This document shows, in pieces, positions 1 through 64,000 of a stretch of DNA of 64,000 nt. The notes below the pieces were generated by a model. It searched no databases. It worked only from the letters and a program-made list of their open reading frames with translations, and was not told the origin of the DNA. Source of the DNA: Eledone cirrhosa (Eukaryota); NCBI GenBank assembly GCA_964016885.1, contig OZ024743.1:157666001-157730000 (forward strand). Reading direction: 5' to 3'. How positions within the stretch are numbered: position 1 is the stretch's first letter; every line of letters starts with the position of its first letter. Both the position numbers and the translations under genes were made by a program.

Positions 1-2
1 TA

Positions 3-479
3 AAGGTGGTAGAAAAGCCAGGAACCACCATAAAATCCCTGATCAGCAAAACCTACCCTTTTAAGAAAACCCACTGTACCAATAGGAAATGTATCATATG
101 TAAGGTGAACCCCCGGATAAACTGTAAAACTAGAAACGTAGTCTATAGCATAAGATGTACAGAGGGTACTTGCAGAAACACGACAACAACATACATAGGT
201 GAGACAGCTCGTAGCATAGGTGAAAGGATAGACCAACACTGGGGGGAACTAAAAGGACGAAAAAACGGGTCAGTACTATACGAACATGCTAGACAACAAC
301 ATGACGGTAACATAGACAACATAGAAATTAGAATAATATCTAAACATAGGAATGACCCAGCAGATAGGCAAATCAGAGAGGCCAGTGAAATAGAAATTAG
401 AAGACCAAAGCTAAACAGAAAGAATGAGTGGAACAACAACAACACCCAAACAAACAACACTGACCTAAGAGAAGTATAA
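3..479 (+). CDS. C-terminal GIY-YIG endonuclease of a Penelope-like retroelement (runs off the left edge)
   Basis: Uninterrupted frame with C-x4-C-x2-C, NVVYSIRC...TYIGETARSIGERIDQH, EH...H, REASEI...PKLN: the PLE GIY-YIG layout. Confidence 0.9.
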   Translation, partial: KVVEKPGTTIKSLISKTYPFKKTHCTNRKCIICKVNPRINCKTRNVVYSIRCTEGTCRNTTTTYIGETARSIGERIDQHWGELKGRKNGSVLYEHARQQHDGNIDNIEIRIISKHRNDPADRQIREASEIEIRRPKLNRKNEWNNNNTQTNNTDLREV

Positions 480-996
480 ATGAATGAGTAAATTAAATTA
501 AATAAATAAAATAGGATAGGTGAGTGCATACACAGGCACATAAACACACACTGGTCGCCCAGCAGACACAACACTATACACACAAGTCACACATCACACA
601 TAACACTATACACACACGCAAACGCATGCGCAAAGAAGACAAAATAAAATAAGATAAACAAACAAGCAAATAAATAAATAAATATATAGACAGACTGAAC
701 AAAAAAAAAATGGCGTAGACATACAACACAACAGGAGGAACAATGAATATAACACCACTGACGATGTTGCAGATGTGCAACGAAAGATTTATGTAAATTA
801 TGTAAACTATATATATATGTGTTTGTCTATATTGTATCTGTATTATTTTTGACCGCCGGTCAGTCAATGGCAACATTGAGGACCGAGTAAGTTAGATCGC
901 AGATATATATATATAAAAGACAGCGAGAAGCGAAAACCAACCAGTGAGTGTGTTCTGTTGTTAATTCTGGCAATATTACGCAAATATGACCCTCCC

Positions 997-998
<2 letters not shown>
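480..998 (+). mobile_element. 3' UTR / pseudo-LTR of the Penelope element, ending in (TA)n
   Basis: Contains an HHR motif and the terminal ...tgaccctcccc motif shared with 11899-12020 and 39070-39136. Confidence 0.7.
752..793 (+). ncRNA. Type I hammerhead motif (stem I degenerate)
   Basis: CTGACGA-t-GTTGCA gatg TGCAAC-GAAA-gatt-TA. Confidence 0.6.
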
Positions 999-1050
<52 letters not shown>

Positions 1051-1175
1051 CACACACTTATATACATACATATACACATACACATACATATATATATATA
1101 TATACATACATATACATATATATACATATATATATATAGTTATATATACATATATATATACACATATATACACAT

Positions 1176-1206
<31 letters not shown>

Positions 1207-1259
1207 CATGTATATACACATACATACATACATATACATACATACACACACATATACAC

Positions 1260-1310
<51 letters not shown>

Positions 1311-1524
1311 CATATATATACATATATGTGTGTGTGTGTGTATATGTGTGTGTATGTATGTATGTATGTATGTGTATATACATGTATATATATATGTGTA
1401 TGTGTGTGTATGTGTATCTATGTGTATATATATGTATATATATATGTATATATATGTATATATGTATATATATATGTATGTGTATGTGTATATGTATGTA
1501 TATATATGTGTGTATATGTATATA

Positions 1525-1556
<32 letters not shown>

Positions 1557-1557
1557 G
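999..1557. repeat. (TA)n/(CA)n/(TG)n compound microsatellite
   Basis: Read directly; source of the YI/HT/CV ORFs. Confidence 0.95.
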
Positions 1558-1606
1558 ATGAAAGGATTACAAAGGAGAATATATACTGTTAGAACATGTT
1601 TATATA

Positions 1607-1651
1607 AAGCACCTACGTACGTTTCGCCCGAAAAGGGCTTCTCAAGGGCTT
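1607..1651 (-). ncRNA. Hammerhead variant (U3-A8) in a pLTR-like fragment at ~1558-1905
   Basis: Minus strand: aagccc TTGAGAA GCCC ttttc GGGC GAAA CGTACG TA ggtgctt; palindromic stem III. Confidence 0.7.
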
Positions 1652-1900
1652 AGAAAACTAAAGATTGTTCAGTACAGGACCCAGAAGGGGTTTTAAAGTG
1701 ATAAATATATAAAAGTTTATTCTTAGTTCAAACATACACGTTGTTATTGTCACAGAACAAGGGGAGTAACTCTGGCCGGTGTTTGAATATTTGTCCCCAA
1801 AGGGCTTATTACCCGTTCACATGATGATGGTTTTCCATTACTAATTTGTGGGTGCTAATTTACCATTGTCAATTCAGGCAGGGTCTGATATGCATAGTTG

Positions 1901-1955
<55 letters not shown>

Positions 1956-2223
1956 AACATACACATACAAACACATACGCAAATACATATAAATGCACGT
2001 ACACACAAACATTGAGGTGCCAAACATAGGAGGCGAGTGTTGTCTGATTTGATTTGTTTGGTCTTCTGTACTTGTTTATAGAATTCTTTCTGCCTTTGTC
2101 ACTCTAAGTAAAGCTTTAAAGAATTAGCTTTTAATGAATTCCCTTTTCTTTCAACCATCCCACTCCCCACCCTCTCCTACCACCAGAAAAGATATAAATA
2201 GCACCATATTTACTTGGATAGTC

Positions 2224-2274
2224 AGCTCCCTGATGATTTCTCATGAATGAAACGGTTCTAGTCCTGTAGAAGCT
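2224..2274 (+). ncRNA. Type I hammerhead motif
   Basis: agctcc CTGATGA tttctcatgaat GAAA c...g TA gaagct; second family copy at 4169-4219 on the minus strand. Confidence 0.65.
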
Positions 2275-2283
2275 CTTCTATAT

Positions 2284-2900
2284 TTTAATATTTTTAATAG
2301 GAACCTCCTCCGAGAGACCCTTCGAAGAATTAAAATTTTAGAGAGCCTTTAAGGATATATATAAAAACGAATTGAGGAAACATTAAAAGTTAAAAATTAC
2401 GGTATTTGGGATATCCGAGGAATTTTCAAAGGGCTGCTTTTGCCTGACTGTTAATAGTGTTTTGATTACTTGTTAATTAGGCAGGAATATATATTATTAT
2501 GTCTTTGTTAATCCTGTATCAATAATTTTATAATAATTTTTTGTGATTGTTCGATTCTTAAAAATACATTTTATAATTATTGTCTTTTTGCTTATGTATT
2601 TTCTTATTTACCACTCTCTTTAATCTTGCCCAACTTGGTAAACTCTTTGAATTGCTCCCTAATTAAATTAATTAAATTACTTAAATTACTTAAATTACTT
2701 AAATTATTGTATCTATTATGCCTAAGTTGTATCTGCTGAAGTAGCCCTTTGAAAATTCCTCGGATATCCCAAATACCGTAATTTTTAACTTTTAATGTAT
2801 AGTTTTCCTCAATTCGTTTTTATATATATCCTTAAAGGCTCTCTAAAATTTTAATTCTTCGAAGGGTCTCTCGGAGGAGGTTCCTATTAAAAATATTAAA
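2284..2900. repeat. Inverted repeat, ~155-bp arms (2284-2439 / 2739-2900)
   Basis: Arms are near-exact reverse complements with one 5-nt indel; spacer contains tandem ttaaattac units. Confidence 0.9.
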
Positions 2901-3433
2901 GGGGCCTTTTCTGAGAGAACTATAGAAGGCTCTTTGAATTAACCTTTAATTGATTAGTTTCTTTCAACTTAGTAGGGAATATCAAAACTTCGTAAGTTTT
3001 CTGAAAATTGTAAACGGGAAGAAAGTTTTTTTCTTTCGGAAAAAAACTTTTTTCTCTCGAAGGAATTTTCATAGGAAACTTTATATATTTTTTTAGGGAA
3101 ACTTTATATTTTTATTTTTTTATTTTATTAGCCTCTTAATTTCTTCTAGTTTAGTAGGTTTATTGGAGCCTGTAAGCTTTATGCACTTATTGAGGGATTT
3201 TTTAAGGTGCTTCTACGGGACCCCAAGTCTTTTAGTTTACTGTTAATACGTAAATTATATATTATCTAATTTTTAACCTTCAATCCCTGACCCCGACAAC
3301 TAATATAAAAGAGCCCCCTTAGAATATAGACCCCAACTATACAAGCCGAGCTGCTGATGTATACCACAATTTCAAACTGCTAGCCTTGAGTGATACGTTG
3401 ATGTAGAAAATGATCTTACAGTCACATGTTGTA

Positions 3434-3480
3434 TGCCTTGAAAAGTCCTACCATGTGGTCGGACGAAACGGCTGTCGGCA
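3434..3480 (+). ncRNA. Hammerhead variant (U3-A8) followed by AATAAA
   Basis: tgcc TTGAAAA GTCCtACCAtgTGGTcGGAC GAAA cggctg TC ggca-ataaa. Confidence 0.75.
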
Positions 3481-3633
3481 ATAAACTTGTTGTAATGTCA
3501 TAATAGTTCCCTTGTTCTGTTTCACTTATATTTCTGCTCTGCGTATACGCATAGAGCTTAACTAGCTACCGTCACATATTTGGTAGGTCAGACGTGATCA
3601 TTGCGATTCACATACGACCTACCATACATCTTA

Positions 3634-3698
<65 letters not shown>

Positions 3699-3813
3699 GA
3701 AAGTATAGAAATTATTGTGAGCATGAAGCCAACAGTATTTCATAATATATAAGTGACTATAAAGTCAAAATGGAAAAATAATTAACGTAAGATGTGGGAA
3801 AATAATTCAAACT

Positions 3814-3863
<50 letters not shown>

Positions 3864-3991
3864 GTGAGGTTTTCTTTCCAAAATGAAAAATAACCGAGGT
3901 GTCCTACACGAGTGAAAGTATAAAGAAAAAAAGATGAAATCGAAAATGCAACTGGAGTCTTTTTTTTTAAATATATATATTTATTTGGTTC

Positions 3992-4027
3992 CTTTACCGG
4001 TTTCGCAGTTCTTCTGCTTTTCAAAAG
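3992..4027 (-). ncRNA. Minimal hammerhead variant (U3-A8)
   Basis: Minus strand: ctt TTGAAAA GCAG aagaa CTGC GAAA CCGG TA aag, then aataaa. Confidence 0.7.
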
Positions 4028-4031
4028 TAGA

Positions 4032-4330
4032 GTTGAGATGGAGGGTCTGTGGTTTTTCTCACATATATATATATGAAAAACCACAAACCCTCCATCTCAA
4101 CCAGTGACCTCCACCCATCCCACTCCCCACCCTTTCCTACCACTATATATAGAGTTTTACTATAGAAGAGCTTCTACAGGACTAGAAGTGTTTCATTCAT
4201 GAGAAATGATCAGGAAGCTGACTGTCCAAGTAAATATGGTGGTATTTATATCTTTTCTGGTGGTAGGAGATGGTGGTGAGTGGGATAGGTGTAGGTCCTT
4301 GGTTGAGATGGAGTGTCTGTGGTTTTTCAT
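4032..4330. repeat. Nested inverted repeats of a pLTR family
   Basis: 4032-4101 is a palindrome centred on (TA)n; 4072-4143 is inverted at 4260-4330; 4161-4290 is the reverse complement of 2155-2281. Confidence 0.8.
4169..4219 (-). ncRNA. Hammerhead copy with G8C core mutation (probably inactive)
   Basis: agcttc CTGATCA ... GAAA ca...tg TA gaagct; perfect 6-bp stem I. Confidence 0.6.
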
Positions 4331-5315
4331 ATATATATAAATATATATGAAAACAAGAGCACTCAGCACGATGTAAATTTTTGGATTTGGTAAAATTATT
4401 GTAATGTAGTAGAAAGCTATCTGCAAATCATGTATGACAAGTTTCGAATTCTGAGCTTCTCTAAAGATTTTGTTGTTTTTTCATATTTAGGTTTTGATGA
4501 GGTTGTTGCTATTGTTGGTGTCGACGCTGTTACTGTTGTTATTGATGTTGCCTTTGTTTACCAAAAAATCAGTTTTAATGGAGTTGAGTTATGATCAAAA
4601 GTGTGCAGGCGGTGAACAGCCTATCTTCTAACCATTCATGTATAGATTATCCCGAATACGCATTTCCCTTTTTCTTTTTATGGGAGTAGGGTTTTATATA
4701 AAAGAGCGATGGTTGCTACTTCTAGCAGGTCTGTTTCATTTCCATGTACGCTGCTGTTACCAATTCTATTGCTTTTGCTATTTAGATTGCTGGCAAGTTA
4801 TTACTTCTTACTTTATCGATCGAGTTTGTTTCATCCGATAAGACGTAACTTATTTTCTTAGGGAAAATGATACATATTCTCAGTTGAGAGGTCACAATAA
4901 TGTTTCCAGCTTATAGACAATCTTCAGTTAGTAGACAAGCTTAAAATGAATTATGCTTCAAGTTCAGTTCCAATGCATACCAAAAGCTAATTGTATGGTG
5001 CGGTGTTTTATGTTCTTGAATCTAAAGACAAATGATTTCGGAATACTAATATATAATAAAATGTATAAATTAGTACTTTCCTATAATTCTACTTTTGCTA
5101 ATTTAATAATAAACGTATTAAATACTATAATTCAATATTAAAGAGTTAAATGAACACAAGAAATCTGTTGAAACTCTCTCAAATAACATTTTGCCATCTT
5201 AAAACATGGCGCAGTTTATTACAGTTATAGATACACAGAAAGATTGGTTAGTCATAACTTTACTATGGCTGACCTTGGACTAAATAGTACAATACAGTCA
5301 ACTTTCACTCAATAG

Positions 5316-5493
5316 CAGGCTTATCTAAATGAGGGTCCCCCGAGGGCCACATGGGTCACAAATGTGTTACCTGAGGGCCACACACGACAACTAATTTCGC
5401 ACATTACAACTACTGTTTTTATTTTATATTACGAAGATAAAACATGCTCGCGCTGTAAAAATCTTTGTGCCGGCCGGATATTTGACATGCCCG
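5316..5493. mobile_element. hAT-type MITE
   Basis: Degenerate TIRs caggcttatctaa / tttgacatgcccg, internal gagggccaca repeats, 8-bp flanks ctcaatag / ttctatag (6/8 match). Confidence 0.55.
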
Positions 5494-6914
5494 TTCTATA
5501 GCACTTTCCGTGTGGAAATGCAAAATTCTCCCCCGCTCCCTCTCTCTCCTTGTTTTCATAGTTATTTCTGTTAAACATGAACTGTACTAACATCACCATA
5601 TTATCTCTAAATATTCCCCTATATAGAAGTAAAAGAACTCAGTACACGCGATGAAAATCCACGTGTAGAGAAATACTCTATCATCAGGTTCCCACTCTTT
5701 TATTTATGCGTATCTATCTAACTGCCCCCCCCCCCCTCTCTCTCTCACTTACTTTTTTTCTCTCAGACTCTCTCGAACTGTATCTACAATAAATATATAT
5801 GCGCATGTGTACGCGGGTGCTTATATATAGTATATAATTATAAAGACATACAGGCAGGCAACCAGCAAGATAGAGAGAGAGGGAAGAGAGGGGGAGGGAG
5901 AGAGAATGAGAGATAGATAAATAGATAGATAGATAGAATGTGCAAATGTTTGACTTTGTGAGTTACGCGTGTAGGTGTAAATTGTCTGAGTGAATATATT
6001 ACTATAAATAAAATTGTGAACGAGACGTTTCAAAAATACTGAAGCGGATGGAGAACACATTTAAAGCGACGATAACAACGTCAAGGACAACCACATCAAA
6101 CAATAAACAATGACGATAAAAACATCAACAGCAATGTTAACTATAGCAATAATAACCATGACGACGACGAGAAAGCACCATATATTTCCTATTAGAAAGT
6201 TTAGTTTCAGTAAAACATTGAAATTTGATCACAGGAAAACATTTTAACAATGGCCAGTTAATAAGTAATTTAGTGCTTTAATATGGATAGAAAAAACATA
6301 TGGTTAAGATTCAATTCCGAGTAAAGAAAAACAAGTTCCACCCCGAAAATATGGAAATATATGTGCGTGCACGCGAGTGTGTTTGTGTATGTCAGTGTGT
6401 TGTTACGCAAAATAGCAATTGAAAAGCAAATATATATATATATATATACATACAAACATACATACATACATACATACATACGTACATACATACATACACA
6501 CATACGTACGTACGTAAGTACATACGTACATATATATGCATATATATGTATATATGTGCCTGTATGTTTGTGTATGAGTATATTATTTATTCATTAAGTC
6601 GAAAAATTACAATAATATGAAATATACTGCAATTTTTATAACAGATGTAGACCACCCTAATAGTTACAATCTAAAGTGAGAAAAAAAAACATGCGATAGA
6701 ATGGCATGAGAGGTGAACAAATATATGTCTAGTTTATAATAATCTATTATGTAAATGATTTCAGCTAATATGAAGTTTCCACTGTTTTAAAAGTTCATTG
6801 CTTGAAGAAGGATATTAACTTCGGACGGTCAATTTTAATCAACATCATTCGATAACAATAATGACTTGTCGTATGAATTTCGAATGAATTTCATACTTTA
6901 GTCCTGTGTCATAT

Positions 6915-6958
<44 letters not shown>

Positions 6959-7002
6959 ATTGAGTAAAATATTTTAAATTTGGCTTCGTTTATTAAATAT
7001 GT

Positions 7003-7057
7003 ACTGCTATATATATTTCGGTGACAACCATCATTGGCTGTGACCTCTTCAGGCAGT
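7003..7057 (-). ncRNA. Type I hammerhead
   Basis: Inverted copy of 7905-7959. Confidence 0.75.
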
Positions 7058-7904
7058 CCGAATTGGTGTGGTAGAGACAGGTACACATGTTGTTGAAGTG
7101 TTTTACTCCGTCAATACTCCGATATGTCCAGCTCCTTGTTGGGTTGTTATTTCTCCGACGAACTGGAATCATATGAATCCGGAATTTGACACTCAGGTTC
7201 TGGTGTTTTACACTCCACTCTTGTGTCATATACTCTTAAAACGCACCAGCCCATGATAGTGTAAGGATTGTAACCTTTGCACTTCTCGATTCTGACACAC
7301 AGCCTTTCTACTTCAGTCAATATTTTCCAAATCTTTCAAACTTTGATATTGGTTGTAACACACACACGCATTTAATTTAATTTTATTTTTTAATTTTTTT
7401 AATTTCTTCATCTTATTGTATCTTATTTTCCTTATTTTTTTATTTCTTCATTTTACTTTATCTTATTTTTTATCTGTTTGGCACGGAACCCCCCCCCCCC
7501 CCCGCACACACTACGTGAAATGATGACAGGATAGATGCCAACTCACACACACAAATTCTTCTAAACATATCAGCAGCCGAACTAAAGCTGACCTGCCTGC
7601 TGACCCCCTAACACCAATACCACTACCAACACAAGGGAAGAGGTCAGCTGTACTTAACAAAAACAACCACAACAGATTGTCTTGCATCAGAAGACATTTC
7701 TACAGACTTTTGACTGGCGAATGTTCTCACAACTGACCAATGGGAGGAGAGAGTGTCCTATGATGCCGAAATTCGTTTGTTCGAATTCATATGATTCCAG
7801 TTCGTCAGAGAAATAACAACCCAACAAGGAGCTGGACATATCGGAGTATTAACGGAGTAAAACACTTCAACAACATGTGTACCTGTCTCTACCACACCAA
7901 TCGG

Positions 7905-7959
7905 ACTGCCTGAAGAGGTCACAGCCAATGATGGCTGTCACCGAAATATATATAGCAGT
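7905..7959 (+). ncRNA. Type I hammerhead
   Basis: actgc CTGAAGA GGTCACAGCC aatgat GGCTGTCACC GAAA TATATA TA gcagt. Confidence 0.8.
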
Positions 7960-8312
7960 ACATATTTAATAAACGAAGCCAAATTTAAAATATTTGACTT
8001 AATTATTTTACATTACTCCGGCGTAAGCAAACCAACCTGAGTACCTCGTCGAGTGCTCCAATCTGCATACTGAGGTATCGGTAAGCAACCAACATGTACT
8101 CAAAATTCATATATATATGTGTGTTTGTGTGTGTGGGGGGGTGTATATATATATAAAAATAACTTAAATTTTAAAAAAATATATGTATCCAGCCAGCCAT
8201 ATATCATTACAGAAACACATAGTCCTTTGTACATGTATATAATAATCATTTAATATTTACAAAACATTATATTATTTAAGGTGGAAAAGTTAATACTCCG
8301 TACGGTGCCGTT

Positions 8313-8342
<30 letters not shown>

Positions 8343-8348
<6 letters not shown>

Positions 8349-8793
8349 GATATTAAACAAATGGAAACTATATTTATAAAACCATATTTATTTCATTATA
8401 CATATTTCAGGGATACCATATTAAAAATATGGCATGCCTTCTTCAGATAAAATACAATATATAAGCAGTTTTATAAATAAATTTGACGTACCATAGAATT
8501 TTGAACAACTTCCATTTAAAAAAGTTGGTTTGGTAGTAAATGGAAGTTGTTCAAAATTCTATGGTACGTCAAATTTATTTATAAAACTGCTTATATATTG
8601 TATTTTATCTGAAGAAGGCATGCCATATTTTTAATATGGTATCCCTGAAATATGTATAATGAAATAAATATGGTTTTATAAATATAGTTTCCATTTGTTT
8701 AACATCGTATATCTACTCCAAAACTTGTTGAGTGCTTTATATCAGTTATAAAATATTTGCTCGTTGTAACCCAACAATTTTAAATAAAACTTT

Positions 8794-8796
<3 letters not shown>
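8343..8796 (+). mobile_element. Near-perfect palindrome (176-bp arms 8343-8518 / 8537-8712, 18-nt spacer) plus extension, in (TA)n
   Basis: Direct reverse-complement match. Each arm has CTGAAGA-long stem II-GAAA-tatg-TA (8603-8662 on +, 8393-8452 on -); stem I is weak. Confidence 0.8.
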
Positions 8797-8837
<41 letters not shown>

Positions 8838-8862
8838 TGTAATAAACAACATAAGGCAATTA

Positions 8863-8924
8863 TTTCATTTACCAGTGGTTTTTTTGAAAGCAAACAAATT
8901 TTGCTTTCAATCATCAGAATGAAA
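8863..8924 (-). ncRNA. Hammerhead copy with GAAA core changed to an A-run (inactive)
   Basis: Same as 15189-15249 except ctttcaa-AAAAA-cc replaces ctttcaa-GAAA-cc. Confidence 0.65.
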
Positions 8925-9028
8925 AAATCCTGGTGTATTTATTGACATTGGATTTTAAAAACAAAAATATAATCTATATGAAAGTGAGGCTGGAAAAGGA
9001 AGAAGGAAAGGAAAAATAAACACACATG

Positions 9029-9062
<34 letters not shown>

Positions 9063-9211
9063 CATACACATATATATATACATATACACACACATATATA
9101 TATATATACATACATACACATATACATACACGTACAAATGCACATACATATACATACATACACACATATATATCAACATATCAATACATACACATACACA
9201 CAAATACACAC

Positions 9212-9288
<77 letters not shown>

Positions 9289-9805
9289 TATATACATACA
9301 CATAATCATACATATATACACATGTACATACACACACATACATACACACATATATACACGCATACATACGCATACACAAATATAGATATATGTACACACA
9401 CCTACATATGCACACACACAATTAATTATAAGAAAAAATATAATAATAAAAATACCGTCACATAAGAATAAAAAATAAATGTAACAATTATTATACAGGC
9501 AACAAATAAATGAACAAACACACGTGGTAAGCAATACACACAATTGCACATACACATACATACATATAAATAAATACATACACACACACACACATACATA
9601 TACACATACATACACATACACATATACATACACACACACACACACATATATATATATTTATATATATATACACACATATAAATACATACATACACACACA
9701 CATACATATAAATACATACACACACATGTATGTGTGTAAAACTCATTCTTAAATGTATTCATTGAACCTTGTTTAACTCTTAAATATATATATATATATA
9801 TATAC

Positions 9806-9838
<33 letters not shown>

Positions 9839-10041
9839 TAATATAAGATCAAAAGATGGTTAAAGGAGTTCAATGTATTTTATTATGCGAATTTCAAAAA
9901 CAAACATCATCATGCAATAATATTTGTGTTTTCATCAGATAAAACAGGAGAACATGATATGAAGGCTAAAAAACACTTGTGGATAGTGCAGTTTTAAATC
10001 AACATATGAAAAGTGGTTTTAGATTGATGTGTGATATTGGA

Positions 10042-10452
10042 AAAAATATTTTATTTAGAGAGGGGGGGAAGTGGGAGGAGATGAGAGGGAGAGATGGGTG
10101 ATAGAGAGAAAGAGATAGTTTTTATAACTGAGAGAAGATATATTGTTTTACATAGAGAGGTTGAAAACCGTTGGAAGATAATGTATAAATTAAAAGAATT
10201 TGAAATTTAACGAAGGGAAAGATATGTACGAGGAAAAAATATTTTATTTAGGGAGGGGGGGAGGATGAAAGAAAGGGGGAGGAGATGAGAGTGAAGGTGG
10301 AGAGGGAGAGATGGGTGATAGAGAGAAAGAGATAGTTTTTATAACTGAGAAAAGATATATTGTTTTACATAGGGAGGTTGAGAACCGTTGGAAGATAATG
10401 TATAAATTAAAAGAATTTGAAAATTAACGAAGGGAAAAATATTTACGAGGAA
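10042..10452. repeat. Tandem duplication of a ~190-215-bp purine-rich unit
   Basis: aaaaaatattttatttag...gatatgtacgagg occurs twice. Confidence 0.85.
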
Positions 10453-11235
10453 AGAGAGGGAGTTTATGCATGAAGATAGAGAGAAAAAATAATAATTGTG
10501 GATGAATATTCTAACGTCAAAAAGGTGTATGTTGATAAGTATTGTGGCAATTTCAAAATTAACGAAGAGAAAAAATTATTAAGGTTTGTGTGTAGAAGGA
10601 TTTGAGAAAAAATAATGTAAAGTTAAAGTTTGTATATTGAATGAATTGATAATATGTGCGAAGAAAGAGTTAATATGTATTAAGAATGAGTTCGTTGATG
10701 GGGAGAAAAAAATAATAAATTAAGGATGAAATTGAGATTAAAAAGTTTTATGATAGAGAGAAAAAAAAAATAATTGCGGATGAATATTCTAACGTCAAAA
10801 AAACAAATGTATATGTTATGAAGGATTTTACAAGATGAAGATAGAAAGAGGGTAATGAGTAAACAAGTATTATAGAGTGTATAATGCCCTTTGAAGTAAG
10901 GTAGGAAGATGGGTATATTTTAAAGAGGTGTATGTATATGTGCCTTTGAGAAAAGATTCTAAATTGATAAAGAATTGAATATTAACTGTATACTTTGTGA
11001 AAAGTCCTATGGAATGTATGCAGGCAGATAGAAAACAAATCTGTACGTCTATTTATTATAGAATCTAGATTAGAGATAATGGTAAATTTTTCATTTAGGC
11101 AGAGATTACAGATTTTAGATAGAGAGCTGTTCAAGTATCTTCTCTATATTATGTATACTCCAGTCCTACAAACTGTAGAGTGGTTCTTATCCGATATCTG
11201 CATTGCTTTATTGTACTACAATAAAACTCACCTCC

Positions 11236-11315
<80 letters not shown>

Positions 11316-11754
11316 AATATATAAGAAAATACATAAATATCATATATATATATAAATAAAAAGGTGAAAGGGGTAAACAAATAGTTGGGAATACGACAAA
11401 TAATAAATAACCTAGATCTTCAGATGTTGTCTTCACCTGAAATCACATCTGATCTGTAACTGGATTGGTATTCCTACGATGACTCAACCACCTTGAACTT
11501 CTTCTCTGCCCTCTACCCCTTACATCCACTACGATTTTTTTACCTTCTGAACTCACTTTCTGTAATCTTATATTCTTTTTCTCCCTTATCTCCATTTATA
11601 TTTAAACCTTTTCCTATGTATTTATTTTCTTTATTCCCCCCTACTTTCTACCTTACCCTTTACATACCGACCTTTTTTATTTTTCGATATTTATTTCTGT
11701 GTGTGTGTGTTGCGTATATGTGTATATATATATGTGTGTATATATATGTCTATA

Positions 11755-11843
<89 letters not shown>

Positions 11844-11851
<8 letters not shown>

Positions 11852-12065
11852 ATACTTCGGGAGGGTCATATTTGTGTAATATTGCCAGAATTAATAACGA
11901 GTAAGTTAGATTACAGATATAAAAGACAGCGAGAAGCGAAACCAACCAAACAGTGAGTGTGTTCTGTTATTAATTCTGGCAATATTACACAAATATGACC
12001 CTCCCCAAGTATAACAATATTTGTTTCGACACACGATTTCATATAAAAAAACCTCGCTAAACCAA
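11844..12065 (+). mobile_element. Truncated pLTR end with 55-bp inverted arms (11844-11898 / 11966-12020)
   Basis: Core matches 885-998; flanked by (TA)n. Confidence 0.75.
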
Positions 12066-12175
12066 TATATATATATATATAGCTCTGATTTATCTGAATT
12101 ATTGAGCCCTCTGCCACTCATGTCGGATTTGTTTATCGTAAATTCGTGAGCTGATTTTCCGATACTCGATTATTC

Positions 12176-12251
<76 letters not shown>

Positions 12252-12487
12252 TATATGTCTTTGCGCGTAATTGTTTTTCACCGCTCCTATTAATGACGTA
12301 TTATACGTGTTTTCCCGTTCTTTGCCAGCGAACGTTTCCACGAACCAAAGTACCGTCTTCCTGTCTTCCTCCGGTTGCAACGTTTTTTGAAATATCCAGT
12401 TCTGCGTTTGCAGATTGACTTTGTTAGTTTCAGAAGATCCCGTTAAGGGTGAAAGCAGCGATTGTTTGCTTAAACTTTAATCTGTTA

Positions 12488-12800
<313 letters not shown>

Positions 12801-12855
12801 ATATATATATATATGTAACCCATTAGCAACCCCGCAGCACGTTTATTCTCATATT

Positions 12856-12910
<55 letters not shown>

Positions 12911-13576
12911 GTATGTATATGTATGTGTATATATAATTATATATATATATATTTGTATCTATATGTATGTGTGTATATAATTGTATTTTATATGCTTCTG
13001 TTGTATTTGTGTGTGTGTATATATATATGTGTGTGTGTGTGTGTGTTTATATTTGTGTGTGTGTATTTTTATTAAGGTGCTGACGTAACTTTTTGTAGAT
13101 ATGTGTGGGTGTGTGTATATGTGTATTTTTATATAATTGTTTATGTGTGTATATATATAATAGCCTCAGAAACGGCTCGAGCTCTGCCGTCGGGGTCATA
13201 CTTTTTCTTATATGTATATATATATATGTATATGTATGTATATGTATGTATATGTGTGTGTATTTGTATGGTTGTGTGTGTGTGTCTGTGTGTGTGTGTG
13301 TGTTTATGTGTATGTATATATGTATGTGTATGTATATGCATAATTACATACAGTGATTTAATGCTTATTTTCATTGATCATTTGCTCCAGGAACTTGTTG
13401 AGTGGTCTAAATTAGCTATAATCATTTATACCCTTTTCTAATTATTTATTTATTTATTATTTGTCGGATTCCCAAATATTTGTTTACCCCTTTCACCTTT
13501 TTACTTTTATATTTTTATATATATGTAATATTTATGTATTTTCTTATATATTTGTGTGTGTGTATATGTATGTATG

Positions 13577-13678
<102 letters not shown>

Positions 13679-13791
13679 ATATATATTTAAGAGTTAAACA
13701 AGGTTCAATGAATACATCTAAGAATGAGTTTTACACACATACATGTGCGTGTATGTATTTATATGTATGTGTGTGTGTATATGTATGTATT

Positions 13792-13833
<42 letters not shown>

Positions 13834-13871
13834 AATACATCCATATAAATACATACATATACACACACACT

Positions 13872-14447
13872 GGTAACATGTATCCCAGTACAACCTGTCT
13901 CATGGTCGGGTCGTTGGCGACTAAACTGGCAACCCCACCAAGGTTTCTTGGTGAGGAGGGTGACTTTGGACATCCTGCAGGACTAAAAACAAAGCCTGTC
14001 AAAGGGCAAAGGAGCTCTTGAGTGTCAATGGCCATCCAAAATCACCGGGAGAGATGACCCCTTAGCCTTTGTCAAGGCAGAATTCTAGGAGAAGGAAAAC
14101 TCTGATATAACACCTGCAACCCTGATGGTATCCAATGACGTTGAAGTGTTCTTCTTTTTGGTAAATATCATCTTGGTTAAGAGAGTGGGACTGGCTTTGT
14201 GCAGTGCCTTTGCTCACTATAAAAGCTTCACGGCACAGGCATTGCTTTATATCTGGAGATCTCTCTGCACTTGTCATCACATGGGCCCAGCACTATGTGT
14301 CAATAATTGTCACAAGTGTAGTGTTTGTACCAGAGTTTTCAAGTCGCTGGCTGGACTAAAAAGTCACACTCGTTCAGCGCATCAGTAGGGGTTCTCCTAC
14401 ATGGATATAAAGTAGTGGCCGTACTCGAAAACGAGTTGGCAGCCACC

Positions 14448-14448
<1 letters not shown>
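13872..14448 (+). mobile_element. Short non-autonomous RTE-derived element
   Basis: Ends with the C2H2 finger CSVCTRVFKSLAGLKSHTRSAH and the tail tactcgaaaacgagttggcagccacc(at)n, which is also seen at the RTE at 18316. Absent from the other arm of the inverted duplication. Confidence 0.65.
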
Positions 14449-14479
<31 letters not shown>

Positions 14480-14844
14480 ATGTATATGTGTATGTGTATG
14501 TATGTGTATATGTATGTGTGTGTGTGTGTGTGTATGTATTTATTTTTATGTATGTATGTGCAATTGTGTGTATTGCTTACCACGTGTGTTTGTTCATTTA
14601 TTTGTTGCCTGTATAATAATTGTTACATTTATTTTTTGTTTTTATGTGACTATATTTTTATTATTATATTTTTTCTTATAATTAATTGTGTGTGTGCGTA
14701 TGTAGGTGTGTGTACATATATCTATATTTGTGTATACGTATGTATGTGTGTATATATGTGTGTATGTATGTGTGTGTATGTACGTGTGTAATAATGTATG
14801 ATTATGTGTATGTATATATAGAGAGAGAGAGAGATGTATATATA

Positions 14845-14880
<36 letters not shown>

Positions 14881-15188
14881 TGTGTGTGTGTGTGTGTGTG
14901 TATTTGTGTGTATGTGTATGTATTGATATGTTGATATATATGTGTGTATGTATGTATATGTATGTGTACGTGTATGAATATGTGTATGTATGTATGTATA
15001 TATATATATATGTGTATATGTATGTATATATATATATGTGTATGTATATATGTGAGTGTATGTAATTGTGTGTGTGTATGTGTGTGCATGTGTGTTTATT
15101 TTTCCTTTCCTTCTTCCTTTTCCAGCCTCACTTTCATATAGATTATATTTTTGTTTTTAAAATCCAATGTCAATAAATACACCAGGAT

Positions 15189-15249
15189 TTTCATTCTGAT
15201 GATTGAAAGCAAAATTTGTTTGCTTTCAAGAAACCACTGGTAAATGAAA
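15189..15249 (+). ncRNA. Type I hammerhead with intact core
   Basis: tttcatt CTGATGA TTGAAAGCAAA atttg TTTGCTTTCAA GAAA CCAcTGG TA aatgaaa: 7-bp stem I, 11-bp stem II. Confidence 0.9.
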
Positions 15250-16335
15250 TAATTGCCTAATGTTGTTTATTATATAACTATTAAGCTCTGTAACCTACAT
15301 AGAGCACTCTTTTTTCCTGGACCTTTCCGACGGAATTACTTCATTTACACACACACACATATATATATATATATATGCATAAATATATTTATATATATTT
15401 GCAAGTTTAAAAGAGATACTGTGTAACGTCAGAAAATTCTTTAAATCAAATTGTAGACGGAAACAAACAGAAAGATTCCGATCTCCAGCTGCCCGTTCTA
15501 AGTGTATCTAATGTATCACAGATATCAAAGGAAATTCCAGTTTTATGTACTGTAAGGATTGTAACTGTGAATATACCACAGCCTCTGTGAACATTACCGC
15601 TAAGACTGTTCGGAACTAGATAGGACGAAGGGCGAATAACTAAGCTAAAGAGATTATTCATTACCTAAAGACGAATAACTGGATAGATCATAATCGTCAG
15701 ACTACATGAAACATTTAGCAGGCTAGAGACACGAAAATCGAACGTTACAACAGACGAATAAGTTGATGAGTAAAGCATGGCAGCTGTCTTAAATAAATTA
15801 AAGAAGCCAGTTGTTAAACTGAAAGAAGAACGAGGCATGAAGAGACACGACGCTAAAGCAAATTAAATATGGCCTTAAGACTGAAAAAGCAAAACACGTG
15901 CTATCTCTTCCATAGAGCGCAGAGAAAGGAAAATAATTAGAACGAAATGTATCGGAGGTGACGTAGGATTTTATGAAAGATTAAATAAATGTCAGATATC
16001 TGGTAAGAGTGCGGAATTCTCATAATCTTTAACGCAAGCTACAACTCGCCGAAATCGCCTGGACCTTTTTTTGCTCAACGAATTTAATATTAGAATTACC
16101 TTCTAGAGATATATTTTACCAAACGCGTAAAGGTGCCACAGTCCCAGTGAACTTACAGCACACCCAATAATAACCAGAGGTTTCTACGTCGGGTTCATCT
16201 TTTTTTTTTTTCAAATGTATTATTTTCTGCTGGATTTCTATCAACTCCTCTCACTAGGCTACATGATGGGTGTTTCATCCTCAAAAGGACCATGCAATAT
16301 GTTGTACCAGATTACATTGGCAACAAATCTTTGTG

Positions 16336-16590
16336 AAGACTTATGGCTTTGTGGTTAGAGCATTGGATATGCAATTAAGAGGTTATGAGTTGGATTCTCG
16401 GACCTGGTGATTAACTGTGTCTTTGAGCAAGACACTTTTTATTTTCACTTTTTGCCAGTTTACTTAACTGTAGAAATGAGTTGTAAAATCACTGGTGCCA
16501 AGCTATATCGGCCTTTGCCTTTCCCTTGAACAACATCGGTGGCGTGGAGAGGGAAGTCTGGTATGTATGACCGACGGGGCCTTTAACATA
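16336..16590 (+). mobile_element. tRNA-derived SINE family B (CORE-like), degenerate
   Basis: A box tggctttgtggttag, B-box-like gagttggattc, tgtctttgagcaagacactt core. Confidence 0.65.
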
Positions 16591-16618
16591 AATCTTTACA
16601 TCGTATTTAATTATGACC

Positions 16619-16711
16619 TTTTACATTCTGAGTTTAAATTAGGCCAAGGTCAACTTTGTTTTTATCCCTCCGATGTCAATAAAATAAGATGCCAGTTAAA
16701 TACTGAGGTTT
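16619..16711 (+). mobile_element. SINE family A fragment
   Basis: ctgagtttaaat...aggtcaactttg...aataaaataag. Confidence 0.6.
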
Positions 16712-18020
16712 AATATTGCTCCGAAGAATTCAAAATGGGAATACAATTATAATAGGACGTTAAATTCAGACTAAACACTGAGGTTAATTTTCTCAGTACG
16801 TACAACACTCCAATATATAAATGAAAACCCCCTTCTAGACTATGAAAATCTGAAATTTGATATATAGAACATGCAGTGGTATCGTAAAATGAACTCGAAA
16901 AATAGTTTATTTATAATTATTGTCTTAGACCACTTTACTCAGAAGGAAAAATGTTAAACAATATAGAAACAACAGCTTCATGAATAAATCAAAAGACAAA
17001 TCGGCGAGTGTACGTGTGTGTGTGAAGGGGTGAGTGGGTTGTGTGTGTCTATATTTATGGATGCATTTGTATTTGTGTGTATATAAGCATTTGTGTGTAT
17101 ATGAATATGTGTGTGTGTATACCTTTATCAATTTATGTATTTATCTGCTGATTAATCTATAAATATGCTAGTGTATGTATGCATATGCATTACTGTGGGT
17201 TCATGTGAATAAGTCTGTGAATATGTATGTGGATATATCTGTAAGTATTTATATTACTTTCTTATCTTTGAACGTATGATATTACAAAAATAAGGATTAT
17301 TTTAACCAAAATAATTTTATCCAACGGATACTGCAGAGAGACTCTCCTTGGAGATTCTAATATAACTTTGATTCTAAGAGATAAAGTTTGCAAAAGTTTT
17401 CATTAATACGATTATAAAAGAAGAAAAACAACCACAACAGCAGCACAGAAAAATGAGTGGAAAGTCCTAAGTCTTCAATCTGCAAGGCAGCAAATCAAAT
17501 AGTTATTTCTAAGTCTTCTCCCCTCAGGATAATGGGAATTATTTGAAAGTAATCAGTGACAAAATCATTAAATGAATTACAGCCAGGAAATGTACTGATA
17601 TCATGACAACTTTCTCCTAGATTTGGTATCCAGTGGCTGTTATGTGATGGAATTTACAATCATGTGAAAAAACTATAGAATGGCAAAGCGAGAGGGAAAG
17701 TCGCAGACAGTGTTTACAACACAATGTCCCAGTAATCGCACGAACTCCTAATAAACTTTGATAAAATATTCTAACTCATTGGCGATGCCTGTGCAGATCT
17801 CTATATAATTTAATATTTTCAATTATAAATCTATAATGTATATATATATATTGGTATTCCTGCTTTTGCTGTCAGTCCATTGCACAGCGGGATCTCTGAA
17901 ACACTTGTATTAGTGCCATAAAATGAATCAAATGTGAAGAAAAGCAAACCCTTACTGAATAAACGAATCATAAATCTACAGATACCTAAAACACTGACCA
18001 TTCTTTGAACTACCGACATC

Positions 18021-18180
18021 AGGCGGTGAATTAGCAGATTCGTTAGAACGTCTAATAGAATGATTTATGGCATTCGTTCCAGATCTCTGCTCTCTGAGTT
18101 CAAATCCAATCGAGGTCAACTTTACCTTTCATCCTTTCGACGTCGATAAAAAAGGTACGAATCTAGTACTGGGGTTGATT
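18021..18180 (+). mobile_element. tRNA-derived SINE family A
   Basis: ggcggtgaattagcag...gagttcaaatcc...cctttcatcctttcg..gtcgataaa. Confidence 0.8.
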
Positions 18181-18313
18181 CTTCCTTCTCGGGATGAAAT
18201 CTGCTGTACTCAGGCCTAGAAAAGGATGGGCTCCGCCAGGCTTAAATGTCTAAGAAACGCCATATACCAATACGGCACACCTATGACTCTATCACAAGTT
18301 ACGGGACCATACA

Positions 18314-19600
18314 TATATGATGGCTGCCGCCTCGTTATCGAGTATGTCCATTGCACGATATAATTATCAATTAATGCTATCGTGCAATGCCTGTGAAGAT
18401 TTTTTTAAAGTGAGGAAAGATATTCACATCGACAGGCAACTGATCTCTGAGGCAATACAATTATATTGGGTATTTACTTTTGCACTTGACATATGTTTTG
18501 GGGGAATTCGCCACTATTACTCTTTGTATTGCTAAGCATGTATATATTTAATAAAAGGAGAATTCTCTATATGACATTTACATATATTGTTTGAGCAGCA
18601 GCCACATGTTGCAATGGAAGGTAGTACCCATATAACACCCTTGGGTATCTGCTGAGGAACAGAAGTGTAATATAATCGCCATTTATGGTCGCATCTTGTC
18701 GCTTTTAAAGATTCAGTGTTGCTTTCGATATTTGGTATCTACCTATTGCTCATAGATTGCAAAAGCATACCCTTTGGAATATGACTTGTTGAAACGTTTA
18801 CTAATATAAAAGAGATTATATTTCATGTCAATGTTACTACTCTCATCTATTTTGCGGGAAACATATACATGCGTAATCTAACTTTGGCATGTATAAAGTG
18901 TTTCTCTTTCGGGTTTTTCTTGATGCGTGCTAATATAGCAGTTCTGAGGTTGCATTGGAATTCATTCGCTGCCATTGTTTAGCATATGCCATCTGGGTGC
19001 TTCTATTCATCATTCAAAAGCTATCTGTACGGACTTTAAGTCTCAGCCTTAAATAGATCCTATCGATATTATTGTTTCTGTGGAAGCTTCCCGTTGTTGT
19101 CAGTATCCCGTCAGTTTTAATATCTATGTGATGGATTCCTTCTATATCCCATATATTGTTATCCGTCTTTGTACCCAAATGCATTGGGGAATACCGCCTT
19201 TTTCTAATCTCCTCCTACCATATTTTTAAAGTCTAGTATTACATTCTTCAGTCACCTCTGTATAATATATTTTCATCAATGCCTTGGCAATTGTATCATT
19301 TGAGCGATGATACAGAGTAGATAGAGATAGGACTGACGTAAATGTTTTTCCCACGTTCAACTATCGTATATTAACATTTCTTTTGACCAATTCTATCCCT
19401 GATTCAACTGCAAATATTATTAACTGCTGCTGTTGTTCAGCATAGTAACCATTTCTAACATACATCTTTAAATCAAGCACAAAGAAATTATAGATTACAT
19501 TGGCATATCTTGCTGTTGAAGAGCCTAGCACGTAATCACTACGTTTGAAAAACGACGAGAGATTTAATGCCAAAATATACAGAAGCACAAACAATGTCTT
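18314..19600 (-). mobile_element. Degenerate RTE-clade LINE, 3' half
   Basis: 3' tail matches 14416-14450; remnants of post-RT motifs; many stops and frameshifts. Confidence 0.5.
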
Positions 19601-19618
19601 TTAGATTGTATCTATATA

Positions 19619-19622
<4 letters not shown>

Positions 19623-19686
<64 letters not shown>
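19623..19686. repeat. (TG)n microsatellite
   Basis: Read directly. Confidence 0.95.
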
Positions 19687-19689
<3 letters not shown>

Positions 19690-19899
19690 CGCCCATTGCC
19701 TTTCGCTTGGACAACATCCTAACCCTGGAGAGGGGAGAGTGGTTCGCATGGGTGACTGCTGGTCTTCCTCAAATACACCTTACCTGGACTTGTGCCCTAG
19801 AAATAATCTTGATCACTTGATACAAGGGTTACACACACACCACAAGACAAAAGAAAAATTCTATATACACTCTTAGCTCTTTTAGCTACTTTCACAAAC

Positions 19900-20630
19900 C
19901 CCCAAAACAACCTGACCTTTTGACACAAGAATTTGGCACAAATCACAGACATAATTTCCTTCAACCTAAAATATACACAAACAACAGAAAAAACACAGAC
20001 AATCACTGCAACAGAGACAATCACAAACAAAATATCCAAAAGAACCAAACTACAAAACAACAAAGGACACCCCCGTAACATAAACTCCATGAATTTCAAA
20101 GGAAATTCATCCAGTCCACATGACATTCCAACAGAACCCACACACAAGAGCGACTATAACAGGCACCAAACCCACACAAAACTAACAAATAACAAATAAC
20201 AGTCGTAATCAAAATAACAATCTTTTTTTAGCACAAGGGCAGATATACCAAGACACACGAAAGTGCCCACACATGAGAAACTGAAGATAATCAACATTTG
20301 CAAGACGTCATTGACAAACATTTAAAGAGATATATCAAGAGCCTGAAATTTGCACCCATCTCACAAAAATCAAATTTCCTCGAGATGAAAAACGGCATCA
20401 CGCAATTCTGCTGAAAACATAGGCTAGCTAAATTTTTCTCGGAAAACAATGACAAAAATGACGAATCTCTAGTTAGAAATAAAGTAATTTCTGCCTAAAG
20501 AAAGGAAGCAATAAATTATTTGATTCCTACTGCGAACACCTGAATTTCCACCTTGAATTAATTGGAAATAGAAACACATGAAATTTCTCAACACATAAAT
20601 GGGATAATCTCACAAGAAAGCACCAAAATT
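19900..20630 (+). mobile_element. Penelope element, 5' part (continues at 27034)
   Basis: LKFAP...QFC*KHRLAKFFSENNDKNDESLVRNK is homologous to EFCRKLRLVEFFADKSNESDESLVKNK at ~43600-43700. Confidence 0.7.
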
Positions 20631-21356
20631 ACAATTAATGGAAATTCAAAGAATTCTCTTTTTTATATTCAATACATGCTATTATGGAGGATTAAGGTGC
20701 CTCACGGTGATTAGATCAGAACTAATCTCTGAATTAGACATAATACAAAGGGTGTGTGACTCCATAGATATTGTACATCAGGTAGCTAGACTTTTATGTA
20801 ATAAATATTTATAACCCCCCAAAAAGCACAGAGACAATAACAAAAATTGAAGACTTCCTAGATACATCTAATTCACAAAGCAAAACGCTTATTTCAGGTG
20901 ACTTTAATGCACACCATCCATTCTGGAATACTAATATCAGGAGAATCAGTATACGAAAGAGAATATCTCTTAGAGGTTATGGATAAATACAACCTTATTC
21001 TACATACAGTACCACAATACCCTACACCCCGACAGGCATTTTAACAACAGAACCTCCCCAATAATAAGCAGGCTGTGGTTTTCTTTCCCAGCCTCTCCGT
21101 TTATAGAAAACTAAATTAAGCCACAATATGGATCTAGGGTCAGATCATGCCACCTTTAATATTGCAATTCCTATAACCAACGAAAACCTGAGCTATTGTC
21201 AAACACCAAATAAAGCCGAAAGTAAGAAAATATCAATATCACAAAACTGACTGGATTAAGTTTACTAATTAAGTAGAAGCAAAACTATCATCCACCAACA
21301 AACTTTACAATGCCTAATCAATTGAAGAGCTAAAATCAAGACTACAATAAATACAG

Positions 21357-22410
21357 TTTAATAGAAAAAAAATAAAAGAAAATTTAGATTGAGAATGGAG
21401 TGTAAAATAGGAAAATATAGAGAAGAAAAAATAAGAAAAAAGAAAAACCGGGAAGGAGAGGGAATGGCACGGACTCTAGTGCCACAGAAAAATGGGAAGA
21501 GGGAAGTGGGAGGATGATAGGGCCCTGGGCCTAGGCCGCGGTGGTGGAGAGGCTGCGCACCATGAACATGACGGCATAGCATTCCCAGGGACAATAGCTA
21601 GCGGCACTCACTGCAACGTCCTCCCCACGTCGCGGGGCTCCCTCCTCAGACGGTCCGCAGACGTTCTGATCTTGCGACTGGTGCTTCCGCAGCGTGAGGC
21701 GAGATGAGGTATCTGAGGTAACCGGTGCACAAGCCGTCTACTCCACCACTGCTGCTACCTGGGAAAGATCTCATGTTGGCTACTACATCCTCGCTGGATG
21801 CTGCAGGAGAAAGATTGCTGGCCGAGGCTGGAGTGACTCTGTTATCGGCTGAGGAGTCGGGATGTTTATGGCGAAGCGTTGACAAAAGATCCGTTGTGGG
21901 CCGAAGCACAGAGTCGTCCTCAATTAGTTTGAGGTTGACTCTGTCCCGGAGTCGTCTCCTGCTGTCGGAAGTAGATTGGCGCGTTGTGTCGGCACTGGTG
22001 GGCTGCATAAGAGGTCCAACAGGGTCGCAGAAAAAGGCAATATTGCCCTTTAGCCTCGAAGTCAGGGGGGGCCCCGATATTTCTCTCACCGTCAGTTTCC
22101 CTAACAACGGGATCCCGTGTGCGAGAGTAAAAAAAATGAAAAGTTTGGTCGAGTCTTGTGGGTCAACCGAGTCAAGCGCTCGGTCGATTGAAGTCATAGC
22201 GCTTCGGCCAGGGGAGTGCGGGAAGTCTGGATATCTTGGTGATGACTCCGCGACTGGAAGGGAGTGGAGAGGGGGGATTGAAGTGAGGAGGAATAAGGGG
22301 AAGAAGGAAGGATGTGGTGTGTGTATTTGCGGCATGCCCAATGGTTAGCAAAGTGACTGTGAGTGACGCTACAAATAGCTAAATAGGCACCGGCTAAATA
22401 GCTTCCTAAA
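21357..22410 (-). mobile_element. Internally deleted CRE-clade non-LTR element
   Basis: LRHKHP...RSFPGSSSGGVDGL (start of RT) joined at ~21680 directly to a 3' end homologous to 23218-23520. Confidence 0.7.
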
Positions 22411-22739
22411 ATAATTTAGATTTCAATCTAAATGGTGACATTTTTTTAACCCTCCAACAATGTGAAATTTTCCAACGAATGAGCATGTAAAGGTATGTGT
22501 AGCCCGCACGGGATAGGAGGTTGGGAGCGAGCTAAAATAGGAATGAAATCTGTGTATGTGGAGAAATATATTCAAGATGTTGAGTTGAATGTTGTGTGTG
22601 ATTAAATATTTGAAGCAGTAAATTCAATAACAGTGTAAAAATAGAACAGTGCGACACTACAACGGAGAAGAGAAGAAGTTGAAAACTGAAGAAGGAATGT
22701 ACCAAAACGAAGAAATGTTGAGATGGGTGGTGTGTATGA

Positions 22740-23530
22740 GTGTGATGAGTGCACCCGTATTGGAGTAGCCCAACGACTTGGTCTCTGTATGTGTGAGCCA
22801 CATAAATGCCGCTGCGGAGTGGTTATTGACAAATTTGGCCTGCACCCTCTGTCTTGCCGCCAGAGCACAGGCCCGTTCCCCGACACGCTGCTCTAAACGA
22901 CATATTGAGAAGCCTGGACGCAGCTGGCTTTCTATCTCAACTGGAGCCAGCAGGCCTAGAACACGGAGATGGCAAGCGCCTCAACGGAATTACCCTCTTC
23001 CCATCTGAAGGAGGTAGATCCCTCATCTGGGACGCCACCTGCTGCGACACGTTCTCCGCCTCCAACTTAATCGCTTCGGCCACAAAGCCGGCGACGCAGC
23101 CCGTCTCGCAGAAGAACGCAAAATAAACAAATACCGGGGTTTGTCCAGCCGCTTCCGCTTCGCACTTATCGCAGTCGACACCTCAGGCGTACTTGGACTC
23201 CGTACTGCCGAGCTCCTCCGCAAGATCGGAGCGTCGGCGACCCGTCTGAGGAGGGAGTCCCGCGAGGTTGGGTGGCTGTTGCAGCGGGTGTCATTGACCA
23301 TCGTCCCGGGGAGTGCTTTTGCCGTCTTGTCCGTGGGGGGCATCACTCCTGCTCCCTTGCCCTAGGTCCAAAACCCAATCACCCTGCCCCCTTACCCTCT
23401 CTCTTCTGCGACACCAGAACTTTTGTCACCCTTTCCTGTTCTTTTGATCTTTTCTCTCTTTCTTTTCTACATTTCCCTATTCTTTCTTTCCTTTTGTTTC
23501 CCCTTTTTATTTTTTTATTAATAAATAATT
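22740..23530 (+). mobile_element. CRE-clade 3' end (CCHC knuckle plus restriction-like endonuclease)
   Basis: HKCRCG...HPLSC, RHAALN, EPAGL..DGKRLNG, WDATCCDT, WLLQRVSLTI; frameshifted. Confidence 0.8.
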
Positions 23531-26500
23531 TTTTTTTTTTTTGGGGGGGGGGGCTTTTGAATAAATGTCGTACTTAATAAAGACATTTACTTTTATCAAA
23601 GTAACCATTTAAAACAGTAAATTCGATAAGCCCTGCATTCTATCATGTGGCCAAGGCTACTGAATCTGTGAATTACAAATGAAAGTAGAGAATGCCCTCT
23701 CAGTAACACCTGTCTATAAATAGATTCAGGTTATTTCAATAGGGAGATGGGGTGGTATCATGTATTGTCTCTTTTCGTTCCTCGCAATTTTGGGGGGTTT
23801 TGTTTTGGTCTGTTTTTGAAATAAATAAGTGAGTGCAAGGTAAGGAGGAATGTGTAATTGTGTGTGTATTTGCGTGATACAATTGCTCCAGGTTGGTTCC
23901 ATGAGTTGTCGCCAGTGGAATGAGGCAGAGGTGTTTTATCTCTGGTGCGCAACCAATACTTTTCAATTTTTTTTTTAAGATCTTGTATTTCTGTTATTCC
24001 TCTCCGTGGATTGTAAATGGCGAAATCCGTTCGAATATGTCCCTGGGAGCTAAGTGATCTAAAGAAATGGTAAAATCCACAGTTCTATGAAAAATACTTT
24101 AAAGAAACCACAGACACGTGAAAAAGGGTAAAATTGAAAATGTTTCCCCCTTTTGGTGTTGAATTGGGAGTGTAAAAATGTTCCAATCACATGCTCTCGA
24201 TTCGTAAAGTTTTAATAATTAATTCTCTTTTTCCATGTGTAACATGACTATAATACAATCTCCCTAATTTGCCTCATTTGTGTGGTTGTGTTGTTTTGCT
24301 GCTGAATGTAGCAGAGGCCCCCCCCCCCCCCCCCCCCGAAAAACACGCCCACACAGATCGGATAAAGATATAGACAAAATACAGGATACAATCACTAAGA
24401 AAGTACCTTCTACGTATTTCGATCCAAATAAAAATAACAGCAATAAGGATAACAACTACAATAAGGCATGATGGAGTGAAGAACTAAAATAACTAAGAAT
24501 GACTCACTCATTCAAAAATATAAATACTATTCTACAGATTACAATTATGAAACATATAAAGGACTAAGGAAAAAGTTTAAAAGGCAAATAAAACAGGTCA
24601 AAAATGATTTCTGGTCTACCAAAGCTATCCTGGGATCCATTGGCGATATATAAAGCTTATACAACGCAATGATCAAAACAAAACCTCCCAAAACAAATCA
24701 AGAGCTATTGACACATGACCTCAATGGTGAGGTAATCTCAGACACTTACAAAATCTCTTCACTCTTTGCATAATCATTTTTGGCACCACTTCAATTACAG
24801 AATCTGTCTACCAGTTGACACCATCCAATAGCCTTACTAAGCAATCTTTCAAAAATGCTAGAAAAAATTATAGGCAATAGATTATCTTCCACAGAACATT
24901 TTCTACAAATCCCAGTTTGGATTTCTAGTTAATAGAAACACTGAGAACTGTGTATATGGAATAATCACATTCATCAGAAACTCAAAACTCTTGGAAAAAT
25001 CAACTAGCTTGATCTCACTAGACATAAAAGGAGCTTATAACAATGTAATTCATGACACTCTAGTCAAAACACTACACCAATTTGAAATCCCCAAATTTCT
25101 TTGTAACTGGGTTGAAAGCTTTCTCACTCATCGTAGTACAAGTCTGAATCTTGGAAATGAGAAAAGCAAACTTATTTACCTTTTAAAGGGTCTCTCTCAG
25201 AGTTCGCCAGTCTCATCCATTCTCTTTCTATATTACACAACAGATTTGTTTACATATCTAAATAAAATTGTAAAAGTATCTGGTTTTGCAGATTATATCA
25301 ACTTATATACTTCATCTAGTATCATTAAAAACAACAAAACCAAATTATGCACAGCCCTATCAACGGCAACTGAATAGGCAAAAGAAAATGGCCAACAATG
25401 TAATCCCTCTAAAGCACAACTGGTTTATTTCCATTATCCTGAACCTATCAATTATCAATGCGATGAAATATACTTGATGAACCAACTACTGATACCACAA
25501 AAATCGATCAAGATACTAGGCATTTGGTTACAATCTGACTTGAAATGGGAAACTCATCTCAAACACACGCTGAAAAAAAATAACTTCAACATAACATGCA
25601 ATTAACGTAATTTCAAAGAAATTCTGCTGCGTAATATACAATCACTTGAGACTGTATAATAAGAGAGTCATCAACGCTCAATTGTTGTATTGCAGCTGGG
25701 TTTGGGGACACACAAAGTACTAGCTATCTTCAAGCTATTGATAGCTTCCGTACCCAAATTGGCAAATCCATACTTGGATGTCAAAGATCTACTCCCAAGA
25801 TAGTGATTTTTCATGAAGCAGGGTTAACCCCAACTCGCTTGTTGATAGAAGAGTCCAGGAAATGCAAATTGCTAACTGCCCAGTTTAAAGAAAACAGCAT
25901 GATATTTTGCTTCCTCCATGAGTAGAATAATTCAAATCGTATAAAATAATGATTAAACAGACAAAGGAGAAAGCAAAAGAACTCCATAACATTATCCCAC
26001 AGTCAATCTCTTTTAACAGCTGGGTTTGCTACACAGACAGGGCGCATTCAGTCAAGAGAGTGGGTTCTGGAGCTACTTTGTCTTTCAAAAATAATTTTAG
26101 AAATATGAACTTCAGATTACATCGGTATTGCACTATATTTGATGCAGAATACTGGGGAATAACATTATCCATAGATTCAGCGAAGAAATTGCACTGGAAA
26201 ATGTTGTTTTTTTTAATTTCCTGATAGTATGTCGAACCTAGAACTGCTTCAGTAGAGAAGAAAGGGTTGGGGTTAGTGATATTGAGAACGTTCCGCTAAA
26301 AGTAGATAACTTCCTCTCAGAAAATACTAAAGAAATAACAGTGATTTGGGTACCGGGCCATACAGATATAAGAGGAAATAGGGAAGCAGACGAATTAGCA
26401 AAAGAAGGAGTACAAAGGGAAATAATAGATATAGGCTATATTCCAAATCTTTCGCAGGTAAAATCATTTAGTAAACATATAATTAGTCAAGGGTGTGAAA

Positions 26501-27033
26501 CATTTCGGGAAGAATCCAGAGATAAGCTCACAAATTTCAATCTCCCAATTTCTCAACCAGATTTCACAACATTCAAAACTTATCGATAATTGAGTAATGC
26601 AAATAAAAAAAAATGTGCTGGACATATACCTTTGAACTACATTATATCAACAACAGGTCGTAGAGATTCACCTTTATGTTCTTTGGCACTTTTTGGCACC
26701 ATCAGTCTGAGGGAGAGGCCATGTTGAAACCAATCTTTAAAAAACTACCAAGATTAAAAGTTCAATATATGATTATACGCCTACCAAATATAAACAAAAT
26801 CTTTGAGTACATGGAATCTACGAAAATATTCAACAACAGAAACTTCTAGCTGTTTTACTAATTTCCTTTTTTTTTCGTTTTCTGATGCATGATTTTTTCC
26901 CCCTTTTTGATTTTTTATTACTTGCCTCTCTAGCCCTTTTTTATTACCAACTATAAGGAATACTTAATACATCCCCTAGTCTATCATGGCTTACTAGCTC
27001 TATACGGACGTTTAAATTGAATAAATAAATAAA

Positions 27034-27900
27034 TGTAACACTGTTGTCATCATGAATACAGATTACTATAAAGATCCGGCATTTAAAATGTTAGAAAACA
27101 ATAGTTACTATGAAAAACTACCCAGCTACAAACAATAAAAAATAATGCAAAATCTTCTAACTTTGCTAAATAAGTACCGCAAAGGTCTCACCGCGAAAGA
27201 CATCGACTACATAAGCCACTTCAAATGAAAAACTAGCATGTACTTTGGCCTACCGAAAATACACAAATGCATAATGATAAATGGCGTTTGTACAACCTCG
27301 ACAACCAAATACATCCAGTTAACATTTAAAGCTCGGTTCAATTATAGAAGGCCCCTCGTGTGAAACATAGAGACTAGGTAACTTCTTGTACATCCTTTTA
27401 AAGCCCTACCTAAAATGTGTGCAGAGTTATATATGAGATGATCTAGACATACTCAATCATTTCCCCCAAAAGTGTAAGTGAGCACCAATTTTTGTTCCCT
27501 TCGATGTTGTCAACTTATACACGAACATGCCCATGACTGTGGAATAACAGCAATTGAATAGTAGCTAGACACACACAATTCTGAATTACCAGCACTCATT
27601 AAAAAGGATTTCATCTTTGATGATCGCAGATTGATTCTACAAAACAATTATTTTTGTTCACTAGATCTACGTATCGACAACTATCAGAAACCGCAATGGG
27701 CACAAAATAGCCCCTACATACGCCAGTTTAGTCATAGTATTTCATAAATTCATGAACAAAAGATTTACAGTCAATCTCTTCTACATTTTGGAGACACATT
27801 TCACACACAACTAAAAAACAATTGGAAAAAGTACCTGGGTGATTGATTTATCTTATGGCAGGAAAACTTTGCTACACTTATAGAATTCGAAAATGCACTG
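27034..27900 (+). mobile_element. Penelope RT (continuation of 19900-20630)
   Basis: VVIMNTDYY, FGLPKIHK, FDVVNLYTN, TAMGTK, WKKYLGD; stops and frameshifts. Confidence 0.85.
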
Positions 27901-28440
27901 TCGTAGCATAGAAACAAAGTTCCAAATATTTAATATTTAATTATGTTTATGTTTTCACCCCAATAGAATAAGTTACATTTCGAGCATATATAAGGAACAA
28001 ATATTTGAGCCAATGCCGTACATTTACTTTTTCATATATTAAAGTTGTTTATCAGGAATAACCCATCTATTGATTACAGGAATGATTAATTTGTATATGA
28101 TCAAACGCTTTGAAATCGAATCAGATTGCTTATTAGATTATGCAGGACAGAACAAAGGGGTTTCAACATTTTCACTCAAAGTTAAGTGTATCTGGCAAAA
28201 AAAAAAAAACTGGAAAAATTATTGGCTTTCGGATTCTTTATGATACTACACAAACAGCTGTGCCAAAAGCTTCTAGTGTAGATGAAACAGCTTTTTCGAC
28301 ACTCCTATTAATCTAAGTATGACTAAAAATGCAGTCATATCTCAGGCTTCTTCAAATCAAATACTCCCTTGTATAGATGCCAGCCCATTTTTTTTTCGCT
28401 TTCTTTCACACTCTCACTCCCCCATCCCCCCATCTCTCTT

Positions 28441-28510
28441 TTTCTTCTTCTTCTTCTTCTTCTTCTTCTTCTTCTTCTTCTTCTTCTTCTTCTTCTTCTT
28501 CTTCTTCTTC
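28441..28510. repeat. (CTT)n microsatellite
   Basis: Read directly. Confidence 0.95.
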
Positions 28511-29058
28511 ACTTTTCCTATTTAAAAGACTTTTTCCAACGCAAATTCAAGATGACCGCTTTTTCTATAAATACACAATTCAAAACCCTTTAGCAATGGC
28601 GTTTGAATAGCTCGGTGTCATTTAACAAGCTTCAGATACAGTCGTGGTACTACTAATGAAAACATTTTATGGCTTAATTTGAGGAAGCCTTCGAGACTTG
28701 TGGGGAATAGGAAAAGGAAACCCTGAAAGGAACCTCAAATACTGTTTAGAGAAACCAAATACACGAAGACAAACATACGAAGGCGATCAATAAAATTGAA
28801 ACATTGAAACATTAAAATATTGATGTTTACCCGTACCCCGAGGTTTCAATTCAGCCAATCTATTAATTGAATATAATAAAAATTACTAATTAACAGTTAA
28901 TTACGATGTAATTTTAGGATTGGCAAGTCTCATACGCGGGTGGGCATTTTGCCTTATATATATATATACGTATATAAATCAATCTGGGATCTCAGAAGCA
29001 AATATTTCGAAAAACGTGTATGTTCTTTGTAGAAATATTCAGGTGTTGCTTCTGCATG

Positions 29059-29122
<64 letters not shown>

Positions 29123-29130
<8 letters not shown>

Positions 29131-30125
29131 AAAAGTTTAGTAGAAATATCCAAGGGTAAGAGCACTCAGTCCATAGGACGAGGTTGGTATAAATAGTAAC
29201 AACAGTGATATAAACAGGTACTTAAGTTTCGTTGGATTCCAGACCCGAAATCATTCAATATGTCATAAGAAAAATAAAAACAAAGATAGGCGCCAGAGGT
29301 TGAGGGTGGTTTTCTTTCAGAAAAATGACTTGAGAGTTTAAACAAAGGCAGGTAATTTAGAAATTAGTTTTAAAAATTATTTTGAAATTATGAGCAAAGA
29401 ATGTGAGGTCGAGGGAGGTAGCTCTTGTAACACCATAGTCAAGATTGAAGAAAAACATTTGTTTTCCAGCTGACTCAAAGAATCCAATTTCCTTGATATA
29501 CAAAATAGTCAGTAAATAAAAGTATACTCTTACACCTGTTAGTCAGGTCTAAGCCATTTACTCAGAATATGCTTCATTTCATGACAGCGGCTAAAGCAGT
29601 CAAGCTGTGTATTGAGGCAGTGTTTATCTGAAGCTAGATGTGAGAGTATATTCCATTTTTCCAAGTGACAATGGCGACTAAATGTTGTCCCATTAACATA
29701 GGTGGTAGATCTTTCTAATATACTCAATTTGATGGGAAAAGGTGTGTCGTTATTCTTAAGGCTTAATTCTTACATGATTTGCGAGATGGGAGGCATGTTT
29801 TTGTCAGGATGCCTGAAGGTTGTTTCGTGATTCAAGTAGTGGTTTTTAAATAGGCTTTCCGACATACCGACATAGATCCAGGCTTCAGTTTGTTGGTTCT
29901 GGTTGGAGGAGGTAACCTCTGCTTGATATATCACCGCCGGTGTGTTCCACTGTTTGTCTAGTGGGCATGTTTCTCGTTTTCCAGATGAGCATCCGTACAG
30001 TGGAGGGCTTTTGCATTTGACGGTGATGTAGGATTTAACATTTTTAGTGCATGAGTATCCTATTTTCACTGTATGATGATTGAATATCTTTCGGTATTTA
30101 TGGCGAACGGAGAAGTGGAGGTCTA
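29123..30125 (-). mobile_element. Penelope 3' end (GIY-YIG plus pLTR) abutting (TA)n
   Basis: KIGYSC, CPLD, VIYQAEV...YVGMSE, LEKWNI...LN; degenerate HHR remnant GAAA-CTTAAG-TA at 29215-29260. Confidence 0.85.
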
Positions 30126-31013
30126 TATATTATCCAACTAAAAATTAAAACAGAATTCATAGCATTTTGTTAGTCTTACGTTTCTACAACTGAAAAATCT
30201 TAAAGCTAAGGATAGTTCTCATTTTAGGAAGATATCACTGTATGGATGTAAATCCATATCAGTAACAGAAATATATCCCTACATGTATTAGTTTTTATTT
30301 CAAATTGTTTCCTCGGAGACTTAAAAAGGCATAAATCAACATAAATTTGAAAAGATGAGAATCTCTTAAAGATATTTAGATATTACAAGACCATACCAAA
30401 ATGAGAAAGATTTTCTAACTATCCCCGTCTTTATTTTTTTTTTTTTTCAGCTGTGCAAACGTACGTAAGACTAATAACATGTTATAAATTCTGTTTAATC
30501 CCTTGGCTGGATTATTACTTATTATTTATACTCTGTGACCTTAAACTGTATTTAGATTATTTACCTTATGGATTACACTTCGGTGAATTGGTTCATTATA
30601 TTATATCTATCAAAGAGATGCTTCCCTGTGCCAAAAACCTATCCATGCAGGCTCACTGCCTTATTCCCAACACAGGCATGCGTTTGTGGGCATACCTTCT
30701 CTAGCAGATAGAGAGCACTGAATGCAATGGATACTACATCGGTAGCAAAATTCAGTACTTGCCAATGGACAAGTCGCTATTCGGTATTTGCCATCTCTTC
30801 GTGGAACTAAAGTCCAAAGTATTTATTTCTATGTTTCTCTTTTTGGTTACGCTGCTGCGCACCACGTTTTCATCTCTTCCAAACCAGCGTATTAGTTTGT
30901 AGCATTTGTTTGGCTTATATGTGTGATTTTTCGAAAGGTACATTTATCCTGTGTCTCGCTGTTTTGTTCTGTTATCCTCCCATTTGCACTGGAATAAATA
31001 CTCTTCAAATTAA

Positions 31014-31200
31014 TTGCTTCTATTTTAGGCACAAGACCAGCAATTACCCAGTACATTACTGGTACTTTATTTTATCGACTCCGTAAGGATGAAAGGCAAA
31101 GTTAACCTCGGCGGGATTTGAACTCAGATCCTAAAGGGACGTAACTCTATACTTCAAATCATGGTGTCCGACTCTCTACCGATACTGCCAATCTACCGCC
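31014..31200 (-). mobile_element. SINE family A with 11-bp TSD
   Basis: cttcaaattaa at 31003-31013 and 31201-31211. Confidence 0.9.
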
Positions 31201-33464
31201 CTTCAAATTAACGCACCGAAACTATAAGGATTTCCAAAAGTTGACTGAAGAGAATGGACTGTCCATTTTTTCCGTTACCTTTATCGTGGGGTCCCCTTTT
31301 TTATTGTTTTTCTAAAAATAGACATTACACTGTCTACAATCTATATTCCCCCTTTCCTCTGACAATCTTTTTTTCTCTCTATCTTTCAATTTCCATCTCT
31401 CTCACTCAACCTCCTGCCTCAACCTCTTCTTCTTCCCTCTACTTCCTGTGTACACACGACCTCAGTTTACTCTGTGCTTTCTCATTGGAAGCCTACAGTC
31501 CAAATTATCTATTTCTATTCTTCTTATCTTGGCTAAGCTGTTCCACACCACGTTATCATCTATTCCTTTTTAGATTCAAAAATATTGTTTTTTAGCATTT
31601 TGGTATTTTGGGAGTTTATTTGTGTAATTTGTCGAAAGGCACAATTTGTCCTAGGTCTCCCTATTTTGTTCTGTTGCTGTCCCATATGCACTGGATTGAT
31701 TATTCTCAACTTTAATTTACCGAAGCTATAAATTGATTGAATAGAAATATCTGGCCGTTTCATTCACTGTCTTTGTCTTTTTATACCTATTCTTAGCTAC
31801 GCGGATTTCATATGTAAAAATATATATGTGTGTGTGTGTGTGTGTGTGTATGTCTGTGCGTGTGTGTGTGTATGTGTGTGTGCGTGCGCGTGCGTGCGAG
31901 TGTGTATATATATATATATAAATATATATATAAAAGATATAAAGGAAGAGTGTGTATATATATATATAAAATAAGAGTGTGTATATATATATATATAAAT
32001 ATATATATAAAAGATATAAAGGAAGAGAGGGAAGGAAAGAAAGAAAAACGAGATACACATATATCTATTATAGATGTATGTATGCGTGATGTGCTTGTGT
32101 GTACACGTGTGCGTACACCATATCTCATTCAAATATTCAAATTCGTTATAAAATCCGATTAAAATGGTCAGTGGAAATAAATTATATCCATTAGTTTGCT
32201 CTGAAAAATTCAATAAAAACTTATTTGGTAACAAAAATTGCAATTATTTAAAACGTGGAATGTCGAATAGTATCTACGTTTCAAGTTAATCGTCTAGACT
32301 TATTTAGTCTTTGTGTCTAAACTGGAACACAGCCACATTTTGATACATCTTGTTGCTTGTGGAAATTATTGATTATCTTCTTTATGCGTGTTTTCTCTTT
32401 TGAATAATTTTCTCTTTTTAAAGATAGTACTGCGGTAAATATCGTTTGTGACAGTTGTAAGGAAACCTTACCCATAAACGGATTCAATTCAAAATCTATT
32501 ATTTCTTCATATTTAATATCAAAAAAGAAACCAGCATATTTTTGGTTGTTTTCTATTGTTGTTGTTGTTGTTGTTTTGTTGTTGCTTTTGTTATTTTTTT
32601 TTTTTTTTTTGCAAGAGCATAACTGATTTCAAGGTCCTAAAAGAGAAATCCCAACTTGAATAGTTATGAGCTGCGTCTTTTTGAAGAGACTCACTTGTCA
32701 AATTCTTTCACTGGCCTTATTAAAGCTGTTTTATAGCAGTTAATCATAGTCTCATATGAGCCATATTTGCTGCAATGCCTCCCGAACTCGTGAGTATTAT
32801 ACAATTTTCCATTAGTTACAACGACACAATGTACCATCGCAGATACAATACAATTTTCAGCATTTTGTCTGTCAATTTTTCGGTGAGACTAACTATATGT
32901 CATAAACAGCATTCACACCTTAATTGGAATAATCTGTTGATTTCTTCATTGATATCCCCTTTGTTTCAACAATTATATATTTCACCAGAACATAAGATAA
33001 TTTCACAAAATGAGGCTCATTGCTTCATCTGAAGAGAAGCACCGGCAAGTGTTATCTGTTGTAGTCGACATTTCTTATTTAAAATCCACGAGGAGGTATA
33101 ACCGTCATCGTAATCATAAACATAATGGTCAAAATATCCTGTGAGAGTTGCAATATCCTACAATTAACATCTAAATCCCTTTCAAATCACAACCTACCAT
33201 TTTACATGGGGCAATGTCGAATTAGATAGTGCAGTGCTACATAACACTAAAAGCCACGGATAGTTGTGCCTGGAATATCTTTAATGACAGGTCGGCCTGA
33301 TTGGGGCTGACAACAACAGGCGGGGTTATGTAAAACCTTTAAATGCGTGATGTTGTTTGGCACAAGATCAGTTATAAATTAATAGATATGTCAACAAATA
33401 TATTCGAGAGGAGCCACATCACTCTTATTTTATTATATATATATATGTGTAATGTAAGTATAAC

Positions 33465-34140
33465 GACCCAACCCAACGCGAGGAAGAGAGTTCGATCCCA
33501 TGATGTCGTGTGGTATAATCCTCCACATTGTGCTGGATTGCGTAATAATGTAGCTTTATTTTTATCATGGCACTTGACAAATGCTTCCCTAAGAAACATA
33601 GGTGTCATATGATATTCAATAGACACACTATAGTCAAGCTATCTTACTCCACGACTAGGACTCTAGCACAGAACATAGGTGCCATCAGCGCAGTAGATTA
33701 GCGAAAGTACAGAGCAATAGAAATAATGGAATGAAGGAATCCTTAACATCAATTCACCTGTCTATACCATTGGTGCCACACTGAAAGGTAGGACAGCCCA
33801 AATTACCCCTCCGGTGACTAACGTAATTATACACACTGCCCAGCAAGTGAATCAAGGTGCTAGCGGAACCCCGGGTAAATAACACCTATGTAATTGTCGG
33901 AACCCGGACTTATGACCTCTAAGGGGTGAATGCCTTAATATGAATATTGTTTATGACACTAAGGTTTCAATAACAACAAAATGTATATGTACTTGGATGC
34001 AACAGCTACTAAGTTTAAGGAAAGGTGGTATGACCACTCTTAGCAGAATAGATACGAAAAATAACACAGCTCTCTCGAAACTGAAGACTTAGATTCAGTA
34101 ACATATAATGTATTCCCTTTCATGGTCAATACTTAAATCC
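33465..34140 (+). mobile_element. Degenerate Penelope linker / GIY-YIG fragment
   Basis: RSHDVVWYNPP, IFNRHTI-KLSYS and later GIY-YIG remnants. Confidence 0.65.
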
Positions 34141-35390
34141 GCACAGCCATACAATTGTGGATTCGACATATGAGACTTGTGTACTGCTGAGGTCATTGAA
34201 ATAATAAGTAGAGGTAACTATTAATTTATAGAAGAAGAGACCTATTTCACACCTACAATCATCATCATAGATGAGACAAAACAGTTCTGAAAGCATATTG
34301 CTAGTTACTTTGCAATTCGGAATAATAGCCGAAGATTTATTATGCAACAACGCAGTTTATTACAGTCTAATCTTTAGACTCTAAAGCTTCGATAAGGTAA
34401 CTTATATAAATCATAGGATTTGGGATGATATATATTCATAGAGTTCTATTTACTAAAAACCACAGCTGTTTGGGCCCTCGTGTATTTATTTGCTTATGTA
34501 TTAAATAATTTAACTATTTAATTACTGAGCACACTTAGCCTCCAAAATGAGCTTACTTACTGTATTAAAATATAAGTCTCAGTTAAACATTAAATTAATA
34601 CATCATTCTTGTGTTGCGGATATGTGTCTAGATTTAGCGGTAGGGTACTGATGTCACACTACACATATACATACATACATTATTACATACGTACATTATT
34701 ACATATTTAAACTCTGGTATTGTTTATATGGTACTATATGTACAATATATGTGTACAATATTTCTTTGTGCACGTAAGTCTCATGTATAATATACGGACT
34801 TTTATTGAAACGTCTGGTGGTAATTATAATCATAAATTATACATTTTAAAAAAGCTTTTTAAGAAGGCTTTTTTGAAAATCATCTTTTAATGGTTATCTT
34901 TTTAAAGTCGCTCTTTAAGGGCTTTTATAAGCTTTTTTAGCGATGTTCCTTAGTAGTTTTTTTAAGAGTTGTTTTCTTGGTAGTTACTTTTGATCGATAC
35001 TTTTTATAGTTGTTTTCGATAATTTCTGAAATTTTAGGAGTAATCTGTGTCGTATGTATTGCACAGATACCGATCGATTTGTCCTTGCTTTCCTGCATGC
35101 TACTCACCCTTTGGCTTTTTCTTGATTTGCATAATTTTTCTTGATTTGCATAATTTTTTCTTTTATTTATTCTTACTATTATTCCATCCACCTTTTTTAT
35201 TCATCGATATATTTTATTTTATTCTGTTATTTTACTGTATATTATTTGTGTTATATTATTAACAGTTATTTCCTTGGTTATTGGTGTCCTGTAACCATAG
35301 CGGACTCTCTAGAGGTGCACTTTTATGTCCTTCATTATACTTTCACTTTGCATTGCTATAATGTATTTTATATTGTATTTTCCTTATATT

Positions 35391-35741
<351 letters not shown>

Positions 35742-36435
35742 GTTTGTACTCTTTTATTTTATTATTTTATATTTATTATATCTTAGAATTTTAAAATCTT
35801 GATATTTTGACAATACTTACTTTGTATTATCTTATACTATCCTTTATATATATGTTTTTTTAAGTTGCAAGTTTATTTGGGGTTTTATTTTTATTTTATT
35901 TTTTATTATATTTTACATTTGTATTTCTATTTGCCTTTAGTTTTACCTTTATTCTAAATTTTATTGCTTATTATATTTTACATACTCGACTTGATTTTGA
36001 TGTTGATAATACTCCCTTCGGTTCTCATAACCTATCACTTTTTTTCCACAACCAATCATTCTTCCTAGGTATAATCACGCTTCATATCTATGCTTTCACG
36101 TTTATATTCTAAGCCCCTAGCTATATATATTTGAAATCTTTCCCAACATTTTAATACGGCTTAAAAAGACACTCAAAAAGATTTTTAGTATAAAATGTTT
36201 AGATTATAAATTTTCGGACTATAAATTTTTAAAATAAAATCTCAATACATTCATTTTAGAACAGCAATATATTAAACTATATATATATATTTCCTATATT
36301 TCCTTGTTTTCTCCACAATCTTTCCATTTTTATCTTCATTCTATTTAAGTGTACAGCATCGTGATTCTATCGTTATCATTATTATTTGGCCTTGTGCCAA
36401 AAGTAGAAACAATTATTATCATTATTATTATTAAT

Positions 36436-36589
36436 AGCGATGGATTATCAGTATTGGTAGAGCACCAGACACCATGCTTAGCAGCATAGAGTTATGGCCC
36501 TTTACGTTCTTATTTCAAATCCCGCCAAGGTTAACTTTGCCTTTCATCCTTACGAGATCGATAAAATAAAGCACCAGTAATGTACTGGG
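36436..36589 (+). mobile_element. SINE family A
   Basis: ttcaaatcccgccaaggttaactttgcctttcatcc. Confidence 0.85.
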
Positions 36590-36860
36590 AATGAGACATT
36601 CCCAGCACCGTTATGTAACTACCCTTGCAAACAAGACCTGGCAACTAAGGGAAAGTAACCATCAATACACCCTGAAGTGGAAAAAATTATCAAACGCGCC
36701 CCCATATCGGAGTGGTATGAGAAGCTGTCGATTATGCGACCTTGAGCTGTTCCACATCTTAAGTTCGAAGAATAGGTTACTCAACAATAAAATCGAGAGA
36801 TCAATTTATTGTATCCATAGACTCAAAGAGAAATTTTCGCACTACAAATCGAACCCTTAA
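36590..36860 (+). mobile_element. Penelope GIY-YIG C-terminal fragment
   Basis: TTLANKTW...LKWK...CRLCDLELFHI...LLN...CIHR. Confidence 0.8.
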
Positions 36861-37083
36861 CCTCTTACTACCAACTGACAAACTGCATATACTTAGACTT
36901 TATACCCTCTTATATCTAAACCCTTTAATTACCCACAAAACCAATACATATATCCCCCCTTCTCCCTCATTCCTCTTCTATTTCTTCGTTTTCTTCCTTC
37001 CTTCCCCCTTCTTGGCTATCTTTTCTTTTCTTCCTTCTCATCCCCTTCTTTGCTTTTATTTTTGTCATTATTATCTTTATTTT

Positions 37084-37124
<41 letters not shown>

Positions 37125-37177
37125 AGTATGTATGTATACGTACATACATATATGTATACAGACGTACAGAAGCATGC

Positions 37178-37212
<35 letters not shown>

Positions 37213-37380
37213 TACACATATGCATACAGGTACACATACATATATGCACGCATCAGTTTAGCCGACGTTTATTATAACGCCTGCTTTGTTCGTTTGTTTG
37301 TCAACAAATCGAACAGCCTGAATTTATGCCATACGGTGTTAAGGCAACCACGTCACCTTTTTGTTCAACACTGACACAGG

Positions 37381-37425
37381 AACGATGTACTAGTTTCAAG
37401 CTTGTTAGCTATCATCAGCACCGTT
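37381..37425 (-). ncRNA. Minimal type I hammerhead
   Basis: aacggtg CTGATGA tAGCT aaca AGCTt GAAA CTAG TA catcgtt. Confidence 0.85.
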
Positions 37426-37659
37426 TACCCATCTGCCAGATAGTTGAACGTTCGAAAGTATATACTTTCCTTATGAAAATTAACGGCTGAGCAGCCTAAT
37501 TTGCATATTGAGTGAGTTAAATCGGTCAGGCATACCGAAAACGATAAGTTGAAAAAAATGAAAACGAAATTTCATTTCTCACTCTTAGTATGGCACTTAC
37601 TTAAATGTAAGTATGTATGTATACGTACATTCATATATGTATACAGACGTACAGTAGCA

Positions 37660-37718
<59 letters not shown>

Positions 37719-37877
37719 GCATACAGGTACACATACATATATGCACGCATCAGTTTAACCGACGTTTATTGTAACGCCTGCTTTGTTGGTTTGTTTGTCA
37801 ACAAATCGAACAGCCTGAATTTATGCCATACGGTGTTAAGGCAACCACGTCACCTTTTTGTTCAACACTGACACAGG

Positions 37878-37922
37878 AACGATGTACTAGTTTCAAGCTT
37901 GTTAGCTATCATCAGCACCGTT
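37878..37922 (-). ncRNA. Minimal type I hammerhead (identical copy)
   Basis: Same sequence as 37381-37425. Confidence 0.85.
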
Positions 37923-38011
37923 TACCCATTATAAGCAGGCGTTATAATAAACGTCGGCTAAACTGATGCGTGCATATATGTATGTGTACCTGGATGCATA
38001 TGTGTATATAG

Positions 38012-38074
<63 letters not shown>

Positions 38075-38187
38075 TGCTACTGTACGTCTGTATACATATA
38101 TGTATGTACGTATACATACATACTTATATTTAAGTAAGTGCCATACTAAGAGTGAGAAATGAAATTTCGTTTTCATTTTTTTCAACT

Positions 38188-38220
<33 letters not shown>

Positions 38221-38864
38221 ATGTGTGTGTATGTATATGTGTGTGTATATATATATATATATATATTTATCTCTTTATATCTCCCCCCTCTCTCCCTCTC
38301 TATCCATCCCTCCCACTATTATCTATTTAATTCTCTTTAACTCACTACACTCCACGACATGATGTCTGCTATCAAAACTGACGAAAGAATCCTTCCACCT
38401 CTACCCCTACCTCCACCTCAGTTTGTCATTTTACTTCCTACCTCTTCCCCCTTCCTCTCTCTCTATACTATGCCGTCTGTCCCCTCACCTCCTGATTCCT
38501 CTTTCTCTATACTAGTAAATACAATTCCAAATAAATGTTTTTCTCTATATATTAAGAATTATTTCAAGAGTAACTCACTATTTTGAAAATTTGGACTGTG
38601 AACAACAATTATAATTGAGTGGCTGCTATTTGCAGTATAGCAATATAAGGTTGTAAATACCTGGATTAAATCCTTCTCTTAATGCTTACCTGTGTTTTCT
38701 CTTTATACTTTATACTCCAAGATTGAACGGAATTCTTACAAACTTGTGGAGTTACCCTTAACCGTACGTTGAAACCATCCATGAAACTGGCTTTCTTAAC
38801 CAAAAACTGGATCACAATAAGCAATTTTTTGCTTCTCTAACTATATATATATATATATATATAT

Positions 38865-39129
38865 AACAAAATGGCGTAGGACAGAACAAAGGAGATGCAC
38901 AGAAACAAACAAAGAAAAGAATCCCCAGTCACTGAAGAGGTCACAGAGTGTGTGACGAAAGAACTATGACTATATATAAACAACTATCTGGTTGTGGAAC
39001 CAACCAACCAACCAGAAATTTATAAATTTATAAATTTATAAATTTATAAATTTGTAAATATATAATAAATTGAAGTGAAAGCAACTGGTGCGTGTGTTTC
39101 TTATTGGCAACATGACCCTCCCAAAGTAT

Positions 39130-39136
<7 letters not shown>
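38865..39136 (+). mobile_element. Solo pLTR between (TA)n tracts, with HHR at 38927-38971
   Basis: agtca CTGAAGA g GTCACA gagtg TGTGAC GAAA gaac TA tgact; ends tgaccctcccaaagtataacaat. Confidence 0.75.
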
Positions 39137-39213
<77 letters not shown>

Positions 39214-40193
39214 GAAAAAGAGATGTAGTAGGTAGAGAGGGAAGTAGAGAAAGTGAAATTATGCGTTCTCACTGGTATAAATTGCAGTTAAGTAAAAAAT
39301 GTACTAAGACGCCGATATCACGCAGACTCAACTGTATATTTTACATTAGGTGTACGTTTGTCTATGCGTGTTATATATTTTACACACCAGAATTATCCCA
39401 GTGGTTTGAAGAGCAGTCAAGTAAGAATCTATGTAGCTGCTCGAACAGCTAGAAATACTTACTAAATATCTCTCAAACCATACATAAGTGCCTAGAAAAG
39501 AACCCATTGTGTACTGTGCATGTAGTAAATAGACGAGATGGTCACTGCTGGAATACTTACCTTTATAAGTTTGCATGATCGGCGCTACCTGACGAAACAC
39601 CGAGGTACTTCTACCTGATAACACGATCTACTAAAATTAGCAACTAAACGTCTTTCAAATGACAATCTATCATATTCTGGGGCAATGTTACATTATATAT
39701 TTTAGGACACATAATACAAAAAACCACGTATAGCCATGGGTTGGAATACCATTACTGATATGTTACTTGGTTAGGGTTAACATGGGGCTAAACAACAACA
39801 TGTGTAATGGAGCGCCTATAAATGTGTAAAAATATATTTTAGGCGAGATCATATTTTTAGTTACATATGATTTTTTTTTCTGAAGTCAATCTCCGAAATG
39901 TTCTATTATATCTAAACCTACTGCTTGCCTAGTAATACGTACTGGTTATAGAAAGATATTTGGCAAGTAACGATACCTTATATTAACAACTATAAGTATT
40001 GCAATAATCTAAATCCAATTATATCGTGTTGCATGATTCTTATATTCCATGTTTATCAGGTATCCCCAAGCCTGTAGTTATTTTCGGTATATAACCAACG
40101 GCTAAATGAATTGTGATAGCCATTTGTCTTTCACTAAATGAAGAACACAACAAACGTTTTGATAATTTAGCGTAGTTTGGAGTGGTATTATTT

Positions 40194-40353
40194 AGGACGC
40201 CATGCTTTCCAGCATAGTTACGTCCCTTTGCGGTCTGAGTTCAAATCCCGCCGAGGTTAACTTTGCCTTTCATCCTTACGGGGTCGATAAAATAAAGTAC
40301 CAGTAATGTACTGGGTAATTGATGGCCTTGTGCCAAAAGTAGAAACAATTATT
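40194..40353 (+). mobile_element. SINE family A, 5'-truncated
   Basis: Matches the family consensus. Confidence 0.9.
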
Positions 40354-41017
40354 TAAAAATAAATTGACGTGTAGGAAATAGTTTCCAATCCGCATGATTT
40401 ATTGATCTATCTGTTCATTTATCTTCTCATTTTGTTGTTGAATCCATCAAAGTCGGGTTATATATCTACGTTTTGTGGTTGGTGCGTGTTTGTAAGAAAT
40501 GTAATGCATAATGGTTTGTTGCACGTAAGTTGTCACGTCACACACCACCCGTAATTCAAATATAGCCAACACGAGATGAATTCTGATTCTAGTACGATAT
40601 GGATTAAAAGAGAACGGTAACCTTCCGTTATGTTTTCAGTTCCTGACTGACAGTTGTAAACTGAAGGACACGCTAATTATATATTTAGTATAATATAGTA
40701 TGGGGTGATTTAATCTATTGTACTCTCCCACAAATGAGTGGACTGTGCTGATTATATTTTCAGTATTCTCACTATATTGAGCTATTTCTAATCATGTCAC
40801 TTGTCAACAGTTGAATACAGTATGCCAGCAAGTATTAAATGATTATTCTGCACGATCTTAGCTAACGTATGTATATATGTATATATATATATATATATAT
40901 ATTAATAAAAGGAATTCCAACTTTGTCTTATGTACTCGTTTTATTTACAATCCTTTAAAATTTATAATGGTATTAGAATGAAATAGTATGGTAGAATATT
41001 AAATGTTAAGTGTTAAT

Positions 41018-41056
41018 TGAACAAGTACTTTCATGCTTTCGCAATCTTCAGGTTCA
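41018..41056 (-). ncRNA. Minimal type I hammerhead in the pLTR
   Basis: tgaac CTGAAGA tTGC gaaa GCAt GAAA GTAC TT gttca. Confidence 0.85.
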
Positions 41057-42347
41057 TAATATGTGGAGACAGTCAAGTTTGCAATTTTCAACTGTACTGA
41101 GATGGGTAAATTTTGTGGCTTATATACAGTGAAAAGTGGCTCCAGAATGCTAAATCTTGCAAACTGTATTCCGACCAATCGGTGTGTAGTTTCACTGGAT
41201 TACTAAAGCTGATTGGTTTAGGCGTCACGGTTGGTTGAGCATGTCTGACGACTACTGTTTGACCCTATCCAAAGCATCAATTGTTTTGCTATTTTTAGAA
41301 ATGATGAAAATAGCATTTTCTAGTAATCATCACTATCAATATCACTTTTATTATTATTATTGTTGTTGTTGTTAGTGGTGGTAGTCGACATGACATGGTC
41401 GTAGTCATAGTCATAGTAGGAGTAATACCCCATTATTATTGTTCATTTAGCTCGGGTTGGAATTTATCAATAAAATTCTTTTCTTTGATTTTTCTCTTGA
41501 TTTCACTTGGGCTGTGTAATTTGTAGAATGGAAATATTATAAATATTCTCAGACCACATGTTGCTAGATGCTTACTCAGGGGTATCTGACTGATATTTGG
41601 ATCTCTGACTTGCTGTCGGTGCACCCGTGCACGTTCCGATAGTGCATTTCCAGTTTGACCGACATATAGTTCTTCACAATTCGGACATTTAATGCAGTAA
41701 ATTAGATTTCTGCTTTTGCAGTTCATATTTGCATTTGGGAATATTTTTCAAGTTTTTGTGTTCATATATTGACCGGCGTGTATGGATTGACATGTGCCAC
41801 ATCGACTATCATTGTATTTAGATATAGTGAATGATTGGTCTTTGTTGTTAAGGTCAAACTTTGCTTTTGTTAGTAATTGATTCAAATTTTTCGGATGTCT
41901 TTTACTAAGAGTCAAAGATCGGTCTGTGATTAAGCCTTTTAATTCATTACTTTCAGCAATGATCGGTAGGTTTGCTTTGGCAGTGTTAAAGATATTCTGA
42001 TGACATGGGTTGTGTGTCATTATAAATGGTATGACCAGTTCTTGGTTTCTTCTTCCTTGGCTTGTCCTAAGTTGTTGCATAGGTATTTTTATAGCCCGCT
42101 GTATGCCATTTTCTATAAGTAGAGATGGGTATTTTTGTTTGAGCAAAAATTCTCTTAGTTCTGTTAGGCATTTGTTCCTGGTATTCGTATCTACTACAAT
42201 GGTACAAATTCTTCTGGCTTGGCTGTATGGGATGTTGCGTTTTGTATGAGGTGGATGGCACGACTTAAAATTCAGATATTGATGGGTGTCTGTGTGTTTA
42301 TAATATATATCCGTGGTAATGGTGGTGTCGTTTTTGATTACCATTAT

Positions 42348-42517
42348 CAGTAGAGGGTCTGACGCCATGCTTTCCAGCATAGTTACGTCCCTTTACGATC
42401 TGAGTTCAAATCCCGCCGAGGTTGACTTTGCCTTTCATCCTTACGGGGTCGATAAAATAAAGTACCAGTAATGCCCTGGGTAATTGCTGGCCTTGTGCCT
42501 GAAGTAGAAACAATTAT
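42348..42517 (+). mobile_element. SINE family A inserted in the Penelope RT
   Basis: Removing it restores PFLDIMVIK; attat is duplicated at the flanks. Confidence 0.9.
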
Positions 42518-44032
42518 ATCTAGGAATGGTAATTATGTACTACTCATCTCTTTTGTGAATTGTAGAGATGGGTGTAGGTTATTCAGGAGGATATTGAACT
42601 CATCCCGAGTATCTAGAGATTCTGTGCAGATGATGAAACAGTCGTCAAGGTATCACTTCCAAGATTTTTCAATGTACTTTCTAAAGTCAGTGCTATATTT
42701 TTCCTCTATTTCTTGGTAGAGTTGTTGTTCTAAATATCCCATTACAGAGTTCGCGTAAAAGGGAGCAAACTTCGTTCCCATCGCCTCTAATGTGGATGTA
42801 ATTCTTTCCATTGAAGAAGAAAGTGTTGTTTTCCAGAATAAGTTTGACTGCGTCTAATATAAATGGCGCTGTGAATCTGGTGGGAATCACTTCTCTATGT
42901 TTTTCCACCCAGTATTTAACCGCCTTTATTCCTAAATTGTGTGTAATGTTGGTGTAAAGGCTTACCACATCAAAGCTAAGTAGCAGTGAATTCGTTTCCG
43001 TGGTTTTGGGAAGATGGGACAGGAAGTCGACATCATCCCGGATGAAACTGGGTATGTGAATACATAGTGGTTTGAAAATAATGTCAACAAAAATGCTTAG
43101 ACGATGGGTAGGGCATGTTGGACCAGCTATAATAGGTCTAAGTTTTAAGTCTTTTGGGTCTAGTAATTTAATGTACTCACTGTTTTGTTCTTTTACTGCC
43201 AGTTGTATTTCTTTTGACTTATGAACTTTCGGTAGGCCATACAGGTTGCTGGGTTTGGGCTCAAAATTATCAGTAAGTGAGTTGTGGTATTTTGAAGCCA
43301 GATTGTTGATCTTCTTCATGATGTTGTGGTCTATATTTGACAGTATTTCATGATAGAATGTTGTGTCTTTCAGTTGTTCCTCAACCAAATCCTTGTAGTA
43401 TTCAGCATCCATTATAACACCTGCACCCCCTTGTTTAATTATTATTGTTTTATCATTTTGTATACGTTTAAGTGCAGACATTTCTGATTTGTTAATGTTT
43501 GGCCTAACATTAGTATTACGTCTAAGATGAAATTTAGACAGGATGTCAATGTTTTGGTCGAGATAGATATTTCTTCCTTTTGGCGGAGTGAAATTTGATT
43601 TATTCTTTACTAGTGATTCATCACTCTCGTTACTTTTATCAGCGAAGAATTCTACAAGACGTAATTTTCGACAGAATTCTTGGGTATCCTCCTTCAGTTC
43701 TTGGTGGTTGACTGTTGGCGTCGGTGTGAAGTCCTTTTGACAGAATTTGTATTTCATCATTGTCAAGATCTTTTTTGGATAAATTAATTATTTTAGGATC
43801 TACGTGTACAGTTGTTTTGGGTATGTTTCCTCCTGGAGTTTTTCTTTTTCCGGTTTTTGTTGTCCTGATGTTAAAAAATGGATTTTTCTCTGTTCATGAT
43901 TTATATTCCTGTTGGTGTTCGCTTGATGAACTTTTGGTCGTGATATTATATTTGGTTTCGTTATGTTTCTTGTCCTATTTTTGGTATTATGTATATTATT
44001 TTTCCATTTCTTGTTAGCATTATTTTTAACAT

Positions 44033-44218
44033 GGGGCGGTGAATTGGCAGTATCGGTAGAGGGTTGGACGCCATGTTTTCTAGCATAATTACGTCCCTTT
44101 ACGGTCTGAGTTCAAATCCCGCCAAGGTTAACTTTGCCTTTCATCCTTACGGGGTCGATAAGATAAAGTACCAGTAGTGTACTGAGTAATTACTGGCCTT
44201 GTGCCTAAAGTAGAAACA
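44033..44218 (+). mobile_element. Full-length SINE family A with 14-bp TSD
   Basis: attatttttaacat at 44019-44032 and 44219-44232; A box tggcagtatcgg, B box gagttcaaatcc. Confidence 0.92.
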
Positions 44219-44253
44219 ATTATTTTTAACATATATATATATATATACATATA

Positions 44254-44730
44254 TCTATATATATAAAGTGAAGTTGAGCGTTGTTTGTTTGTTTGGTGTC
44301 CCGAACTTGCAGGCTACAGCGTTCATCCGATTTTCATGAAACTTGACACATTTATAAAACTCACCCGTAGATTGGAATAGGCTACTTGAAATTTTCGAAA
44401 AATCGATAATCGGGCCCCCAGAAGCCAAAAATCGATATTTTCATAAATCGTCCGATTTCGATGACACTCGAAGCAAGTGTGTATTTTGATCCGGGGATGA
44501 ATGCGGGCTACATTAAACTTTCGAAACACCGATAATTGGATCACTAGAAGCAAAAGTTGATATTTACGAAATGTGTCCGATTCCAATGAAATTTGATGTA
44601 GGTATGTATTTTGATGCGGGGATCAAAGTGGGGTCCTTGAAATTTTCAAAAGAATTGATAACCGGACCTTCAGAGGCAAAAATCGATATTTTCAGAATTC
44701 GTCCAATTTCAATGAAATTTGATATTACCA
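44254..44730 (+). repeat. Helitron-like 5' end with a ~125-bp internal tandem repeat
   Basis: TCTATATATATAAA start, (gttt)n, tccgatt...atgaaa motif at ~44326, 44450, 44576 and 44702. Confidence 0.6.
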
Positions 44731-46259
44731 CAATAATAGATCCATTATGAGTTACTCCAAGGCTGCAAAAATGCAGAAAGTTTTTTTCAACTCATAAATT
44801 ATGGGTTAAATGAGACCTTTAAGAGTTAGGGCAGACAATTATTCATAGTTTAATTATCAATGGCGCAATATTGTGGAAATATGCAAATCTACGCCTTTCT
44901 TTATGGGAAAATGGAAGGCTTTACAAACAGATATTCAGGGTTCTTTGAGTAGAATTCTTAATTCTTAAATAATTGTACAGTCAACAAAATACATGACAGA
45001 ATGTTTTTCATATTTTTTTCAAAAATCTTTTGATTTCAATGAAATTTAATGTGTATGTATTCGAACACAAGCACTTTTAGTTTACACCTGGCGCAATCAA
45101 AATCAATATAAGCACGCAAACACTGTGACTCACGCGCGTTATTGATTGGACGGCCTGTCTATACCACGAGCAGTATGTTTTCTCAACGATAGATACAAAA
45201 ACAGGTATCCACGCACGTGCGAACCGCCTTTTTCTCTTTGTGTGTATCCGCTTTTTGTGAACAACAATAAATCCGGCCGTCTCACTAAACGGACCTTTAC
45301 AGAATTTGCCCACTTACTTATCGGTGAGTTAGTGCTTATTTATTTAGACTACTTTCATGCCATTTCAGTTAAATTTAATTCATGTTTCGCCTTCCTTAAA
45401 TTTAAAAATCCCCATTGGGACTAGGGGATTGTCGACATCTTAGCGTTAAACTTTTTATATTCCCCCTTATTCAAGTGCAAATACAATAGTATCCCTAACT
45501 GAAAGGAAACCAAATTTAATGGTGTCTTTTGTGATGCCAAAAGCTAAAAGCGGTGAGTAAATTTTCAAACAGTCTTAAATAATCATGCATTTTGAAAAAA
45601 ATTTACTAAATAATACTTTGACCAAGTTGTATTGGACACATACAAAGTTGTAAAAAATGTTACGTCCGTACCAATTTTTTCCTTTTTTAAACAAAAGGTT
45701 CTACAAAATTACTTAATTCATAACACTACTGCCACAGCCTTTTGCATAGGAAGTGAGTAAGTTTTCGGGTTTTTAAACGTAAGTTCACCAGGGTTTGTAT
45801 CTTTTCCATTATTAGCCCACCTCTAATGGCATTTTTTGTTTTGTTTACGACTAAATGTTATGAGCGTATTTGCAAATTGCTATTGTTCTTTAATTTTTTA
45901 ATTAGTTGCCATAGATCATCTGCATGCAGTGCAATTCATTGCGCACACGCACACACCTGCATGCAGATAAACACTGACAGCTAATAAAAAATCGATAATT
46001 TGCTTATTAAGACATCGGTCAAAAAGAGAGATTGAATGTACTTTAGAAAATGTTGGAATATATTGTTCTTTCTAGCATGATATATCAGAAATATAGCTAC
46101 TATTCACTTTGGTTATTTTTTGTAACTAAGAAACGGTCCTTTTGGGTGGATACTTAACGAGAAAGATCCCAGGGTTTTGGACAAGTTTGTTTCAGGCACT
46201 TTATAGACGCCAATTTTGTCACACCTTGATCATGAATTCGCATTCTTTTCCAATAGATA

Positions 46260-46498
46260 CCGTATTTTCCGCTCTATAAGGCTCACCGGCATATAAGGCG
46301 TATCATTTAACATCAGGTCCGCGCAACGGCGTGTAAGGCCAACCAGGAAAATGCTATCTTCTTTACTTTTAGTCTAGATCTATTTCTTCTGTTAGATCCG
46401 TGATTGATTACCATTGTATTATTCATACATAATCCTCAGAGCTGTTTTTTGATGAAATTTAGGTATTTTAAATGCACTTTATAGGCCGGAAAATTCGG
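46260..46498. mobile_element. Tc1/mariner-pogo type MITE
   Basis: TA-ccgtattttccgctctataa ... ttataggccggaaaattcgg-TA. Confidence 0.75.
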
Positions 46499-48431
46499 TA
46501 AGTTATTATAATCATATTTACAAACCTTCCCATTCACCAGTAACCATGCTAGCGAATCTGGTGTCACCTCTCTCTGTACTTAATCACCCCTCTCTAACCT
46601 AACAGCTTCGTTACACATCGTTATGCCCACACGGAAACGTTCAAGACTTGCCTCCAAAAAGGATACAGCTACTGATTGGAGACGACGAATTAGGCGTTCT
46701 CGGGTATGCATTCATTCACAATTGGTTAATCCTTTATGCAATATTCTCCCTTAATGTTAGCAAGCACTGCGTTTATCCTAACTGTCACCACTTTTAAGCA
46801 ACTACAACATTCTAATCGTAGTTATATTAAATGTATTGTCTTACCTTGATTCCCTTTTGTTCATATTACACTTTCCTCATTTACTATTGGTACAGTGCCT
46901 TTGGCTTAGCTAACCAGTAGCATCAATTAACTTTCTCTAGGAAACACCTGCTGAGCGCGAATCTCGACTCGCTGATAGACGTCTTTCCCGGCTGGTTGAG
47001 TCACCAACATCCTGTACGACAAGGCTTGCTGATGTTCGCCTTCATCGCCAACAAGCGCTTGCGGAGGAGTCACCAACATCCCGTACGACGAGGCTTGCTG
47101 GTGTTCGTCATGTACAGACCAAAACACCGCCTGAGTTCCTGATAAAGTCAGTCGAAGATATACAAATACTGGGGCACAACTCTGGTGTCTATGTAAAATT
47201 GCAACACTGTAATGTACTTCTACCATTCTGCTGTTCAAAAACTATCTATCAATAATTAATAAAGTTATTAACAATTGTAAATAGGGAGTTTCTTTCCATC
47301 CACCATGTATACATATAATGAGATACCTTAGGTATTAGAAACTTTTTTAAAGGTCTTAGGTTTGAATCCGTTCTAATTTCTATTGTTAGTTTTAGCAGTG
47401 GTAGGTTTGAGAATGCTGTGGTGGTGTTGAACCTAATCGAGTAGATACAATTTGTTTCGTCCTTTTAAGAGTATTTAGGACTACAAGTTCTAATGCTTCC
47501 CTTTTTTTTATATTACAGTGTGCCAATTTAACACCACCATCTGTCCCGTGGTGCTATTAGAGGATTCGTCTGTTAAAGGCATTCAAACCCCGTCTCCAAT
47601 GTAATAATGTCTACCTCTTCCCCCTCTTCTTGCCCATCATCTTGCTCTCATTCATCTCGGAAGACACGAAAATTGACATGGATATATCCCTTCCCTACCT
47701 GACTAAGCCTTAAATATATGATGATCGATTGCGTCAATGTTGCATGAAGCTATGATATGGTGGTCTAAGTAATACTGAAATATTTCTTACAAATCTTTAC
47801 AACTTACTGATACTTTAACGTTTGCCCTAAAATTACGTATAATCGGCAGTCTTGTATGTGTGGCATAATTATAAGTTAATTAATCAATTATCCGATATCT
47901 GTCTTTCACACATGCCATCAGTTTAAAACGTCCAACCCTAAGATTTCAGATTTTACTGAATGCAATAGTCAAATCTATAGAAAGGTATGCGTAATTACAC
48001 AAATTTTCTGTATAGCATACATTCAAACATGTAACTTCAAAATCCAAAAGTACAGAATAACTCTTTATAAGCAACTAAAATGCTATAATCATTCCTCTCC
48101 CTATCTATCAGACTATCATTCGCTTTTCTCTGTTTATGTTGTTGATGTTTAGTCTGAGATCAACCCTGGTTTAACTGTCGCTATTTGCGAAGGAATTCCT
48201 GTGTTCCCCATTTTGGGGGCTTACATTATCAAATCAGTCTTTTCGTGTTTTAGGACTCATTGGTGTAATTTAAATGAGGTTTTGGCTCGTCTGTGTTTTG
48301 ACATACCTCAACAAAGTTGCTATCTTACTAAATTTATTATATACATGTGTGTGTGTGTATGCGCGTGTGTGTGTTTGTGCTTGTATGTGTGTATGCGTGT
48401 TTGTGTGTGTGTTACACACACAAACACGCAT

Positions 48432-48517
<86 letters not shown>

Positions 48518-50027
48518 GCATAGGTAGATGGATAGGTTGATAGGTCAGTATATATATCACAAAATTATGTTTTAGGTAAATTAATATAGAATTCCCCGAA
48601 GCATCTATATATATTTCATAATGTAGAGCATCATACCATGAAATCATTGTACATTCGTTTCCTATCTATTAACATATACAATGTAATTTATTACTTAAGG
48701 CACCACACTCCTTCTCAATCTCTGCTAATAGCTCTATGTATCTAGTATGTATATAGGTATCAACGAATTACATTGTGGATAAATAACTACTCACATTAAA
48801 GAACACATCTAATTATCTACACAACATCGCTGCTGGATGTTCTACCTGTCAATGACGTAAAATGACTGCACAGTATTCTCTTGAATCTAAAGCCCTGCAT
48901 TACATGTGTCATGATACATAACTTTAATACAATAACTATTTCTATGCCATAATCTTATACCAGTTTTAAAGGAAGTAAGTTGTGCTTCTAGAAGCAGAGA
49001 AGCGACGTCAATAACTACTCAGTATTCGTTCACTCCTTAATATCTAATTATTAATAACGTTACATGGTTTCATATTTTGGTGTTAGTAACATAAGTTACA
49101 TGAAATAAATGCAATCTGACATCGAAAGTGAGGATAGAACAAACGTAATTTCAGCTATACACAATTTATTTCATTACGTTGTATTAAAAGTTGTCGTTTA
49201 TTTTTTTAAGATTCGACAATATTCCACCTTTCCAAAGACTATTTACTGACTAGTCTAGTTATTTTGGCCCACATCATTAAACAAAAAAAGTCACCCCAAA
49301 TTGATTCCGCCATATGACTGTCAGGGGAGAACACGGTGTTAATTGGTCTCCGCATCATGTCAAATAATTAAATAAATAAATTTTCCCCTAGAGTCGATTA
49401 AAATAAAAAGTGCCAAGAAAGATCGGTGGTGGTTCAGACGTAGACGCTATTCATTCTCTAGTTAAGTCACTTTTGAAAAGATCTTACAAAGACTTTCTAT
49501 TACAAGCAGAACAATCACATTCTAAAATTGAGTCATCGCTGATGAGACAACCAGTGATACATTGTATGCACACTACCCTGAAATACAATTTTCTTATTTA
49601 CTTCTAGTTATTTTGTTTAGTTGTATTTTCGTTCACTTTTTTTCATTCTTCATCTAAACTTAATATAATTCTCAGTGTATAATCTAATTGTAAAATTCTT
49701 TGTTGTTTTTTTTTTTCACTTCTTGAGGGAAAATATATAATAAAATAAAATTTCGCAGTGCCTAATTTTGATATCTATAGAATGTGATGTAAAATTAGTT
49801 TCAAGGCATTGATACTGCGTGTTAAAAGTGTTCTAATACTGGCAGCTTTAACGCCACAGGAGACATGACCGTTTAAAGAAACACAGCACCACAGGGCGTA
49901 GGTGTGCGTGCCGGGCTCTATACGGTACTGTAATTATATGTGTGTGTATGCGTAGTTGAGTATATATATATGTACATGTATGGAGACGAAGAAATATATA
50001 TATGTATATATATATGTGTGTGTGTGT

Positions 50028-50059
<32 letters not shown>

Positions 50060-50204
50060 ACGTATATGTAGACGAACAAATATATATATGTATGTACATA
50101 CATGCAGACGAACAAATATTTGTATGTATATATGTGTGTGTGTGTGTGTGTTCGTCTGCATATATGTAAACACTCAGACACATAAACACACACACACACA
50201 CATA

Positions 50205-50254
50205 CATGCATACATACATACATACATACATACATACATACATACATACATACA

Positions 50255-50284
<30 letters not shown>
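50205..50284. repeat. (CATA)n microsatellite
   Basis: Read directly. Confidence 0.95.
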
Positions 50285-50287
<3 letters not shown>

Positions 50288-51527
50288 GTATTGTGCGTGT
50301 TTTTTCTCGATATGTCTGTTGTACTTGATGTTTCTTTGAGACTGCTTCCAAACAGCAAGGGACCAAAAGAAACAAAAACGTATATCGTTAAAATCAACTT
50401 TTCAAAAGTATTGATAACATCTCAACAATTGAAATGAAAAAAATTAGTGAAAAAAAAAAAATTTCTTTTATAAACTGTAGAAATTATATCCATTCGTGTA
50501 GAATATTTAATTCTGAAAATAAACAAAGAATTTAATTTCTATTAAAGAAAATATCTTCCTATTCTTTGTTAGAAACTTCGTGACGAGTTATTTTCAACAG
50601 ACTAACTTGCTTATTTTCTATCTTTTACTCATATTTACAGCATTAAAAAAATTTTTTTTATTTTAATATATAATAAATGCGTGTAATTAAACATACGAAA
50701 ATAGATATATTGCCAAATACAGAAATGAGTAATGTAATAATTTAACGTATGTAATTTACTAAATTGCTTGCTGTGACGAATAATAAACGTTTCGGCCAAA
50801 GGTTTCTTTTCTTAGAAACGTTTGTGTTTCGTATTTCTCAATGCTAGCCAATTCATTCCACTTGTGAACTGTTTATACTCACTAATTACCGATGTAACTA
50901 TACTAGTTTCTTTGGATGTGCAGTTTACGTTAGCAATTCTATTGTTTGGACCATGTAGATTCTGTTTTTGATATATGGCTTCGAAGGAAAAACTACATCA
51001 AGTGATTTGTTGTTCATTTTGCTGTTTTTACTGATGTTTAGCTCCATCTTAGCGCTGATTAAGCATACTCAGAAAAAGGAAGTTCCAGTCATAATGAACT
51101 CGTCCTTTTGCAGCTCCAGGATTTCGTTGTCCAATCGCTCGGTAAATTAGTTCTTTCGCTCATTTATTTTAGCCTATACCTACGCCGCCTTCCAGCAACT
51201 TCACCAAACACACAAACCCCCCCCCCATTCGCAGATGCCATATCACACTTACATCCGCCAACAATTTTTCAGAAGCTGCTCCACAGCTTTACATAACTCA
51301 TCAATCTTGGACTTAAATAAGCACTTTTAATGATTGTGCAATATGGTATTCAGCTACATGGAGAAATGGTATAACTGAAGAGCGATATGTAAATAGCTCC
51401 CCGGCGTTCTGCCGACTATCTTCTTGTCATAATACTGTTCCATCGGGATTGATTTGAGACTATACAGTATCAGCATTGTTTGGAGTCTCATAATAGAAAC
51501 TGTTATTTAATATATATTGCATACGTA

Positions 51528-51730
51528 TGCGCGTGACTGAGTAGTAGAGAACTGGATCGTGAGGTTGTGAGTTCGATTCCTGGACCGAGCGATGCGTTAT
51601 GTCCTTCAGCAAGACACTTTATTTCGCGTTGCTCCTTCTACCTGCAGTTGCGTCTGATAGAGAGTATAGATATTGGAAAGACCAGCGAAAACATTGTTTT
51701 CTCAATCCGATTTGACAAAAGTCGATCGAT
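51528..51730 (+). mobile_element. SINE family B (CORE-like)
   Basis: Aligns to 55463-55670; B box gagttcgattcc. Confidence 0.8.
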
Positions 51731-52619
51731 TGTCAATACATATGAATTTGTAAAATTAATTAGTGATTTCTTCCGACACAGATATCCTGTTACATGTTTC
51801 TATATAATTGCATTTCATCCATAGTACTAATGAGATTCCCCACCCCATCTATATAGTAAGGGACAACCGCACCACAAACTTTATCTGACAACTGACTATG
51901 ATTCCCCAGTGTAGCTATTTCGCAATCCTTACACTATCAATACATATAAGAATGGCATAAATGCCACATCCCCCATTATCGCTTTATGCCCGAACAAGAA
52001 TAGTCTATGTGATCTATTGAAATACCAACCAAATACCCATAAATCTTAAATTAAGGATACATTGGAGAGGCATAAAAACTCAGGATTTGGCACTAGTGGA
52101 AAGCCTTTATCGTAGACTTACTCGATCAAAGCTACTAATCTGGGATTGAATAACAACAAAAATACATCAGGCTACACATTGGAAAATATCTCAAAACACG
52201 AACATTGGACTGAATATATGCCAGATATAAATTATTATCCTGCTATCACTTTATGCGTATATTAATATGGTATCACTTGTTCATAATCATCGCCTTCATA
52301 AACCTGAGCGAGTAATGTATCATTTTACAAGCAATTCTTGCGTGAGGACCAGCATTATATCATATACCGTACGCATATTATCAATCAATCATGTACTATT
52401 TTGTATGAGTAATTATACGAAAATAAATATTATGAAGATTAATTAAACTTTACAACAATTTCAAATCGTTGTATAAACCTAAACTCACAATTTTAATGCC
52501 ATTCAAATATCATATTGAAATGTATGATGTATGCTCTCCGACATTCATCAACTTCTCGGTATTGTTTGTCGTTTTTATTTTTGTGAACGACACTTTTATA
52601 TCTGTTTATTTATTTCCTT

Positions 52620-54688
52620 ATGAGTGTTGCGGAAAGCCGATAACAGCCGCTGAAGTACGAGAGGCTGTGACTGGCTGCACGATGGGCCAATCGTCTGGTT
52701 GGGATGGTCTTCAATATGAGCTTTACGTACACATATTAGACTTGTTCGGAGATCACTTGGCGGATGTCTACTGCAACTGGCAGCAGAACGGCATAAATCC
52801 CTGCTGTGAACCGAGGACCGTTGGTGCTGCTGAGAAAGGACCCGAACAAAGAGGACAACATAGATAATGTCAGGCCTATAACTCTGCTAAACTCAGAGTT
52901 CAAGATTTTGGCCAAGGTGCTAGCAAAGAGGTTGGCACTTGTCGACGGGAATCTGGTGGGAGAGGCACAGACATGCGCAATTCAAGACAGATCCATCCGC
53001 GACAACCTACACCTCATGCGATACATCGTGGAGAGGGTAGCTAAAAAAACCTGGCACGGGTGGGGCTTTGATCAATTTAGATCAGCCGAAGGCTTTCGAT
53101 GGGGTCGGCCATCGGTGTTTAGTGGGGGTTCTGAGGGCGGTCGGCGTCAGGTCCGTCTTCAGAGGCTGGATCGCGGCCATGCCCAATGTCATCTGCTCTG
53201 TGGGGAGAGTGAACGGTCACCTTTTGGAACCATTCAACATCAAATGTTCGGTCCGCCAAGGATATTCCTTCTCGTCCCTGTTGTAAATATTGAGTCTCTA
53301 GCCATTGCTGCACAAACTGGAGACGTTGAGAGGCGTCCCGCGAGAAGTGGGATGCGGGACAACCGCGTCAGCTTATGCGGACGCCATTACCGTAGTGGTG
53401 TTGAACACCAAACTTATCGAGGCGATCGGCACTGGTCTAAGAGCATACGAGGCGGTGATAGGTGCAATGATTAACCAAGAAATGTCAGTGGGCTCGCGGC
53501 TCGGTACCTGGAGAAGCAAGCCCATAACGTCCACCAGCGGTATGTGGCACTGGACGGACTAACGGGTTAAATTTCTAGGGGTATGGTTCGGTCCGGACAT
53601 ACAGACGAGCAGAACCTGGGACAAGGGGATGAGCAGCGTGGCTTTTCTCACTCAGAAACGGGCCGTGAGGAAGCTAACCCTGAAAGGTCGAGCGGGGTGT
53701 GACGAATGCGTACATCATGCCCATATTCTACTACCACATGACTATCAAGCCTTACCTAAGCCTCACCTGACTGCACTGGAGCGTTTTCCCGTTTCGCTTT
53801 GTGGAAGGGATGCACTCCAATGGTCAGGCAGTCCATCATTTGTCAACACCCACTACGTGATAGGGCTGCACATGCCGTGGCTGATGATGTGCAGACATGC
53901 GCTGAGGCTACATCTCCAGCTCTTCCTTGACAATGAACATGTGTGGTCGCCCTTTGCTAGACACGTTTTACCCCAGCACGTCTCCTTCATGGAGCTGCAG
54001 TCTGGGTCAAGCGAACACCGAGAGTGAGCGCTTGGAGATTAGAATGTCTTCAGGTCCTCACAGCCCTCAGTCAATTGGGCACTGCGAACGGTGGAAACTC
54101 CACATTGGCGTTATATAGAGGATTAGTGGAGGTCAAGGGCGACGACATCCACGGAGAGGGTCTGGGCGTCGATGAAAATCAACTAGTTAATCTCTTCGGC
54201 AGATCTTTCGGAACGAGGCCCATGGACAACTTCCAGAAATCCTTGGCTTGGCAGAGCTCCTGAGATTTGCCAGTTTGTAATAAACTCGACAGGTATGGAA
54301 GTCCGATCAGCCGGAACTGTGTGAGATGCACGCAGGGTGCCGAAACCGTCAAGCACCTATCTCTTCGGCAAAGCCCTGATTAACTTTTTCGAATTTCATT
54401 TGAAAAGGAAAATGAGGATGAGTGGGAAGTGGTTCCTTTCAAGCAATTTGTTGAAAGATGGATGAGAGAGACGAAAACTGGCAGAGGGCACTTGCCCTGG
54501 TGGTCAGAGTCACCATGGCTTTTATGTGGGCTTTCTCCACGTTTGAACCTCGTATGCCCCCCCCCCCCCTCACCCCCCCGATTTGAGAATCTTTCTTTGG
54601 TTCATTTTTTTGTTACATCCTTTGTCTTTGTATTGTGCTGCCCTTAATGTTATACTTTGTCTCAACCCTTGTGGTTAATAAAGAAAAC
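52620..54688 (+). mobile_element. 5'-truncated L1/Tx1-clade LINE ORF2, degenerate
   Basis: SSGWDGLQYELY, RPITLLNSEFKILAKVLAKRL, LDQPKAFD, SVRQG, AYADAIT; AATAAA plus A-rich end. Confidence 0.9.
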
Positions 54689-54700
54689 ATTATTATCATT

Positions 54701-54915
54701 ACGGATTGACAGTATCGTTAGAGCATCGGACTATATGCTTTGCAGCATAGAGTTACGGTCCTTTATGATCTGAGTTCAAATCCTGCTGAGGTTAACTTTG
54801 CTTTTCATCCTTACCGGGTCGATAAAATAAAGTACCAGTCACGCTCTGGGGTCGTTTTAATCGACTCCCCCGACCCCGCCAAATTGCTGGCCTTGTGCCT
54901 ATATAAGAAACCCTT
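54701..54915 (+). mobile_element. SINE family A (long variant)
   Basis: Consensus plus the gtcg-tttaa-tcgac segment. Confidence 0.85.
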
Positions 54916-54949
54916 ATTGCTTGATGTTTCCGTCATTGATGTTATTCAA

Positions 54950-55435
54950 TCGAAATAATTGTGCTAATGAATATCGCGCTACTATCCGCAGCCTAACATA
55001 TTCGGGGCGTACGTTCCAAAGCAGGCGGGGGGGAGGGGCTGATGGTTTATAGCCATCCTTGGAAACTCTTTGAGATAGTACCCAGTGCTCCCATAACGAT
55101 GGGGACGACCTTGATCTCATGACAGTTTCAAATCCTTTTCAGTTCCCACTTCAGGTCCTAGTACCGGTTAATGTTTTCCCTCGCTTTTTTCCTGCACTCT
55201 TGTGTCGAGGGGTCAAGCTATATCTATAATCAAGCACAATCTTTTTTTTTGTTGTCGAAAACCATTAAGGCAGCTGTATGGTGTTCTAATTCTTTATCAG
55301 TTTGTATTCTGAAATCCCATAACACCTTTACCTCGTTGTTTTCCATCACTGATTCTGGCTTATGTTCATACCACCTCTCGTTCAATTTGCACAAATACCA
55401 GTGGATCATTTTCCCTATAATATCATGCCTTTATA
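54950..55435 (-). mobile_element. R4/Dong-clade LINE 3' end (restriction-like endonuclease)
   Basis: RHDIIGKMIHWYLC, WYEHKPESVMEN, LWDFRIQTD, CLIIDIA, VVPIVMGALG. Confidence 0.8.
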
Positions 55436-55462
55436 TTTTATAAAGGCATGATATTATAGTGA

Positions 55463-55720
55463 AGGCGTGTGGCTGAGTGGTTAGAGAATTGGATTCGCAA
55501 TCGTAAGGTTGTGAGTTCGATTCCTGGACCAGGCGATGCGTTATGTCCTTGAGCAAGACACTTTATTTCACGTTGCTCCTTCTACCTGGAGTTGCGACCG
55601 ATAGATAGTATTAGCAATTGGAAAGACCAACGGAAACATTGTTCCCTCGGTCCGATTTGACGAAAGTCGATCGTTCCTTATTATAGGGCCTGGAGTTTAC
55701 ACTTGGATACGTTGTGAGCC
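55463..55720 (+). mobile_element. SINE family B (CORE-like)
   Basis: ggcgtgtggctgagtggttag...gagttcgattcc...tgtccttgagcaagacactt. Confidence 0.85.
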
Positions 55721-55744
55721 ACAGTCTTCTCTCTCTCTCTCTTT

Positions 55745-56035
55745 CGCCTTGGTTAACTTTGCCTTTCATGCTTACGGGGGCGATAAAATAAAGCACTAGG
55801 ATAATTGCTGGCCTTGTGTCAAAAGTAGAAACAATTATTATTATTGTTGATTGGCAGTATCGGTAGTGGGTCGGACACCATGCTTTGTAGCATAGAGTTA
55901 CGGCCCTTTATGATCTGAGATCAAATCCCGTTGAGGATAACTTTGCCTTTCATCCTTACGGTGTCGATAAAATAAAGTACCAGTAATACACTAAGTTAAT
56001 TGCTGGCCTTGTGCCAAAAGTAGAAAGAATTATTA
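55745..56035 (+). mobile_element. Two adjacent SINE family A copies (partial 55745-55840; 55849-56035)
   Basis: Match the family consensus. Confidence 0.85.
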
Positions 56036-56835
56036 TTGTTATTCAACTTCCTCGTCTTCTAATTTTTCTTCTTTATCTTTCTTTTACTTCGTTTTCATTT
56101 TCATTTCCTCATCATCTTCTTCCTCTTGTTTTCCTCACGTACCATTTTTCATCCTTTATAATTACTTCAATCACAGCCACGACCACGACCATCCCTACCA
56201 ACACCTCCACCTTCCACTTACATTACTACTGGTGCTATCATCATAACCATCTCCTACATTTGCCTCATTTATGACCAATCTACTCCCACTGTCACCACAG
56301 TTACTGCTACAAACACTATCACTCGCTCCCATCACCAATCCCGTCATTTCTTTTTCTCAGCTTGCTTATCTGTGTTCACCCCCGCTTATGTTGACACGCC
56401 ATTTCCTTGTAAACACAATGTCTTCGTTTTCTGGTTGTTGTTGGGTTTTTTGTTGTTGTTTTGTTTTTTTTGTTTTTGTTTTGTTTTTTTGTTTTGTTTT
56501 TCGTGGTTTTACATCACATATTTCACTATAGGATGTCTTTACAGTTGAGGAACATTGCCAAGCCTGTTCTTGTCAGCCACCCATGACCAAACGTAAAGAT
56601 AGTTATAATCACAAACTAAATCTCCTATCGTACACAATCACTTCAACATACATCAGTTTAAATATTTTAAAGTCACTGTTATTTTATATGTATTCCATAA
56701 ATCTAAACGTAAAATGGAAGAAACAAAAGTAACCAATATTATTAGAGTGTTTTATACAGATAACTGAAACCAAATGTGTAGCCAGTTGTTGTTTATCTTC
56801 AGTCAGACGATCTATGGTATGGAAATAACGGAAAG

Positions 56836-57845
56836 GTGGTGGTAGCCGTGGTGGTGGTGGTGGTGATGTTGGTCATGGTGGTGGTGATGGTGGTCATGGT
56901 GGTGGTGATGTTGGTTGTGGTGGTGGTGATGGTGATGGTGGTCATGGTGGTGATGGTCCTGTTGATGTTGATTGTGGTGGTGGTGGTGATGGTGGTGGTG
57001 GTAGTGGTGGTGATAGTGGTGGTGGTGATGGTAATGTTGGTTGTGGTGGTTTGTGATGGTGGTGCTGGTGGTGGTGATGGTGGTGATAGTGGTGGTGGTG
57101 GTGGTGGTGATGGTGGTGGAGGTGATAGTAGTGGTGGTGGTAGTAGTTGTGGTGGTGATGGGGGTGATGTTGGTGATGGTGGTGGTGGTGGTGGTGGTGG
57201 TAGTGATGGTCATGTTGATGTTGATTATGGTGGTGATGCTGGTGGTGTTGCTAGTGATGGTGGTGGTGCTGATGGTAGTGGTGGTGGTGGTGCTACTGCA
57301 GCTGCTGTTGCTGCTGCTGGTTGTAGAGCTAGTGTTGATGGTGGTGATGGTGATGGCTGTGGTGGTATTGGTGGTGGTCGTAGTGGTGGTTGTGTCTATA
57401 GTGGGGCTACTGCTGCTGCTGCTGTTGCTAGTTTTGGTGGTGGAGATGGTGGTGGTGGTGATAGTGGTGATGGGTTTGGCGGCGAGAACGATGATGCTCG
57501 TAGTTGTGGTGGCGGTAGTGGTGGTGGAGGAGTGGTAGTGATAGCACTGGTGGTACTGGTGGTGATGGTGTTGTTGTTGGTGATGGTGGCGGTGGTGGTG
57601 GTGGTGGTGGTATTGGTAGTGGTGAAAGTGATGATGGTAGTAGTGGTGGCGGTGGTGGTAGTGGTGGTGGTAGTGGTGGTGTTGGTGGTGGTTGTGGAGG
57701 TGGTTGTGGTGGTAGTTGTGATGGTGCTGGAGGTGACAGTGGTTGTGGTGGTGTTGCTGGTAATGGTGGTGAAGATGTTAGTGATGGTGGTGTTGTTGTT
57801 GTTAGTGGTGGCGGTGGTGGTGATAATGACAAAGTCAATTATAAT
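56836..57845. repeat. Degenerate (GGT/GAT/GCT)n trinucleotide array
   Basis: Read directly; explains the poly-V/G/H/T/P ORFs. Confidence 0.9.
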
Positions 57846-58097
57846 GATGAAGTGACAGGGGTAGCAATGGCGTTGATGTATCCGGTGTGAGTTTAAAAGA
57901 AATATCTTGACATATATTTCATGAACCCTGAGGCTTGAAATATGGTTCTGAGTTTAACTCCGGTTTCTGTAGCAAGATGCAAATGTGATGTTATCTTTCC
58001 TAACCTCACATGATATCTTACTTTTGTAACGGACAACTAGAGCAATAAAAGGAAAAATTAGTCTGGTTGGAAATTAAACTCACAACACAGATCCATT

Positions 58098-58260
58098 TGG
58101 ACGCCATGCTTTTCGGCATAGAGTTATGGCCTTTTATGATCTGAGTCCAAATCCCACCGAGGTTAAATTTGCCTTTCATCCTTACGAGGTCGATAAATTA
58201 AAGTACCAGTAATACACTGAGGTAATTGCTGGCCTTGTGTAAAAAATAGAAACAATTATT
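58098..58260 (+). mobile_element. SINE family A, 5'-truncated
   Basis: Matches the family consensus. Confidence 0.85.
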
Positions 58261-58940
58261 GTTGCACTATCATCGAATACATATATCTAGTCGTTATTGA
58301 TTAAGTAATTGATTCATCTTCTTATTGGATTAGATGCTTTATGTTATTTGTTCCACCTCTAAAACTGAACCCATTTTTCAGCATCATTTTTCTAAGTCCC
58401 AATGTCAGGAGAAATACATAGTTTTTGCATTTGTGGCTCTGTCGCAGATCGTTCTTTATATACTATCTGTTTGTTCATCCACCATAACCCTTTTTTGCAT
58501 CCCACGTTCAATACCGAAAACTACGTTTCACATGAAAGTTACCCGATTTTGTGCCTTGGTACCAATGTTAAAAGGACATAGTTTCCTAGGCACGTGAGTT
58601 CAAATCTCAAAGGGTTGACTTTACTCTTCGACCTCATGGGTTCATGAATAAAGGTAGCAGCCTTATATTCGATTTAATATAACTATCTGCGACTCTATTT
58701 TAAATTTTGGACTTGAGTTAATGTAAAGTAATATTTTTTCTTCGACAACTGAGTTTCGATAATATGAGATGAAAAGAACATTAATTATTTGTAATAAGAT
58801 ATTTAGTCGAAAATAGAACAAAACAAGCATTTTAGATTGACTGGGATATGGGTGTTCAGAAATAGTACGACCAATAAGGAACAGATATAGTACAACAGCT
58901 AAGAAAAGAACTGTTCGATTCTCACAACATATATATGACG

Positions 58941-59209
<269 letters not shown>

Positions 59210-59524
59210 AAGAGTTAGTGCTTTTCCGGTAGCGTAGCGGCGCCGAAGCCGTTGTCAGTAACTGTCCTGCATTCGTTTTTTTTTTTTCTTTTTCTTAGAG
59301 CTCGGGCTTCCGTTGCCGTTGCCGTCGTCGTCGTCGTCTTTCGTCATTCAAACTTTCGAGTTCGCTTGCGAAGGCTGCGCTGGCGGCGGCGGTGGTCGGT
59401 TTTTCGGGCTCGAGAGCGGGGAACCGGCGTGAACAACCCCGGCGTCGGCACGTCGTCGCGTTGGGCCAGTCGGTTGGCGAACGCAGCGCTTCTTAGAGGG
59501 ACAGGCGGCAGAAAGCCGCACGAG
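59210..59524 (+). pseudogene. 18S rRNA fragment, sense (probable expanded V7 up to cttcttagagggac...gccgcacgag)
   Basis: Conserved cttcttagagggaca at ~59488; the upstream GC-rich stretch is inferred to be the V7 expansion. Confidence 0.65.
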
Positions 59525-59998
59525 CCTTGTTACGACTTTTACTTCCTCTAAGCGATCGGGTTCGGTCGTCTTCTCCGAGCCATCACAGAGCGCACCGACG
59601 ACGGCAATGAACCGACCTGACGGCCGCACCGAAACGCCGCCGCGCGGCCTGCGAACTCGTCGACCAGATCCTAGGACCTCACCGGACCGTTCAATCGGTA
59701 GTAGCGACGGGTGGTGTGTACAAAGGACAGGGACGCGATCGAGGCGGGCTGATGAACCGCGCCTACCGGGAATTCCTCGTTCCCGGGGTTGGTACCAGGC
59801 CCCGATCCCTATCACAGGAGGTGGTTCAGAAGTTTCCTGACCCTCTCGGGCCGGGGAGCGGCGCCCGCTGATACCTCCAGTGTAGCGCGCGTGCGACCCC
59901 CGACATCTAAGGGCAACACAGACCTGTTATCGCTCTGCCTCGTGCGGCTTTCTGCCGCCCGTCCTTCTATGAAGCGCTGCGTTTGCCAACCGACTGGC
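59525..59998 (-). pseudogene. 18S rRNA 3' fragment
   Basis: Reverse complement holds taacaggtctgtg.tgcccttagatgt, gaggaattcc, tttgtacacacc.cccgtcgctactaccgattgaa and aaaagtcgtaacaagg, with substitutions at universal positions. Confidence 0.93.
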
Positions 59999-60150
59999 TC
60001 GTACGCGATGACGTAGGCGCTGAGGTGGCAAGCCGCAGGTGTGAGCCTCGCAAGATGGAATGGCTCTTCCAGCGCATCTCCCTTACCCTCCTCCGGGCAA
60101 ACACCTTCTCCATTCTGTCCGCCTGGGCTGTGGGACGTCCAGTACGTGAG
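59999..60150 (+). mobile_element. CRE-clade extreme 3' fragment
   Basis: EPRKMEWLFQRISLTLLRANTFSIL is homologous to ESREVGWLLQRVSLTIVPGSAFAVL at ~23255-23330. Confidence 0.75.
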
Positions 60151-60399
60151 ACCCCCATTTGTTCATAATACAGAGAGATGTGGTGGGCGAGAGAGATGGA
60201 GGCGATGACAGTGGGAGTTTGGATCTTCCGTGTTCGGACCCATTAGTAAGCCAAACATTTGTAGAAGCTTTCAGTGTCATGAAACCTCCACCACTAATAC
60301 CACAGTTATTACTACTGCTACTTCTATTACCATCAGTGCTGACCTGGAGCTATAAAATAAGTGTGTTTCTTTATATTTCTTACTTCATATATTCTCGCC

Positions 60400-62800
60400 A
60401 CCTTTTGTTTAATATTGATTTTCTATTTTATTGAGTATCCTCAATCGTAAATCTTATGACAACATTCTAGAAAAATCATATTTCCTATAGTGCTATGGTG
60501 AATTTGGTAACCTAAAATAATTTTCTATTTTTTCCATTTCTATAAATCATTTAATTTGAATTTATTTTAATGAAGCTACAATTGATTACAGGAACTTCTG
60601 CTGTCTTAAGCTAATTAGATGTTTATTGACTTTAAATTAAGACAGATATAATTAATTGGCTCGTGGAATTCTTATTTTGATAATTCGCTTTTATTTCTTT
60701 TAATCAAATATTCTTTTTTCGATGAAGAATATATATATCATCGCCATCATTAATTTAAGAACCACTACATGGATGCTCGCTCCGAAAGAAATATATATAT
60801 AAAATCGATCATAGATAACACTTAAGACAAGGACATGTTAAATAATACTTCTAACTTTTCTCGTGTAGTTCATAAGCTTTATCTTCATTTTTAAAATCGT
60901 ATCGCAGGCCATAATATTCGCTTCACATCACTGTGAGCATATATATTGCTTTCTTCGATTATAAAGAATCGATCTATATATTAGAAATCAATCTCCAGTT
61001 CTTCTGTTCGTCTTATAGCATCCGTTTTTGTAGCATCCATTTTTGTTTGCCGGTGATATACCTTGTAATTCCAGATATCTATACGTGATTTCCACAATAA
61101 AGATTGTGTTTTGGCTGTTCATTTAATTGGCAAGCACATTATTAGTAAGAAACATTTCAACACAATGTCTTCATTTTAGATTTTTCAAACATTGAATTTG
61201 TCACATATTTTGTCATAGGTTCTCAGCGAGGAAATATGTCATTATTTTATTAGGATTGGCAGTATCGGTAGAGGGTCGGACGCCATGCTTTCCAGCATAG
61301 TTACGTCCCTTTACGATCTGAGTTCAAATCCCGCCGAGGTTGACTTTGTCTTTCATCCTTACGGGGTCGATAAAATAAAGTACCAGTAATGCACTGGGTA
61401 ATTGCTGGCCTTGTGCCTAAAGTAGAAACAATTATTTAATTAGGATTGGCAGTATCGGTAGAGGGTCGGACGCCATGCTTTCCAGCATAGTTACGTCCCT
61501 TAACGATCTGAGTTCAAATCCCGCTGAGGTTGACTTTCTCTTTCATCCTTATGGGGTCGATAAAATAAAGTACCAGTAATGCACTGGTGAATTGCTGGCT
61601 TTGTGCCAAAAAGTAGAAACAATTATTTAATTATGCAGTGATTATTTGATTTTAAGTAGTCAGTAGCTTTGTAAACCAATAATACAAGAGGCACAAACCA
61701 ATAATACAGTTGTGCACTTCTCTGCAACAATACAATTTAGTCTTCTGCTATTACAAACTGCTAGTCAATTTTAGACTACAGTAAAATTTGACTTGTATTT
61801 ATTAAATTAAATATTATCTTATTATTCTCTAAATTATTGATATCAATTTTTTCTATCAACAATCATATTTTTATGTGTGATTTCTCTCCACAACTATAAA
61901 CAATTCTGTGGGGTTTAGTATGTGTAGTCTTTTTTTAGATGCTTCCATTTTCTTGTTTTCAATTATATTGCATTTATTCTGCGTAATGTGTTGTCAATGC
62001 CTAGTAGTGATATTTTCTGTACGTTGTATATCTTTTCATTTCTTTTAGAGAGACCTCATTTTGTTATGGTTTTTGCTTCTACTTGATCGTACAGTCTGAA
62101 CGGATAGATATAGCCTACATTCTGACCATCTGTATTTCCAGATCCTTATATTTGGATCATTTCTTCATTTTTAGGGAGAGAGAGCGAAATACATCATCGT
62201 TTGTTGGAGCTAATACTTCTATTCAAATACACTTCCTTTCCGGTTGATTACCCTTGACCTTCATGTGTGAATCGGAATATCCCTAAATATGGTTGCTTTG
62301 TCAACCTCTGGTATCTTCTCTGGTGTATGATTATGCCACTTGTTTTCTATCGATATTGCATTATTCTGACATAATTTCCAATATGTAAAAGCCCCAACAC
62401 TCATGCTTAAGGATGTATTTTTTTTTTGCCTAAAACAATGAGAGTATCTCTTTCTCTCTAACTTAGTATATTCTGAAATTATATCATTGCATTTGTTGTG
62501 GTTTCTGTTAGGAATCCTCTAACTCTATCTAAAACATCCTCTGTTTCAGCTTCACTTCCTGTACTTCTTATCTGTATACTCTTGTTCAACTTATATTAAA
62601 GTACAACTCATGTAGGGGTTTCTCTTACTATAACTTTAGCATGACATATTGCAGCCCTGTTCTTTAGCTTTCTACCAATTTTTTACGTTTATTTTTCTTT
62701 TTCTTGAGATTGTTACATCAGATTTGTTGGCATTCTTGAAGAGTGATGTTTTATATGTTAGCGTTTTCCATTGTTATTTACTAGATATTTCGGGATCCTA
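60400..62800 (-). mobile_element. Very degenerate LINE (possibly L1-like ORF1 / endonuclease region)
   Basis: A-rich minus strand with faint motif remnants only; no open frame. Confidence 0.3.
61253..61628 (+). mobile_element. Tandem pair of SINE family A (190-bp period)
   Basis: Both start at ggattggcag; attattt(t/a)atta at all three junctions. Confidence 0.92.
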
Positions 62801-63192
62801 CAGTTAATATTTTGCAGAACACGTCTACCTCCCTGTATTTGTATTAAATATATTTTTTGGTGTCAGATTCTGGGTCGAGTGTTCTAAATATCGTCTTTAT
62901 CTTCCGTGTTTTTTTTGTTTCTTTTTTGGGGGGGTTTTTTGTTTTTTTTTGTTGCTCAGCCATGCTAGTTATTTCGGAAATATTATAATTATAAGAAATT
63001 TACTAGGGCATCTTAGGTATTAATTCTTATTACCTTGATTTTTCATTTATCTTTGTTGTAATTATTAGTCTAATGTATCTATAAGTCTTCCCTAATCTTT
63101 TCTTTTATTTGTGTGTATTATGTTGTCTAGCTCACTAGATTATAAGATCTTGTTTGATCGAATTCTTTTATCTTTTATTATTTAGCATTAAA

Positions 63193-63758
63193 GGGCATGG
63201 ATTGGCAGTATCGGTAGAGGGCCGGGCGCCATTCTTTGCAGCATAGAGTTACGGTCCTTTATGATCTGAGTTCAAATCCCACCGAGGTTAACTTTGCCTT
63301 TCATCCTTACGGGGTCGATAAAATAAAGTACCAGTCACGCACTGTGGTCGATTTAATCGACTTTCCACTCCCCCCAAATTGCTGGCCTTGTGCCTATAAA
63401 AGAACCCATTATTTAGCATTAAAGGGAGGTGAATTGGCAGAATCAGTAGAGGGTCGGACGCCATGCTTTCTAGCATAGTTACGTCCCTTTACAGTCTGAG
63501 TTCAAATCTCGCCGAGGTTAACTTTGTCTTTCATCCTTACGGGGTCGATAAAATAAAGTACCAGTAATGCACTGGGATAATTACTGGCCTTGTGCCAAAT
63601 GTAGAAACAATTATTTAGCATTAAATAAGTTCAAATCCCGCCGAGGTTATCTTTGCGTTCATCCTTACGGGGTCGATAAAATAAAGCACCAGTAACATAC
63701 TGGGGTCGATTTAATTGACTTTCCCCTTGCCCTAAGCCTTGTGTCTATACTTGAAACC
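63193..63758 (+). mobile_element. Three stacked SINE family A copies
   Basis: Separated and flanked by four copies of attatttagcattaaa. Confidence 0.92.
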
Positions 63759-64000
63759 ATTATTTAGCATTAAATCAATGCTCTTAATTAATCTTTCTTT
63801 TACAAGTGTTAATTTAATGCCTTCTCTTAACTCCAGTCTTATATCAATTGCTTCAAAAAATGTTTGCACTGTTTGTAGCAGTGTTTGTGGTTGGAGGAAG
63901 ACATTTCTCTAGTACAAGCAAATTTTACAGATTTTACACAAAAAAACGAAAACATTCGAACTGATTTTCGCATAAATTTTGAAAAGAAAAAACCCTGATC

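Follow-up and report, generated by a model that had tools for sequence, protein, structure and literature searches.

A tandem hammerhead repeat of Eledone cirrhosa as a candidate non-LTR retrozyme with two-armed insertions

In the window, i.e. the whole 64,000-nt stretch of Eledone cirrhosa DNA analysed here, two hammerhead motifs lie head-to-tail on the minus strand and abut an inverted segment of the same repeat (Table 1), which raises the question of what kind of element this is and how such a copy could have been made. An earlier note on this DNA had proposed a non-LTR retrozyme bounded by two identical type I hammerheads, and most of its observations are borne out: 37370-37432 and 37867-37929 form two identical 63-nt stretches, the predicted cuts after the A at 37885 and at 37388 bound a monomer of 497 nt, which is also the period of the direct repeat, and the hairpins, the octamer ATGCAAAT and the (TA)n flanks are all present. 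The unit had been described as free of open reading frames, and its longest ATG frames, of 84 and 66 aa, are indeed antisense frames that span the microsatellite. A Penelope-type footprint had been claimed as well, and its inverted 5' segment (37933-38190, matching 37783-37544), one-end tail and (TA)n targets were all found. What had been missed is that the inverted segment is a second arm, which would have been primed independently, and that the octamer belongs to a U6-type promoter element. Outside the microsatellite, the window monomer carries three private changes (G97C, T114C and C127T). Contigs of sequencing runs over the window stretch are deep with many variants in X1, few and of low depth in X5 and X6, and absent in X4; they have no bearing on expression or circles.

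Table 1. Features of the retrozyme-like locus and further hammerhead-like motifs in the window
Feature	Position	Strand	Basis
Left (TA)n target flank	37089..37118	.	sequence; TRF row 37089-37214
Arm A: 1.6 units (453-497, 1-497, 1-280) with the short start site (~280) as its outer end	37119..37929	-	maps
Hammerhead 1, cut predicted after 37885; not preceded by a promoter at the window locus	37878..37922	-	
Hammerhead 2, predicted cut after 37388	37381..37425	-	
Cut-to-cut monomer, 497 nt, 34% GC	37388..37884	-	
TA/TG-rich long hairpin with length-variable (TA)n	37613..37751	-	
59-nt "tail" (internal copy) separating the two inferred start sites of reverse transcription; ends in T7 run 37552-37558	37547..37605	-	
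12-mer TATGCAAATTAG, matches U6/U6atac upstream element	37496..37507	-	
TATA-like box, 43 nt after the 12-mer start	37458..37464	-	
Head-to-head arm junction, 3 bases in neither arm	37930..37932	.	
Arm B: unit positions 102-338, ~0.5 unit, outer end at the long start site, carries the tail	37933..38188	+	
Right (TA)n/(TG)n target flank	38189..38270	.	sequence
Further hammerhead-like motifs	7008-7052, 7910-7954, 8397-8446, 8609-8658, 9884-9938, 12721-12749, 15196-15242, 38932-38966		

A duplication confined to this one locus, which would have spoken against a mobile element, is contradicted by the genome, as the unit is present in thousands of loci. The 3.0-Gb assembly contains 10,032 exact matches to the 41-nt ribozyme and 0 to its reversed control, a 371-nt query gave full-length matches of 100% identity in 40/40 scored (of 873 candidates), and family matches lie on contigs C1-C5; with ~10,000 exact and further, more diverged copies, the family makes up a few megabases of the genome. 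The loci that we read comprise 12 top-hit loci, 50 loci picked by their ribozyme, taken in sequence from the first 100 ribozyme places of the list, and 40 loci whose long end was among the first long-end junctions listed, all of the latter two sets being on contig C1. The monomer length of 497 nt holds for the window copy but not for the family, in which other units measure about 455-575 nt (479 and 466 nt in the youngest arrays), and there are several subfamilies that differ mainly at unit positions 57-127. Dispersed arrays of more than one unit, which the earlier note had suggested looking for, do exist, the largest having 15 ribozymes on one arm (L127+L128) and 18 ribozymes in total in L038+L300. 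The family thus has the tandem type I hammerheads (at least two consecutive), the non-coding units, the low GC content and the dispersed high copy number by which retrozymes are recognized, and to judge from these traits there is little doubt that the unit is a non-LTR retrozyme or non-autonomous Penelope-like element, which is a known kind. Plant LTR retrozymes are defined by a type III hammerhead in long terminal repeats, and neither is found here, where the hammerhead is of type I and the units are tandem.

The hammerhead had been called minimal, which describes it poorly. Its core reads CUGAUGA...GAAA-CUAG-UA in type I topology, helix I (AACGGUG/CAUCGUU) is extended through a bulge, sister families retain loop II (UAACAA), and helix III is the palindrome A-CUAG-U (ACUAGU), which together suggest that the ribozyme is closer to the canonical metazoan type with palindromic helix III. 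In the definition of PMC7229834, retrozymes have hammerheads of the canonical kind, with contact between loops I and II. The dimer fold is much stronger than the monomer fold (-18.0 vs -0.6 kcal/mol), and this fits the dimer rule for palindromic helix III (PMC4209133; cited papers are represented here and below by the available parts of their text). Inherited ribozyme changes fall on N7, on loop II, on a G-U pair that becomes A-U and on the distal end of helix I, one more being found at position 3 in three loci, while in sister families the pairs of helices I and II are replaced compensatorily and helix III stays palindromic. Judged by this pattern of substitutions, the ribozyme is under selection. 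At the gathering threshold, Rfam did not detect the window ribozymes, and its sole match was an 18S rRNA 3'-end fragment with an expanded loop (59526-59714, minus strand). The folding z-score of the monomer (-10.4) was set aside as evidence, as the TA/TG hairpin drives much of it. As regards cleavage in related systems, one of nine Xenopus dimers was cleaved in vitro and eight were not (bioRxiv 10.64898/2026.07.22.740005), and insertion of the anole Penelope element did not need cleavage (PMC11167929).

How the units are inserted can be read from their ends. The arms diverge from a head-to-head junction, and each ends in (TA)n at unit position ~280 (short end) or ~338 (long end). Exact junctions of these ends with TA numbered 1,636 for the short and 390 for the long end, for which the pattern demands an exact T7, and controls gave 0. 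When pairs of ends were called strictly, 34/35 were short+long: 8 among the 13 top-hit loci including the window, with L034 as the one long+long exception, 18 among the 40 long-end-picked loci (0 long+long, 22 without a pair) and 8 among the 50 ribozyme-picked loci (42 without a pair). L054 appears to be short+short by BLAST (280/272), where the strict test made no call, and about ten long-end loci appear single-armed. For the window, an "AA" pair called by the test was dismissed as false, as it stems from a variant inside arm B. Among 33 pairs that were mapped, the arm with the short end exceeds its partner in 13 cases and falls short of it in 20, and in 19 cases the cut site is traversed by both arms. 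Two mini-insertions of 42 and 69 bp contain only the two starts, and as their sequences do not overlap, neither arm can be a fold-back copy of the other; together with the fact that either arm can be the longer one, this argues for a separate priming of each arm. Two-ended priming on the ribozyme-strand RNA is on these grounds very likely. Twin priming in Penelope elements was not described in the literature searched; in vitro, the anole Penelope element used two start sites and both strands were extended (PMC11167929). The inner arm ends are scattered over the unit, with only 3/134 within 10 nt of the cut site, and cut linear monomers have thus left no mark, so that the templates would be either circles or uncut multimers. 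At L162:1340-1400, a 5' arm end carries stuttered repeats of the cut-site sequence, as if the enzyme had slipped at the ligation junction.

The decision between circles and uncut multimers depends on how alike the units of one insertion are. In a 286-nt microsatellite-free block, units differ at 1.3 positions within loci (436 pairs, a mean weighted by few large young arrays) vs 11.6 between loci (2,415 pairs), and locus-private variants are found on both arms of L044, L046 and L168. In case of L137+L301, units of 544 nt and 500 nt alternate on both arms (7+7 ribozymes), the 500-nt unit carries A64G, and both ends, one short and one long, lie in a 544-type unit; in its phasing, this heterodimer alternation is the pattern of a dimeric circle. 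Older arrays are heterogeneous and young ones homogeneous, and variants common to non-adjacent units of L038+L300 indicate that turnover at the DNA level also occurs in older arrays. As linear copying can neither lengthen arrays nor spread the change of one unit to all units, circles are favoured, and it is likely that the template RNA was circular. Circles as templates for more-than-unit copies have been proposed before, though not on evidence of this kind (PMC4209133), and for retrozymes a circle-templated tandem cDNA made by a Penelope enzyme has been suggested (PMC7229834).

A homologous sister family (L160:1100-2500, L302-L348) repeats this picture. It was recovered by a pattern for related CTAG hammerheads (5,678 hits, controls 9), has non-coding units of 460-468 nt without the microsatellite but with compensatory changes in the ribozyme stems, and forms arrays of about 20 units. 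Of the 29 loci read, 18 are two-armed, and in 16 of these a short end is paired with a long one; private variants extend over 19, 23, 8, 4 and 3 units, on both arms. The sole private changes of the 19-unit array are three A-to-G changes on the ribozyme strand, all inside the promoter 12-mer, and this triple change is present in 0 of the other 28 sister loci. This would be expected if one edited or mutated RNA had been copied round repeatedly, editing being suggestive. In the sister family, A-to-G changes on the ribozyme strand account for 4/9 array-wide private vs 3/59 unit-private changes (Fisher p 0.004), three of the four being one cluster, and no A-to-G bias was seen among the private array-wide changes of the main family. 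A-to-I editing was therefore rejected as a general signal, as it is absent in the main family and suggestive only in the sister family.

What alternatives exist for the circular template and the two-ended priming? Two-ended priming could in principle also use an uncut linear multimer that was transcribed from a long homogeneous array, with the ribozyme being a passenger or trimmer. Long arrays do exist, as mentioned for L038+L300 and L127+L128, L031-L033 have one 479-nt unit in common, and unprocessed RNA was the main in vitro substrate of the anole element (PMC11167929). Yet such a template explains neither the lengthening of arrays nor the conversion of a one-unit change into an all-unit change, and private variants extend through entire arrays, both arms included, the triple 12-mer change has no source among the other 28 loci, and older arrays are heterogeneous despite the homogeneity of young ones; we consider the linear template unlikely. 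Much less probable still is a formation of the arrays at the DNA level, by unequal crossover, slippage or extrachromosomal rolling circles after single insertions, with fold-back or antisense self-priming as the cause of the inversion. Local amplification by unequal crossover is favoured by Li et al. (bioRxiv 10.64898/2026.07.22.740005), head-to-head palindromes are explained by Arkhipova et al. through self-priming on an antisense template (PMC3846280), some junctions lie within small palindromes (L049, L068), and the turnover in L038+L300 is evident. Such processes would, however, not place both outer ends at fixed element positions in TA targets, let either arm exceed the other, keep the arms of mini-insertions free of overlap or preserve the heterodimer phase on both arms, and the array-wide excess of A-to-G changes in the sister family, clustered as it is, also argues against them. 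Fold-back chimeras and mis-sized arrays are known from long-read data, and no read spanning the whole locus was seen, but assembly or library artefacts would not fix the outer ends at two positions, pair short with long ends or give each locus its own variants, nor would they generate the identical pattern in the sister family and in an autonomous element, which makes this explanation negligible.

The unit could also be the pseudo-LTR of an autonomous Penelope-like element, its copies being truncated terminal pieces, as its footprint is that of Penelope elements (PMC8557442, PMC3846280). The ribozyme-picked loci were drawn from 100 listed of the 10,032 places, and L056 and L059 each have a single direct junction with a Penelope-like ORF fragment. 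In L133, such a junction appears to be present, judged by a motif alone. The ORF junctions all differ, though, head-to-tail joins recur at about 460-550 nt, and an ORF with reverse transcriptase and GIY-YIG domains was not found between ribozymes in the arrays read. By tblastn of 62 loci and the window (L129-L168 left out), only separate ORF fragments were detected. The earlier note had said that a unit serving as the terminal repeat of an autonomous Penelope, next to a GIY-YIG ORF, would refute its proposal; in the loci read, the unit was not found in that role. Intact Penelope-like families carry other ribozymes and have periods of 4.2-5 kb. We regard the pseudo-LTR explanation as very improbable. 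As a separate matter, the repeat is joined directly to other Penelope-like pieces in L056, L059, L071 and L133, be it by nesting or by template switching.

If the retrozyme is non-autonomous, a partner should supply the enzyme. Three intact Penelope-like families were compared, namely a Neptune-like family akin to the decayed window copy, a second Neptune-like family and a Hydra-like family, and their terminal repeats have no similarity to the unit, and their ribozymes differ. The clade names are presumed from motifs, Pfam having been run on window frames only. The intact Neptune-like element forms two-armed multimers with a 4.2-kb period and a ~60-nt tail, and an assignment of the partner by tail length (59 nt vs ~60 nt in this first Neptune-like family) was dismissed as too weak. 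The decayed Neptune-like element lies on the minus strand at 41020-44100 of the window and has its own hammerhead at 41051-41023; its intact relatives are common and have a 775-aa frame with a 476-aa frame upstream. Reverse-transcriptase remnants were also found at 24874-25377, 27028-27888 and 52797-53474, one of them 30% identical to the Neptune-like protein. Neptune-like families at L170, L184, L195, L197 and L126 have, by eye, a putative hammerhead core with TTGAAAA in place of CTGANGA.

Transcription of the unit may well start from an internal promoter. The octamer lies within the 12-mer at 37507-37496, and the U6 genes of this genome carry this 12-mer at -77 to -79 with 0-1 mismatch, followed by a TATA box 47-49 nt later, compared with 43 nt in the unit. 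With at most one mismatch, the 12-mer occurs within 300 nt upstream of 14/15 U6 loci (in 8 cases at -77 to -79; 11 of the 14 are from one tandem cluster) and of 0/15 U2 loci. Of 8 U6atac loci, the best one has it at -78 with one mismatch, and the 12-mer of the unit is identical to that of the U6 gene L230. A pattern of 12-mer, TATA and CTGANGA gave 19,150 matches (control 0), which include the main family and other hammerhead repeats, some of them otherwise unlike the main family and with a downstream motif that folds as a hammerhead by eye. Inherited variants in the 12-mer or TATA box were not seen in the loci compared. Local-alignment shuffle tests were significant for 1/2 U6 upstream regions in the main family (p about 0.004 and 0.16) and for 0/2 in the sister family. 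From the U6 spacing, the transcription start would be near 37434, and a T7 run sits between this inferred start and the next ribozyme; it is kept in 137 internal units of 43 loci and broken to T4 in other units. Such a run would terminate most transcripts of Pol III ahead of the second ribozyme. All in all, Pol III transcription from the U6-type element appears somewhat more probable than its absence. As to the U6 genes themselves, tandem U6 and U2 gene clusters are located at G000:C19:31.78-31.84 Mb and G000:C3:307.35-307.45 Mb, and in some U6 copies a repeat insertion separates the 12-mer from the gene.

A cycle that combines U6-type transcription, cutting by paired hammerheads, a circular RNA and re-insertion by a Penelope-like enzyme in trans is, taken as a whole, reasonably likely. 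Where an array holds two or more ribozymes and the first of them is preceded by a promoter, a read-through RNA would cover two hammerheads, which would pair via the palindromic ACUAGU helix III and release a monomer (or dimer) that would then be ligated. The Penelope-like enzyme would cut both (TA)n strands and prime both DNA ends on one and the same RNA, one of them at ~280 and its counterpart at ~338, each DNA end would be extended round the circle a variable number of times, and finally the two cDNA 3' ends would join head-to-head, followed by fill-in. Polymerase, cleavage, circle and enzyme are what we infer in this cycle; anatomy, copy number, ends, pairing, homogeneity and the promoter match come from the sequence. 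The window locus itself would hardly support such a cycle. Only 6-7 nt of the element precede the first hammerhead before the inversion, so that the 497-nt monomer could be released only by outside transcription; of the former description as a non-LTR retrozyme that releases this monomer, the identity is supported, but not the release at this locus. As ribozyme 1 lies ahead of the sole promoter, which is in the middle unit, and as arm B can pair with arm A, the locus is likely a product and not a source, and the window copy is probably a dead-end product.

A bolder reading, which we offer tentatively and for which the chances are slightly less than even, is that of a radiation of Pol III (U6-promoter) retrozymes comprising at least five hammerhead families with little in common beyond promoter and ribozyme core, whose insertions would directly document how Penelope elements are copied. 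A dimeric enzyme would prime both (TA)n break ends at two fixed sites on one circular RNA, go up to 15 rounds or more per arm and at times fix A-to-I edits of this one molecule in every unit. According to this reading, the normally external U6 promoter would survive retrotransposition only because the template is a circle.

Comparison with known systems places the family within a described kind. Like the retrozymes of coral, mussel and axolotl (PMC7229834) and of vertebrates (bioRxiv 10.64898/2026.07.22.740005), it has short, low-GC, non-coding tandem units in thousands of copies with one type I hammerhead per unit, and the U-U pair at the base of helix II is shared with the axolotl HHR_Amex2 (PMC7229834). 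The units are of 455-575 nt and include a microsatellite hairpin, compared with 170-400 nt in PMC7229834 and 51-972 bp in bioRxiv 10.64898/2026.07.22.740005. What distinguishes the family is the probable U6-type promoter together with the fixed-end two-armed insertions. In the available text of PMC7229834, "inverted" has 0 occurrences and cephalopods are not mentioned, and fixed short/long-end two-armed insertions are absent from the available text of both studies. That animal retrozymes are non-autonomous Penelope sequences has been argued by Li et al. (bioRxiv 10.64898/2026.07.22.740005). With Penelope-like elements of the Neptune/Hydra type (PMC8557442, PMC3846280, PMC4209133, PMC11167929), the family shares the hammerhead, partial tandems, the inverted 5' segment, the one-end tail, (TA)n targets and two start sites, whereas the unit has no ORF and the tail is of 59 nt instead of 30-40 nt. 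Chlamys MRC1-type elements (PMC8557442) are also non-autonomous, Penelope-like and inserted as multicopy head-to-tail arrays; their 3' ends are similar to those of autonomous partners and most of them have no hammerhead, while here no similarity to a partner was found. Newt satellite 2 and the schistosome hammerhead satellite are further hammerhead repeats with an internal small-RNA-gene promoter (cited in PMC2220036), which is reported to be of the snRNA-type Pol II class in newt and of the Pol III class in schistosomes, whereas the match here is to U6/U6atac and not to U2.

In the available text of PMC8557442, PMC11167929 and PMC3846280, the origin of the partial tandems, inverted 5' pieces and one-sided tails of Penelope-like elements, as well as the role of the hammerhead, is called unresolved. 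Two-end copying round one likely circular RNA would account for Penelope-type tandem and inverted copies, and thousands of young short two-armed insertions with fixed ends, together with array-wide private variants and dimer phasing, make the circle-template proposal (PMC4209133, PMC7229834) testable by counting, which is why the family is unusually informative about the mechanism. The ~480-nt unit is a substrate for an existing in vitro assay, and the U6-type promoter inside the unit, if true, tells how animal retrozymes are expressed. While the kind is known, neither this repeat family nor a U6 promoter in a retrozyme nor such per-insertion evidence was found described in the published literature searched, and the available text of an octopus repeat annotation (PMC13282606) contains neither "ribozyme" nor "hammerhead"; Repbase, Dfam and supplements lay outside the search, and the family may thus already be listed under some name.

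Other hammerhead repeats were encountered along the way. A 310-nt repeat (L041:1-1900, L046:5000-7001) forms perfect, two-armed arrays with locus-fixed ribozyme variants and a ~37-nt tail, and is devoid of the U6-type 12-mer. Three more short repeats (L259, L288 and L291-L299; L289 and L290; L277) have the U6-type 12-mer, a TATA box and a downstream hammerhead-like motif. The window contains eight further hammerhead-like motifs of other families (Table 1), two of them as inverted pairs, and the motif at 9884-9938 resembles the ribozyme of the active Hydra-like family.
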